Assembly: GCA_013416795.1 (NCBI GenBank)
Contig: RQSC01000028.1
Span: forward strand, 153,275-217,274
Direction: 5' to 3'
DNA length: 64,000 bases
From: Prasinococcaceae sp. CCMP 1430
Lineage: Eukaryota > Plantae > Prasinodermophyta
Under the pieces are notes generated by a model. It was not told the DNA's origin, searched no databases, and saw only the letters and a program-made list of their open reading frames with translations. This document shows positions 1-64,000 of the stretch, piece after piece. The translations under genes were made by a program, and so were the position numbers. Every line of letters begins with the position of its first letter. The first letter of the stretch is position 1.

Positions 1-68
1 TTCGCGGCCTACGCGCCTTGCCGACGGGCGCTGGGCCGCACAAAAAAGATTGGGAAGCTGGCGCAACG

Positions 69-728
69 TCACCGTGTGCCGTCGTCGATGCGCTCGTCCA
101 GGAAGCCGTCGTCCTCCGGCGCGTCCGGAGCATCGCCTCCCACGCCCGTTGCGACGGGTTTGGTGCCATCGGCGCCCTCTCCGAGCGCAGCTCGCGCGGC
201 CGCTACCGCCTCGTCGTACCTGCTCATGCCCTGCAAGCCCTCGGCACGCTGCCGCCGCGCCCAGTCCCAGCTGTCGGAATGCGCACCAGCCGCGCCAGCT
301 TCGCCTGCCTGCTCGAGGAGGCCCTCCTTCAGGCGCTGCGTGGCCGCCGCGATCATCTCGGGGGTGATTTCGTCCGGATCCTCCCTGCCCTCCGCGGCAG
401 CCGCGGCCTCGCCCGCTGGCGTGTTTGTGACCAGGCGGCCCGCCGCAAAGCCCGTGCCTTCGCGCAGCGGTGTGGTGCCAAAGCGCGGCGCCGAGCGGAT
501 GATCTCGCGCAGCTCGAACGCCTTGTGCTTCGACCGCTTGCGGCCCTCCTCAATGCGCACTACGTCACCAACCTTCGCCGCCTCCGCTTCGTCGTGCGCC
601 ATGTACTTGCGCGTATCGCGAATCTTCACGCCGTACTTCGGATGCGTGCGCTCGAGACGCACCGCGACATTGATGGTCTTGTTCATCTTATCCGACACCA
701 CCACGCCGACCATCTGCTTGCGCACCAT
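69..728 (-). CDS. rps17: Organellar (probably mitochondrial) ribosomal protein uS17 with C-terminal extension
   Basis: MVRKQMVGVVVSDKMNKTINVAV...HPKYG...TRKYMAHDE...VGDVVRIEEGRKRSKHKAF matches the bacterial-type S17 signature. ATG at 728, intronless, 219 aa. Confidence 0.9.
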   Translation of the reverse strand: MVRKQMVGVVVSDKMNKTINVAVRLERTHPKYGVKIRDTRKYMAHDEAEAAKVGDVVRIEEGRKRSKHKAFELREIIRSAPRFGTTPLREGTGFAAGRLVTNTPAGEAAAAAEGREDPDEITPEMIAAATQRLKEGLLEQAGEAGAAGAHSDSWDWARRQRAEGLQGMSRYDEAVAAARAALGEGADGTKPVATGVGGDAPDAPEDDGFLDERIDDGTR

Positions 729-1257
729 TTTGGCGGGCAAGGAAAGGCGTACAGCCAGCCCGCGGAGGACCGCGACCCTGGGCCTGCAGCGAGCGGGCCC
801 CCAGCGCCGCTCGCGCTCGCGTCCGGGGCGCCCGGCGGCGCGCTTAGGGCTCCACGCTCGCGCGCGGAGCTCCTCCCCCGCCTCCTCCCGCGCAGCCCTG
901 CGGCGCCCGCGGCGCCCGCCTGTACGACCCCCCCGGCGCCCGCGCACGCACGCGCGCTGTGACACCCCCCCCGCACGCACACCTGCTCCGCTGCCGCCAT
1001 CCAACGCATCGCCGCAATCCGATCTGACCTGCGACGTTAGTGAACTACATGTAAGAGGGTTTGCGGTAATTTTAATGTGATTTGACATTCACTGCGGGGA
1101 ATGAACCCGATTGATGTTTGGGTTTGATACGCACCGCTCGCTCGGTCGCGCCAGCCGCCGCCGGCGCCGCCGCTGCGCTCCAGCTCGCCCAGCTGGGGCG
1201 CCGCGGGGGGAGGTGGGGGTCACACGCGGCGTGGGCGCGCGGGCCGGGGCCGCCGCG

Positions 1258-4200
1258 ATGGCGTCCGATGGCGGCAGCGGCGGCGCGGCAGCAGCCGCAT
1301 GGGTGCCGTCGGATGCGGGGCTGAGCGCGGTGTGCCGAATGCTGCACGAGTATAACACGCCCGGCGCCAACCAGGCGCAGGTGTACGAGCAGCTCGAGGC
1401 CGCGCGCCGCTACCCGGACTTCAACAACTACCTCGCGCACGTGCTCTGTTGCGCGACCAACCAGCCGACCGAGTCGCGGCAGGTACGGCAGCGCATGGGC
1501 CCCTTCCCGCGCCACCGCACCAGCCACGGGTGCGCGATACACCTCGCGTCATCCCTGTTAAGCGCTGACGTCCCTGCTATGCGCCCGCTCGCCTTGCTCG
1601 CGCGAACGGATGCGTGCTCGCTCGCACGCGCGCGTGTACAGGCGGCAGGACTGCTGCTTAAGAACAACTGCCGCGGATCGTGGCGCGCGCTCGAGCCGCA
1701 GGTGTGCGCGTACGTGCAGGCGTGCATCATTGCGCTGCTCGCAGGTGCCGAGGCGCCCGCCGCGCTGCGCCGCACGGCGAGCAGTGTCGCTGCAGCCATA
1801 GCTATCCACTGCGCGGGGGGCTTTGGCGCCAGCAACGAGCGGATCCCCTGGCCCGAGCTGCCCGCTGCCGTTTTCGCCGCGATCGACAGCGGCGTGCCCG
1901 AGGTCGCGCTGGGCGCGCTCAACTGCGTGCAGCAGGTCTGCGAGGACAGCCCCGCGCTCTGGACGATGCCCAGCGCGCAAGGCACAGCCCCCCTTGCGGA
2001 GCTCTTGCCGCGGCTGCTGCGCGTGATCGAGGGCGGTGCAGGCGCGCTGTCAACGGAGGTCCTCGCGCAGCGCTACGCGTTGGGCGCGCTCAATGAGATG
2101 ATTGCCCACGGCTCGGGCCATGCTCAGTCGCCGGCTGCCGACGTGATGGCCGCGCACCACGAGGCTTATCTGCGCGGCGTGGTGGGGCTGCGGCAGTCGC
2201 CGGACTCGGAGGTGCGCGGGCTCGTGAGCGCGGGGCTCACCCAACTTGTGACGCTCGCACCGCACGTGCTCGAGCCACACATGTCAGACGTCATTGAGAT
2301 CATGCTTTTGGCGAGCCAAGACGGGGATGAGAGCGTCGCGCTCGAGAGCTCCGAGTTCTGGGCCGCGTTCTGCGAGGCGGAGGTGGAATCGGCGGTGCTG
2401 TGGCGGGTCGCTCCGCGGCTTGTGCCCGTGCTGCTTAAGAACATGGCATACGCTGACGACGACGATGACCTCATTGCTGCTGAGGCTGAGGAGGCTGGCA
2501 CGGGGCGCACGGGCAACGAGGCCTCGGAGCTGAAGCCCTTCCACGCTGGCGGGCGCGCTAAGGGCTTTGGCGAGGCGGGCGCGCAGGGCGCGGGCGGCAT
2601 GCCCGACATGCCCGGCTGGGGTGACGGCACCGATGGCGGCGAGCACGAGGAGTTCGAGGGTAGCGATGACGACTTCGATGGCATCGGCGAATGGAACCTG
2701 CGCAAGAGCTCGGCGAGCTCGCTCGACGTGCTCAGCACGACCTTCCGCGGCCAGCTTCTACCGCTGCTCATGCCCGCGCTAGAGGCGCGCATGGCGGACC
2801 CCGACTGGCGGGCCCAGGAGGCGTGCATCCTCACGCTAGGGGCGATCGCGGAGGGCTGTGGCGATGCTATTGAGCAGTACCTGCCGACCATCATACCGTA
2901 CGTGCTGAGCAAGCTGGAGCACCAAAAAATCTTGGTGCGGTCAATTTCGGCGTGGACATTGAGCCGGTACGCCAAGTGGCTGGCCACGGAGGCGCCGGGC
3001 GTGAGCGCTGAGGTCAAGGCAGCGCAGCAGCAGAAGGCGCTGGCAGCGCGCAAGACCAAGCCCACTCCCGTGCCCGACGGCCTGCTCGACGCTTCAATGC
3101 AGGCGCTGCTGTCGCATTTGGGTGACACTGGGCGGCGCGTTCAGGAGGCGGCGTGCTCAGCTCTCGCGCTGATGTGCGAGGCGTTTGATGACGCGTTGCT
3201 CGCGCGTTACTCGCCGGCGATGGCAGTGGGAATCGCGCACGCGGCGCCGAGGTACAGCCGGCGATCTATGCGCACCCTCTACGACCTTGTGGGCACCATG
3301 GGTGAGGCATGCGGGCTGGGGATGACCGAGGAAGTGGCAAGGCAGCTGCTGGAGCCATTCGCCAAGCGGCTGGACGACACGCCGGACACAGACGACGAGC
3401 TGCTGCCGCTGCTCGAATGCTTGGCGGGTCTCGCGAGTGCGCTGCGTGACCGTTTCCGGCCTGCCGCGCAAGCGACATTCGCGCGCGCTGCAGCCATCGC
3501 AAGAAATCATGCCAGACTGCGTGAAGTAGGGGGGGATGCGGCGTACCAAACACAAGACTTTGCTGTGGCGGCGCTGGACCTGATGTCGGGAGTCGTGGAA
3601 GGCTTGGGCCCGAGCGCGGAGCCGTTGGTCGCTGCGTCGTGCCCTGCTGAGCTCTTACTTGCATCTTGCGCCGATCCGTCGGGTGACGTGCGACAGAGCG
3701 CCTTCGCGCTGCTCGGTGATGTGGCCAAGGCTTGCGCACCACACGTCGCCACGCGCGCGCCAGAGCTGTTGTCGCTCTGTGTGGCGACGATGCGGCCCGA
3801 GCTGCTGGCTGGCGGCCTGGGCGCTGTGTCAGTGTGCAACAACGCATGCTGGGCGGCAGGAGAGATGTGTGTTCGCGCGCAACAGCTGGGAAGCGATGCC
3901 CTATTATCGGCCGCGCCCCAGGTGGCCGCTGCCGCTGCCACGCTGCTGTTGGCTGTGAACCACCACAAGGACACCTATCGCCACCTCGGTGAGAACTGTG
4001 GCATCACGCTCGGGCGCTGTGCGCTGGTGGCAGCCGAGCATATCGCGCCACATGCCGGCGGCTTCTGCGTGCAGTGGTGCCGCGTGCTGGGCACGCTGCG
4101 TGACGACGTCGAGAAGCGACAGGGATTCGCGGGGCTGTGCGCCGCCATGCAGCACTCGCCCCAGGCCTTCGTGAGCTGCGTGGAAGCGTTCTGCGTGGCG

Positions 4201-4495
4201 TGCGCCAGCTGGACTTCGGAGGGCAAGCTTGAGAGGTGCGTGGTGCCATTCGTAGCGCTGAGCCATCCGTTCTGTGTGCGCGCGCACCCTCGGACTGGCG
4301 CGCGAAAGAACGCTGACCAGAGCGCGCGCGCGACGCTTTGCCGGCGCTCGCGAGCGCAGGCCGCTATGGGAGGCCGTGCGTGCAACGCTGGCTGGCTTCA
4401 GACAGCTCATGGGCGCGGAGTCGTGGGCGACTCTTATGGCAACAGTGGGGCAGCCGTGCGCCCAGAAGCTCGCGGCGCTGTATCAGCTCGAGTAA
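1258..4495 (+). CDS. TNPO1: Transportin-1 / importin-beta2 (HEAT-repeat karyopherin)
   Basis: Motifs YPDFNNYL, QAAGLLLKN, an acidic H8 loop then WNLRKSSASSLDVL, and LVRSISAWTLSRY. Exons 1258-1482, 1642-4235, 4360-4495 (GT-AG) join in frame to 984 aa. Confidence 0.93.
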
Positions 4496-4594
4496 CACGC
4501 GCGCGTCCGCTCACCCGCGCCTCGCGGGGGCGCGGGCACCGCTGCTGCCGCCGGAAGTAAAAGGAGGTTCGCTTGGCTTGATCGATCACCACTT

Positions 4595-6282
4595 CTACCG
4601 GTTTTTGAAGTGCACGAGGTACTCCACGTAGCTTTGGGCCTCCAGGAAGGTCGCGTAGATCTCGTTCGTCGTGCCGCGGCCTTGCATGACGGAAAAGTAT
4701 CTGTCCGGCGGCTTGCGCATCTTTGGTGCGTGCACGCGCAGCACATCGGGTCGGGAGGGCGGAGGGGCAAGAGCACGGGTTCGTTGGTCAGCACTTCAGT
4801 GCGAGCACGCTCTCTATCGCGCCGGTGACGAGAGCGCTCGCATACGCACGTTCGGCCTGCCCATGTTCTCGCCAACACGCCCGAGCTGCACTTTGCAGAG
4901 AGCCATCACCAGCTCGCCTGGCCGTACGTTCACCTCGGGCACGCCGCCCGTCGAGCCCGGCGCGTCGGGTGGCGGCGGCACTTTCGGCCCTCTCCCTCGA
5001 CCTCCGCCCCCGTAGCGCCGGCGTCCGTACGCGGCCACGGCTCCACCCTGCTCGGCGTTATGCGCTGCCATGCTTGAATACGCCACGCTGTAGTGCGAGT
5101 AGCGCGCGAAATATGTGCCCGCGCCCATGGCGCCGCTCAGGTTGGACACTCGGTCGTCGAAGCCGCCGGCGATGATACGCCGTAACGTGTTTGGATCCGC
5201 GCCGTGCCAGAGTTTCTGCTCGTTGGCCCCATCAGTGCAGTCTTCCTCGATCTCCTTCCTACGCGCCGTGTATTTGCGGTGCAGGCGCTCGTTCTGGACG
5301 CGTTGGATGCGCGTGACGGTGCAGCGCTGGGCGCTCGCGGAGCCGAACCGGCCGTGCGTGTGCGGCATCTCGTAGAATCGCCGCAGCACCTCTTGGGCCT
5401 CCTCCCGCTCCTCGGGCGTGGCGTTTGAGACAATCGCAACGTCCTCGTCCTCGGCGTCCATCTGTCCACCGCATTCCTCCCACGTCTCTTGCACGAGCGC
5501 TGTGACAGCCTTTTCGTAGTCGTAGCCACCGACTGACGCAAGTACCCGCTGTGTCATTTCGCGGCAGTATGGTGGAAGCCAAGCCGTGTGGTCAGGCGGC
5601 GCAAGCTCGTGATCAGTACTACGCGCCAGCATCGCGATCTTCGGTGCAGCTGACGAGGTAGTAGGGATGCGCAGGTGGTGGGGTGCGAGGGTAGCGCAGC
5701 GCTACGTACCTCCGCGACAGCTCGGCTCGCGCCGTGCTCGTGGATGAGCATCTCAAGCGCCATCGCGTCCAGGGGCGTCTTCGCTGCGCCGAGACCGGAG
5801 CTGGAACTCCCACTGCCGCCGGGAGCGGGCTCTCCATGGCGCGCAGCGTTCACTGAGGGTATCGTCACTGGGAGATCCTGAAGGCTCACGGTCGTGCCAT
5901 CGTGCATCTTGCTCCAATGCGCAGGCAGCGCGTCCTTGTCGCTCAGTTCACGCTTGAGCCGCTTGACTTCTCGCTCCAGCCGGCGAGTCTTCGCCCGCTC
6001 CTCGAAGTTTTCGGGGGGTGAGTGAAGTTCGACGAGGTCTTCTGGAGGATGCCTGGCCGGTAGCGCTCGCGTGGCGGGTGTCGCGCCTACAAAGACACAG
6101 TCCTGCGAGTCTGGCGGCACCGCGGGTCCCGTACTCCTGCCGCCTGCCCGTGCCGCCTCCGGCCCTGGCGCGCTCGCGCCAACAATCACGCACTCGTCCG
6201 CGTCGTCATCACTACCTACCGCGGGAGACTTCTCATCGCTGCTGTCAAGCAAGGCGACTACCTCCGGCGGGTTCGCCATCAT
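4595..6282 (-). CDS. PARP-family catalytic-domain protein (predicted mono-ADP-ribosyltransferase)
   Basis: Motifs RIQRVQNERL, LWHGA, GAGTYFARYSHYS, MALCKVQLG and NEIYATFLEAQSYVEYLVHF. Exons 6282-5710, 5638-4850, 4720-4595 join in frame to 495 aa. Confidence 0.88.
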
Positions 6283-6767
6283 CGCGGCTGCGCTCGGCCG
6301 CGCGCGCGGCCGCGCGGCCGCCGCCTCTCCGCGCCTGCGCCTACACTTCCGCGCCTGCGGCACGGCCCCTCTGCGCGTTGTCGAACGCGCGGCCGTGCAG
6401 GCAGGCGGGCCCGGCTCGCCGGCCCCGCCCGCGGCCCACCCCAGCAGAGAGAGAGAGAGAGAAAGAGGTGGAGGGGCGAGACAAAGATGCAGCAGCGGAG
6501 CCCCGCACGAGCGGCCGCGCAAGCGGGCGGGCGGTTCCAGCGCGTGCGCACGCGCACGCGCTGTGGCGCCTCGCACGCCCCCTCAGCGGCGGGTGTTGAA
6601 CTCACCAACAACCCGAACTCAATGGTCGCAGCCAGCCATGCGGGGAAGCTTCTGGAGGGCCTCGCGGAGGGAGGCGGCGCTGGGCGCGCCACACTGCGCG
6701 CCGCCGCCAGCGGCGGGCCCGGGGGGAGGCGAGGGCGCCGCCTCCTCGGGACGACGCCCGCTCCCAT

Positions 6768-7724
6768 TTGCCGCCCGTGTGGGGGAGAGGGGGCTCGCGC
6801 CGCCCTTTGCGCGCGCGCGCGCGCCGAGCGGCGCGGAGGAGCGTGCGTTGGGCACTTTCGGTGCGCGGCGACGATGGACGCTGTCGCGTGAGGCGCGCAG
6901 CTGGGGCGCGCGGGGCCGCGCTCTCGCGTGCCCGGCCGCAGCTGCGGCGCGCGAAGCCTCGCGCTGCCGCACACGCAGCAGGCGGCAGCGGTGGCGTGGC
7001 GCCTGCTGACGAGCTACTCGCCACGGCCCCTGCGGCGAGAGTTGATGCTGCATACCGGGAGCTCTTTGCGGCCACGCCATCGTTCGATGAGCTCGACGCC
7101 ATGCAGCGCGAGATGGACGCGCTGCTCTTCGGTGAGCGCGCGCGCCTGCTGCCGCCAGCTACTCCGGCCGCACCGTCGATCCGCGTCGGCGAGCGGCCCG
7201 GCCGAGCACTCCTCCCTGCCCCGAGCTATGGCTGGGAGCGTGAGGAGCGCGGTGAGCGAGAGCTGTACGACGCACCAGGCGGCCGCGCGACAGGATACTT
7301 GAAAACGTACACCTACGAGAGCGTGCGCGTGTACGGCGGCAGCCAGCATACAAACGGGATCGCGACAATGAGCGCACCAGGCGCGGCTGCAGCAGTGCTT
7401 GCGGCCGCAGTAGCAGCGGCGTACGCCGCCACGTGCGCGCGCCTCGTCGCCAATCTCGACCGTACGACGCTCGGAAGCTGGGGGGGCGGCGCGGGTGGCT
7501 TGCTCGCCCGTGCGGCCGCCGTGTTGCTGTGGCCTGTGCTCGTGTTCGCGTCGCCACGCTTTCGTCTTCAGTTCGCGCGAGCTATGGCAAAGGGCAAGTC
7601 GGCTAGTGCTTCCGCGAGCGCAGCGGGTGCGGTCGGCGACGACCTCTCCGGTGGCACCACTGGCGCCGCACGTGGGGGCGGTGACAAGTGCGGACCAGAC
7701 GAGCCGCCGCGGGGCACGCAATGA
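6768..7724 (+). CDS. Hypothetical membrane protein (start uncertain; Arg/Ala-rich N-terminus could be a transit peptide)
   Basis: Coding-like central region (YLKTYTYESVRVYGG) and two hydrophobic segments (AAAAVLAAAVAAAYAATC; LLARAAAVLLWPVLVFASPRFR). No family recognised. Confidence 0.55.
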   Translation: MPPVWGRGGSRRPLRARARRAARRSVRWALSVRGDDGRCRVRRAAGARGAALSRARPQLRRAKPRAAAHAAGGSGGVAPADELLATAPAARVDAAYRELFAATPSFDELDAMQREMDALLFGERARLLPPATPAAPSIRVGERPGRALLPAPSYGWEREERGERELYDAPGGRATGYLKTYTYESVRVYGGSQHTNGIATMSAPGAAAAVLAAAVAAAYAATCARLVANLDRTTLGSWGGGAGGLLARAAAVLLWPVLVFASPRFRLQFARAMAKGKSASASASAAGAVGDDLSGGTTGAARGGGDKCGPDEPPRGTQ

Positions 7725-8052
7725 GGGCGCGCATGAGCGCATGAAACCAAGCGGCTGAGGCTAGAGTGGCTGAAGGCGGCGGCGTGAGCACGACCGGCGC
7801 ATGTAAGAAAGGTGGTGTACTGTGTGCTCGCGCGCACATGAGCAGCAGGCACGCTCACGCAGCCGCCTAGGAACCAGAGCGCGCGCGCATGGCGCCCCTT
7901 CGTGCCCCCAGGCGGGGGCGCGTGCGACTCCCCGGGCGATGCCGAGGGAGGGGGTCAGTGCGGCGCCGCGGGGCGCGCCGGTGGCGCCGCGGGTGCCATC
8001 TCTGTTGGCGCTGCCAGCGGCGCCGCCACCACTGCCATGCCAGGCGCTACGC

Positions 8053-9465
8053 ATGACGTCGCGCGCGCTCGACGCGGCGCGAGCGCACGCGGCGCTGTGG
8101 GAGGCGCTTGGCGCAGACGGCAGCATCGGAGCCGAGGCGCTTGATCTGTCCAGGAACGAGCTCGAGGCGCTGCCCGACGCACTCCTCGCGCCCCCCCCTT
8201 CGAGAAATCCTTTCGCCGGGCTGGTGTGCCTCGACGTCTCGCGCAACCGCCTCACCGAGCTTCCCGCTGCCCTCGCCACTGCCGCGCCTGCGCTCATCGA
8301 CGTGCGCGCAGCGGCGAATCACCTACGGCCGGCAGCGCGCGCCCTGAGCCCTGCGCTGCGCGCGGCGCTGCTACCCAGGCTGCGGCTGTTCGATCTCAGG
8401 TTCAACCCAAAGCTGCACAGAGGCGCACCGCAGGATGACGGCGGCGGGGCGTCCGTGCCTGCGCGTGCAGGCGGCTGGCTCGAGGCGGAGCTGCGTGAGT
8501 GGATGACACGGCCTGGAGCGCTGCTGCTTCTCACGCCGCCGGAGCGGCGGCGTGGGGGAACACGCACAGGAGGCGTCGACGGCATCATCAGCGGCGCTTG
8601 TGACCTGCGCGCTCAGCTCTCGCCTCTCTCCACTCCCACCTTGCGCCGGCGCCTGGAGGCCGAGTTCGGTGTGCACACCGATCCGGAGTGCACGGGGCGC
8701 GATGGTGTACTCGAAGCGCTGCTCGACGCGTACGAGCGCGTCGGGGGACGCACGCAGTTGCGCATGGAAGACGCTGGCGTGCCGCTGCCGCCGGCAGTCG
8801 CGCGCGAGCTGCTCCAGGCGCTGCGCGAGACCGCATGGGGATCGCTGCGAAACGAGCGGGAGAAGGTGTCGTCAACCGGGGGCTATGTGTTGCTGCGGCG
8901 CGGTGATGGCTCTGCTTCCGCCAGCAATGCGCAACGCCGAGCCCTGGCAAAGCGGCGTCGTCACGCGCGCGTGTGGGACGCCGCGCATGCCGCGCTTCGC
9001 TGCGCAGATGCGTCCTTTGCTGAGCAATACGACACCATCGCGCTCACGTACGGCTTCACAGGAAGCCCACACATCGACAGGTGCGTCATGTGACGGAGCG
9101 AGCGCGCTTATGCCGCGAGAGAGCGCGTTCCAAGCGCGTGCGCGGGGTGGGGTTGTTGACACTCGCGGTGCGCGCTCACAAGCTACGATGTCGACGTCCA
9201 GTACACCGCATCCTTCGGCGAGTTCACAAATGGGGGAGAGCTGTGCGTCGAGCGCGACGCGCGAACGGTGGCTGTGGTGAACACACGCGGGCGAGTCGTT
9301 TGCGCCGACGGCCGCTGTGTCCACTGGGTGCGGCCCTATCTGGGCGAGCGCTGGTCGGTCGTCTGGTTTCGCACGCGCGGGAAGGTTGCGCCGCGTGGTC
9401 AGGCTGTGCCTGGCGTGCGCGAAGGGGCCGTCGCGGACGGCCCTGCCGACCGCGCATGTCTGTAA
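8053..9465 (+). CDS. Leucine-rich-repeat + 2OG-Fe(II) dioxygenase-like fusion protein
   Basis: LRRs LDLSRNELEALP, LDVSRNRLTELP, LFDLRFNPKL. Removing intron 9081-9182 gives SPHIDSYD (HxD)...GGELCV...VHWVRPY..ERWSVVWF (distal His, Arg). 436 aa from ATG 8053. Confidence 0.8.
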
Positions 9466-9702
9466 TAATATGGAAGAGGCAAGGGCGGAACGCGGGGAGC
9501 TCAGTATAATGGCTGACACCGCAGCAGGTGCAATTACAAGCCCGAGAGCTCGGGAGAGGGCAGGTGTGTGTTTCGCGTGGCGGGCTTTCTATGTCGAGTG
9601 CGCGCGCTCTCTCCTTCTGGAACAGGAGCGCCCGCGCGCTGCGGTTTTTTTTTTGTCCCGCGTGCTCCATCGCGTACACTCGCCAGTGCAACCGTGCGCC
9701 GC

Positions 9703-10589
9703 TTACTCCGCGTCCTGCACCTGCACGTCGCCGCCCTCTTCACCCTCGCCGCCCTCGAGGTCGCTGGTCCACAGCGTCAGGTTGTCCCGCAGCAGCTGCA
9801 TGATGAGGGTGCTGTCCTTGTAGGAGTCCTCCGAGAGCGTGTCGAGCTCCTGAATCGCGTCATCGAACGCTTTTTTCGCCAGCTGGCAAGCGCGCTCGGG
9901 CGCGCTCAGGATCTCGTAGTAGAACACCGAAAAGTTGAGCGCGAGGCCCAGGCGAATGGGGTGCGTGGGGTCGAGCTCCTCGTCCGCGATCTCAGTCGCG
10001 GCCTGCACCAAAGCACACGGACGCGGGGCGGCGCCGAAAATGGAGCGAGTCAGCCGAGGAGCAGGCATCCGGGCGCGAGGCGATCGCGTGCCCTGCGTCG
10101 GCGCGGCGCGCCAGCGCGGGCATGGAGCAGGCTTGGTGCGCAGGAGAGGACAGACCGCACCTTGTAAGCGAGCAGCGCGTTGTCAGCAGCGTCCTGCTTG
10201 GCTTCGGTGGACTGGAACTCCGCAAGGTAGCGGTAGTAGTCGCCCTTCATCTTGTGGTAGAACACCTTGGACTCGCCGCTGTTGGATGCGGGCAGCAGGT
10301 TGTCATCGAGCAGCGCAAGGATCTCAGCGCAGGTCTCCTCGAGCTCCTTCTCAACAGTGGCACGGTACTCAGCAATCACTTTCTTGTGCTCCTCAACGCC
10401 CTTCGTGGCCTCCTTCGACTCGATGGAGGAAAGAATGCGCCACGACGCGCGGCGCGCGCCGATCATGTTCTTGTAGCCCACCGAGAGTAGGTTGCGCTCC
10501 TCCACGCTCAGCTCCAAGTTGAGCTTGGCCAGCTCGCGCATGTTCGACACCATCTCATCGTAGCGCTCGGCCTGCTCAGCGAGCTTGGC
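9703..10589 (-). CDS. 14-3-3 protein (first exon(s) upstream, towards ~11089, not resolved)
   Basis: Motifs [58 protein letters not shown] and [21 protein letters not shown]. Exons 10589-10161 and 10002-9703. Confidence 0.97.
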
Positions 10590-11282
10590 CTGGAGGAACA
10601 AGCGGCGTGAGCGGCCGTGGCGGCAGCCAATCCAGCACGGGCACCGGCGCAGCGCCGCGCGGCACAGAAGCAGCGATGAGCGGTGATGCGCGGCGCGGCG
10701 CGGATCACCGCGGGCGGCGGACCGTTCCAATCGGTCCCACGTGATGTCAGCGGGTGTACTATCGCGCGGTCGCGCGCCAGCTTGCTTGGCGGCCACAGGG
10801 TCGCTCTCGTCTCGCGCCAGGCACCGCCGTGGTCGAGGGTCCAGGCAGCGACAGGCGAACAGACGCCTGGCGCCCGCACCAAAAAAAAAGGGTGGGGGCG
10901 ATAACAGCGCGGCGCCGCGCGGAAAAGAGCGCCGCTCGCCGCTTCGCGCGCCCGCGGCACCGCCTCAGGTGCTCGCGCCGACTGCTGCGTCCCTCCCGTC
11001 CCTCGCACGCCGAAGCCTCGCGCGGACCCTTCCCCGCGCCCCGCAGCGCCGCGCCGCGCCTCCCCTCCCTTACTCACCGACCGACCCATGCTCCACCTCG
11101 CCGAACAGAGCCCAGGGACGTCGCTTTTGGCAGACGTAGCGCGTGAGACGCGTCACCCAGAGTTGTACAGATGATATGCTCTAAAACTTTGTCTCAAGGA
11201 CAGACTACATGGGAGGTCTACTAGCTAGAGGCGCCAACGGGGCGCGCGTGCGCACGCGCGGATGACATCTTTGATGTTTCCT

Positions 11283-11400
11283 CCTGCGGCTTCGAGACGC
11301 TCCGAACCCAAACCCGATATGCAATGAATCCACCATCAAATATCATCCTGCGCTTCGAACCCAAACGCGACGTGCCATGAATGCACCATCAAATATCATT
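11283..11400. repeat. Imperfect tandem duplication (~55-65 bp units) next to the single N at 11401
   Basis: cctgcggcttcgagacgctccgaacccaaacccgatatgcaatgaatccaccatcaaatatcat is followed by cctgcgcttcgaacccaaacgcgacgtgccatgaatgcaccatcaaatatcat. Confidence 0.75.
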
Positions 11401-11458
11401 NGCGGCTCGCGCGGCGCGGCGCGGCGCGGGGCGGCGGGACGCGGGCGAGACAGCCGGC

Positions 11459-12256
11459 ATGGGCATGTTCGACCGCGCAAAGATCATGAAGCAGGCGTCG
11501 GACGCCGCGTCCAAGGTGCGCGCAGGGGGATCGCGGGCGAGGGCGCGGGCGCAGGCGCGGGCACGAGCGTGGGCGCGGGCGTGCTGGGCAGAGCATGGCC
11601 GAGGTGTTGGGGAGGGGGGGAGGGCGCGAGCGAGCCGCCTCTCATGACGCGCGGAGCCATGGGCGATGCTCGCGAGCGTCCGAGCGCACGTGAGCATGTG
11701 AATGTGCAGAGGTAGAGAGTAAACCTGCAGCGCATGTGCGTCTGCTGACCCAATGGCACGCGTACCCTCGTACGCGTACGTGCGTGCTCGCATGCGCGAC
11801 AGGCGACGACGGCCGCGGCAGCTGCGAAGGACAGTGCCGTCAAGGCGGCGAAGGAGCAGTACGAGAAGACTCGACCGCAAGTCACCGCTTTCGTCGCAGA
11901 AAAGCGCGCGCAGGCCGCCCCGATGGCGGCCAATGCGTGCCGCGAGCTCGAGGGTGAGGCAAAGGCGTTCCTCAAGTCGCCGACCGGGCAGTGGCTCAAG
12001 GAGAATCCGAAGGTGTGTGGACTATGCGCGCTCGCGCAAGCGCGTGCGCGCGCTCGCGTCCCGCCTGGCTGACGTACTCACGTCGTGCTCGTGCGTGCAG
12101 ACTGTCATCGCGCTGCTTGGTGTGCTGGCGGCCATCGGCGTGCCCGGCGCAGCTGCGCTCAGCACCGGCGTGCAGCTGGCGGGCGTCGTGCCGCTGCTCA
12201 CGCCGCTGTTGGCACTCTTCGAGACCACTGCGCCAATGTTCGCGCACCTCGTGTAA
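11459..12256 (+). CDS. Small protein (140 aa): Lys/Ala-rich helical N-terminus and hydrophobic C-terminus
   Basis: Exons 11459-11515, 11803-12012, 12101-12256 have canonical GT-AG sites and join in frame: MGMFDRAKIMKQASDAASK|ATTAAAAAKDSAVKAAKEQYEK...WLKENPK|TVIALLGVLAAIGVPGAAAL...MFAHLV*. Confidence 0.8.
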
Positions 12257-12504
12257 GGGATGTCTGCGAGGGTGTAGGCACGCTGCGGTCGCGCGCACTT
12301 GCGCACGCGCGCGCGCGCGCGCGCAGTACTAGTGACTCTTTTTCCGTAGCAAGAGCACGCTTCATGGAGACGGCCCCGCGGGCGAGCTGAGAGTGCGCAC
12401 GCAACTGATGAAGCTTCTGCGGACGCGCGCGCGACACGGGGGCGTTTGCGTGCGTGCGCTGTCACTTGCGTAAGTTTCGCGCCTGAGCAGCAGCGTGGCC
12501 TCGC

Positions 12505-12660
12505 TTACTCGATTGTGAGCAGCACGCTGCCCGCATCGACAAGCTCGCCCTCCGACACCATAAGCTTGACGGTGCCGGCGGAGCGCGCGATGGTCTTCGA
12601 TTCCGTCTTCATGGACTCGATGGCGACGACGGGCCCCCCCTCATCCAACAAGACAGTGCG
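12505..12660 (-). CDS. Biotinyl (biotin carboxyl carrier) domain C-terminal segment; upstream exons not identified
   Basis: PVVAIESMKTESKTIARSAGTVKLMVSEGELVDAGSVLLTIE* contains the E-x-M-K biotinylation motif and the typical second hairpin. Confidence 0.65.
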   Translation of the reverse strand, partial: RTVLLDEGGPVVAIESMKTESKTIARSAGTVKLMVSEGELVDAGSVLLTIE

Positions 12661-12860
12661 AGCCGCGGCCGCGGCGCTCCAGGGGCTGCCACAGCCCCCG
12701 GACCCACCCAGCCGCCGGCCGCCGCCCCCCCAGCTGCGGAGTTCCCCACCTCCCAAAAACAACAACAACAAGGCACTCACATGCGCGCACACGCACACAA
12801 GCACGCGCGCGCGCGGGTACGCACACGCACACGCACGCACACGCATGCACACTCGTGCTC

Positions 12861-13006
12861 TGGTTCAGACTCGCTCCGAAGGGCGCGACTCCGAGGTCAG
12901 ACACGTCGCACGCACACGCACGCACACGCATGCACACGCATGCCTCATGGCCAGGTTCAGGGTTCAGATTCGCTCCGATGCATGGCGCGACTTCGAGGTC
13001 AAACAC
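12861..13006. repeat. Pair of imperfect ~45 bp direct repeats embedded in CGCACA-type microsatellite
   Basis: ggttcagactcgctccgaagggcgcgactccgaggtcagacac (~12862-12904) versus ggttcagattcgctccgatgcatggcgcgacttcgaggtcaaacac (~12961-13006). Confidence 0.7.
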
Positions 13007-13194
13007 AGTGAAAAGTCTTCCATTCAATCGCGCCCTCGGAGCGCCGCGGCTCATAACACCGCACCTCGCGCGCGCGCGCGCGTGCTCGCGCCAACGGCCG
13101 CGCGCGCGCGCCCCTTCGCGGCTCGGGGAACGGGCGCGTCCCAACAATTCCAATTTGCGGGGCGAAAAGCGCCGTTGCGGACCCATATTTTTGN

Positions 13195-14195
13195 GCGGCG
13201 CCAGCGGCGCGGGCGCGCGCCCCGCTCGGGACGCTCCTCCTCCTCGCGCTCGCCGCCGCGTGCGGGTGCTATGCGCCGCGGGCAGCCACCGCGGAGCAAG
13301 ATTCCACGGGCGCAATATACAGGACGCACGAGAGCATACTAGTACGGCCTGATGCGGGCGAGCCCCCCCAGAACGCGGCCGCCCCCGAGCCAGCGCTGCC
13401 GCCGCCGAGCCCCGGCACCGGAGAGGACGTCACGGCCGAAGAGCTCTTGACGCTAGGAGATCAGGAAGCCTTCGGCGGGTCCGCAGAGCCATCCGTCGCC
13501 AACACTGGTGTGGAGGGCTCCATTGAAAGCGAGGCGGTGGCCAACGCGACACTGCTGCGTGGCAACTTCGACAGCTGCCTACAGTACGTGCATCGGGTAC
13601 GCAACGCCATGGTCAGCGGAGGCATGATCGGCGCCGAGATCGCGGCGCGCGCCACGTGGGACCTCGAAGGACTCGAAGCCGACCCCATCAACACGCCGTA
13701 CGTGTACTGCGGGCTGTTGTCATCGTCACAGTGGACTGGCACGACCCTCTTCGCCCATCCCTTCCTGCCCACGCCGTTCACCTTTGCCCAGGTACGTGCG
13801 ACCAGACGCGTGCATGGCCCGCGTGCGATGAGAGCGCCCCCTGAATGCCGCTTCGGCTGACACCGCGACCGCGATCGACCCGAATCCTGCGGTGCCACCC
13901 TGCGTCGGTACGAACTCTATCGTCGCGGCGCGCACAGGTCTTCCAAGACAGCCAAGATCAGTGGTATGATTGGTACGGCGCCGGTACAACCTTCAATCGC
14001 TGGATCCGCTCGACGATCGCCTTCGACTTGAGCGACGGCGCGGTCGTGCCTGAGTACGCCTTCTTTTCGCCACTCCTCGGCTTCAGCCCGAACGCCACGC
14101 TGAGGACATACTTTCTGCTCGTGCTCAACGATATTTCGCACAGGCTCGAGGGAGAGAGTCTCGCTCCGATACTCTGCGGTTGCGGGCCGCTGTGA
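13195..14195 (+). CDS. Secreted hypothetical protein (5' end lost at the N at 13194)
   Basis: The frame is open from the N: AAPAARARAPLGTLLLLALAAACGCYA (signal-peptide-like). Intron 13792-13937 joins ...FTFAQ|VFQDSQDQWYDWYG... in frame. Confidence 0.7.
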
Positions 14196-14477
14196 CAGGT
14201 GGACGGACAGTCCGCGCCAGGTGCTATCACCGTGGCCGCCGTGCGCTCCTTCGCTCGCGGAACCACAGCGCGCGCAGAGAGAGATCATAGTCATGTAGTG
14301 CCGTTGGTGTTTTTTTTTGCTCTTAAATTGTGCTCGCAGGTGTGCTCGCTTTGTCGTGCGCGGACCATGCGCCGCTCCACCGCCCCGTCGATGGTGTCAA
14401 TTGTGTGCGTGCAGTGAGGTGGTGATGCGGACGCGTCGTTGGTGCTGGTTCGCGCTGTGAGCACCGTTTTCGTGTGC

Positions 14478-16511
14478 TCAACCGCCTCCGGCATCTGCAG
14501 CGTCTTGTGCGTCTTCCTCATCTTCTCGGTCCTCTCGCGCCTGTTGCTGCTCTAGCAGCGCCTGCAAGACCGCGAAGCTCTCCTTCCAGGGGTCCGTGCC
14601 GTCCGCGCCGTCGTGTTCGTGCCGAATTACGGATTCGGCCGCCTCGGCGACCTCCGGCTCGCGAGTCACGCGATTGAAGCGGCCCGTCCCTGCTGCAATG
14701 AGCGCGACGTCGGAGCTCGAGGCCGGATCAAACGGCGCGCGCGTGGGCGTCCGGGTGACGTAGTCGAGGCGAGTGGGTGCAGGCGTGGGTGGCAAGGTCG
14801 GAGCGCGCGTGACTCCATCCGGCAGAGGCACGCTGAGCTCGCTGAACGCCGTCTCTGAGACTGGGCTCTTTGTCGCCGTCGGGCTCACCGTCGGGAGATC
14901 GCCGGGGGGCGTCACCAAGACGTCGCCCGTGCCACCCATACCTGCGGTAGCTGTTGCAGGCGCGGGCTTTGGAGCGGGTGCGGGCGAAGGGGCTGGCAAA
15001 GGGCCTGGCGAAGGGGAAGGAGCGGGCTGGGGGCCGGGCTGAGGGGCGGGATGGGGGGCGGGTGCAGGCTTCGGAGCGGGCTTCGGAGCGGGCGCGGGGA
15101 TCGGTGCTGGCTTTGGTGCCGGTGCGGGTGCAGGCGCGGGCTTCGGAGCGGGCGCCGGTGCGGGCTTCGGAGCGGGCGCCGGCGCGGGCCTCGGAGCGGG
15201 CTTTGGAGCCGGCGCAGGCATAGGGGCCGGCTTCGGCGCAGGTGCGGGTTCGGGACCCGGCTTCGGCGCGGGCGCTGGCACAGGCGCGGGGGCGGGAGCG
15301 GGCAATAGCCCAGACCCGGGCCCAAGTCCGGGTGCCTGCTCTGCCGGCATCGGCTTGGGAGCGGGCTCCGGTAGCGGTGAAGCCGACGGGGCTGCGGACG
15401 GGGCTTCCGACGGAGCTGCCGATGGAGACGCCGACGGCGCTGCCGATGGTGCCGCTGAGGGCGCTGCCGACGGCGCTGCTGAGGGCGCTGCCGATGGTGC
15501 CGCTGAGGGCGCTGCCGACGACGGCGCTGCTGTCGGCGCCGCTGTCGGCGCCGCTGTCGGCGCCGCCGTTGGCTCCGATGTGGGGGCCGTTGTTGGCGCC
15601 GCCGAAGGTGCTGCGGACGGGGCCAGCGTCGGCGCCGCAGAAGGTGCCGCTGTATCCGGCGCCGGCGCTGGCATTGGAGCAGGCTGCGGCAGGGGGGCCG
15701 CAGGGGGCGTCGGGTCGCACGGCCCTCCCACGAATCCGGCGCAGCAGTCGTCGAAGACCAGGCAGCTGACGTCACAGAAGCAGCTGGTTCCCGCCACGTT
15801 GTCTTGAATACCACTGCCACATGTCGAGGCTGTGCATTGCACCACCACGTTCTCGAGTTGGCCATCGGCGGCCACATTCCCACTCAGCACGCCATCAATG
15901 CCGCCCTCCGAGCCCGACGGCTGGTCGTCACCTGCCAGAAGACACGACCCACACACCTCACACGCTCCGGCGCAGCAGTCCTCCGTGATGACACACAACT
16001 TGTCACAGTAGCATGGCGCAACCGGCGCGAGAGAGTCTGCGCCGCCGCCACCGTTGCCAATCAAAGCGTCGTCCACTGCCTGCGCCACCGCGGCCCCCTC
16101 TTCTCCTCCAATGCCAAGCCCTGTCACAGCCCCGCCGTTGCAGTTGCTCGGCTGGCACACCTGCCGTGCCCTGGCCGCGGCATCCGAATCTGCTGCCGCG
16201 CCACCCCCCGCGCCCTCGCTCACCGCCAAGACAAAGGAGGGGGCCACGGGCGAGGGCTGCTGCTGCGGCGCTCCTCCTTGCTGGCCCGCCGAGCCGAGCG
16301 CGGCGCTCACCAGAAGCGCGGACAGCAGTAGCACCCCTCGCGCGCGGGCGAGGCGCGTCCCCGTTCCAGCTGCTCGTCTCCGCGCGCGCGCTCGCCGCAC
16401 GCCCGGCGCCGCTGCGCTTCTTGAGGCGAGGCCGCCAATGACACTGGCGATGGCAGTGACCGTGGCCTCACCACCAGCATCCCGACCAGTGGCTCGCATT
16501 GTGTTCCTCAT
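14478..16511 (-). CDS. Secreted Pro/Ala/Ser-rich (HRGP-like) glycoprotein with two somatomedin-B-like Cys modules
   Basis: Hydrophobic leader VLLLSALLVSAALG. Cys modules CYCDKLCVITEDCCAG and CFCDVSCLVFDDCCAG. Long SAAP/TAAP and PAPAPKP repeat tracts. Confidence 0.85.
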   Translation of the reverse strand: MRNTMRATGRDAGGEATVTAIASVIGGLASRSAAAPGVRRARARRRAAGTGTRLARARGVLLLSALLVSAALGSAGQQGGAPQQQPSPVAPSFVLAVSEGAGGGAAADSDAAARARQVCQPSNCNGGAVTGLGIGGEEGAAVAQAVDDALIGNGGGGADSLAPVAPCYCDKLCVITEDCCAGACEVCGSCLLAGDDQPSGSEGGIDGVLSGNVAADGQLENVVVQCTASTCGSGIQDNVAGTSCFCDVSCLVFDDCCAGFVGGPCDPTPPAAPLPQPAPMPAPAPDTAAPSAAPTLAPSAAPSAAPTTAPTSEPTAAPTAAPTAAPTAAPSSAAPSAAPSAAPSAAPSAAPSAAPSAAPSASPSAAPSEAPSAAPSASPLPEPAPKPMPAEQAPGLGPGSGLLPAPAPAPVPAPAPKPGPEPAPAPKPAPMPAPAPKPAPRPAPAPAPKPAPAPAPKPAPAPAPAPKPAPIPAPAPKPAPKPAPAPHPAPQPGPQPAPSPSPGPLPAPSPAPAPKPAPATATAGMGGTGDVLVTPPGDLPTVSPTATKSPVSETAFSELSVPLPDGVTRAPTLPPTPAPTRLDYVTRTPTRAPFDPASSSDVALIAAGTGRFNRVTREPEVAEAAESVIRHEHDGADGTDPWKESFAVLQALLEQQQAREDREDEEDAQDAADAGGG
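14945..15700 (-). repeat. Coding tandem repeats (PAPAPKP)n and (SAAP/TAAP)n
   Basis: Repeated ggagcgggc/ttcggagcgggc units and gctgccgatggt/gctgccgacggc units on the + strand. Confidence 0.9.
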
Positions 16512-18154
16512 TCAGATCGCCGTCCAGCAGACGGACGCGACGAACGGCGAGGGGGCGCGCTCGCCTCCTGCCTGGCGACCTCGGCCTCTCGCCACCCTCG
16601 CACCGTCGGCACGCGCCGCGCCGCGCAGCCCCGCCCGGGGGCGTCCAGCCCGCTGGTCGACTGTGGCGGCCAGACCTCACAGCCCGACCGACCTTCAGCC
16701 AGCCGGAGAGCGCGAAGCGCCGCGCCTCGCGCGCGGCGCTCGTCTGCAGCGCCTGCGAGGGGCGCCGCAGGCGCGCTGTGGCGCACTCGCGCACTCGCGC
16801 GCGCGCGCGCAACGGCCCCCCCCTTTCGAATTCCCGCCTGCTGATCACCCCGCAGGCGAGGCCGCGCCGGCCCGGCCGCCGGAAAAAAAAAAACGCCGCG
16901 CCGATCCGATTGTTGCTCATCAATCCGTCGACCCATCCGATCCATCGATCGCTCCCCCACTCAATCAATGATCGCTCGCTCGACGCACGCCGCGCGAAGG
17001 AGGACCCCCCCCCCAAAAAAAACGCCCCGAAATCGATCGCGCGGCAGGCGATTATTTTGGTGTGTTTTTTTTTGCGTTTGCGTTTGCGTTTGCGTTCGCG
17101 TTTCCGCGCGCAAAGCGGCGAGTTCGCGGGGGCTCCTTCCTCAAGGGAACTCTCCCGTGGTGAATATATAAGTACATGGCAACCACGCGCACCTCGGACG
17201 CCCCCGGAAGAAAGACGTGCCGTGTCCGCTTCCGTTCCGTCGTTTCGGCGCGTCTTTTCCCCCACGTTTTCACCGTTTTTTTTTTGTTTTTTTTTTTGCC
17301 GGCGCGCGGATCGATCGATCGGCGCAACGCCGCGCCGCAAACTCTGCCGGACGACGGATTTTTTAACGCCGGGAGTTTGCGGCCGAAAACGGTCCGCGCC
17401 GCATTCGAGGCGATATCAAACCGCGGAAGCGCGCGCGCGCACACACGCGGGATGGAGTTTGCGGCTGCCGGCGCCGCGCGGCGGGGCGGCGGGCGGGAGG
17501 CGCGGCGGCCGCGGGCGCGCGCGCGAGCTCAGCCACGAGAGTCGCGAGGCCTGGCGGCAAACTTGTGTGCACGTGCCCGCCGCCGCGCCTGTTCGCGTGC
17601 GTGCGTATGACAGGCCCTCCCGCGCCGGTGCGGCGCCATCTGGACCCCAGGTGCACCAGCGCGTCTGGACCATTGTCTACAGTGGGTATCGATGAGTGCG
17701 AGGCGGCGCGGCAGCCGCGTGACGCGATAAGGTCAGCCCGTCAACTCCCCTGGCATGGTGCGCTCGCATCGATGCGTTCGTGCGCGCGCCACTATGAGCG
17801 CCACCAGCTGGCAGGAACTGTGTTTGTGTCAGTCTCTGCGCTATCTTTGCAACGGAGCTGTTGGTGACGAGTGGGCACATGCTGCGTGTCGTGGCACGTG
17901 CCATGAGTGCCCACGACACGAGAGCCTTCGAGGTGTGTCATGAACCCTGCGGTGCCCTGTACCGCAAAACGCGGCGCGAGCGCGTGCGGAGGAGCGCTTC
18001 AAGCCCGGGGCGCAGGGTGGCCGCATCGGCACGCACCGAGGCCGCGCGAGCGAGCGCTGGGCTGCGGGGCCGCGAGCGCGCTCTGGCGAGAGGGCCGCCC
18101 GGCATTCCCGTCTGTCTGGCGCCGGGTAGGATTACAGCACAGCTAGCCAGCGGC

Positions 18155-20179
18155 CTAACGCGCGCCGGAGTCAGGCCCATCCGCGGACGGCCGGGCCTCC
18201 TCCGCTCTCCCCTCGCGCTGCTGCGGGGCGAAGATCTTGTAGTGGAGCAGGCGCGTGTCGACGCCGCCGACCACGAGAGGCACTTTGGTTTCGGCGCGCA
18301 TGCGCAGGTGGCGCGTGGCGCCGGGGTCTCCGCTGAGCGCGTAGCAGTCGCCGCCGCCCACCTCGCGACGCAGGAAGGCGGCGAGCGACTCCCACGAGCG
18401 CTGGGTGCCCGCCTCACCACCCTCGAGGCGCGCGCCCTCGCCGCCCCATGGCGGGTTGGTCACGCAAAGCTTGCGCCCGCCCGGCGCGAGCGTGAGCAGC
18501 GCCGCGTCCTCGTTCGACAGCTCGAGGGCCTCCTCCACTCGCGCGGCGGCGGCATCGCGCGCCGTCATGTGCACCGCCGCCGGGTGGATGTCGTTGCCCA
18601 CGATGCTGGCGCGCGGCAGGAGATCGCGCTCGCCGACCTCCGCCCGCTCGCACGCGTCGTCGTACACCGACGAGAACGCGGCCTTGTCGGCGTCGTGCCA
18701 CCGCAGGAAGGGCCACGCGTCAGCGCTCGGATTGCGACCGAGGCCCGGGGCTACGTCCGAGGCGATCAGCGCCGCCTCGATGAGGATCGCGCCCGAGCCA
18801 CACATGGGGTCGACGAGGTCGGGCAGCGGTTCCTCGGCCCCGCCCTCGCGCATCATAGGGGGGAAGTATCCTGCATGCAGCAGCATGCCCGCCGCGGCCG
18901 TCTCCGCCAGCGCCGCGCGATGCATCGACCCCGCCCGGTATCCACGCTTGTGCAGCGAGCCGCCGCTCATGTCGCGGTAGAGCTGCACCTCGCCACGATA
19001 GAACGTCGCGAAGAGCGGCAGATGCGCGTCGGAGCTGACCTCGGGGCGAGGGGGCTTGGGGCGACCCCACTCTCTCAGCTCGTCGCAGATCGCGTCCTTG
19101 ATGCGCGTGGACGCGAGCACCTGGTGCGAAGGCGCGCGCGACGCGCCGGCGGTCAGCGAAGCGCGCGCGCGCGCGCGCGCGCGCGCATGGCGAGGCGGAG
19201 CGCGTCGCCACACACCTGCGAGGTGAGCTCACCGCAGTCGCGCACGCGCGAGTCCACGGAGAAGGTTGCCACACCGATGAAGCTCTCGCCGTACGCGTCG
19301 GTCACCTCCACGTCGGGCAGGAGCTCATTCCAGTCCACGGCGTCGCGCGCGAAGGCGTACACCGCGTCGCCGGGCTCGAGCGCCTCGTCGAGGAATCCGC
19401 TGGCGAGGCGCTCCAACACACGCACCGCGGAGCGGCACCACAGGTTGGCGGCGTAGCCTACGGCGATGTCGCCGCGGAAGGATACGCCGGCGGAGTGCGC
19501 CTGCGGCACACGCACGCGCGCGGATCACGCCAGGGGCGCGGGTCAGTGCGCGGACTCGCGCGAGCGCTCGAATGCGGGCGCATACCTCCGTGCGCGCGCA
19601 GTGCGCACTCACCTCGACGCGATGCGCGCCCACGTACGGGCTGGCGAGCTCCTGCGCGAGCACGCGCTCGAAGCCCGGCATGCACGTCGCCCAGTACAGG
19701 CGCGTGCGCGGCGGCTCGGGCTGGATGCGAGCCGCGCGGAAGCCGGGCGTCGCGCTGAGGGGATGATGAGCGCGTCAGCATCCGGGGCACGGGCGGCGAG
19801 CACGCGCAGATACGCTCGCGCGAGCGCGCAAAGCTCCACGCACCTTGGCGTCGACGCGCCTGAGCCCCCTGCCCCCATGGCTGCGCCCGCGCCCGCGCCC
19901 GCCCCGTCGGCCGCCCACCAGTCGGATGCCTCCTGCTGGCCGTCATTGTCTCGCCGCTGGGGCGCACCGCCGCCACGTTCCCCGGAGTTCCAGCCAAGGC
20001 TCTCACGACCACGGCCCTGCTGGCCGCCCTCGCGCGCGCCCTCGCCTCTAGGCGTCTCGTAGCCGCGCTGCGGCGGGCGCTGCCTCTCCTGGCGCCCGCG
20101 TCCAGCGTAGCCGCCGCGCTCTCCACCGCCGAACTCGTCCCGCTGGGGGCGCGGCGGCCCGCGGTCGCGGCCGCCCCCA
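18155..20179 (-). CDS. THUMP + class I methyltransferase, RlmL (23S rRNA m2G2445)-like, probably organellar; N-terminus runs into the gap
   Basis: Motifs YWATCMPGFERVLAQEL, ANLWCRSAVRVL, DMSGGSLHKRGYR, DPMCGSGAILIEAA, GNDIHP and TNPPWG. Exons >=20179-19844, 19754-19613, 19500-19216, 19120-18155. Confidence 0.9.
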
Positions 20180-20621
20180 NNNNNNNNNNNNNNNNNNNNN
20201 NNNNNNNNNNNNNNNNNNNNNNNNNNNNNNNNNNNNNNNNNNNNNNNNNNNNNNNNNNNNNNNNNNNNNNNNNNNNNNNNNNNNNNNNNNNNNNNNNNNN
20301 NNNNNNNNNNNNNNNNNNNNNNNNNNNNNNNNNNNNNNNNNNNNNNNNNNNNNNNNNNNNNNNNNNNNNNNNNNNNNNNNNNNNNNNNNNNNNNNNNNNN
20401 NNNNNNNNNNNNNNNNNNNNNNNNNNNNNNNNNNNNNNNNNNNNNNNNNNNNNNNNNNNNNNNNNNNNNNNNNNNNNNNNNNNNNNNNNNNNNNNNNNNN
20501 NNNNNNNNNNNNNNNNNNNNNNNNNNNNNNNNNNNNNNNNNNNNNNNNNNNNNNNNNNNNNNNNNNNNNNNNNNNNNNNNNNNNNNNNNNNNNNNNNNNN
20601 NNNNNNNNNNNNNNNNNNNNN
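20180..20621. other. Assembly gap (N run)
   Basis: Continuous Ns. Confidence 1.
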
Positions 20622-21901
20622 CCGTCGCGGACGGCGCTGGCCGCACGGCGCTCGTGACGGGCGCCAACAGCGGCATCGGCCTCGAGGCCGCCCGAGCGCT
20701 CGCGCGAGCCAACTGGCGGGTGGTGTGCGCGGCGCGCTCCGATGCTGCAGTTGAGGCCGCCGCCGCCGCCGTGCTCGCCGCGGCGCCGGGCGCGGACGTC
20801 GAGTGCGCCGCACCGATGGACCTGCTGGACCTCGCGCAGGTGCGCGAGGCGGCGCTCGCCTTCAGCAACAGCGCAGGGGGAAGGTGCGACGCGCGGCACA
20901 GGCACGCATGCGCGCCTGCGCCACGCTCGGGCGCGCTCAAACTTGCATGGGCCTCCGCAGTGGCGCTGGAAACGCAATCGAGAGCTGCTGACACTTTGCG
21001 CGCGTCGCGCCTTCGTGCGGGTGCCGAGTAGCGACGCCTCGCCGCGCCCGCTGCACGCGCTCGTGCTCAACGCCGGCATTATGGCGGCGCCATGCACGCC
21101 CGCGGGTGTGCACGGGTTGGAGCCGCACATGGCTGTCAACCACCTGGGACACGTCGCGCTTGCCAAGCAGCTGCTACCCGGCGTGCGCGCTGCGGCCGCT
21201 GGGGAGCACGCGTATGGCCGCGTCGTGAGCGTGAGCTCGCTGGCGTGCGCGCTCAACGGGCTGCGCGAGCGACTGGAGGGTGCGTGCGCGCGTGTGCGCT
21301 TTCGCGCGCGGTCGAACGCGACTGCCATCGCCACTGCCTCGTATTCTTGCGCGCGTGCCCTGTCGCGCAGTCGCGCGCCGGCGCATCTGCCTGACCCTCC
21401 GCGGCGTTGGGTTGCGATGCAGCTGGGGACCTTCGCGGCGAGGCCCTCATGGATTCTGAGCGTCGTGGCGGGCTGGGTGCGCAGGGAAGCCGCTGGCGTG
21501 CGTACGCAGACAGCAAGGCCGCCAACGCGCTCTTCGTGGCGAACCTCGCGCGGCGCGAGGCCGCCGCGGGCACGGGCGTGACGGCGCTCGCTGTGCACCC
21601 GGGCGTGGTCAGCACGAACCTGATCCGCTATGTGCTCCCCGAGTCTGCGCTCGCTTCGATGCAGGCCGACCCGGAGAAGTCGCAGGCGGCCGCCAGCCTC
21701 TTGGGCGTTCGCACTCCCGCTGAGGGTGCAGTGCCCGTCGTTTGGTGCGCCGCCGCCGACGAGGCGGCCGCGCTGAATGGGGGCTTCGTCGTGACGCCCG
21801 GCGAGGTCTTCGCTAACCTGCCGAGCGATGTGCGCGACCCCGTACTCGCAGCCAAGCTGTGGGAGGACAGCACGGCGCTGCTCGGCCAGATGGCAGCCTG
21901 A
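20622..21901 (+). CDS. Short-chain dehydrogenase/reductase (RDH/TIC32/POR-like subfamily); 5' end in the gap
   Basis: Motifs ALVTGANSGIGLEAA, LVLNAGIMA, VNHLGH, RVVSVSS, YADSKAAN (YxxSK) and VHPGVVSTNL. Two GT-AG introns restore the frame. Confidence 0.92.
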
Positions 21902-22097
21902 CCGAGGACGTCTTTCGGCGACGGCGCGCTGACATAAAGTTTTTGACAAGTTTTTCCTCGTCGTCCTGCAGAGGGGGCAGTGGCGCGTGGCTGGGGACGC
22001 CATGAGGGACCGCGCGTGCGGCACAGAGTACGAAAAAATATAGAAATCTTACTTCCTTCACATGCTCTCATTGTGACAGGTGCGCCGCGGTTGGCGA

Positions 22098-25080
22098 TCA
22101 GCTGCTCTCGATGCCGAGCCTCTCCACGGCGGATGGCGGCAGCATGGCGGCGGGGTCGAGCCCGCCGTGAATCACCGACGCCATCGACACGCACGAGCGC
22201 TCGACCTTTGCGATGGGGTTCACACTTTTCTTCACGAGGGTGTCCATGAGCGTGTCGTCAAAGCAGTGTGTGGCAGCCAGCACCACGTGCAGCTCAGCCT
22301 CGGACACTTCCAGCTCGCCGCTTTGGCTCAGCGCGTCAAGCAGGCCGAACGCTTCCGCGCGCGCGGCCTTCTCCTCCTCGGAACCCTTGGCCAACGCGCT
22401 CGTACTCTTGGCGCCCAGCAACTTGGGCTGCGACGCCTTGCTCCAGACGTCAGCTGGCTTGATAATTGTCGCGCGCAGCGCCCCCGAATTCGCCTCGCCA
22501 CCGGCACACGCGGCGTCGAGTCGCGAGGGCAGTGTGGTCAAATCTGCGTAGAGATCCAGGTCCACGGTACCACCTGTTGACGCGGATCCGCCCGCGCCGC
22601 CAACCTGGGCGACGGGCTGCGGGGCAGGCGTGGGTTCCGGCGGCGCCGCGAAGCCCTCCGCAACAACAGGCGCTGCCACGGGCGCCTGAGCCGGGACCGG
22701 AGGGTTAGCCGGGACCGGCGCGTGCCTGGCCATCGCCACCTGTGGCGCGCCTCTGGCCATTACCCTCTGCGCCGCCGCGGCCGGCGCGCCGCCGAACAAC
22801 GTTGACACGGGGGGGGGGGGGCGCACTCCTCTTCATCCGGGTGGCTGTGAACACCTGTTCCAAATCCGCTAAGTCATCACGGCACCCTCCCTCGTCCATT
22901 TGTTCGTCGAACGACCCAACGACGCCCTTTTCGAAGCGGCGCTGCAGCACCGCCTCGTCTGCCTCGGCTTTCTTCTCCTCTGCAATCATCTCGTTCATTG
23001 CGGCGACCTGCGAGCGGACGGCGTCCATCTTGTCCTTGGCACGCGCATCGGCATCGCCGCCGTACGAGAGCAAGTCAGAGGGCATCTGGTACTTCGTAAA
23101 CAAGGTCATGAGGTCACGCGTGAGCTTGATCTCCTTCGTAAGGGCGTCGGGCGGGAGATTGAGGAGGCGCTCCAATTGCGGCTTGACCTGAATGACAGCG
23201 ACGCCGAAGAGCGTCGACGCGAGCTGCATGGCTCGAAGGCCCTTGCAGAACTCCTGCTGTTCGGGGCTGAGGCTCTCAATGGCATCGCGGAACTCCTTCT
23301 GCGTGGGGATCGCGTCCAGCACGAGCGGAATGTCGAGATCATCCTTGTCGCGCACCAGCAGTGCCGCCACGGGCGTCATCTCGTCCGCGGCCGTGATGGT
23401 ACCCGCCACCAGCACGAAGCACGAAAATTGGCGCGCGCGCGCGCGCAGGTGCAGCCGCAGCGCGCCCGAGGACGAGAAGGCGTGGCGCACGATCCCGTGG
23501 ACGTACCGGTCGCCCGTGAAGGCCAACCGCGCCGATGCCGAGAGCTTCACGTGCATGGGCGGCACTGGCCTGCTGCCGTCTCCCAGCCTCGTGGCTACCA
23601 TGGTCTCGATAGGTTTGGAGTCGCCATCGCCGCAGATGCTCAGCTCGCCCTCCGGCGCGTGGCCGGGTCGCCTCACTGCGTAGCAAAAGGGGCGTGGGCG
23701 ATAGGCAGGGCCGAAAAGCGAGCGGCAGTGAAAGGCCATGCACTCTGTGAAGTCCTGCTCGGTCAAGGTGCGTCCAACAGCCGCAGCCACCTGGCGTCGG
23801 AGCATGTCTTCGACGTCAGACACTGCCGACACTACAGAGGTGGCGACATCATATAAGAAGCTTCCCACAGCCGCGCCGACCCACACCTCGGCCGCGGAGC
23901 AGGGCCCGTTCGGCCGCGGCGACGCAGCCGCCTTCCGCCCAATCTGCGTGTGGAGGCTCTCAAGCGAGCGCATCGACTCTCCCAGCAGCGTCGACATGTC
24001 GGCGTCGCTCATCAGCTCGACGTCGTCCGAGTCAGCCCGCGGCAGGACCACGCGCACGGCAGCGACAACATCGGCACATGGAGCGTCGGCAGCGGGTGAT
24101 GCGCTCCCCGCCGACTTACTGGGCGCTCTGCCGTCGGCAAGCGCGAGCGCAGCAGGCACAGCGATGTAGACGCCGCTGGCGACCGCCGCTGCGTGCCTGG
24201 CGAACTTGTCGTCGCCCCCGTAAGGCAACCATCCAGGCACCCATCCAGCTGCGTGGCGATGCTGTTCCGGGTCCAGCGAGCAGATTCCCCTCATGGTGCG
24301 CTTGAGCCCTCCGGCAAAGGCCGCGGCACACTGGAAGTGCTCAACTGCCGCCGAAACCTGAGCGTTGCGCGCGGGAGTGTGGCAGTCCTTGGCAGCTCGG
24401 TCGATTTCGAAGCGGATGGACATGTCCTTTTCGACCTGCCTCAAGAGCCACGTGACGTCCAGATGCAGAACCCACAAGGGAGCCTCCTTGGGGCGCGGAC
24501 TCGTCTCGTTGCCCGTGACGAGTTCCACCGGCTCCGAAGCTCGCCCCGCGAGCATGACGCACGCCCCACCGGCGTCGTCTGGCGCAGCGCCAGTGAAGAG
24601 CCGCAGCTTCCACTCGGCGGACACGGCCCAGACCCATTCCTTCACCTCCCGCCTCACGGACACGCTTCTCTCTCTGGTCTTCTGTCCGAAGCCGAATGGC
24701 CCTCCCGAGCGCTCTTCTGTGACGGTTTCGGTGAGATTCGGCGACTCCTCAACGCGTATGCGATGTCCCATCGGCGTGCAGTGCTCCGCGCCGTCAAGCT
24801 GCAGCGTCACCGTCTTGCCCGCGCGCTGCCACTCGAGCGCCTGCGTGAGGAGCTCATTGCTAAGACCAACCGCCCGTAGCGCCGCGAGCTCTGACGCCGC
24901 TGCCGCGCCCACTGCGGCAGCGACGATGGCGAACTTGTCGCCGTAGGCGTGCGCTGCGTCGCCCGCATAGCGCAGCGGCGCCCTGGCGTCGCCAAGCACA
25001 CGCCTGGCCGCCTGCAGCGCCGCCTGCACCTTCTCGCGGAACGCAGCGTCGCTGAGCGCGAACGCCGCCTCCGACGCCAT
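22098..25080 (-). CDS. Large conserved-looking protist hypothetical protein, split by an apparent 1-nt frameshift in a C13 homopolymer
   Basis: ORFs 25080-22705 and 22826-22098 become one 993-aa ORF if the G13 run at 22809-22821 is G12. The C-terminal part has DLTTLPSRLD...LRATIIK...AFGLLDALSQSGEL...LHVVLAATHCFDDTLMDTLV...NPIAKVERS. Confidence 0.75.
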
Positions 25081-25490
25081 GGCGCGCGGCGCCGAGCGGC
25101 GCGGAGCTGAGGCGGGAGCGAGAGAGGCGCGGTGCTGCGCGCGGGTGCGCGGCGGCGAGCGGTGGCTCCGAGGGCGAGCTCGCGAGCGGTCAGGGCCTAT
25201 GGCCCACGTCGCGCGGGCGCGTCCGGGGCGCGGTGTGGCCGCGCCGAGCAGCGCGCCGCACCTGCGCGCTGTTACGGCGGTACGCGCGCCACCTGTGCAG
25301 CGCGGAAGCTTCCGATTTACAGCGGAACGCTCACGTACATCGTTTTTGATGAGCCCGGCGCATGCATTCGCCGCGCGGGCGTTTTGCGATACGGCGCCTC
25401 ATATTAACTGCCCGCACGAACGGACGCCCAGCGGCAACGTCTTGTCCAATCCGGGTTTCGCGCGCTCGAGCGCGCCGCGCACAGCACACA

Positions 25491-25505
25491 TTTAGGGTAG
25501 GGTTT
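25491..25505. promoter_or_regulatory. Telo-box-like interstitial telomeric motif (TTTAGGGTAGGGTTT) in a divergent promoter
   Basis: Exact TTTAGGG plus a degenerate second unit, between the 5' ends at 25080 (-) and 26046 (+). Confidence 0.5.
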
Positions 25506-26045
25506 GCATGCACAGTACGTACTTGCACGTTGCATGATGGCAGACCAGCTTTGTAGAGAGAGCACACGCGCGCAAGCCGCGCGCCCGGTTTCCACGGCCG
25601 GCGAACTCAAATGCGCAACCCGCCCGGCGAATCGCGTACGCCCGCGCGCCGTCTGAAGGGGCTTTCACCTCAGGCTTGCGCCATCAAGTCGGAGAGATGA
25701 TGTCTCCCGTGGGTATTGAATATGTGGTGTTTATGTGTTGGTTTGTATGGATCCTGCGCGCGGCGCGGCGCCGGGGAGGGCGCGGGCGGCGCGCGCCGAA
25801 ATTCCTCCGCGGTTTTGTGTGCTGGGGAGGGCGGCGGCGGCGGGGTGTTTGCCGTTGCCGCTGCGGCGCCACTCGGCGCCGTGCTCGTGCGAGGCGCGGG
25901 GGCGCGCCGCGAGGGAGGGGCGAGGGAGGGCCGCAGGCGCGCCGAGGCGCTCAAAGCCCGCCGCATCTGGCCGCGCGCGAGTGCGCACGGGGGCGGGGGT
26001 GGGAGGACCAGGCATTGCGGGGTGCTGCGGGAGGGGTGGGTGGCC

Positions 26046-29000
26046 ATGTCGTCGCAGCTGGAGGCCTTCGTGGTCAAATCGCTGAAGACGCTTCGCGCTG
26101 AGGTGCCGCGCAAGGAGGCCAAGCTTCGCGAGGACATTACCGCGTGGCTCGGTACGTGCGCCACTGCCGCGGCGCACGGTGCTGCCGCGGCGTGTGCGCG
26201 TCGAGCGCGATGGCTGGCGCGTGCGGGGCGCCGCGGTGCGGCGCGCGGCTGCGCAATCTGGCAATGGACTCGTTGGGGAACGCTCTGCTCCAGGAGGTGC
26301 TCCCTGCTGCTGCGGAGCGCACGGGCCGGACATGCGGCATGTGATTGTGCGAATTTTACCTGATTGCTGACTCATGGCTGCGTCTGCGGCGCGCCGCTGG
26401 CGCGCCATGCGGGCGCCGCGAGAGCAGATGCGCAGCAGGCATGCGAGCGCGGCGCGGCGCGCGCAGGCTCCACTCCCCCTCCAATGGACATGGAGGGACT
26501 GCAGTCGGTTCTCGAGCGCGCAGTGGGCTGCGGAGCGCCTCGCGCCGTCGCGGTCGCGCTCAGCATCGTGCACCGGCTGATCGCCTACGGCGCCATCGAG
26601 GGAAGGCAGAAGCCGCATCTTGACGACTCGTCCGAGCCATCCTCCCCGACCGCGCCGGCGTCGCAAGGGAATGGGCAGCAAGGGGGCGGGGCTGATCAGC
26701 AGCAGCAGCAAGATCAGGAGCAGGGCCAGCATGCGGATGGGCAGCAGCATCTGCGCGAAGGGCCTGTGCCGCCCGATGCGCTCGAGCGCGCGGTGCAGAT
26801 CACGTGCGAAGCGGCGGAGCAGGGCGACGATGTGATCGATCTGCAGGTGGTCAAGCTGTTGCTGACGGCGGTGAGCCTGCCGAGCGGCGCGGTCGCTGGC
26901 GAGTATCTATTGATGGCGGTGCGCACCTGTTACAACATCGTGCTGGTGTCGGAGGACATCAACATCCAGACGACGGGCACGGCGACGCTGCAGCAGATGC
27001 TTGGCGCTGTCATGCAGCGCTGCGCATTCGAGGCTGCGTCGCGCGCTGCCCTCGAAGAGGACGCGGATGCAGCAAATGGCGTGGGTGGTGCGACATTGGT
27101 GGGGCCGTGCGAGCGCGACGCACTGGTGGTGTTCCGCGCGCTGTGCAAGCTCAGCCTGCGGGACAAGATCGCCGATGGCTCGCCCGACCAGGCGCTGCTC
27201 AACAAGCGCCTCTCCCTGGAGCTCGTGCGCCACATGTATGACCGCGGCAGCGCACCATTCCGAAGCGCGGCAGCGCAAGCCACGTCGGTGCGCGAGGCGA
27301 TGTGCATGGCCATCTTGAGAAATTCGGTGGCTGCGCCGCCCAAGGTGTCGGTGCTCGCCGCGGGCTTGCTCGCCAGCGTGTACGCGCACTCTCGCCATAT
27401 GCTGAAAACCGAGATGGGTGTCATGATACCGGCGGTTGTGCTAGCCCCCATCGAAGCTGTCGCGGGAATCGACGCCTCTCGCACCAAGGGTGAACCTCAG
27501 CAGGCAGCGGCAATGCCGGCGGCGCCCGCAGCTTCGGCGCAGACGAACGGCGGCGGCGGACACGGCGCGGGTGGGTCGGCGGGCGCGGGCGCCGCGATTG
27601 CTTTTGTATCCACCACCGCTGGCTCCGCGCAGGCTCTGGTGGACCTCTTCATCAACTACGACATGGAGGTGTCTGCGGGAGCGGCGCTGTTCGAGCGTTG
27701 CGTCCGTGGTGTGTGCGCAATTGCCTCGGCGGCGACAGCGGCAGCGCAAGTGACGGGTGCGCAGCGCGCGGCTGTCACAGCGGCATGCGCGCTTGCGGAA
27801 CGGCTGGGCGAGTGGGCAGTGAGCGGCGGTGAAATTGACGGCGACGGTGCCGAGTGGGACGCAGGCCACGACGCCGACGCCGCCGCTGCCGCCGCCGGCG
27901 GCGGCGGCAGCGACAGCATCGAATACGAGTCCGTCAAGTCGGCGAAGGCGACGCTGTCGTCTGGCCTGGCGCTTTTCAACGATAAACCAGCGAAGGGCGT
28001 CGCAGCGCTGCTGGAGGCGGGCCACATCGCCGTGGATGGGCGCGGCGCGGACGACGGCGGCGGCGACGCAGGGGCGGCCGCAGCGGTTGCGGCCTTCCTG
28101 GCGCGCGCCGACGCCCTGGGGCTGAGCAAGACATCCGTCGGCGAGTACCTCGGCAGCGAGGATCCAGCCGCCGTTGCTGTGCTAAAGGCGTACATTGCGG
28201 CCATGGACTTCAGCGACCTCTACATCGACGAGGCCATTCGCAAGGCGATCAAGGGGTTCAGGCTGCCGGGTGAGGCCCAGAAGATCGATCGCATAATGGA
28301 GGTGCTTGCGTCGAAGTATTGCGCCGACAACCCGGGGGTGTTCAAGTCCGCCGACACGGCGTACGTCCTGTGCTACTCCATTATGATGCTGCACACCGAC
28401 GCGCACAACCCGCAGGTAGAGAACAAGATGAGCCTCGAGGACTTTCGCAATAACAATGCGGGCATCTCTGAGGTGGAGGAGGTGCCAGTGGGTATGCTCG
28501 ACGGCATCTACGAACGCATCGTTGCCAAGGAGATCAAGCTGCAAGGGGATGACTTCACGTACGCACGTGGCGGCGCCGACCAGAAGCAGCTCGGCGGGTG
28601 GGCGGCCGCGCTCTCTGCGCTTGGCCGCGGCAAGAGCAAGGCGGAGCAGGCGGCCGAAGACGCACAGGCGGCCGTGGCGCGCGAAATGGCCAACATGAAG
28701 CGCGTGCGCGCAGCGGGGCAGACCTACGTGTCTGCGAGGGGCGCCTCGCTGGTGCGGCCGATGCTGCAGGCCGTTGGCAAGGACTTGCTTTGCGCGCTCG
28801 CCTCAGCGTGCAACGGGCCCGTGTTCGCAGCGAAGCTGCTTGGACAGGAGACCCCGGGCCGCGCGGCGGCCGCGGGTGGCAGCAATGGAGCCGGTGCGGC
28901 GCAGGTGCCTCTGCCGCCCCCTGAGGGTGAGGTGCCCACCTTTGCGGCGCGTGCCCTTGCGGCGCTTGCGCGCGCCGCATGTGCGGTGGGTGATGTGGGT

Positions 29001-31459
29001 GTACGGGACGGCGCGTTGGTGACTTTGCGCCGAGCGGCGACCCTCGGCCTTCCGTCGGCGATGCGCTCTCGTGTGTCGGCGATGGCCGCTCACGAGATCG
29101 TCGCGTTGGCGATCAGCTCAGGCGATGGGCTCGGGGAGGACGGCTGGGTGATCGTATTGGAGACGATGAGCCGGACCGAGGCGCTCGCGTTCGAGGATCA
29201 CGGCACGGACGACGCACTGGTCGCGCGGGGTGCTCTGGAGGCGCGCGGGTGCCCCAACCTCGCACCCTCGTCGGTCGTGGCGGAGCAGCGAGCACGCGAA
29301 GCAAATCCGCGCGGTGCAGGGCGCACCGCGCGCGCACAAGCGCAGGCGCTGTGGAGCTGCCGCTCGGAGTCGGCGCGGGTGTGCATCGGCGAGCTCGAGC
29401 GCGCGTGGGGTTCCGAGCCAGGCGCCCTAGCTGCGCGGCTCTGGGCGTCGGCCTCGACGCTGGAGGGCGACGGGCTTGTCGCGCTGGCTCTGGCGCTCTG
29501 CGCGGTGTCGGAGCGAGAGCTCGCCGCGCCGCGCGCTCCGCGTCTGTTCCTGCTTCAGGGCTTGGTCGAGACGGGCCACTACGCCGCCAGCGCGAGCGCC
29601 AAATTGGTTTGGGGTCGCGTGTGGGGTGCTATGGCGGGGCTCTGCATGAACGCAGGGTGCAGGCCGGAGGAGGCTGTGGCGCTGCGCGCGGTGGACTCGC
29701 TCAGGGCACTCGCAAGCCGCCTGCTCTGCCGCCTCGATGCCGAGGAAGCGGAGGCCCCACAGTCGGGCCCCGGTGGCGCGGCGGACGCGGGAAGTCCCGC
29801 TCCTGGGGCTGGCGCCGGCTCGCTCGCGCTACAGAACGAGATCTTGCGCCCTTTTGCGGCCATTGCACGACGCGCGCGTGGCGCGGCTGCGCGTGAGCTG
29901 GCAGTGACAGCGGCCGTGCGGCTTGCCTGTGGTGGCGGCACCGACAGTGGCGCGCCGCTGCGCTCGGGCTGGCGTTCAGTGCTCGCGGCACTCACCGCTT
30001 CGGCATTCGATGCCGATGCCAACGTGGTACGCGCTGGCCAGGTCGCACTGCGCTTCGCGTTCGATCGCGGGCTGTCGCAGAGCCCGAGTCTGCTCTTCGG
30101 TGACGCCAGCGATGCGTTGTTCGCAGATTGCGTCGCATGCATGGCTGCCTTCGCATGCGCGCCTCCTGCCGACGCCGACGCTGCCTTGGTCCTCTTCGGT
30201 GCCATCGCGGAGATGCTGGCTGGTCTTCCCGCACTGCCGCGTGCGCGCACCGACTCGCCGCAGCAGGGCCAGCTCAAGGGCGGCAAGCCGCAGCATATTA
30301 CCGGCGCAGAGGTGCGCTGGTGGATGCTTTGTGACGCGCTGGTGGGCATCGCTGCGCAGTGCGAGTCGTCGCGTCGCGCGCCAGCTATCGGCGCGCTCTT
30401 CGCGCTGCTCACGCGCCACGCATCAACGCTGGACGGGTCCTTCTGGGCGAGGGTGTACGAGCGCGTGGTCTCGCCGTTATTTGAGGTTGGTAGGGGTGTG
30501 GCGGGGACCGAGGCTTCGGACGTGTGGATGGCGGCGACCGTCGAGGCCACGCTCACCCCGCTCGTTGCGCTCCTCGGCTCATGCGAGCCTGCCATGCGCG
30601 CCATGACCGGCAAAGTGTCCGAGCTCCTCGGCGAGCTCCTGCTCGGGCCGTGGAGCGTGCAAGAGCTCGCTGGTGCGCAACTGCGCGCATTGTGCTGTGC
30701 GCTCTCGGCGCTGGGCGCTGGCGAAGAGCCGTGGGCGGCCACGATGGAGGCGCTGGAGAGCGCGGCGAGTGCGCTCGCGCCCGTGGCCAGCCAGCACGCA
30801 GGCGGTGAGGGTGGCACGCCTCTGAGCCCCGACTCAGAGCTAGCTGCGATTGCCTCGTCGCACGACGCGCTCTTCCAGAGCGATGAATCGGCGGCGAGCG
30901 ATGGGGGCGCTGTCACGAGTGCTGGCGCAGGCGCCGCAGTGAACGTGCTGCACACGGTTGGCTCGCTCGCACTCACGCGCGCGGTGGCCACGGTCCTCAC
31001 CGAGTGCGGTTCCACCATCCCAGGGGGCGCACGTTTTAGTTGTAGGGAGCTGCTCGGGCGCCTCGCCCGCGATGCGGGCGCGATGCTCGCCTCTTCGTCA
31101 GGGGGCGCCCGCGATGCGACGCTGGACCCGATGGCGGTGGACGTGCTCGCGCAGCAGGAGGCGGAGGCAGGCGAGGTGTACATGTCCATGCTGATGATGG
31201 AGATGGACGACGGTGGCGCGACGTCCGCAGCCGCCGAGGCGTCCTTCGTCTCTTTCGCCAGCGTCGCGCTGCGCTCCGCCTCGCGGAAGGGCGGGCACAC
31301 CGCACCGTGTGCGGCCGCTGCGCGCGCGCTGCGGCAGGCCGGCAGCCGCGGCAGCGCTCGACGATGGCTGCGGCCATCGCGCACGCCGACGCGCCCGCGC
31401 GAAACGCCATCGCCGACACCATGGAGGCCGTCGTCGGCCCGCGCGTGGCCGCGGGGTGA
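26046..31459 (+). CDS. Large ARF guanine-nucleotide exchange factor, BIG/Sec7 family (DCB-HUS-Sec7-HDS)
   Basis: Sec7 motifs FRLPGEAQKIDRIME and TAYVLCYSIMMLHTDAHNP, HUS-like LVDLFINYD, and HDS-like LRSGWRSV. Exon 1 is 26046-26151 and exon 2 starts at 26467. The exact C-terminus is uncertain (probably ...AVVGPRVAAG* at 31459 in a shifted frame). Confidence 0.92.
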
Positions 31460-31870
31460 CCGGCCCGCCGCGGGCCCAGGCAGGAGGCGGAAAGGCGCGC
31501 CACCCTGCGCCAGCCCCTCACCTGTAATGAGCGCTACAAACCGCATCGAGCACACATGCTTGAAAAGTTTGCGGGCATTGACAGTGACTTTCGCAGGCGT
31601 GCGCGACCTCCGATGCGATATCAAAAAGCATGCAACGACGGCCCGTGGGACGCGCGCGCCGCGGTACGCAGCGTGGCAGCCGCCACACGGCGCGCTCGCG
31701 GCGGGGCGCGGCGGCTGCTCACAGAGATATGTACGTGAACGCATCCGACCGCTCGCTAGGGCGGGCCATCCTTCTTCACGCCGCGCGTTGCCACGGGCGC
31801 TTCGCTGGCAGCGCGCGGTTTACCCACCCGAGCCTTCGCGGGTTTTGTGCGACGCATTGACAGGACGGGG

Positions 31871-33351
31871 ATGACGATGCGCACCTGCGGCATGGCGGCA
31901 GGTGTCACCACCGTCGCCGTAGCGGCATTGGCTGCGAGTGCGAGCGCTTATGACTTCGCGTGCTCGAATGCCGGGTGCGAGTGCAGCGGGTCAAACTGCG
32001 GCAAGAGTGTTTTCCACTGGACGAGGTAAATGCGCCCGCGTGCAACGCGCCTGCGCGCAGGCACACGCACACGGTGTGTCGTGTGCTCGCTTTGCGTGTG
32101 CGAATCTCTCAAGGTGTCTGACATCCCGTGCTCTCCTCCTTAAAGCTGGTGCCGAGTTGACAAGATGTGCACGGGCGCCAACTATTACGACCCATGGTTC
32201 GGCAGGTGCGTGGGCGCGTGCGTGCACGGATATAGTTTGTCGGGTGCGATGACGTGCTCACATCACGCACACGCTCGCTTGCTAATGCCCCACCCACATA
32301 CACACGCGCGCTCCGCGACGTCCGTCCGCACACGTGCGCGTGTCTCTCCAGCCCCTACTGGTGGCAGGATTGCAACGCAGCCCCGCGCTGCGATGACGTT
32401 TCACCGCCCGTTTGTAGGCACTGTTCGGACATCTTCCCGCCGCCCACACCTAATGTCACTGAGGACGTTCCGCCGCCCGCACCCAACGCTACCGTCGAGG
32501 AAGAGGTTTCCACCGAGACCGAGGCAACTGCGGCCCTTCCCATGCCCGCGTCAGACACCTCAACGGATGCGATCGAGGATCCGAACTCGACTGCACCGAT
32601 CATCGTGGTTCCTCTCGACCTCCCTGACTGTGGGACTGCGCAGCAGGACATAGCTTTCTACTTTCGGCCGAGTGCAGGCGCCGGTGACAGCGGTGAGAAT
32701 GCGACGGCTGTGAGCAAGCAGGCGGGGACCGATCAGTCGACCCTCGACCTCATGGTCTCTTCGCGCGTCGCCATTGGCGCGCTCTCCGGAGCGCTCGACG
32801 ACTGTTCTGGGAACCCGCTCGCCACTGTTGGGGCTGACGGAGGTGTGCTCGGCGAGGCTGGCTTTGTTTGGCAGGCTGTCGACAGCAGCAACGGCCTGTT
32901 CGCGTTCGTCAACGCTGAGGGAGCAAGTGTCCCGCCAAACACCGTGCCCGCTCCTGACGCGGCACCGGGCACGGGCGATGCGCAGTCGACGGCATCCTCT
33001 GAGAACGGCGGCGACCCATCCGCGCCAATAAAGGAAGTCTCAGCCGCGACCCAGCTCGCGGCTGCGAAGCAGGCTGACGCAAACGTGTACGAGACTGTTG
33101 TGTTTGGCAACCGTACATTTCACCTCTTCTCCCGGCTGCACTTCGACCTACCCACGCGAGCAGCCTGCGCACAGGAGCCCATGGGCGTGGCGGTATTCGC
33201 GCACTCTGCGCTGTCCGGCGCGATCGTATCCACTCAGTGCACGCCAGGCGAACCCGAGCAGTTTGGCCCTGCTGGTAATGCCTCCAACGCCCTGGCCGAA
33301 GAGGAGCTCAACGGAGAGGCGGCAGCCATCGCAGCGGCGAAGAGCCCGTGA
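31871..33351 (+). CDS. Secreted protein with N-terminal Cys/Trp-rich module, Pro/Thr/Glu linker and unknown C-terminal domain (404 aa)
   Basis: Signal-like VTTVAVAALAASASA. Exons 31871-32025, 32146-32205, 32352-33351 join in frame: ...FHWTS|WCRVDKMC...WFGS|PYWWQDC... Confidence 0.8.
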
Positions 33352-33521
33352 GGGCGCCGAGCTGAAGCGGACACCACACCAGCCAGAGGCGGCCCTACCA
33401 TGAAGCCGGATGAGAGAGAGAGATGCCGATTCGTCACTGTGATATGATTAAAATGCCTTCATTTCGAACTGCCCGCACGAAGTCGAACGCTCCTCGCGTT
33501 CGAGTCATGCCGCATGCGCGG

Positions 33522-35732
33522 TCACGCGACCACGAGGCCTGGAATGTCGCGCGCCAGCACCCTCTCCCACTCGGTGAGCACGCTCACAATCAAAGCGCCG
33601 TCGGATTCGAGATCGACGCACAGCGGTGCGAGCGCCTTGAGGACAAGTTGGCGCGAGAGGCCCTGGGACGCTTGCAGCGCCTGTGCCGTGTGCGCGCACG
33701 TGAGCGTCCCCTTCTCAGCGAGCACCCGACCGACGAGCTCGGCCACACGTGCCTGATCGAAGGTGAGGGAAACCTGGGGTAGCGTGAGCGCGTGCGTGCG
33801 CGCGTGTGCATGCGCGTGCGCATTGCAGGAGTGCGAACATGAGACTGTCAGCAAGACAGGATGCAGGTCCTTGCGCTGGCGCCTGCTTCATCCTGTCGTT
33901 GCGCGTGCGCGCGACGTACACATTTCACCACCCTGCCGAAATCGGCTGGAACCATGCCCTCGATGACCGCTCGCCAGTGGTCATCAGCAAGCTTCGCGGA
34001 TAGAAGCGCAAAGTCGTCGTATGTGCGTTCCATTTCCTGGAGGAGCGCTTGGACGCTCGGCGCCGCCGATGGCGCCACCGCGAGTGTCTCTTGCGTCACG
34101 CCCACCAACGCTCCTACATCGCCGCCGGCGTCCTGCTCCCCATCGATGCTGGTGGCATTTCCACCGAGCACGGCTTTGCCGATGTCCAACTCTACCGGCT
34201 TTTCGAAGGAAGGTTGTTGAAGAAAGTTTTCCGGCACGGGCGGTGCGCTGGGCGCATCCACCTGTGCGGGCGCGCCTGGCTGCAAACAGGCATCCGGCTC
34301 CAAGGGCACGCCCGGTTGTGCCAACTGCGTCGGGGGTGCCGACACCTGGACTGCCGGTTGGGCGATGACAACCGGCACCACACCAGGAACCTCAGGAACG
34401 ATGCGCATATCGCACTCGATCTTAGGATTGGTGATGCAGCAGGCCGTCTCAGCGACCATCTGCAATCTGTGCGCCACTGCTAGCACACTGCCCGCGTAGG
34501 AGTAGGATGCGCCAGGAGATACCCGCGACGGGATGGAGGTGCTACGCCCGAGCGTGGCATGGACGTGCCCGTACGCGACAGCGCGCGCGGCAGCCGGATT
34601 CGCTTTCTTCTGCTGCTTGATCGCCTTCATGGCCTCCTTATCGCGATTCTGAGCACCGTGCAGCGAGCGCGGATCGATGCTGCTGCTGCTCACCGTTGTA
34701 TGCTGTGAGTTAGAGTGGCCACCTGCGAACCATCGAATCATCTCATGCACGCCGACCTTCACCATTTCGACCTCGGTGGTACTCTCGTTCAAGAGGGCGA
34801 CTGTCGCGTTGATCGTCGCCCCGCGACAAACGGCCGTGTCGCTCACAGCGGCACCTAGCGTCATTTCGCCTCTGTTGACACAGCAGCAAAAGTTGACGCT
34901 CTGCGTGTCGGGCTGGAGGAACGCGGGCATGACCTGCGCCAAAATGGGCGCCGCCACCACCGTCATCGGCGCGTTCGCGCGCACGTCACCCACGAAACGC
35001 TCGGGACGATAAAAGCGCGCGTGCACGTAGTAGCGGATGGCGCAGTCGCCACCGCCTCCGTGCGCAACCTGCACGCGCGTGCACGGCCGAGGGTGAGCAC
35101 ATGCGCATTTGCATCAGCCCGACAGCTGGCGCAGGCGCTCGCTCCTTCATGCGCCTAGACGCGCGCCACAGGGAGGAACGCGCGCAACGCACCATGGACT
35201 CAGGCAAGTTGACCGGTAGCGTCACCTGGAATGGGTGCGCGTACTTGCCAGGCAAGACCGAGCCGCCACCATACGAGGCGAGCGGCACGTCGAGCTCGAG
35301 CAGCCGGCGGCGAGCGTACGCATGGTGATGCCGCACGTGTGTTCGCCTGTTTTTGCCTGTGCCCGTCGTGTGGGTCGTCGTCCAGTGCGTGTGCGCGTAC
35401 TCCTCGCCGATAATCTGCGCGCTCGCGCGGTCGCATGAATGCGTGTGCGCGTGAGCAGTGCACAGTGGTTGCAGGAACGCGCGCGCACTCACGCGCCTTG
35501 TCGCACCCGAACATGCTCAGACCTGAGCAGGCAGCGACACGGCTCGGCAAGCAGCGCCTACGCGCACGCGTGCGCACGCGCTACGCACCTCGATGCGCAG
35601 CTCAGTCGCGTTGCACTCGCTGCGCACGTCGGCGTACACGCACCCGGCGAACGCCTCCCCCGCGGCGACGCGCTCTGGAACCTGCACGTGCAGCGCTGCG
35701 GGCTTGCCCTTGAACAGCTCCGCGATGAACAT
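33522..35732 (-). CDS. Arrestin-fold (alpha-arrestin/ARRDC-like) protein with C-terminal extension
   Basis: Motifs FAGCVYADV..ELRIE|IIGEE, LPGKYAHPFQVTLPVNLPES, CAIRYYVHARF, FCCCVNRGEM and SYAGSVLAVAHRL. Exons 35732-35589, 35414-35193, 35068-33920, 33773-33522 give 588 aa. Confidence 0.85.
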
Positions 35733-35908
35733 GTCCCAACCCTTCCGTTCCACGGCGCGCCTTGCGCCACTTGTGCCGCCGACGAGCGGCCGCGCCGTCC
35801 TGGCCCATGAGCACGCACGCGCGCGTGTGCGCGCCGGCCGGCCCCGAGGGGAACTCGGGGAACCGCTGCATTCCCTCCGAGGCGAACGCCGCATCGCAAC
35901 TTTCGGCG

Positions 35909-35943
35909 TTTAGGGTTGGGTTTCGACAAAAATAGTTAGGGTT
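35909..35943. promoter_or_regulatory. Telo-box-like motifs upstream of the arrestin gene
   Basis: tttagggttgggttt...ttagggtt in an AT-rich island about 180 bp upstream of ATG 35732. Confidence 0.5.
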
Positions 35944-35985
35944 ACAATATGACACATCACATCCGCGGCCGCCGCCCCTCCTCAG

Positions 35986-37644
35986 TCAGTTGGCGTCCTC
36001 GAAGTCATCGCTGTACTTGATCTCGAACGACATGCCGTCCTTGATCTCCTCCGCGCTCAGCGAGCCGACGTTCTTGAGAAGGCCGATGACGTGCTCGGGA
36101 TCCTTGGTGGCCATGCCGCCGAGGAGCTTGAACTTGTGGTCGAGGATGTCGAGCAGGGGCGCGTCGGTGTTGCGCGCGTGGCCAGCCGGGTACATGACCA
36201 TGCCGCTGGACTCCCTGACGCCGTCCTTGGTGATGAGCTCCACCGAGGTGGGGATGCCGTCGGGGTAGTTGTCGTCGTACTCCTTGCCGCCATGGGTGAA
36301 CTTGATCTTCTGCATGAGCGCGCGCGTGGCCTCGTCGAAGATGGCCGGCTTAGAGTAGTCGTAGGGGTCGAGCATCAGCTGCGTCCAGCCAACCTCGCCC
36401 TGGGTCATGGCCTTGCGCATGAGCGTGGAGATGATGTACGCCATCGAGTGGTCGGCCGACTGTCGAGTGGCGGGCTTCATCTTCGCGGGGTCGCCAATGA
36501 TGCCGTAGGCGGGCTCGTAGGCGATCAGATTGAGCTCCTCCATGGTCTCGATGCGCTCGAGGATCGGCTTGGAGGTGTCGAGGAGGCTTGGGGCCTTGGG
36601 CAGGAGGTTCATGACGCCCTGGATGGCACCCGCCGACTGGTGCTCGTACAGGCCGAGCTTGAAGTGCATGCCCATGATGGTGAAATCATCGCCCGAGTTG
36701 GAGAGCTCGAGGTCGAAGGGCGCCTCGTACTCAGGCCCGAGGTTGGGCTCGACGCCCACCTTCTGCAGCATCTGGCCGGGCCCCTCGAACAGCCGGAAGA
36801 TGGCCTCGGGGTTTCGGAAGATGTCGCGCGGGCCCATGAAGCCGGCCATCGAGCGCTTGACGGACACGACGGCGGCCTCCGACGATATGGCGGCCGATGC
36901 GCCCTTGGAGTCCGAGAGCTGCTTGCCGGCACGGATCGCGCGAAACGGCACGTGGTGGGCGACGACCATGCCGATGGCCGACTCGATCTGCTCCTCGCTC
37001 GCGCCCTTGAGCGCGCCGTACACGGCAGCCGACGCGATCGCGCCGTGAACGACGTGGTCGATCTTGTACGACTTCAGCGAGAATACCTCGGCCAGGCGCC
37101 CGCGGATCTCGTCGAGGCAGATCATCGCGTCGAGGGCGGTCTTGCCGTCGAGACCTTCCTCCTGCGCGGCCGCCATTACCACCGGGTAGAAGTCGTTGTG
37201 GCCGAACTCGCCGGCCTTGTGGCCGCGCTCCGGGCGATAGCCGAAGTTGGTGCCGTTGGAGTCCCACTCGCGCACTGCAGACGAGTTGGCCAGCACCGCC
37301 TTCTCGGCAGGCACGCGCGCCCCACCGCCGCCGATCAGTGTCGCCGCCGAGCCGGGTACGGCGCTGTACGCGAGCGCCTCGTTCCGCAGCACCGTTGGCG
37401 CATTGGTGCGCAGGGCGATGGCGGAGGCGCCGCACAGGTACGAGTCGGCAAAGAAGAGCGCCGTGCGGTCGCACACCGCCTGCGACGGCGATCCCTTCCC
37501 CGCGACGAAGTCCTTGGCGTACTTTGCGATGCCGAGCGCCTGGTTGGTGCCGCGCCCGAGAAAGACGGCCTCCGACGCCGTCGAGAGGCCGCGCGCGAGT
37601 GCCGCGCCAGCCGGGCGCGCCTTGGACCCCATCGCTGCCGCCAT
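35986..37644 (-). CDS. prpD: 2-methylcitrate dehydratase, MmgE/PrpD family, with a mitochondrial-presequence-like N-terminus
   Basis: Motifs ANSSAVREWDSNGTNF, GEFGHNDFYP, IDHVVHG, RAGKQLSDSKGAS, FKLGLYEHQSAGA, QSADHSM and YPAGH. Intronless, strongly GC3-biased, 552 aa. Confidence 0.88.
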   Translation of the reverse strand: MAAAMGSKARPAGAALARGLSTASEAVFLGRGTNQALGIAKYAKDFVAGKGSPSQAVCDRTALFFADSYLCGASAIALRTNAPTVLRNEALAYSAVPGSAATLIGGGGARVPAEKAVLANSSAVREWDSNGTNFGYRPERGHKAGEFGHNDFYPVVMAAAQEEGLDGKTALDAMICLDEIRGRLAEVFSLKSYKIDHVVHGAIASAAVYGALKGASEEQIESAIGMVVAHHVPFRAIRAGKQLSDSKGASAAISSEAAVVSVKRSMAGFMGPRDIFRNPEAIFRLFEGPGQMLQKVGVEPNLGPEYEAPFDLELSNSGDDFTIMGMHFKLGLYEHQSAGAIQGVMNLLPKAPSLLDTSKPILERIETMEELNLIAYEPAYGIIGDPAKMKPATRQSADHSMAYIISTLMRKAMTQGEVGWTQLMLDPYDYSKPAIFDEATRALMQKIKFTHGGKEYDDNYPDGIPTSVELITKDGVRESSGMVMYPAGHARNTDAPLLDILDHKFKLLGGMATKDPEHVIGLLKNVGSLSAEEIKDGMSFEIKYSDDFEDAN

Positions 37645-37945
37645 CCGCACGCGCGGGGCGGGGTGGGGGCAACGAAAAGGAGAGCGATCAGACGGGAGGA
37701 TGCGAGGGGCGCCTCCCTCTCGCCCGTTGTGGCGTCGGCGCCCGCGCCCCCCCCCCCCTCCCCCCCTCCCCCCAAAACGCCAACGCTGCTGTTGCTGCGT
37801 GGCGGCACGCGATTCCCCCTCGTTCCCGCCGCGCCAAGCGCATTCGTTTTGACTCACAAAACACTGATATTCAGACTCGAACTCACGTGGGGGGCCTGCG
37901 CGCGGCCGAGCTCAATTCGAATCGAACGCCGCAAAAATAAACCCT

Positions 37946-38521
37946 ATGTACGACTCGAAACCCCAACACGCGAAACACCCAAACCTCAACACGTTCTTTC
38001 TGCGGGCCGCGCGCGCCGCGCCGCCGCCACAGCGCGGGCGGGCGGGTGTCGCTCGAGTGCTGCTCGCGCGCCCAGGAGGCGGCGCGTCGCGCGGAGCTGC
38101 GGGCGCTGCGGGTGGGCCGGGCGAGGTGGGCGGGGTGGGCGAGGTGGGTGAGGCTGACGGCGCGGAGCTACCCGAGCACGTGGCGGACGAGGATGAAATC
38201 GAGGCGAAGCGCATGGCGGCCCGGATGGCGAAGGTGATGGGGGGCGTGTCAATGAGTACACTCAAGCAGGAGCGCGACGCTGGGATCGAAGCTCTCGTCG
38301 CCGCGCGCGTGCGGCTGCGCTCCGATCGCGACGGCACCCTGCCCGCCGCGGCACTCGCCGCGCTGCTCGCTGAGCGTGACAGCGGCGCGGCTGTCGGCGA
38401 CCTAGCTGCCAGGTATGACGTTGACGAGGAAACGCTGCGGACTGCGCTGTTGCACGTGTGCTACATTCGGCCTGTCGTGATCGAACGGGTGGAGAATGAG
38501 GCACTGCCACCTATGCGATAA
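37946..38521 (+). CDS. Small hypothetical protein, possibly NDUFAF4-like complex I assembly factor (start uncertain)
   Basis: C-terminal DGTLPAAALAALL...DLAARYDVDEETLRTALLHV resembles my recollection of the GTL...iA.kY.ld...v..ll pattern of NDUFAF4-like proteins. Not verified. Confidence 0.45.
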   Translation: MYDSKPQHAKHPNLNTFFLRAARAAPPPQRGRAGVARVLLARPGGGASRGAAGAAGGPGEVGGVGEVGEADGAELPEHVADEDEIEAKRMAARMAKVMGGVSMSTLKQERDAGIEALVAARVRLRSDRDGTLPAAALAALLAERDSGAAVGDLAARYDVDEETLRTALLHVCYIRPVVIERVENEALPPMR

Positions 38522-38752
38522 TACACTGCTGCACCACTGCGGACGAAGCACGCGCTCTCTCCAGCGCGCGCGTGCGAGCGCTACTGCTTGGCCCTCTAGT
38601 CCACGTGTCGGTGGCATGAATGCAATGGTACAGGTGGCATTTATCATTACAGTGTCGCAGCCGTCGCTGCTGCCGCGGCGGCGACGGCAGCAGCAGCGGG
38701 TGCAGTGTGTGTGTGTGTGTGGTGGTGTGTGGGGGGGTTAACCAGCTGCGTC

Positions 38753-39769
38753 TCAATGCGTGCCGCCGCCCGCAGCAGCAGCGGCGACATCCTCAGCGGC
38801 ATCCTGCTCCTCGAGCTCCTTCGCCAGGCGCTTGCGCTCCGCTGCCTGCCGCATTCGCTGCAGCACCATATCCTCGAAGCCCCGATGCCCCAGCGCCGTG
38901 GCAGTGGCGGGCTTGGCTGCCGCGGCCGGCTTTGCCGCTCCATGCTGCCCCTGCTGCTGCTTCTGCTGCGGCTGCGGCTTCAGCTCGGCAGCCGCCGCAG
39001 CAACCTTTGGTTGAGCGCTTTGACCGACCTGATACGACGGGTGCCTACTCACGGTGAGTGGCGCTTCCCGTCGGCCGCAGGTACCCGCCGCTGCCCTCGC
39101 TGCCGCCAGGTCGTCCGCCATGACGACCCATGCCACGCCCTTCTTCTTGCGCGCGCCGAGCAGGATGACGTCGTCGACGCCGCCATACGCGCTTAAAGCA
39201 ACACGCAACGCATCTGCGCCGTACTCGCCGAGCGCGAGTAGCCATGTGACCTTGAGCGTGCGCGCAATCTGCGGGTCGTCGTCCTCCGCAACGGTAGCCG
39301 CCGTGGGACCGCCGCCGCGCGCTGCCGCCCCGTCGCCGGCAGCGTCCCTCTCGCGCTTCGCGCGCAGACGCGCGAGCTCTGCCGCGAGCCTCGCCGCCGC
39401 CTCCGCCTCGCGGTCCTTCTCAACCGCAGCATTCCTCTCGCGCGCCTCGAGTTCCTCCATCATGCGCCGTCTCTTTGCGCTTTGCTGCATGCGTGCCGCC
39501 TCGCGCTCACGCCGGATGACGTACACGGCGTCGAAGGCCGCGCGCGCGGTCGCGTCGCAGAGCGCGTCATACGCCTTCTGAATCTTGTCGAACATCTCTG
39601 CGGCTGCCTCGCGCGCTGCTTCGCCCCCCTTGGCTTTGTCGGGATGGTGCAGGAGCGCCTGCCTGCGGTACGCCTTCTTGATCGCTGCGGCGTCGACAGC
39701 TGACGGGTCATCGCCGCCGTCGAGGCCCAGCAGCTCGTAGAAGTCAACGAAGCCCGCGGATGATGCCAT
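38753..39769 (-). CDS. DNAJC17: J-domain protein with degenerate RRM (DNAJC17/Cwf23-like spliceosomal co-chaperone)
   Basis: DFYELLG...IKKAYRRQALLHHPDK (HPD), coiled coil with MMEELEARER, TLKVTW...ALSAYG.VDDV, and C-terminal FEDMVLQRMRQAAERKRL. Confidence 0.88.
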   Translation of the reverse strand: MASSAGFVDFYELLGLDGGDDPSAVDAAAIKKAYRRQALLHHPDKAKGGEAAREAAAEMFDKIQKAYDALCDATARAAFDAVYVIRREREAARMQQSAKRRRMMEELEARERNAAVEKDREAEAAARLAAELARLRAKRERDAAGDGAAARGGGPTAATVAEDDDPQIARTLKVTWLLALGEYGADALRVALSAYGGVDDVILLGARKKKGVAWVVMADDLAAARAAAGTCGRREAPLTVSRHPSYQVGQSAQPKVAAAAAELKPQPQQKQQQGQHGAAKPAAAAKPATATALGHRGFEDMVLQRMRQAAERKRLAKELEEQDAAEDVAAAAAGGGTH

Positions 39770-39996
39770 CACGGCGGCCGCCGCGGACGGTCGCGCGGCG
39801 GGCCGGGAGGCGCACGGGAGTCCCGTGCGTCCACTTGCTTCCCTCCCACCTGACGCCCTCGCTGCTCGCACACGGTGTGACGCGCCCCGAATCGGAACGT
39901 TCACATATGGCGGCCCTGGGGGCGATGCGCCACACTGCACGCCCCCGGCGGTGGCCGGGGTGGACATAGTCGGGGGTCGGGGCTGAGGCCCCGCGG

Positions 39997-40128
39997 GGTC
40001 GGGGGAGGGCGCTCACCCCCACCCCGCGTGGTGTTCTCGACCCTGCGGGGGGTCGCGAGGAGGCGCTCACCCCCTCCTGCGCGGGATTTCTCCGCCCTGA
40101 GCGGGATCGGGAGCGGGCGCTCGCCGCA
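39997..40128. repeat. Three imperfect ~50-bp direct repeats in a divergent intergenic region
   Basis: gggtcgggggagggcgctcacccccaccccgcg / gggtcgcgaggaggcgctcaccccctcctgcg / gggatcgggagcgggcgctcgccgcactc. Confidence 0.6.
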
Positions 40129-40167
40129 CTCAATCCCCCGCGGTGGGCTTCTCAGCTCTACGTCGTG

Positions 40168-40715
40168 ATGAGCGGTGGAGGGCTGTGGTCGACGCAGACA
40201 GAGCAGCCGACGGCGCCGACGGACCTGCCCAGTGGATGGGAAGCGTACTTCTCAGAGGAGTATGGGCGGTACTACTTCCACCACGGGGAGAGCGGTGCCA
40301 CGCAGTGGGTCCTGCCGCGCGCCCCCGGCCGAGAGCATGTTGGCTGGGTCGTGTCTCTCGTCGTGGCTACGCTCGTCGCCGCCGCTTTCTATTTCCGCAT
40401 CACGTACCTCCAGAAGGTGCGCGCGCTACGACGCAACGACGCCACGGCCTGGCGGGCGCTCAGCCCAGCAGCCACGACGCGTGCCTTTGCTGACCCATGC
40501 GCCGTCCCACGCGCTCGCGTTCCTTGTGCCCCATCGCTCTGTACCCACACCCGTTGCGTTGCCTTCCGCAGCACTACCCGGAGATGCTCAAGCCCACGCG
40601 CGTACGCAAGGAACGCGCCGGCAACCGCATCTCGGGCTTCGACAAGTTCAAGGCCTCCAAGCCGAGGGGCAAGATGTCGCAGGACGGCAAGGGCGGGCGC
40701 TCGGCAAACAGCTGA
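40168..40715 (+). CDS. Small WW-domain single-pass membrane protein (130 aa)
   Basis: LPSGWEAYFSEEYGRYYFHHGESGATQWVLP (WW domain), TM segment VGWVVSLVVATLVAAAFYF, and a basic tail. Exons 40168-40416 and 40572-40715. Confidence 0.85.
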
Positions 40716-40935
40716 GGGCGACCGCCTCTTGCCGAGCGCTGATTCGCACGCTAATCCCTTGCACACACACACAAGCGCTGGCGAGCGCCTCACACGCGCA
40801 CGCGCGCGCTCGCCTGCGTGCGCTGCCCAGCGTGCGTCAAAAGTCACCCCGGTGGCTGATGTTTCATTATGATAAAGCGCGCCCTGCCGCCCGTACAGGG
40901 TGGGGGGTGGGGTGGGGTAGGGGCTAGAGCTAGAG

Positions 40936-43131
40936 CTAGTCATCCCCGTCGTCGCCTTTCCCCTTGCCCGCGCCGTCGGGCTGGGCACCACCGGGCGTTT
41001 TCTTGCGCCTGAATTTGCTCAACAACGATCCCTTCTTCTGAGCTCCGGCCTTCTCTATGAAGAGCTTTAGGTACGGGTTCTCGGCCTTCTCGTGCGTTCG
41101 CACGGCAATCCTGAGATCGTCGGAGGTCTTGAGCGTGATATGGTGCTTCTCCTCGTCCTCGAACTTGATGATGTACGACTCGATGAAAACCTTGCCCACT
41201 GCGATGACGAGCTCCTCGTACGACACGTCTGGGTCGAGTTCGAGGAAGCGGATCTCCTCGTCGAGGAAAAGCTTGACCTGCACCATGTGCACATCCTCCC
41301 TCTCCGGGGGCTCAAACGTCTTCAGTCGGTCGATCTCGTCCATCATCTCCTGCACGTCCTGGTTGAGGCGCTCGATCTCCTCCTCGGCCTTGAGGCGCAG
41401 CTCCTCCTTTGTGGCCACCGCTTTTTGCAGCGACTGGCGCAGCTTCTGCTCGGCCTCAAGCTGACGAATGAGGTGCTCGCGTTGCTTTCGCTCGCTCTCG
41501 AAGTCGCTGAGGATGTGCAGGCGCGACTTGCGCTCTGCGTCGAGTTGCTTCGACAACGCGGCCTTGTCCTTGCGCTCCTTCTCGACGGTCTCGCTCAGCT
41601 GCTTGATCTGACGATCAGCTTCCATGAGCTTGGCCTGCGTTTCCCGGTGGCTTGCCTTCTCCGCCTCGAGCTTCTCCACGGTGTCCGCGTGGCTCTTCTC
41701 CTCGTTGTCCTTCTCCGCGCGCATGGTCTCGATCATGTTGAGGCGCGCCTCGAGCTGCGTCAGCAGGTCCTGGCGCGAGCGCGCAAACTGTCCCTGCAGC
41801 GTCTGCCGCGCGCGCTGGTCGGTCTCGAGCTGCTTCTGCAGGTCGCGCCGGTCCTCCTCGAGGCGCGCCACCTGCTCCTCGAGGCGGGCTCGCCCGGACT
41901 CGCTCTGCTGGAGCAGGCCCTGCAGCGACTCAAGGTCGCCGCGGCTGCGCTGGAATTGGCCCTGCAGGTGGTCGCGGTTCTTGTTCTCGCCGTCGAGCTG
42001 CGCGCGCAGCGCGCCGCGCATGCGCTCCTCGTCCTGCAGCTGCATCTGCAGCTCCTGTCGCGAGCGCTCCTCCGCCTCGAGGAGCTCTTGCAGGTTGCGC
42101 CGCGCGCGCTCCTCCTCCTCGAGCTGCGCCTCCACGTCCACGCGCAGCTTGCGCTCGGCGTCCAGGCGCTGCTCGAAGTCGACCTCCACGCCGAGTTTGC
42201 GGTACACCTCGCTCTCTTCTGGCAGGCGGTGCCACTGCTTCACACAATCCTCCATCCACAAGTGGTTGACGATCTCGAGCGACTGCCCTTCGAGCTTGAA
42301 GAGGAGCGCCTTGGCGTAAATCTCCGACTCGGCACGGTAGCAGATCAGGTGCGTGGTCTTTTTGGTGAAGTTCTGGTTGAAAGCCGCGCCGGAGGCCTCG
42401 ATGAGCTCGCGGATGTCGTTGCGGATAGGTCCCTTGTATCCGGCCACGCTGACTACGCACCCCTCCATGCCCGTCACGCCGTTTTCGTCGCGGATGGGCG
42501 CGTAGAGCACCTTGTCGGTGTGCGGCACCACGCGCCGCGCCGTCAGGCAGTCCTCCAGCCACGCGTACGACACGATAATGCGATTGTCGCGCAGCGCAGC
42601 TTCGTAGTCCGCGCCGTACTGGTACGGCGTCATCAGGTGCGTGCAGTCGGGCGTGTAGCGCTCGCGCACCCGCGCGCCCAGCATCTGCAGCTCGTTGCGC
42701 ACGGCAGCCGTGTCCGCCTCGGAGTAGTTTACCACGGCACACGTCACGCCTTCGAAGTACACGAGCATCTCCTCCATGCCCGCGAAGTATTCGGGTCGCG
42801 TGTCCTCTGCGACGGGCGCGCCATACATCTCCGCGCCCAACGCGTCGGCCGCGCCAATCCCAGCCCCGCCGTTGCCGCCAACGTCGTGCGCTCCGGGGGC
42901 GCCCTGCGCGCCGCCGTCGCCGACGCTGTCACCCATGCCCGGGCTCGCGAAGTCCTGTCCGAGCGGGGGCAGGAACGACGCAGACGAGCCCTGGGCGCCC
43001 GCCGAGTAGTTGCCGAATCCTGGCGTCTGGCTGGACGCGCCCGGCGCGCTGACGCTCGCGCTGCTCGGCATCACGCCCAGCCCGCCCTCGCCAGGCGGCG
43101 CGCCGCTGCCCGGCGCATAGTACCCCGACAT
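40936..43131 (-). CDS. Tandem-BRCT + long coiled-coil + PB1 domain protein (731 aa, intronless)
   Basis: BRCT1 (FEGVTC...LGAR...CTHLM...IVSYAWLEDC), BRCT2 (MEGCVVSVAGY...ASGA...TTHLIC...IVNHLWMEDC), heptad E/Q/R/L stretch, and PB1 (VKLFLDEEIRF...SYEEL...IKFEDEEKHHITLKTSDDL). Confidence 0.87.
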   Translation of the reverse strand: MSGYYAPGSGAPPGEGGLGVMPSSASVSAPGASSQTPGFGNYSAGAQGSSASFLPPLGQDFASPGMGDSVGDGGAQGAPGAHDVGGNGGAGIGAADALGAEMYGAPVAEDTRPEYFAGMEEMLVYFEGVTCAVVNYSEADTAAVRNELQMLGARVRERYTPDCTHLMTPYQYGADYEAALRDNRIIVSYAWLEDCLTARRVVPHTDKVLYAPIRDENGVTGMEGCVVSVAGYKGPIRNDIRELIEASGAAFNQNFTKKTTHLICYRAESEIYAKALLFKLEGQSLEIVNHLWMEDCVKQWHRLPEESEVYRKLGVEVDFEQRLDAERKLRVDVEAQLEEEERARRNLQELLEAEERSRQELQMQLQDEERMRGALRAQLDGENKNRDHLQGQFQRSRGDLESLQGLLQQSESGRARLEEQVARLEEDRRDLQKQLETDQRARQTLQGQFARSRQDLLTQLEARLNMIETMRAEKDNEEKSHADTVEKLEAEKASHRETQAKLMEADRQIKQLSETVEKERKDKAALSKQLDAERKSRLHILSDFESERKQREHLIRQLEAEQKLRQSLQKAVATKEELRLKAEEEIERLNQDVQEMMDEIDRLKTFEPPEREDVHMVQVKLFLDEEIRFLELDPDVSYEELVIAVGKVFIESYIIKFEDEEKHHITLKTSDDLRIAVRTHEKAENPYLKLFIEKAGAQKKGSLLSKFRRKKTPGGAQPDGAGKGKGDDGDD

Positions 43132-43899
43132 GTCCGCCCGGCGCGACCCCACGCGCCCGAGCGCGCGCGCGGTGTCTCGCGGCGCCCCGGAGGAGGCCGG
43201 AGCCCCGGCGAGCCCCCTCGGCAGGCCCCACCCTACCCGCACACAACACACACACACACACACACCAACTCAACTCCCGCGCGCCCGCCCGCCGCCCCCG
43301 CCCGGGCGCGCGCCCCTGCGCGCCGCGAGTGTCGCAAGCGCGCCCGCGCCCGCGCGCCCGTTCGAACCGCGCCCCGCCCGGTCGGGGAACGGACCCGCGG
43401 TAAAAAAAAAAAAAGTTCATCTCATTTTCTTGCAGTACTAAGACACCCACGGGAGAGTCAGGTTCCCGTTACGTGAGTGGTGCTCATCAACCGGGCGAGC
43501 AGAGGCGCGCGCGTGAGTGTGCGGTGTGAAGTGTGTGTGATGTGTGATGTGTGAGTGTGGTGTGGTGTGGTGTGCGTGGTGTGGTGTGTGTGTGAGTGTG
43601 TGGGTGTGGTGGTGTGGGCGGGGAGGGGCGTGGGGGGGCATGGGGGGGCGCAGGCGTGGGACCGCGGGCGTGTGTGTGTGTTGCGTTGCGCGCGCGCGCG
43701 CGCGCGCCACACGGCGCGCCGCCTACGCGCGCGCGCGCGCGCGGACGCCGGCGGTGGCGGACGACGCGTGGGTCCGCCCCAGCGTGGCGCTTCTGAAACG
43801 CGCACCAGCGACCTCTGACGCGACCGGGCTTTGCGCACACTACACGCCCTCCTCCCACCACCCACCCACCCACCCACGTGCGGTCGGCGCGCGCCGCAG

Positions 43900-44264
43900 A
43901 CGGTGCGGACATCATAGCGCAGCTCAGCGCCAAGTACATCGCCCAGAACAAGAAGGGGGAAGCCATCTGCCAGGTGAGCGTCCGCGCATCACCAGTGCAC
44001 ACTCGCGGACTCTCACACGCACGAACGCGCACGCGCGCCACGTGAACTCCAAGAAAGCGCGCTTGCATGCGTGTGCACGCGCGCCCACGCGCACGCGCGT
44101 GAGCCCATGCGGCCGCTGACGGCCGGCCCGCACGACGCGGTCTGCGCGTGGGCGCTCAGGCGTGCGACATGATCCTCCGCGACGGCTCGCCGGAGGCCAT
44201 CCGCGCGCACTTCGCCTTCCAGCACACGCTAGAAATCCAGAAGATCGTCGACAAGCGGATCTAG
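43900..44264 (+). CDS. Small multi-exon protein with a C2H2-like zinc-binding motif (5' exons unresolved, ~43400-43510)
   Basis: Exons 43900-43973 and 44160-44264 (AG/GT, GCTGAC branch point) join in frame: GADIIAQLSAKYIAQNKKGEAICQ|ACDMILRDGSPEAIRAHFAFQHTLEIQKIVDKRI*. Confidence 0.6.
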
Positions 44265-44499
44265 CTACTGCGTGTGTGTGTATGTGCGCGCGCGCGTGTG
44301 TGCGTCAGCACAAGCGTCGCATGCGGCGACTGCGTGCGCGGACGGCACGCGCGCGCGCACACACAGAGTACACACATACCTTCGCGCCGGTCGCGCGCGT
44401 CCGTGCTCGCCATCGTGTAGGCGCGGCGCGCCTCTTCCGTGTGTGTTTGCTCCGTGTTTGTGGCGCGAGTAACGGGCTCGGCGCCCTCCCCCCCGCCCA

Positions 44500-45023
44500 T
44501 CAGACGTCGTCGACTGCGCGCGCGCGAGAGAGCCCGCCGATGTCAGCAGCGGCGCGACAGGACGCACAAACGCACGCGAGTGTATGCCCGCGCGCACGTG
44601 CGGCATCACGCCCGCGCACCTGTCACGCTGGGGTCCCTGAAGCCGGCGGCGCGTAGCCTCTCCGCGAGCTGTTCTGCCGACGTGAAGGAGTTGGTGACCG
44701 CTGCCTGCACCTCCTTGCACCCCTCGTGCTCGGCGCCCTTGTGCCGCAGGCACCATGCCTTGGGCGCGTGTGATACCAGGCGCTTGAGCTCCTCCTCGCC
44801 GTCGTACCCGACGCGCACGATGTAGTTGCGCCGCCGGTGTTGCTTCCAGTACTCGATGATCCCGCTCGCCACGCCCTCGCCGGCCGCGCGCGACCGCTCC
44901 CGCGAGCACTCCGGCTCGGCGTCCATAAAGTACGCCTCCACCAGCACCGCCGCGCCCACGTCGCGCGTAACGCCGCCGAGGACGCCCAAATCCTGAGTGC
45001 CCGAGAATGGGCGCGTTCGCGTG

Positions 45024-45057
<34 letters not shown>

Positions 45058-46137
45058 GCCGGCGGCTCGGTCGCATGTAGGCGCGTACGCGCCGCACGCG
45101 CGGTGACTCTGACCCCCGCGCACGCGTGTAAAGAGGCTGGAATCCAGCACGCACCTGCCACTTGACGCCGCGGTCCTCGAGCCTCAGCGCGTTCACGACG
45201 CCTGACTGCACTGAGTGCGCGAGTGAGATATCCCTCTCTGTGGCGTCGACGTCCACCAGCGTCTCGGTGCCCTGCGAGCCGCCGTTGTGGCCATTGTGGT
45301 GGCAAGATATGAAGATGTCGTGGCCGCTCGCACGCTTACCGCGCTCGGGCAGCCACGGCGGCAGGCGGTAGCCGCGCGGGTACTCGAACATCTGCACCGT
45401 CGCCCCGTGGTTCTCGAGGACCGTCTTGATTGATGCCCGCGCGCGCGCCCGTGTCAGCAATGCTCGCCCCACGCCGGGACCGGGCCTCCGCGCGCGGGGG
45501 CGCGCGCGCGATTCGCAGCAGCCGCGGTTGGGCGCACCTTGAGCTCTGTCGCCATTTCCTTATTGAGCTCGAGCTCCGTATAGTCCTTGTGCACGAAGCC
45601 CACCTCATAGCCGAGCGGGTGGGCGCCGTGGCCCACGTCGAGCGCCACCTTGGCGCCGGCGAGCTGCCGCGAACGCAGCTTGCGCAGCCGGTAGCGCGCC
45701 CGGCTGATCTCCCCGAAGAAACCAGCGCACGGCGACACGCCGTTGGCGCGCTGCCAGCGCACCACCGCGGCGCGTGTGCGCTCGTCGTACTTGCCAGAGC
45801 TCGCCAGCCGTACGCTTCGCCGGAGCTGCTGCTGCTGCCGCTGCTGGCGTCGACGCCGCTCCTCGGGCGCCGCGTCGCGCCCGCCCGCCTGCTCGCCGCC
45901 GAGGTTATCTGCGATTGGGCTCCGGTAGTCGCTCTCTGTGTCGAAGCACCCCTCCCTCGCCAGGTAGCGCTGCAGGCACGCCACGTCCTTGCCGTGGTCT
46001 CCCACGGTGAGGTCGCGCGTGAACTCGCAGTACTCATCATCGTCGTGGGCGTCGCCACCGTCGCCTTCGCCATCGTCGTTCCCGCAATTGACGGCGGCCG
46101 ACGCGAGGTCGCAGAGGAAGCCAGGCTCGAGCGACAT
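44500..46137 (-). CDS. N-acetylmuramoyl-L-alanine amidase (Amidase_3) with N-terminal PG_binding_1-like domain and C-terminal SPOR-like domain
   Basis: PG-binding: RDLTVGDHGKDVACLQRYL...GKYDERTRAAVVRWQRANGV. Amidase: VALDVGHG, TELELN, IFISCHHNG and AVLVEAYFM. Exons 46137-45538, 45424-45155, 44992-44620, 44513-44500 give 418 aa; the frame is open upstream into the gap. Confidence 0.88.
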
Positions 46138-46245
46138 GGCGCGTGACGCGCCACGCCCGCCCGACGCCGCCTCCGCCGCGGCGGCCAGCGAGCGAGCGAG
46201 CAGCGGATGACGGGGCCGATCGGGCGGGTGCGCGTCCGTGCGGGC

Positions 46246-46619
46246 NNNNNNNNNNNNNNNNNNNNNNNNNNNNNNNNNNNNNNNNNNNNNNNNNNNNNNN
46301 NNNNNNNNNNNNNNNNNNNNNNNNNNNNNNNNNNNNNNNNNNNNNNNNNNNNNNNNNNNNNNNNNNNNNNNNNNNNNNNNNNNNNNNNNNNNNNNNNNNN
46401 NNNNNNNNNNNNNNNNNNNNNNNNNNNNNNNNNNNNNNNNNNNNNNNNNNNNNNNNNNNNNNNNNNNNNNNNNNNNNNNNNNNNNNNNNNNNNNNNNNNN
46501 NNNNNNNNNNNNNNNNNNNNNNNNNNNNNNNNNNNNNNNNNNNNNNNNNNNNNNNNNNNNNNNNNNNNNNNNNNNNNNNNNNNNNNNNNNNNNNNNNNNN
46601 NNNNNNNNNNNNNNNNNNN
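46246..46619. other. Assembly gap (N run)
   Basis: Continuous Ns. Confidence 1.
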
Positions 46620-46686
46620 GCCGTGCCGCCGCGCGCCGCCGCGCCGCGTCGCCGCATTGCCGGCCGCGCCGGCGCTGGAGGCCGCC

Positions 46687-47586
46687 ATGGGTGGCAAGTA
46701 CGCGGCGTGGGAGGCTGGCGAGATCACGCCCGAGGCGGTGCTGGCGCACAAGGCGCCCACCGAGGGCTTCTTGTGCCCGCTCGCAGCCAACAAGTACGGA
46801 ATTGACTTCCGCGAGTTCGAAATCAAGGACTACGACAAGGTGAGCTCCAGCGCCTCCGGCACGTGTGCATCCTCCGGTCTGGCCGCGCAGTGTGGTGTGA
46901 ACGCGTGTGCGCATGTGTGTGCAGGCGTGCGTGCACCAGCCGCTCCCGCGCCCCCTCTCCTGCTCCCACTTTCCTGCTCCCGAGCTGACGGCGCGCTCGA
47001 CCCGATCCGCCGGCCGGGCTGCGCCCCGCGCCCGCACCACGCAGGCACTCTCCCTCTTCCACGTGACGCGTCCAGCGGATGCGCCTGCCATCGACGTCAC
47101 GCAGGTGCCAGAGCACATGGAAGACCAGGTGCGCTCTATCCAGTACACATTTCCGAAGGCCTTCTTCGACATGGAGACGATAAAGGTGCGCCAGCTGCCC
47201 TCGCTCCCGAGCGCTGTTCGCGTCCTGGCGAGGAGCCCCCTGCTGACGATGCCCGCCCTCCACACGCACACGCACGCGCACGCGCCTCCCCCGCGATGCA
47301 GACGAGCCTCGTGTTTTCCGTGGGGTCCGAGCCCGTGCCCAGCCTGCGCATGATCGAGCGGCACTACTTCAAGGGCGAGCTGCAGCGCTCGTACGACTTC
47401 ACCTTTGGGTTCTGCATCCCGGGCTCGACGAACAGCTGGGAGGCCGTGTACCCCGTGCCGCAGATGTCTGCGGCGCAAAAGGAGGATATGCTGAACTGCC
47501 CCCACGAGACCGCGTCAGACTCGTTCTACTTTGTTGGTGACACGCTCATCATGCACAACAAGGCGTCGTACGCGTACTCCGGCTGA
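46687..47586 (+). CDS. UNC119: UNC119 (PDE-delta fold myristoyl-cargo carrier)
   Basis: Motifs FLCPLAANKYGIDFREFEIKD, RSIQYTFP, LRMIERHYFKGEL.RSYDFTFGFCIPGSTNSWE and SDSFYFVGDTLIMHNKASYAY. Two GT-AG introns. Confidence 0.95.
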   Translation: MGGKYAAWEAGEITPEAVLAHKAPTEGFLCPLAANKYGIDFREFEIKDYDKVSSSASGTCASSGLAAQCGVNACAHVCAGVRAPAAPAPPLLLPLSCSRADGALDPIRRPGCAPRPHHAGTLPLPRDASSGCACHRRHAGARAHGRPGALYPVHISEGLLRHGDDKGAPAALAPERCSRPGEEPPADDARPPHAHARARASPAMQTSLVFSVGSEPVPSLRMIERHYFKGELQRSYDFTFGFCIPGSTNSWEAVYPVPQMSAAQKEDMLNCPHETASDSFYFVGDTLIMHNKASYAYSG

Positions 47587-47764
47587 GCGCGCTCGCAGGG
47601 CGCGTGTGCGCTGAGAGCGCGAGGCGACTAAATCGTTGCGGTCCGCACATTCTCAACCGTTGCAAGCGCGCGAGAGAGAGCATGTGGGACAGCACTGCAC
47701 ATATATTACAGGTGGTGCGCGCGCGCGGGCGGGGGGGAGGGATTGCGGGGTCGACACTTGCGTG

Positions 47765-48895
47765 TCAGGCAGCCCCGGCGCTCGCCGACACGCTCCTGCT
47801 CCCCACCTTGCGCGCTGCTACGAGCGCCGCCACGAGGACGGCGTCGACCGCGCTCACGATCACGCACAGCGCGCCGACGAGCCCCACGGTTATCGCCGTG
47901 CGCCCGAGCACCTGCTGCTGCGTCGGCCACACGATCACCGCCGAGAGCGCCGACATCAGTTCCGGCAGGCCCCGCCGCGCGCCGCCGCCGCTTGCCGCTG
48001 CCGCGCTCGCCGCTTCTTCCGCCGCTTTTGTTCGTCGCGCCTGCGCGTCCGCACGCGCCTTGCGACCGCGTTGGACCGACTGAATACGCAGCGCGGCGGC
48101 ATCCTCAGTCATGCCGCCGTCATCGTAGGTGTCTTGCTTGGGCTCCACCAGTATGGCGCTGGCGTCTACATCGCCAGCGCCGGCGAGCGCCATGAGCAGC
48201 TGCGCCACCGTTTCGCCGAGCGTCTTCTCGGCGGCCTGCGCGTCCGCTGACAGCGCCGGATCGGCGTAGGTTGGCCGGGGCGTGTAGAGCTCGCGGATCA
48301 GCGCCGAGCGGCGCTCCTTGCCCTCGTGCATGGCGTTCTGCGCCGCACGGCCGCGAAGCAGGCGCTGAAGCAGGCGAACAGCGCCCACTACGCGCGCGTT
48401 GTCCCCCTCGGGCGCCTCGAACGTTGGCGTCACTGGGCGCTCGCCAAGCCCCTTGCTGGCGCGGCGACGCAAGGTCGCCTTGGGCGCCTTGCCCACGCTG
48501 ACCTCGTTGGGGCGCGGCCAGGCGTCGCCGTGGCCGCGTCCGCCCTCCGCTTTGGACGTCTCGAGCAGCTCTGAAATGTGCTCGAGGCGCGCTGCGATGG
48601 CTGCCGCCTGGCGCTGCGCGGAGTCCTTCGGCACCCGCTCCGACAGTGGGGTTGGGGCCTCCACTGTGGGGAAAACCGCCTTGCGCGGCAACGAGGACTC
48701 GAGTCTGTTCACACCCTGCAGGTCCGCGGGCACGAAGGGCTCGGGGTTGATCTCTTTGCCCTGCATTGGTTTGTCCGTGAAAACGCCGTTGCGTGTGAGC
48801 GGTGCGTACACCTCAGACGAGCCCTCGGCATACTCGCGGATGACGTCGCGCTTGAGATGACTACGACCGCTAGTAGGCACGGACTGCCCCGTCTT
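47765..48895 (-). CDS. CFAP91/MAATS1-like C-terminal region + IQ motif, continuing in frame into a SecE-like TM segment; 5' part lost at the N at 48896
   Basis: KRDVIREYAEGSSEVYAPLTRNG, ERPVTP and LLQRLLRGRAAQNAMHEGKERRSALIREL are CFAP91-like. AALRIQSVQRGRKAR is an IQ motif. IVWPTQQQVLGRTAITVGLVG...SAVDAVL is SecE-like. Confidence 0.75.
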   Translation of the reverse strand, partial: KTGQSVPTSGRSHLKRDVIREYAEGSSEVYAPLTRNGVFTDKPMQGKEINPEPFVPADLQGVNRLESSLPRKAVFPTVEAPTPLSERVPKDSAQRQAAAIAARLEHISELLETSKAEGGRGHGDAWPRPNEVSVGKAPKATLRRRASKGLGERPVTPTFEAPEGDNARVVGAVRLLQRLLRGRAAQNAMHEGKERRSALIRELYTPRPTYADPALSADAQAAEKTLGETVAQLLMALAGAGDVDASAILVEPKQDTYDDGGMTEDAAALRIQSVQRGRKARADAQARRTKAAEEAASAAAASGGGARRGLPELMSALSAVIVWPTQQQVLGRTAITVGLVGALCVIVSAVDAVLVAALVAARKVGSRSVSASAGAA

Positions 48896-48896
48896 N

Positions 48897-50947
48897 GCGC
48901 AGCGCCACCGCCGCCCTCGGCGCCGCGGTGGAGCTACGCCGAGGCGCGACAGCGCTTCCGCGACGAGCCGCTGCGCGTCGCGAGGCGGCTCGCGCGCATC
49001 GGCGTGGTCTTCGGCGGCGTCGGCGCCGCTGCGCTGCTCGACTACGCCCGGGGGAGGCTCGACGAGCCCGAGGTCATGCGCGCGAGGGGGAGGCAGCTGA
49101 CGCGCGCTATCACAGATCTGGGGGCGGCCTTTGTCAAGGTGGGGCAAGCTCTGAGCACTCGACCCGACCTGTGCCCCCCTGAGGTCCTCGAGGAGCTGTC
49201 GTCCTTGCAGGACGACATTCCTAACTTCCTCAACGCGGAGGCGCACGCGCTCATCGAGGAGGAGCTGGGCGCGCCGCTGGAGGAGCTCTACTCGGAGATT
49301 AGCGCCGAGCCGGTCGCGGCAGCGAGCCTGGGCCAGGTCTACAAGGCGGTGCTGCGCGCAGACGGCTCTGAGGTGGCCGTCAAGGTGCAGCGCCCGGGGA
49401 TCAAGGATACGATGCTGCTGGATTTTTACATCGTGCGCACGTTGCTTGGGGTGGCCGACGACAAGCTGGACTGGCTGGAGACCAGCCTAGGGGGGCTGCT
49501 CGACGAGTTCGCCGACCGTGTGCTGCGCGAGCTTGACTACGTGTCGGAGGGACGCAACTGCGACCGCTTCCGCGAGCTCTACGGCGACAGGCCTGACGTG
49601 GTCGTGCCCCGCGTGTATTGGAACCTCACCACGCGGCGCGTGCTCAACATGCAGTGGATCGACGGCGTGAAGCTCAACGACAAGGCGGGGATGGCCGAGA
49701 GGGGGCTCGACGTCATTGCGCTGGTGGACACGGGCATCCAGTGCTCGCTGCGCCAGCTGCTTGAGGCGGGGTACTTCCACGCCGACCCCCACCCGGGCAA
49801 CCTGCTGGCGACGCGCGGCGAGAATGGCAAGGAGTGCCTGGCATTCCTCGACTTCGGCATGATGAGCGAGACGCCTGGTCCCGCTCGCCTGGCCATCATC
49901 GAGCACGTGGTGCACTTGGTCAACAGGGACTACATGGCCATGGCCAACGACTACTACGCGCTGGGATTCCTCGACAGGAGCGTCGACGTGAGCCCCATCG
50001 CGCCCGAGCTGGAGGCCTTCTTCGACGACGTGCTCACGGCGAGCGTGTCTGAGCTCAATTTCAAGACAATCACCGACGGGCTGGGCGGCGTCCTCTTCAA
50101 GTTCCCCTTCAACGTGCCGCCGTACTACGCGCTCATCCTGCGCTCGCTGACCGTCCTCGAAGGTGCGCGCTCTGCCTGGCGCTCCCCCGCTGCCGCTCGC
50201 GCGCCCGTGCCGGTCGCTGCGCCGCAATGCGTGTGCTGACGTGCGCATCCTACAGGCCTCGCGCTCACCACGGACAGGGATTACAAGGTTTTAGCCAAGG
50301 CCTACCCGTACATGGCGCAGCGTCTTCTGCAGGATCCCACGCCGCAGCTGCGCCGAGGCCTCATCGAGCTGCTCTTCAAGGACGGCACCTTCAGGTGGAA
50401 TCGCCTGGAGAACTTGCTGCGCGAGTCGGGCAAGTCGGAGGACTCGACCAGCGACGCGACTCTCGCGCCTCTGCTCGAGATCCTGCTTAGTGAGGGCGAG
50501 GGCTCGGAGGAGGTGCGCGAGCTCGTGGAACGCGAGGCGGTGAGGGTGACCGAGGCGATGCTGCTCGGCACCGCGCTCGACGCCGCTCGCGACGACAGCA
50601 GCAGCGCCGGCGCAGTTGCGCGCCTGCTGCAGGAGCAGCTGGGCGAGTCGGTGCCCGCGCTGCTGCCATCGCGCGACCAAGTGGAGATGCTGCGCCTGCG
50701 CGCGCAGGTCCTGCGCGTGTGGGGGTACATCCAGGAGCGCGGCACTGGGGAGCTCACTGCGCAGAGCCTGCAGCCGGTGCTCGACGTGCTCAACGACCGC
50801 GCGCGCGGCTCCAACGCGAGCCGCCTCGGGCTGCGCGTCGCGGGGGGCGTCACGCAGCGGCTCGCCGCGCGCGCACTGAGCCGTGTCCTCGCCGAGGAGA
50901 CGGCCAGGCCCGCGCCCTCCAACTTCCGCGCGGCGTCCCCTCAATGA
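48897..50947 (+). CDS. ABC1/UbiB atypical kinase (plastid ABC1K3-like); N-terminus lost at the N at 48896
   Basis: Motifs LGAAFVKVGQALSTRPDL, PVAAASLGQVYKA, VAVKVQRPG, ELDYVSEG, FHADPHPGNLL and LDFGMM. Intron 50163-50255. Confidence 0.93.
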
Positions 50948-51147
50948 GGCCGCGAGGCGCCCGGCGACAGGCCGCTGCGCGCCGTGTAAATTGTGCAGGC
51001 CTGCGTGGTCCGCGTGTGTTCTCCCGGGAGCACGAGTTTTCATTGCCGCGATTCAGTCTCGTGCACAGTCCAAAAAACATGGAACGTCATGGCGTTTTCC
51101 GGATCGGTGGCGTGGGTGGGGTGGGGGCGTTCTCAGCGGCGGTGCCG

Positions 51148-51867
51148 ATGGCATGGATGAGGCGATTGTGCGCGACGCTCTGGAGCGCGGCGGCGGATCG
51201 GCGCACGTCCGCCCCGCCCGGGGCGCGCGCCGAGCGAGTGCGCGTGGAAGGCCAAGCTCTGCTGCCGAAGGGGTCGGGCGCAGACGGTGAGGCCGCCGCG
51301 GCCGCCGTGGCGCCGATGGCGGCGGGCGACAACCCCACGGCCGTTTCGCCGCTGGCGAAGAAAGTGTTCACGCTGGTGGTCGCCCACGAGCGCGAGCGCG
51401 GGCGCGTCTTCCTCGGCATGAAGAAGCGCGGGCCGGGCACGGGCAAGTGGAATGGCTTCGGCGGCAAAGTGGAGAGAGGCGAGACGGTGGCGGAGGGCGC
51501 GGAGAGAGAATTTCGCGAGGAGACCGGCGGAGCGCTCGCGATCAACCTCCAGCGCTTGGGAGTTCTCACGTTCCACGGCGTTTGCGGGGACACGCGATCA
51601 TGGGAGGTGCACTTGTTCAGCGCGGACGGCGTCGATGGGGATTTCGTCGAGACCGACGAGATGGCAGGCGCATGGCACGACGTCGATTCTCTCGACGCTC
51701 TGTACGATCACATGTGGCCTGACGATCGCATCTGGTATCCGTACCTGCTACAGCGGAAGCCCTTCGTCCTGGAGGCATGGTTCGGCGGGAGCAAGGGCGA
51801 GGAAATGCTCAGGCACACCATCGAGGAGACGATCGTGCTACCGGAGATCTCGCTCCCCTGGGAGTGA
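51148..51867 (+). CDS. NUDT1: Nudix hydrolase, MTH1/NUDT1-like oxidised-purine nucleoside triphosphatase (start uncertain)
   Basis: FTLV...VFLGMKKRG.GTGKWNGFGGKVERGET..EGAEREFREETG (Nudix box), ETDEM and MWPDDRIWYP. Confidence 0.9.
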   Translation: MAWMRRLCATLWSAAADRRTSAPPGARAERVRVEGQALLPKGSGADGEAAAAAVAPMAAGDNPTAVSPLAKKVFTLVVAHERERGRVFLGMKKRGPGTGKWNGFGGKVERGETVAEGAEREFREETGGALAINLQRLGVLTFHGVCGDTRSWEVHLFSADGVDGDFVETDEMAGAWHDVDSLDALYDHMWPDDRIWYPYLLQRKPFVLEAWFGGSKGEEMLRHTIEETIVLPEISLPWE

Positions 51868-51985
51868 GACGCGAGCGCGGGCGCGCCGCTCCAGCAGGCG
51901 CGTCGCTCGCAGCCAGCGCGATGACGAATGCTCTCAGTATTACGCCGTCGCACCAAATTAAATAATGAATCGGACACCATCGCTG

Positions 51986-54340
51986 TCACGTGTGGCCCTC
52001 AACCGCCGCCTCGTCCTGGCGTGCGGCCGCGGTGTGCTCGTGAGCCTCCGCAGCCACCGCCCTCGCCGCGTCCCACTCGTGCAGGCCCTTCGATGCCGCC
52101 ACAAGCAGCGCCTCGGTGCCGCGCGTTGCCACCCGGGCATGCACGGCGGAGCCGACGTCGGCCGCAAGTCCCGCCAGCGCAGGGGCTCGGCTCGCCGCTT
52201 CGCGGCCCACCGCGGCGCCAAGCCACGGTTGGTCGTAGAGCACCGACCAAACCATCGACGCTGCCTCCATGCTGCTCTTCACCGAGTTGACCACAACCCT
52301 TTCCTCCGTGTCCTCCAAGCCCTCGTCGCTAGCGGCCGCCTCGCGGCTGTCGGCCCCCGATTGCGCTCCATCAGCGCCGCCGCCAGTGCTGGCACCCGTG
52401 AGTAGACGTTCGGCGTAGTCCGCCGCGTCCTCGCACAGGGCGCGGCGCGTTGGCGCCCCGTTCTCCGAGAAAAGGTACTCGGCGGCGTCCTGAATGCCGC
52501 CCTCGAGGGCGGAAGCGTCGATGCCCCCGATGCCGCCCCTGTTGCTGTCATTGCCACCGCGGCCACTGCCACTGCCCTCGTTGTGCCGCCTGCTGGTGCT
52601 GCTGCTAACGCTTCTGTCGCTGACTGCAGCGCGCAGGATGCGCTCCAGACGCTTCCATCGAAGCCCCCCGCGGCCGTCGAGCAGCAGAGCGCCGCACACG
52701 GCGCGCACTTCCGGCGACCTATCGGCTAGGATGCGCGACACGACCACCGGGTAAGCGCTCCTCACCACCTCAAAGTCTGGATCGAGTAGAGAAGCGGTGC
52801 CCTCGAGTGAGCCCAAAGCGCGCGCCACCAGAGACAGCTCCGCTGGCAGCTCGAAGTCGAAGTGCCCCAGCGCCTCGCCCATACGCGCCATAAGCCCTTG
52901 GAAGTCTGCGCGGCCCGCGCCGCCGATGCTCCCACCGCCCTTGGCAGCGCCGGCCTGCGACAGGCGCGGACGCTCTTCTAGCATGCTCCTTAGCGCGCGC
53001 ACGACGTCTGCGCGTTCGTACGCGACGCCCTCGGTGCCCGGCGGCGCGAGCATCTTCAGCTGCACCGCGGCGTCCGCCAGCGCACCGGCGTCGCCATTGA
53101 CATACGCCACGAGCGCGGTCATCATCGCCACGCGGCTCGAGCGGGGCAGCTCCTGACACAGGCCGAAGTCGAGGTAGCACAACAGGCCGTCCTGAGTCAC
53201 CATCAGGTTGCCGGGGTGGGGGTCAGCGTGGAAGAGGCCTCCCTCGAGCAGTTGGTCCAGGGAGCAAGCCACACCGCGTTGCACGAGTACCGATGCCTGC
53301 TCTCTGGTCATGGTGCCGCGCTCGACGACCTCTGTTAGCTTGGTGCCGTCGATCCACTCACTCACGAGCACTCTGCTCGTAGTGAACGGCCACACCACGT
53401 TAGGTGCGGTGATGCCGCTGCCAGGCGTGCAGTAGAGCCGCCGAAAGCGCTCGGCGCGCCGCGCCTCCTCAATGAAGTCGAGCTCTGCGAAGATACCGCC
53501 GACGAGCTGGTCGACCATACGCGGCAGGTCCACCTTGAAGGGCGCACGCTCCGCAGAGCCTGCGGCCCCGTGCAGGCCATTGGGCGGCTGTTGCCGGCCC
53601 TCGCTCGCAACAGTCGCGCTGCCGTCTGTGTCCCCTCCACCAGCCGCATAGCTTTGATGCTGTTGCTGCTGCCTGCCCGGCTGCTCACTGCCACCTGCTG
53701 CTCGCTCGGCACTCAACCGTTCGCGCTGCCTGGCCAGGTCGGCGTCGCGTCCCGCCTGCGCTAGGGCCGCGACCTGTCTGAGTACCACCGCGTCCATCCC
53801 CACCACACGCTCCAGGCCCGGCCGCTGCACCTTGACTGCCACCTCGAGGCCGCCCGCGTCTGGCCGCAGCCGCGCACGGTACACCTGCGCGAGCGACGCA
53901 GCGGCGACGGGCTCCGCGCTTATTTCTGCGAAGGCGTCGTGGACCGAAGCGACGCCGAGCTCGGATTCGATCACCGCGAATGCCTCGCGCGAGCTGAAGG
54001 GCGGCACGGCGTCCTGCAGCTTGGAGAGCTCCTCCACGTACTCGGGCGGGATGAGGTCAGCGCGCGTCGAGAGCGCCTGGCCAGCCTTGACGAACGCGGG
54101 GCCGAGCGAGGAGAGCACCGAGCGCACTCGTCGCGCGCGCCGTGCCATGTCGGTGTCTATAGCGGCCGCCGCGCGCAACCTCGCGAGCTGCATCCCCACC
54201 AGCGCCGCGCGCGCGAGCAGGCCCGCCGGCCGCTCCGCCGCGTGCTCCCGCCAGAGCGCGCCCGCGTCGTTGCCGCGCGCGCGCGCGCCGCGCGGCGTGT
54301 GGGTGTGTGCGCACCCCGCCGCCGCCCCATCAAAAAGCAC
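51986..54340 (-). CDS. Second ABC1/UbiB atypical kinase (5' end uncertain, possibly ATG at 54649)
   Basis: Motifs LGPAFVKAGQALSTRADL, PVAAASLAQVYRA, VAVKVQRPG, ELDFIEEA, FHADPHPGNLM and LDFGLC. Confidence 0.9.
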   Translation of the reverse strand: MLFDGAAAGCAHTHTPRGARARGNDAGALWREHAAERPAGLLARAALVGMQLARLRAAAAIDTDMARRARRVRSVLSSLGPAFVKAGQALSTRADLIPPEYVEELSKLQDAVPPFSSREAFAVIESELGVASVHDAFAEISAEPVAAASLAQVYRARLRPDAGGLEVAVKVQRPGLERVVGMDAVVLRQVAALAQAGRDADLARQRERLSAERAAGGSEQPGRQQQQHQSYAAGGGDTDGSATVASEGRQQPPNGLHGAAGSAERAPFKVDLPRMVDQLVGGIFAELDFIEEARRAERFRRLYCTPGSGITAPNVVWPFTTSRVLVSEWIDGTKLTEVVERGTMTREQASVLVQRGVACSLDQLLEGGLFHADPHPGNLMVTQDGLLCYLDFGLCQELPRSSRVAMMTALVAYVNGDAGALADAAVQLKMLAPPGTEGVAYERADVVRALRSMLEERPRLSQAGAAKGGGSIGGAGRADFQGLMARMGEALGHFDFELPAELSLVARALGSLEGTASLLDPDFEVVRSAYPVVVSRILADRSPEVRAVCGALLLDGRGGLRWKRLERILRAAVSDRSVSSSTSRRHNEGSGSGRGGNDSNRGGIGGIDASALEGGIQDAAEYLFSENGAPTRRALCEDAADYAERLLTGASTGGGADGAQSGADSREAAASDEGLEDTEERVVVNSVKSSMEAASMVWSVLYDQPWLGAAVGREAASRAPALAGLAADVGSAVHARVATRGTEALLVAASKGLHEWDAARAVAAEAHEHTAAARQDEAAVEGHT

Positions 54341-54420
54341 GCGCTTCCTGACGCGTCGCGCCGCGCGTTGGCTTTGACCATATTTGTAGAACCTATTTCG
54401 ACCCCAATAAAATGCGCGTA

Positions 54421-54705
54421 CCCTAACCTAAGCGCGCGCCGTTCGACGCTGGCAGGCTCGCGCGGAACAAAAAAAAAAAAAAAAAAAAGGTTGGCGGCGC
54501 ACCGCTCGCGGAGCAGGTGCGCGGCGCAGGAGGCGCGGGGCGATGCTGGGTGGCGCCACACGGCTTCGCGGCGGGCGGGCGAGGCCCTCCCCACGGCACA
54601 CGGGGAGTGGGGAGGGGGTCGGCGGGGCGTGCGGGGAGCGCGACGCCATCCGGCGGCGCCGGCGGCGAGCGCCGCGGCTGGCGGGGGCCCCGCTGGTTTA
54701 GGGTT
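54421..54705. promoter_or_regulatory. Divergent promoter with telo-box motifs and an A20 tract (ABC1K / mS23)
   Basis: ccctaacctaa at 54421, poly-A at ~54469-54488, and ggtttagggtt at 54695-54705 just upstream of ATG 54739. Confidence 0.5.
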
Positions 54706-54738
54706 GGTGTGTGGCGGTAACGGCGGGCGGCGCCGGCG

Positions 54739-57700
54739 ATGTCAAGGATGTCCAAGCTGCCGCGCCAGGCGGCCAAGTTCGTGGGGGGCAGCATGCTGTC
54801 GCGTGCGACGCGCCTGTTGCGCTCGGGGGAGTACGAGGCGCCCGCGTGGCTGGCGGCGGCGGCGAGTGCGCCGCCGCCCCCGCGCGCGACGCGGGACGGC
54901 CACGGGCTGCGCAAGCGACGCGGTCTCAAGCCCAAGGGTGGCGGCAGCAGCGAATGGACGGTGGAGAGTGTGTCGCAGCGCATGCTCGCTGAGACCCCGG
55001 AGCTCGGTGCCCGATTCGCGCTGCCGCGTGCCGACGAGCCGGAGCACCCGGTCGCGGTCGCTGCCGCGCATGCGATAGAGCTCGTCGACGGTGGCGTCAG
55101 CCAGTCCTTGGCGATGCGCATGGCCGTCGAGCGGCTGGCATGCAGCTTCCGCTCGCAAGAGCCGCCCGCGATCGACGGCGGAATCCAGCGCGAAGACGTA
55201 TCTGGCTGCGTATGGGCATCGGACGCCGAGGGCGGATGGTGGGTGCGCGGTGCTGCTCGTGCGGACTGGGGGGCATTCGTTGACGCGAACGGGCGGGCAT
55301 TTTCGCGCGACGCGGCGACCGATGCGTGGGTGGCCATGGGGAACGCGCGCGTGCGGAACCCCGACGAGCACACGATTGGAGAACTCGTCGAGGAGCGTAC
55401 CGCTGAGGCTGAGGGCATGGGCCTGCGCATGCGCAAGGGCAACGATGGTCGCTGGTACAAGAAGGTGTGGATGCCCGCAAGGGTCGCCGGTGCTGGCGAG
55501 ATGACGGGACTCGCGCCGCAATTCGTCCCTGCGTTCGAGCGCGACATGTGGCGTCGTGCTCCCGGCGGGTTGCTCGCTACACGCGTCGACCGCCCCTTCC
55601 GCGCCTTCCTGCGTGAGGAGCCTGAGGCGAGGGCCGTGACCGAGCGCACGTGGCTTGAGGTGCCCGACGCCATCGCCGTTGGGCTGGTCGGCGGCGCGGG
55701 CAACGAAGGCACGCGCAGGCTGAAGCTGGCGGAGGCGCGCGCTACGGACCTGCTGTGCGCCCGCGAGATGGCGCTGCAGCTCACCGAGATCGTCCAGGTC
55801 CTTGCTGCGCTCGAGGCTGCGGCGAAGGAGAGCGAGGATGAGGTGGCGCAGCTCGCCGCCGTCGCGGCGGCGTGCGGTGGTTGTGGGGAAGATACAGACC
55901 TTGCGCGCGCGCGCTGGGCCCTCGAGCGCGTGGCAGCAGCTATCGGACATGAGAGTGCGCTCGACGGCGTGCGCGCTAACGCCGCTCACGGATTCTGCGT
56001 CGTCGAAGACGCAGCAGAGCATGCGGCCGAGGTGCTGGGTGTCGCCGCTGCGGCAATCAGCTCGTCCCTCGGTCCCATGCGCGAAGCCGCGGCGCATGGT
56101 GTCGTGAGTGCAGCCATGGAGCTGCTCGACGGTGCTTCTGCTGGCGGTGCCACCGCGGAGGGTTCTGTTCTGAAGTCGCTGTCCGCCATTGCCACGGCCA
56201 CGGGCGACGAGGAGGCCGCGTGGGCTGCGCTCGTCGATATCGCAGGCCGCTCCGAGGCCGCTGCTGAGAGCGACGTGAGCGCTGGGCTTGATTCGAGCGA
56301 TATGAGCGAAGTGCGCAGGGCGGCGGCGAAAGCGCTCGTCCCGGTAGTCTCTGGGCTCGGGCGGGAGCAGATCGCGTACAATGCTATCAGCGCCACCATC
56401 GCTGCCGGATCCGACGGCGACGCTGCTTGGGCGGAGCTAGTGACGCTCGCGGAGCGCACTGGCGGCGCGAGTTCTGTTGCTGCCGCGCGCAGATCTGGCG
56501 GCTCGCTGTCGGTTCGCAAAGCGGCCGCGGCGGCGCTGCTGTCCGCTGCGCAGCGTTCACATGGCCTAGATGAGCTGCGTGCCGCCCTGGCAGATCCGGG
56601 CGCCGAGGATGTGTCCGCGAAGCTCGGGGCGGCGACGCAGAGACTAGGTATGTGGGCCGGTCGAGGGCTGGACCCTGAGTCAGACGCGGCCAAGGAGGGC
56701 AAGCTGGCCAACGCGTTGTTACGCGTAGGAGCTGGCCCGTCCGCGGATGGCCGCGATGTCTTCGGCGTGGGCGACGCTCTCGTGGACGAGGCGGCGACCG
56801 AGCTCGACGCCGCGGCGGCCGCGATGGGACTCGAGGGCAGCTACACCGAGGGGCTGTTCCTTGAGGCGCTAGAGCAGATGGAGGTCCGTGTGGGGGGTCC
56901 CACGGGCGTGCTGTGCAGCGATAGGGAAGTCGGCTGGCCGCTGGTCGGTCCCGACCCGCTGGCGCTGCCAAGCGACGGCGACGCAACGTCCGGCGGGACA
57001 CACACGGCGCGCGCGTTGCGTGAGTGCCAGCGTCTTTGGGACGCTGGCGTGCGCGATCCCGCCTTCCTGGATCTCTTCGACCACCTGAAGGCCCGCGCGA
57101 GCCTCGCGCCCGAGGCGGCAGACCTGCCTGCGAGCGAACGCGGCACAGACGAATACGAGCGCCTGGTGGAAGAGTTCGTTGTTCCCGTGTGGCGCGAGCA
57201 CGCACCCGGGACGACCGCGAGCGACCTCGGCGACTGGAAACGGCCACCACCAGAGGACTCAGAGGCAGATGATGGACGCCTCGTCGAGCCTGCCAAGGTC
57301 GTCAACTTGCCGCGTGCGCTGGCCGTTCGACCGCGCATGCGCCTCGAGCCTGTGAGTGGCTATGACATCGCGCCGGCCGGTCCTGGCAGCCTCCGCTTCG
57401 GACGTCCAGACCCGCGCGAGATCCATGGACAGCTCATGGGGCCGTACACCGTTGAGGACAGTGCTGGCGAAGATGTGGTGGACAAGATTTCGCCCAGCGC
57501 GAGACTCGCCGCCAAGCTGCGTGCTGCCGACGCCCGCAAGCACGCACTGCGTTCCAACGAGCTCTTTCAACAGGACGGCGCGCCTAAGCGGCTGCTCGAG
57601 GTCACTGCGGCGCACCGAGCGGTAGAGATCGCCGAGGCTGGCGGGCTGCGCAGGAGGCTGCGCGCACAGCGCTTCCGCAAGTGGCTAGACCGGACTGGCC

Positions 57701-57747
57701 ATGCGCAGCGGGGCGCGCTACCCTTCGCAGCTGGAGGTGCCATGTGA
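54739..57747 (+). CDS. Mitochondrial ribosomal protein mS23-like N-terminus with a very long Ala-rich helical extension (1002 aa)
   Basis: GSMLSRATRLLRSG..EAPAWLAA...PP and HPVAV..HAIELVDGGVSQSLAM resemble the plant/fungal mS23 (Rsm25) pattern from memory. Intronless ORF with an R/K-rich presequence-like start. Confidence 0.6.
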   Translation: MSRMSKLPRQAAKFVGGSMLSRATRLLRSGEYEAPAWLAAAASAPPPPRATRDGHGLRKRRGLKPKGGGSSEWTVESVSQRMLAETPELGARFALPRADEPEHPVAVAAAHAIELVDGGVSQSLAMRMAVERLACSFRSQEPPAIDGGIQREDVSGCVWASDAEGGWWVRGAARADWGAFVDANGRAFSRDAATDAWVAMGNARVRNPDEHTIGELVEERTAEAEGMGLRMRKGNDGRWYKKVWMPARVAGAGEMTGLAPQFVPAFERDMWRRAPGGLLATRVDRPFRAFLREEPEARAVTERTWLEVPDAIAVGLVGGAGNEGTRRLKLAEARATDLLCAREMALQLTEIVQVLAALEAAAKESEDEVAQLAAVAAACGGCGEDTDLARARWALERVAAAIGHESALDGVRANAAHGFCVVEDAAEHAAEVLGVAAAAISSSLGPMREAAAHGVVSAAMELLDGASAGGATAEGSVLKSLSAIATATGDEEAAWAALVDIAGRSEAAAESDVSAGLDSSDMSEVRRAAAKALVPVVSGLGREQIAYNAISATIAAGSDGDAAWAELVTLAERTGGASSVAAARRSGGSLSVRKAAAAALLSAAQRSHGLDELRAALADPGAEDVSAKLGAATQRLGMWAGRGLDPESDAAKEGKLANALLRVGAGPSADGRDVFGVGDALVDEAATELDAAAAAMGLEGSYTEGLFLEALEQMEVRVGGPTGVLCSDREVGWPLVGPDPLALPSDGDATSGGTHTARALRECQRLWDAGVRDPAFLDLFDHLKARASLAPEAADLPASERGTDEYERLVEEFVVPVWREHAPGTTASDLGDWKRPPPEDSEADDGRLVEPAKVVNLPRALAVRPRMRLEPVSGYDIAPAGPGSLRFGRPDPREIHGQLMGPYTVEDSAGEDVVDKISPSARLAAKLRAADARKHALRSNELFQQDGAPKRLLEVTAAHRAVEIAEAGGLRRRLRAQRFRKWLDRTGHAQRGALPFAAGGAM

Positions 57748-58252
57748 GCACGCTCGGTGCATCTGGCGTGCCTGGGCGCGTCGGACGAGCGGCGGCGGCG
57801 GAGGAGGAAGCCACGCTCGGTCGATGGCTCAGCGGGGCGCCGTCGAATCATTTTTTGTTACATTTTTAAATGCGATTTGATATGCATTCTCGCTTGCACT
57901 GCGTTTCTTGTGCATTTGCGTGCCGCGCGTTTTCTCGTGCGCGCCACACTGCGCGCGCCGAGCCCGCGCCGCGGCGGCGCTGGTGCTGACGCGAACGCGT
58001 GGGGACGCGGCTCCGGTGACTGTGCGGCCGCACGAGAGGCCGAACGCGGCTGGCTGGGGACGTGTGCACGCACGCGCGTGCACGCCCGCGCACGCGCGCG
58101 CGCGCCCTCCAGCTGGCGGAATCGCAGAGAGAGTTCTGAGAGACAGACAGAAAAAGAAAAGGGCAGGCGGTGACCTTTGCCATTGCAACTGCATGCCAAC
58201 GCCAACGGCCTGGCAGGCTGCGCTGCTCGTTGATCGCTGCTAGAGACCAGCC

Positions 58253-61200
58253 ATGGTCCCCTCCGACCACATGATAGCGTTTCGGCCTGATTTGGACGCC
58301 CTCAATGGGGCGCACGGCGTCGCACCGTCGTGCTGGCAGCCTGGTCGCCCGCGCACATCGGAGCCAGAGGATGGCGTCACATTTTTGCCACCTCATGCCA
58401 CGAGCATGCTGGGAATGAGACAGCAAGCCGCCGCTCGCGCGAGAGAGATGCGGCACCGTGGCGGTGGAGCTGATCTGTGTCACGATCTGCGCAGGCCTGA
58501 CAGTGGCGATCGGGAGCGCCATCGCGGTCCGCTTTTGCCGTCGTCGGAGAACTGCTCGTTCCGGAGGCAGAAGGGAGATGGTGCCTCGAACGTGCGCGCC
58601 AGCCTCGGACCGCCCTCGCTGGAGTGCATGGACCTGTCGCACTACTGGGGGCATCTCGACGCAGGATTGCCGCCGCCGCCCGCACCAGCAAACCGCGCTC
58701 CTCCGAGTCAGCCTCCGCCTCCGGTGATCGTGTGCTGGTCCGGGCATTTCGACTCATCTATGACCGCTGCCAACACGTACGAGGCAGCCTTGGGGGCGTA
58801 CTACGCAACGACGAAAGCAAACACCACAGCGGAGGTCGGCGGCACTACTGCGCCGCCTGCTGGTGCAAAGTCGCCACTTTCGCCTGTCGAGGCCAAGGCC
58901 ACTCGGGAGGCGCCGACGCACTGCGGCGATGGTGCCCCTTCATCCTACCCCCACGCAAGCACCAGTCCGCGAGAGTACTTGATTGGCTCTGAAACTGACC
59001 CTCAACGTGACAGCGCGCGCTGGCCACGGGTGCCCTCTAGCCTGGCAGCCTTCTTGTCCGCATCGAGAACGGCCCTGCAGAATCTTGCGCTCAGCGGCCC
59101 CCTTGTCAGCTTCGCACAGCCATCGGAGAGCCTCGTGCACGCGCAGACGTTCTTCGAAGGCGAGGGCATGAACGTCCGGGCGCTTACGCGGCGCGAAAAT
59201 GATAGGCGTGCTCTACGCCCCAGTGCCGTGGATGTGCTCACAGCCATCGACAAAAGGCTAGATTGTTGCCCTTCCCCGCGATCGTTTGAGGCAACTACGC
59301 TGTCTTTGTGCATTTTATCGCGTTCAACAGGCACAGCAGAAGTTCTGCAGGCTTGCGCTGGCGCGAGGGCGTCGGTGGCTGGACTGGTGGCAGACGTACG
59401 GGCCATGATGCTTGATGCCGACCCTGCGCTCGTGTCATCCGCTCTTGCAGCCATTGCGGTACTAGACCCTTCACTGGTGGCGTTCTGGGACCTGCCGCTC
59501 AGCTGGCTCGAGTCGCTCTTGCTGCTCCCAACGTGTGACTCGCCATCAGCAGCGCAATCTGGTGGTGCATCAGTCGCAGGTTCGACGCCAGCCTCGACGG
59601 AGGCAGGAGCGGCGGCGATGGGCTTAGCGGACGCAGAGCTTGGGGGTGGCATCAGCAAGGCGCCTGGGCCGGAAGAGCTGCGCTCAGACGTTCCCGCATC
59701 GATGCTGACTGCCGCGCTGATGGCACTTGACCTCTGTGGCAACCTCCCACTTTCTGCGCTGGACACGATAGCAGGCATGATGGAAGCTGCAGTTGCCGGC
59801 TGGAGCCGCATCCCCGCCTGGGAAATGTGCTTTTACCTGCTGTTTTTCCACAGCTGTGGCGTCCAGCCTCCAGTCAAGCTTCTCGATGCCGTCGCGGGGG
59901 CTCTCGACCCAGCGACACTTTCGAGCAACAACAGTGACCACCCGGACGAGGAGAGCGCAATCGATCCGCCTGACTCATGGGAAGAGCCTCAAAGGCAGCG
60001 TGTGAGGCTCGTACCTGCGAGCACGTCCCGAAGGAAGAGCTCGGGCAACCCCCCCCGGCGTGGCAGGGGCGTGCCGATGCGGATCGCAGGAGCCCTTCTG
60101 TGTGCTTTCGGAGGCGCGGGTCACAGGCCACCGTCACCTTTGATGCGCGCCCTGACCCAGCAGGTTGTGCAGCAGCTGGTGAGTCGGGCGTCGCTCATGA
60201 GCGACACCGAGACGATCATATTCGGACTCGCCCTGTGCTCGTTCGACCCTGGGCCGGCACTGTTGCGACTCACGACTGCTCGGCTGCGCGCCACAGTTGT
60301 GCCTCCAACTCAGAGCCGGTCGCACACGACTTCACCCTTCGAGGACAACAGCGCTATTGCCAGAGGCGGCCATGGGCACAAAATCCAGCGGCGCGCGAGT
60401 GTGCCGGCACCCGGCTTGCCCAGCACAGGCTTTGCTGCTCTCGGGGATCCAACGGACACGGAATGCCCCCTCGCCGTGCGCGCCCTGTACTCACTTGCCA
60501 AGCTCAGGCATCAGATGGACACCAGTACCCTGAATGCTTTCTGCAGACGGCTAGAGGACTCGCCCGCCTGTCTCAGCCGCATGTGCGCGGAGGACGTTGC
60601 GTATTTCCTCTGCGCGCTTGGTCTGTTGTCACACCACCCCGGCGCGACCGTTGCTGTCGCGGCCGTGGGGCGCCTTTCCGACGAGCTGGCGGCCTGCCCC
60701 CGTGCGCTCTGCCCACGCGCCATCGTCGAAGTTCTTTCTTCGCTGGCTACGCTCAATTTCTGCCCCTTCTTTGACCCCGTCGCCCAGGAGTGGCCCGATG
60801 AGGGAGATGAACACGTCTCCTGCCGTTCGGCCGAGGCGAAAACTGCCGTGGGTCTCCTCATCCAGCGTTTCGCAGAGAAAGCACAGCAGCAGGCCACTCG
60901 CGAGGACCTCATCCGCTGCTTGCGAGCGCTCGCCGTGGTAGGCGCCCCGCAACAGGCATGCCACCAGCTCGATCTCATGGTATCCCTCATCTCGACAGGA
61001 CTGGTTTTGGACACACCTCCCAGCCGCAGTGCCCTGGCTGACCTCCACCTACTCATAGAGCTCGGAAACACCCCGCGTGCCCCGCGCGCGGCGGCTGCCG
61101 CTGCGAGTGTGCTGGCGCAGCGTCCGGCCTTGCGCAGCTTGGCGGCGGCGGCCTTTCGGGCGCGCACGGTCTCCAAGAGGCAAATGCTTGGGCCGCTGCA

Positions 61201-61516
61201 GGGCGACGTTTCGAGCGTGCTTGTATCCATGGGCATCTTGCACGTGCGGCAAATGGTGAGCGACGACGGCGGACCAATCGTCGCCATTGCCATCCTGGAC
61301 TACGGGATTGCCGTCGAAGTCGAGGACGGCGACTGTGCGCTGCGCAACGTCTCGCGCCCCTGCGGCTACGCACTCTTGCACCGCCGCATGGTGTCCTCCA
61401 GAGGCTGGCGCGTAGTGCCAGTGTGCAGCTGGGAGTGGGATCGCTGTCACACGCTTCACCAGAGGCAGCAGCTTTTGGTATCCAAACTGACCGCCACCGT
61501 GCTGCCCCATGCCTGA
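58253..61516 (+). CDS. OPR/FAST-like helical-repeat protein with C-terminal RAP domain (organellar RNA processing); true start uncertain
   Basis: Repeats AVRALYSLAKL, DVAYFLCALGLL, AIVEVLSSLATL and DLIRCLRALAVV. RAP-like GIAVEVED...LHRRMVSSRGWRVVPVCSWEW. Confidence 0.8.
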   Translation: MVPSDHMIAFRPDLDALNGAHGVAPSCWQPGRPRTSEPEDGVTFLPPHATSMLGMRQQAAARAREMRHRGGGADLCHDLRRPDSGDRERHRGPLLPSSENCSFRRQKGDGASNVRASLGPPSLECMDLSHYWGHLDAGLPPPPAPANRAPPSQPPPPVIVCWSGHFDSSMTAANTYEAALGAYYATTKANTTAEVGGTTAPPAGAKSPLSPVEAKATREAPTHCGDGAPSSYPHASTSPREYLIGSETDPQRDSARWPRVPSSLAAFLSASRTALQNLALSGPLVSFAQPSESLVHAQTFFEGEGMNVRALTRRENDRRALRPSAVDVLTAIDKRLDCCPSPRSFEATTLSLCILSRSTGTAEVLQACAGARASVAGLVADVRAMMLDADPALVSSALAAIAVLDPSLVAFWDLPLSWLESLLLLPTCDSPSAAQSGGASVAGSTPASTEAGAAAMGLADAELGGGISKAPGPEELRSDVPASMLTAALMALDLCGNLPLSALDTIAGMMEAAVAGWSRIPAWEMCFYLLFFHSCGVQPPVKLLDAVAGALDPATLSSNNSDHPDEESAIDPPDSWEEPQRQRVRLVPASTSRRKSSGNPPRRGRGVPMRIAGALLCAFGGAGHRPPSPLMRALTQQVVQQLVSRASLMSDTETIIFGLALCSFDPGPALLRLTTARLRATVVPPTQSRSHTTSPFEDNSAIARGGHGHKIQRRASVPAPGLPSTGFAALGDPTDTECPLAVRALYSLAKLRHQMDTSTLNAFCRRLEDSPACLSRMCAEDVAYFLCALGLLSHHPGATVAVAAVGRLSDELAACPRALCPRAIVEVLSSLATLNFCPFFDPVAQEWPDEGDEHVSCRSAEAKTAVGLLIQRFAEKAQQQATREDLIRCLRALAVVGAPQQACHQLDLMVSLISTGLVLDTPPSRSALADLHLLIELGNTPRAPRAAAAAASVLAQRPALRSLAAAAFRARTVSKRQMLGPLQGDVSSVLVSMGILHVRQMVSDDGGPIVAIAILDYGIAVEVEDGDCALRNVSRPCGYALLHRRMVSSRGWRVVPVCSWEWDRCHTLHQRQQLLVSKLTATVLPHA

Positions 61517-61927
61517 CCTCGGCGGACAAGACTACGGCGCTTGCACTTTGCAAACTTCCCACTCTACTCTCATGTTTGGACTCTACTCCTGTGACACCGA
61601 CTCGTCACTACCGAGGAGCCCGCAAGATTGCACCCTCATCTCAAAGAAAACAAAGCCCTCAACCACCGCAACGCTGACGCATTGCCGCACGACTGAATGA
61701 ATGCTGTACCATCGCCCCGCACGCGGGCAAAGCGACGCAAACGCATGACTCTCACGCGACTCTTACTCGATTGCATGCACGCATGACTGTTGCGCTACCG
61801 CTGCAGCACCCCTGCACAATGGCTGCCACTGGGCGTTCCCTTTTGCACGCGCCCTGTAATAGAGGCGGCTCATCCTGTGGTGGAGGAAGGGAGCGCACGC
61901 GAGGTGGCTCACAAGCGCCCGCGCCCC

Positions 61928-62983
61928 TCAGTCGAAAGCGCCGAGCTCCCCCATCTCCGCCATGAACGCCGCCATCGGATCGTCCGTGGCTGCCTTCGCA
62001 GCAGGCGGCGCGGGAGCGGCGGCGGGCGCGGCGGCGGGCGCGGCCGCAGGGGGTGCACCAGGAGGGGGCGCCGAGGAGGGAGGCGGCGCCGCTGCCCCTT
62101 CCCTCCTCACGAGCACCGACGCCGGCACGAAGCTGCGCAACTTGGGGTCGTTCTGTGCGCGCACGACCGTGGCCTTGGACTGCACCACCGACTTGACCGG
62201 CGGTGCGCCGGCTGGTCGGGGCGGCTTCGATTGCCTTGGCTGCGCGGCGATGGCAGCCTGCGGCAACGGCATCGCGAGCATGGGCGGCGCGAACGCGCTC
62301 TGCTGCGGCGGCGGCCCGAGCGGCGGCGGTGGGCGCATCGGTGGCGGCGGCTGCGGTGGAGGCGCACCGAGCGGCGGCGGCGGCTCGTCAGGTGGCGGCA
62401 GCGGCACGCCGTCGCTGTCGCTGTCGCTGTCGCCCTCGCCGCCCACGCCCTGCCGATGGTGCGCCGGCGGTGGGGCGAAGATGTTTGGCCGCTCGGCGTC
62501 GGAAGGCGCTCCGCCCGCGGTGGGCGTGCGATACATCCAGGCTTTGCCCGGCGGCGGCGCACCCGTCGGATTCAGTTGCGGGTGGTAATAGACGGAGTCC
62601 TCCGCCCGCGGCGGCGCACTGTGTCCGATCTGCTGCTGCGCGTGCGCGTGCGGCGCGGAGCCGTACTGCGCGGGCGGTGCGCCTCCTGTTCCGCCCTCCT
62701 CTGCGTCGCCCACCTCCTTCTTGCGTTTGAGCTGCGACTGCAGCATGTCGCGCTGTTGGCGCAGCGCGTGCAGCCTCCCGACATCGCCGATCGCACCGCC
62801 TTGCTTTTGCTGCCCTGCCTCAACCTCCCTGAGCCCCGCCTCGGCGCGTCCCAGCTGCGCCTCCAGCTCGGCGACGCCCGTGTGGCGCAGCCGCTCCTCG
62901 CGCTCGCGCTGCCGCCGCTGCTTGTTCCTCTTCTGCTCGCGCTTCTTGAGCTCCTTCTGGTACTTGAGCGCCGACGACGCCAT
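61928..62983 (-). CDS. WBP11: WW-domain-binding protein 11 / ELF5-like splicing factor
   Basis: YQKELKKREQKRNKQRR (Wbp11 domain), SVYYHPQLNPTGAPPPGK, poly-Pro, FVPASVLVRR and DDPMAAFMAEMGELGA. 351 aa. Confidence 0.9.
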   Translation of the reverse strand: MASSALKYQKELKKREQKRNKQRRQREREERLRHTGVAELEAQLGRAEAGLREVEAGQQKQGGAIGDVGRLHALRQQRDMLQSQLKRKKEVGDAEEGGTGGAPPAQYGSAPHAHAQQQIGHSAPPRAEDSVYYHPQLNPTGAPPPGKAWMYRTPTAGGAPSDAERPNIFAPPPAHHRQGVGGEGDSDSDSDGVPLPPPDEPPPPLGAPPPQPPPPMRPPPPLGPPPQQSAFAPPMLAMPLPQAAIAAQPRQSKPPRPAGAPPVKSVVQSKATVVRAQNDPKLRSFVPASVLVRREGAAAPPPSSAPPPGAPPAAAPAAAPAAAPAPPAAKAATDDPMAAFMAEMGELGAFD

Positions 62984-64000
62984 CGCGGCCTGCCAGGCGC
63001 GCGCGCGCGCGCGCGTGCGCCTGGCCCCGCACGACAGAGAGAGAGAGGGAACGCGCGCGCGCACGCGCACACGCACACACACACACACAGAGGGAGGGGG
63101 CTGCGCCGGGGGCGCCGGCGCGGCGGCGCGCCCGCTGCACGCGCGCGCAGTGGCATCGTCCCGGCGGCGGCCGCAGCAAAAAACGAGCGCCCGAAACGCG
63201 CGCAGCATCCGTTCTTTCAAACGAAGCATCCATTCCTACGTCAAAAATGCGCAAAACCACGGCAATCGGATGGCGCACGCAGCACCCAGCCGACCATTAC
63301 GCATACAAACGGGAAAGTCTTTGGTTGGTGGACATCAAGTTCGGGTTACGTCGTGTGAATTTACGTACCGGGTACTGAACAATGTGCAGGTTGCAAATTC
63401 ATGTTTGGGGTCATAGGTACGTAGGGTACAGTATGATATTTCGCGCACGTGCACGTTCGATGCGGTCAAATCCTCGAGGAGCACGACCGCCGCCAAGGAG
63501 CTCGCGGCGGCGCTCTCGCCGCCCCCTGACGCTGACGACCGCCCACCTTCCAAGCCCCCCCTGGCGGAGAGGGCGCGCGTTGGCACGCGACGACGATGCG
63601 CCCGCACGGCTGTCAAAGCGTCTGCCGCCGGCGCGACCAGTTGCGGGTGTGTTCGGCAGCTCGCGGCTGACCGTCTGACGCCACATGCGTATCAGCACTG
63701 CGGGCGTACTGTACTGCAGTGCCGCTCTGCACGCGCATTCAATTGCTTGCCGTCGAGAGCGCGTACGGCAGGTTGCTCACGAGTCTGCGTATCCACGCCG
63801 GGACGAGCACGCACGAGGGCACGAATGCGCGTCTTCACACGTGTGACACGTGCGTCGTGCGGGCTCGCCGCGTGCGAGAGCGAGCCCGCACGCGCCGCAT
63901 GCGCCGCCGATGTGCATGTGGGGTGTGTGGGAGGGGGCGGGCGGCGCGCTGGCGCGGTGGCACACGCGAGCGCGATCCGCGCGTGGCGGGCGCGGGCGCG

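Follow-up and report, generated by a model that had tools for sequence, protein, structure and literature searches.

In bacteria, the splitting of stem peptides off the glycan of peptidoglycan separates daughter cells (PMC4015805). A gene for an amidase of this bacterial type lies in the window, the 64,000-nucleotide stretch of Prasinococcaceae sp. CCMP 1430 DNA analysed here, and it raises the question of which peptidoglycan such an enzyme would act on when it is encoded in the nucleus of a green alga, here a marine picoalga whose DNA resembles that of Prasinoderma. A first-pass annotation, made from the same DNA, had offered two options: (a) a murein amidase dedicated to plastid division and (b) a domesticated antibacterial or bacterivory lysin.

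An intron-bearing amidase gene with three exons

The intron-bearing amidase gene of the first-pass annotation was found in its place, on the minus strand at 44606-46137, with GT..AG introns. The spliced gene has three exons and its product is 418 residues long. The features are:

46138-46245, minus strand: probable 5' untranslated region, open in frame, with no coding signature
45538-46137, minus strand: exon 1, with the ATG at 46137; acidic leader, PG_binding_1 domain, and first Amidase_3 strand and helix including H170 and E188
45697-46035, minus strand: PG_binding_1 domain, residues 35-147, broken by a lineage-specific loop insert
45815-45949, minus strand: loop insert in PG_binding_1, low complexity, ~45 residues, probably translated
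45425-45537, minus strand: intron 1, 113 nt, GTGCGC..AG; junction between ELK and TVLENHG, collinear with homologues
45155-45424, minus strand: exon 2, Amidase_3 core, with Zn ligand H242 at 45299-45301
44993-45154, minus strand: intron 2, 162 nt, GTGCGT..AG; junction between GVKWQ and DLGVLGG, collinear with homologues
44606-44992, minus strand: exon 3, end of Amidase_3 with catalytic E309 (44936-44938), SPOR-type domain, TGA stop
44609-44842, minus strand: SPOR-type domain, C-terminal, beta-alpha-beta-beta-alpha-beta

Both introns are fixed by alignment with homologues, which are intronless and align to the spliced product without a gap at either exon junction. Reading through intron 1 meets a stop at 45454-45456, and its 113 nt are not divisible by three; intron 2 holds a (CA)n microsatellite (45028-45055). 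The canonical introns of the earlier description thus stand, and its count of four exons is replaced by three. Two ways of adding an exon were considered. The segment 45815-45949 can be drawn as an extra in-frame GT..AG intron and is missing from all homologues aligned; we rejected this drawing on its coding-type three-base periodicity (GC by codon position 0.80/0.53/0.84) and on its population variants, 3/3 of which are synonymous. The insert is probably a translated loop, with the in-frame intron as the alternative. A small 3' exon reached through a donor near 44618 is superfluous, because the protein terminates at the same point as its homologues. When the annotated protein of the locus was sought in the protein collection, only prokaryote-style metagenomic ORF fragments were found.

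Tara scaffolds carrying the same locus are listed in 41 index blocks, and 24 contigs were read. Eight Tara metagenome variants show 15 synonymous and 3 non-synonymous codon changes. All 18 variable exon sites fall outside codon position 2, and exon 2 is the same in all eight. Real indels are confined to intron 2 or the 3' flank, the length differences in intron 2 being 2, 14, 18, 26 and 28 nt. The amidase gene is under strong purifying selection in the wild population. Its flanking genes are eukaryotic, intron-bearing and of equal GC content.

The catalytic domain is predicted to be intact and compact

The domains were assigned with Pfam, exon by exon. PG_binding_1 (PF01471; cut-off 23) scored 25.4 bits, so that the N-terminal PG_binding_1-like domain seen in the first pass is borne out; it aligns to the corresponding domain of the homologues, which scores 24.6-46.4 bits. 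Amidase_3 (PF01520) reached 40.1 bits in exon 2 alone (cut-off 27) and 69-84 bits in full-length homologues. The catalytic set is present in the motifs DVGHG (H170), TELELN (E188), SCHHN (H242) and LVEAYF (E309), and these four columns do not vary in any of 27 relatives, eukaryotic and bacterial, and align to their equivalents in 4rn7. Retention of the H/E/H zinc ligands and of the catalytic glutamate, already noted from the letters of the DNA, is therefore upheld, and the product is a predicted zinc-dependent N-acetylmuramoyl-L-alanine amidase with its catalytic residues intact.

The fold was examined on a model of P0041, the closest full-length relative (62% identical over the amidase domain; pLDDT 90.7). 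Every one of the 34 solved structures that match it best is an Amidase_3 enzyme (E down to 6.6e-13). The model fits the compact amidases 4rn7, CwlV, Nostoc AmiC2 and LytH with TM 0.82-0.85 of target, and AmiA/AmiB more poorly (TM 0.66-0.74). Size agrees with this ranking: the algal catalytic domain has ~179 residues, 67 of them from H242 to E309, against 175-186 residues in the compact enzymes and 197-228 in AmiA/AmiB. In septal amidases of the E. coli type, an auto-inhibitory helix sits as an insert in the catalytic domain and is released by a LytM activator. Length and fit together suggest that the algal catalytic domain is compact and lacks this helix. Pfam found no AMIN domain, which serves AmiB and AmiC for targeting, in the window protein or its homologues.

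A C-terminal domain of SPOR type

The first-pass annotation had also described a C-terminal SPOR-like segment. Its fold was supported, and its Pfam score fell just short: SPOR (PF05036), with its cut-off at 21 bits, gave 20.2 bits with exon 3 and 17.0 bits with the excised domain. In the relative P0019 the score is 21.7 bits, over the cut-off, and SPOR is the top Pfam family in 9/9 members (best E 3.3e-06), with a match that spans only half of the pseudo-symmetric domain. An AlphaFold2 model of the domain (mean pLDDT 81.4) has the expected beta-alpha-beta-beta-alpha-beta order. In two independent searches the best solved match was the SPOR domain of CwlC, 1x60, at rank 1 in Foldseek with TM 0.62 and in VIA with Z 8.4 (rmsd 2.5 over 71 residues). 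VIA also returned the SPOR domains of RlpA (Z 7.4) and FtsN (Z 6.0), Z values that common small folds can reach as well. An invariant cysteine pair, C371 and C382, sits at a hairpin base in the SPOR-type domain, and a further invariant pair, C37 and C54, lies in the first domain.

No targeting peptide is evident

The frame of exon 1 stays open upstream into an assembly gap, and it had been suggested that a transit or signal peptide lies hidden there. The gap was closed by the Tara scaffold L008 (717 nt), in which the open frame extends for 187 codons at ~83% GC; the one in-frame ATG that it contains lies 92 codons upstream. At ~83% GC an open frame of this kind is expected by chance. In the adjoining segment 46138-46245, GC by frame position is 0.83/0.89/0.77, which is without coding periodicity, and 3/5 variants fall at frame position 2, versus 0/18 in the exons. 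The upstream frame is thus open as described, but as coding sequence it does not hold up, the gap-closing sequence having no coding signature. With upstream variants at non-synonymous positions, an open frame attributable to GC, and homologues that begin before the PG-binding domain, we rejected the hidden peptide, keeping an appreciable residual doubt.

The leader that precedes the PG_binding_1 domain has 34 residues, 10 acidic and 0 basic (net charge -10), without a hydrophobic core. In four lineages (Picocystis, Prasinococcus, Mesostigma and one further alga) the homologues likewise start a short way ahead of the PG-binding domain. Upstream of the Picocystis gene, 127 codons pass without an in-frame ATG, and the neighbouring gene, 40 bp away, is divergently oriented. 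A presequence was not seen in the window protein, with its gap closed, or in the Picocystis, Prasinococcus or Mesostigma proteins. The protein thus appears to be made without a cleavable N-terminal targeting peptide, none being evident in these sequences.

The family is confined to a few algal lineages

A profile search of 1.84 billion representatives returned the three-domain architecture in four clusters only at 50% identity, with members from Prasinococcus, Mesostigma, Picocystis and one further alga. This algal family is monophyletic among bacterial amidases (support 99/93). The Prasinococcus and Picocystis homologues are expressed, since they were recovered as complete MMETSP transcripts. 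In the same search the family was not found in Micromonas pusilla, mosses or glaucophytes, which keep peptidoglycan; it is therefore not a universal component of the plastid wall.

Outside the algae, the closest catalytic domains belong to bacterial metagenome proteins (31-43% identity), and the bacterial relatives include one Silvanigrellales MAG and one marine MAG. Among the 150 best hits, none reaches the SPOR-type domain, and profile positions past ~326 are matched by the algal family only. Cyanobacterial and phage origins were considered. The only cyanobacterial relative found, L002 from Leptolyngbya (few of the bacterial relatives carry a taxon label), has a different architecture and does not come out as sister of the algal amidases; imposing that position costs 15.8 log-likelihood units, which the AU test does not formally reject (p-AU 0.074). 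Nostoc AmiC2 gave no sequence-level match to the algal amidase. The best of 50,697 phage records are 28-32% identical, at E values of 2e-9 or worse, which is weaker than the matches to the bacterial metagenome relatives, and a phage origin was rejected. Orthology to a named bacterial amidase was likewise dropped, no NCBIfam model coming near its cut-off. As far as these sequences can tell, the donor of the family is not clearly cyanobacterial and not clearly a phage.

An amidase for the plastid wall is the favoured reading

All ten core peptidoglycan enzymes are reported in Prasinoderma coloniale and in all streptophyte algae (PMC7455551), Picocystis is counted among the algae with a plastid peptidoglycan layer (10.1101/2023.05.02.539068), and plastid-encoded ftsI/ftsW are present in Prasinococcales and Picocystis (PMC4194372). 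The named carriers of the amidase, Prasinococcus, Mesostigma and Picocystis, are thus all lineages reported with plastid peptidoglycan or its genes. Since they are reported to keep plastid peptidoglycan or ftsI/ftsW, the plastid-wall part of option (a) is favoured over the lysin of option (b). This link is one of co-occurrence across a handful of lineages.

Our preferred explanation, to which we assign a probability of roughly 0.55, is that the gene encodes an uninhibited, wall-anchored amidase that would act on the alga's own plastid peptidoglycan. The nuclear-encoded enzyme would strip stem peptides off the peptidoglycan that the alga builds around its plastid, and two predicted wall-binding modules, PG_binding_1 on the N-terminal and the SPOR-type domain on the C-terminal side, would flank the catalytic domain. 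SPOR domains prefer glycan already rid of its stem peptides; because of this preference the SPOR-type domain may hold the enzyme at sites where amidase action is proceeding, for example in a dividing or remodelling plastid wall. As no cleavable targeting peptide is evident, the enzyme would need some non-canonical route to the wall, unless the wall can be reached from the cytosol. Peptidoglycan binders that lack a presequence were reported to decorate chloroplasts when expressed in the plant cytosol (PMC9954125). The plastid wall as substrate, division or turnover as the moment of action, and the way in which the enzyme is delivered are our inferences; a role in division specifically, as in the first-pass option, would be one possibility.

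A cytosolic role in clean-up or recycling is the first alternative, and we consider it unlikely. In such a role the amidase would cut stem peptides off soluble muropeptides shed by the plastid wall as it turns over, and so feed the salvage of sugar and peptide, which suits a protein for which no targeting peptide was seen in any lineage examined. It fits poorly with the presence of two modules, PG_binding_1 and SPOR-type, of kinds that bind polymeric wall, and the invariant cysteine pairs would be more at home in an oxidising compartment than in the cytosol. Known recycling amidases, moreover, belong to other families (AmpD of Amidase_2, and AmiE), which also counts against this role.

We give still less credence to a domesticated lysin directed against phycosphere, intracellular or prey bacteria. 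The compact and apparently uninhibited catalytic domain does resemble those of the autolysins and endolysins CwlV, CD27L and 4rn7, and the order Amidase_3 then SPOR is that of the Bacillus autolysin CwlC. Yet the protein has no secretion signal peptide; phage endolysins are related to it only at the low identity given above; the named carriers are all algae reported to keep plastid peptidoglycan genes; and the gene has been kept across lineages that split very early in the green algae. To our knowledge the carriers are small walled phototrophs that are not known as bacteria eaters, which again speaks against a lysin.

The bacterial-type domains and the assembly gap that adjoins the gene might raise the suspicion that the assembly is contaminated with bacterial DNA, or that the gene is a decaying pseudogene acquired by horizontal transfer. 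Both are refuted by the two spliceosomal introns required to restore the amidase domain (introns that the first pass had already taken as an argument against contamination), by neighbours on either side that are eukaryotic, carry introns and match the gene in GC, by the recurrence of the locus across many Tara scaffolds, by the strong purifying selection and by the intact catalytic residues.

Returning to the plastid-wall amidase, a further-reaching proposal can be made, which we regard as possible and hold tentatively: that this presequence-less green-algal family is the missing splitter or remodeller of plastid peptidoglycan in early-branching green algae, acting from the cytosolic side. If that were true, either the outer envelope would allow access to the plastid wall, across or through it, or proteins would enter the envelope space by an import route not yet described, perhaps one that disulfide bonds at the invariant cysteine pairs help to stabilise. 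The missing presequence makes both the position of the plastid wall relative to the outer envelope and the route of a protein to that wall testable. Many green lineages are now inferred to have plastid peptidoglycan, and how it is cut for growth or division is known for DipM only, in a glaucophyte and a moss. The family offers a candidate hydrolase, catalytically intact by sequence, in the earliest-diverging green-algal lineages (Prasinodermophyta, Picocystis and Mesostigma), and a clean case in which a eukaryotic nucleus has retained a wall enzyme of bacterial type, with introns acquired and selection still at work.

Comparison with known amidases and plastid-wall hydrolases

Among characterised enzymes, B. 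subtilis CwlC, a sporulation-specific mother-cell amidase in which Amidase_3 is followed by C-terminal SPOR repeats, has the same domain order and a compact catalytic domain. Nor is it known to carry a signal peptide. Its SPOR domain (1x60) is the best solved match to the algal C-terminal domain, at an identity of only ~22-27%. Unlike CwlC, the algal protein adds an N-terminal PG_binding_1 domain and an acidic leader, its gene is eukaryotic and nuclear with introns, and it has no NCBIfam equivalog at cut-off.

With AmiA, AmiB and AmiC and the cyanobacterial AmiC1 and AmiC2, the algal protein has in common the Amidase_3 fold and the zinc site, and the AmiA/AmiB/AmiC reaction, in which stem peptides are split from glycan, is predicted for it too. 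It differs from AmiA, AmiB and AmiC in that it lacks a Tat or Sec signal, an AMIN domain and the space for an auto-inhibitory helix; its likeness to Nostoc AmiC2 is one of fold, not of sequence. Bacterial proteins that join PG_binding_1 repeats or a Glucosaminidase domain to Amidase_3 (L001 from the marine MAG, L002 from Leptolyngbya, and P0220) come close in layout, some of them sharing the PG_binding_1-Amidase_3 order, and fall into clades separate from the algal family in the tree.

In proposed role the nearest counterpart is DipM (LysM plus LytM/M23), the only peptidoglycan hydrolase tied so far to plastid division (Cyanophora, Physcomitrium). Both proteins are nuclear-encoded and of bacterial type, and plastid peptidoglycan hydrolysis is proposed for both; in fold and chemistry DipM is unrelated to the algal amidase. 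When Ami, DipM/NlpD, EnvC and LytE were sought by Miyagishima et al. (2014), only DipM was reported in photosynthetic eukaryotes (PMC4015805). We found no published description of a three-domain algal amidase family. The green-algal family described here thus appears to be a previously undescribed variant, assembled from component domains of known kinds.

Exon structure and natural variation of the amidase gene

The reading frame of the amidase gene (minus strand, 44606–46137) is interrupted twice, and the spliced product has 418 residues. The features of the gene are as follows.

45538–46137, minus strand: exon 1, with the start ATG at 46137
45425–45537, minus strand: intron 1 (113 nt, GTGCGC..AG), between exons 1 and 2
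45155–45424, minus strand: exon 2
44993–45154, minus strand: intron 2 (162 nt, GTGCGT..AG), between exons 2 and 3
44606–44992, minus strand: exon 3

The alignment with intronless homologues runs without gaps across both junctions (ELK/TVLENHG and GVKWQ/DLGVLGG), which supports the three-exon model independently, and the donor sites resemble those of the adjoining plus-strand UNC119-like gene. The first-pass annotation had described a four-exon gene; canonical introns were recovered, and three exons are favoured. The sole site for an additional canonical in-frame intron, 45815–45949, corresponds to a low-complexity stretch of ~45 residues within the PG_binding_1 loop that no homologue in the alignment carries. 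Its GC by codon position (0.80/0.53/0.84) is close to that of the true exons, a comparable periodicity is absent from introns 1 and 2, and all three population variants within it are synonymous. We therefore read the stretch as a loop that is translated and specific to this lineage; splicing is the less likely alternative.

The locus was listed in 41 index blocks of Tara Oceans metagenome scaffolds, and seven Tara scaffolds (96–99.6% identical) were aligned to the window for analysis of variation. The 18 variable exon sites in this set fell on codon position 3 (14 sites) or position 1 (4 sites), and none on position 2. Fifteen variant codons were synonymous; the three non-synonymous changes all lay in the N-terminal leader, and exon 2 showed no variation. 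Real indels were confined to the intron 2 (CA)n microsatellite (2, 14, 18, 26 and 28 nt) or the 3' flank. Such a pattern marks the introns as non-coding and the protein as constrained in natural populations. The microsatellite itself, (CA)n/(GT)n at 45028–45055, differs in length by 2–28 nt among ocean populations and could mark strains of the alga in metagenomes.

An intron-bearing gene on the plus strand (46686–47600), UNC119-like by eye, and the amidase gene are arranged head to head. The two presumably have a common bidirectional promoter region of ~890 nt, the closed gap counted. UNC119 is a ciliary cargo adaptor, and the gene is notable because the algal group of the window is described as lacking flagella.

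Domain architecture and catalytic residues

Pfam, run on each exon separately, matched PG_binding_1 (25.4 bits, cut-off 23) and Amidase_3 (40.1 bits, cut-off 27), with a near-threshold match to SPOR (20.2 bits, cut-off 21). The C-terminal 78 residues were modelled as beta-alpha-beta-beta-alpha-beta (pLDDT 81.4), and their top solved match in Foldseek was the SPOR domain of the Bacillus amidase CwlC (1x60, TM 0.62, 27% identity). The same structure also ranked first in a Foldseek-independent search (Z 8.4, rmsd 2.5, 71 of 78 residues), ahead of the SPOR domains of RlpA (Z 7.4) and FtsN (Z 6.0); such Z values are also reached by common small folds, and the modelled fold alone would give moderate evidence for SPOR identity. 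This evidence is strengthened by Pfam, where SPOR was the top family in all nine algal family members (best E 3.3e-06), one of which exceeds the SPOR cut-off. The PG_binding and Amidase_3 domains read from the sequence at first pass were recovered by Pfam per exon, and the SPOR-like segment is supported by the fold model and the Pfam ranking.

The three zinc ligands and catalytic glutamate noted in the same reading were all found in the spliced product, as H170 (DVGHG), E188 (TELELN), H242 (SCHHN) and E309 (LVEAYF). All four columns show no variation among 27 aligned relatives from algae and bacteria, and they match the equivalent positions in the solved amidase 4rn7. On grounds of homology, the predicted reaction, zinc-dependent cleavage of the amide bond between MurNAc and L-Ala, is a secure assignment. 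Two cysteine pairs are also invariant, one (C37/C54) in the first domain and the other (C371/C382) on either side of a hairpin in the SPOR-type domain; they hint at an oxidising destination.

Closure of the gap and the N-terminus

Closing the assembly gap (46246–46619) had been proposed as a check, and Tara scaffold L008, which matches both flanks at 99.6% and 98.2% identity, bridges it, giving 717 nt (L008:233–949) for the 374 N of the assembly. The inserted sequence is ~83% GC and includes G-runs. The other six Tara scaffolds (L009–L014) stop ~20–40 nt past position 46245 of the window, an indication that this part is difficult to assemble.

The first-pass annotation had noted that the open upstream frame might hide a transit or signal peptide. 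The frame above the ATG at 46137 is indeed open for 187 codons, with a single in-frame ATG 92 codons upstream. At ~83% GC, the calculated stop frequency is ~1 per 150 codons, and every frame translates to Gly/Ala/Arg/Pro. Coding periodicity was looked for in the upstream region and was absent. Frame position 2 accounts for three of the five variable sites in the 108 nt ahead of the ATG, whereas none of the 18 exon sites lies at that position (p ~0.006, Fisher's exact test, hand-calculated). The N-terminal leader of 34 residues has ten acidic and no basic residues, the reverse of a transit peptide in composition, and lacks a hydrophobic signal core. Transcripts of Prasinococcus and Picocystis, like the Mesostigma gene model and the gene of the L007 alga, start shortly ahead of the Cys-x-Phe that is conserved in the first domain. 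At the Picocystis locus no in-frame ATG occurs over 127 codons upstream, and a divergently oriented neighbour begins 40 bp from the amidase gene. From the non-coding upstream region, the acidic leader and the starts of the relatives, we conclude that an N-terminal targeting peptide is likely to be absent. The intronless Picocystis gene and its neighbour, of the TerC family, form an extremely tight head-to-head pair (L003:6785–9173).

Distribution and origin of the algal family

A word-based search gave six clusters of full-length relatives, and a profile from six of these relatives was scored against all 1.84 billion representatives. It returned 35,369 matches at E <= 0.001, only four clusters (50% identity) scoring 497–653 bits and the next match 284 bits; among the best 150 of the 35,369, none of the 146 further matches reached the C-terminal domain. 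Named members of the algal family are Prasinococcus capsulatus and Mesostigma viride, and two members stem from MMETSP transcripts. The abundant cluster is from Picocystis, as an asparagine synthase on the same contig clusters at 90% identity with Picocystis sp. ML. The Picocystis (L003) and L007 loci have compact eukaryotic contexts, with F-box, RbcX and GH2 genes beside the former and an axonemal dynein chain beside the latter. In the profile search of 1.84 billion representatives, the family was absent from other peptidoglycan-bearing lineages.

Maximum-likelihood analysis of 32 amidase domains placed the seven algal sequences in a single clade (branch supports 99/93) of three branches: Mesostigma; the L007 alga, the window and Prasinococcus; and Picocystis. 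The window protein was sister to that of Prasinococcus (98/92), with 62% identity over the amidase domain. Taken with a GC content of ~68% here, near the 69.8% reported for Prasinoderma coloniale (PMC7455551), and with occurrence in the open ocean, this relationship would fit a source resembling P. coloniale. Vertical descent of the family from an early green alga would agree with the tree. The nearest neighbour of the clade, with weak support (63/66), was P0171 (L015:243–2342), a divergent Amidase_3 protein of 699 residues to which a further protein, P0271, is related. On the contig of P0171 there are also a RAD50-type gene, with an LDEPTTNLD motif, and long genes of the MatE and SDR types, which makes another uncultured eukaryote the probable source. 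The N-terminus of P0171 is rich in Ser and Ala, its long tail is acidic and disordered, and the protein may contain a membrane segment; a homology search brought up no named relative.

A phylogeny separating cyanobacterial from other bacterial or phage origin had been proposed. The algal amidase is bacterial in origin, and a cyanobacterial sister is disfavoured: the sole cyanobacterial relative recovered, a Leptolyngbya Glucosaminidase and Amidase_3 protein, was not sister to the algal family, and forcing it there cost 15.8 log-likelihood units (p-AU 0.074), which falls short of rejection. Phage lysins were more distant still. The Leptolyngbya gene (L002:3564–6271) follows two small genes, of which one has a predicted membrane segment, and precedes a gene of uncharacterised function; the group is possibly a lysis cassette of prophage type. 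In a 722-residue protein from a marine MAG (L001:1558–3726), several PG_binding_1 repeats come before a C-terminal Amidase_3 domain; this protein falls in a well-supported bacterial clade, and multi-repeat proteins of this kind dominate the profile matches. On a freshwater MAG contig (L017:886–3909), an SLT and LysM lytic transglycosylase gene adjoins one for a 302-residue Amidase_3 relative; genes with eukaryote-like domains (Fibrinogen_C, a 996-residue alpha-amylase) lie on the same contig.

Substrate of the amidase

All ten core peptidoglycan enzymes are present in P. coloniale and in every streptophyte alga (PMC7455551), Picocystis is among the algae with an explicitly mentioned plastid peptidoglycan layer (10.1101/2023.05.02.539068), and ftsI and ftsW are plastid-encoded in Prasinococcales and Picocystis (PMC4194372). 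The named carriers are green algae that retain plastid peptidoglycan genes according to the literature, a co-occurrence across few lineages. Together with the two wall-binding modules, it favours an amidase that would act on the plastid wall of the alga itself (probability roughly 0.55), the SPOR-type domain retaining the enzyme on already stripped glycan. Delivery is the chief obstacle to this reading because a presequence is absent. Peptidoglycan binders made in plant cells without a transit peptide are reported to gather around chloroplasts (PMC9954125), which makes access to the plastid wall from the cytosolic side conceivable.

The missing presequence would suit a cytosolic muropeptide-recycling enzyme, but the two wall-binding modules speak for a polymeric rather than a soluble substrate, and we regard recycling as unlikely. 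The first-pass annotation had set a plastid-wall amidase beside an antibacterial lysin; the carriers' plastid peptidoglycan genes favour the former, and a lysin appears less probable even than recycling. An artefact is hardly credible: the introns had been taken to argue against contamination, as do the introns of the flanking genes and the same locus in Tara scaffolds, and GC is 56–74% throughout the window.

Comparison with known amidases

The catalytic domain was modelled from the closest full-length relative in place of the window's own protein. The relative's Amidase_3 model (pLDDT 90.7) matched compact amidases of 175–186 residues (4rn7, CwlV, Nostoc AmiC2 and LytH) with TM 0.82–0.85 of target, whereas the AmiA and AmiB domains, of 197–228 residues with a regulatory helix, fitted it more poorly (TM 0.66–0.74). 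In the window's enzyme, H242 and E309 are 67 residues apart and the catalytic domain has ~179 residues, so a regulatory helix would not fit, and self-inhibition of the algal enzyme is improbable. No NCBIfam equivalog came near its own cut-off for the algal amidase.

Of the homologues of Ami, DipM/NlpD, EnvC and LytE sought by Miyagishima et al. (2014), DipM was the only one reported for photosynthetic eukaryotes (PMC4015805). The Prasinoderma (PMC7455551) and Micromonas genome papers name the biosynthetic enzymes without mention of an amidase. In the open-access literature we found no paper describing a green-algal Amidase_3 protein; earlier mention elsewhere is possible. The enzyme family is known; what appears to be new is its three-domain arrangement, encoded in a eukaryotic nucleus and restricted to a few deep green-algal lineages.
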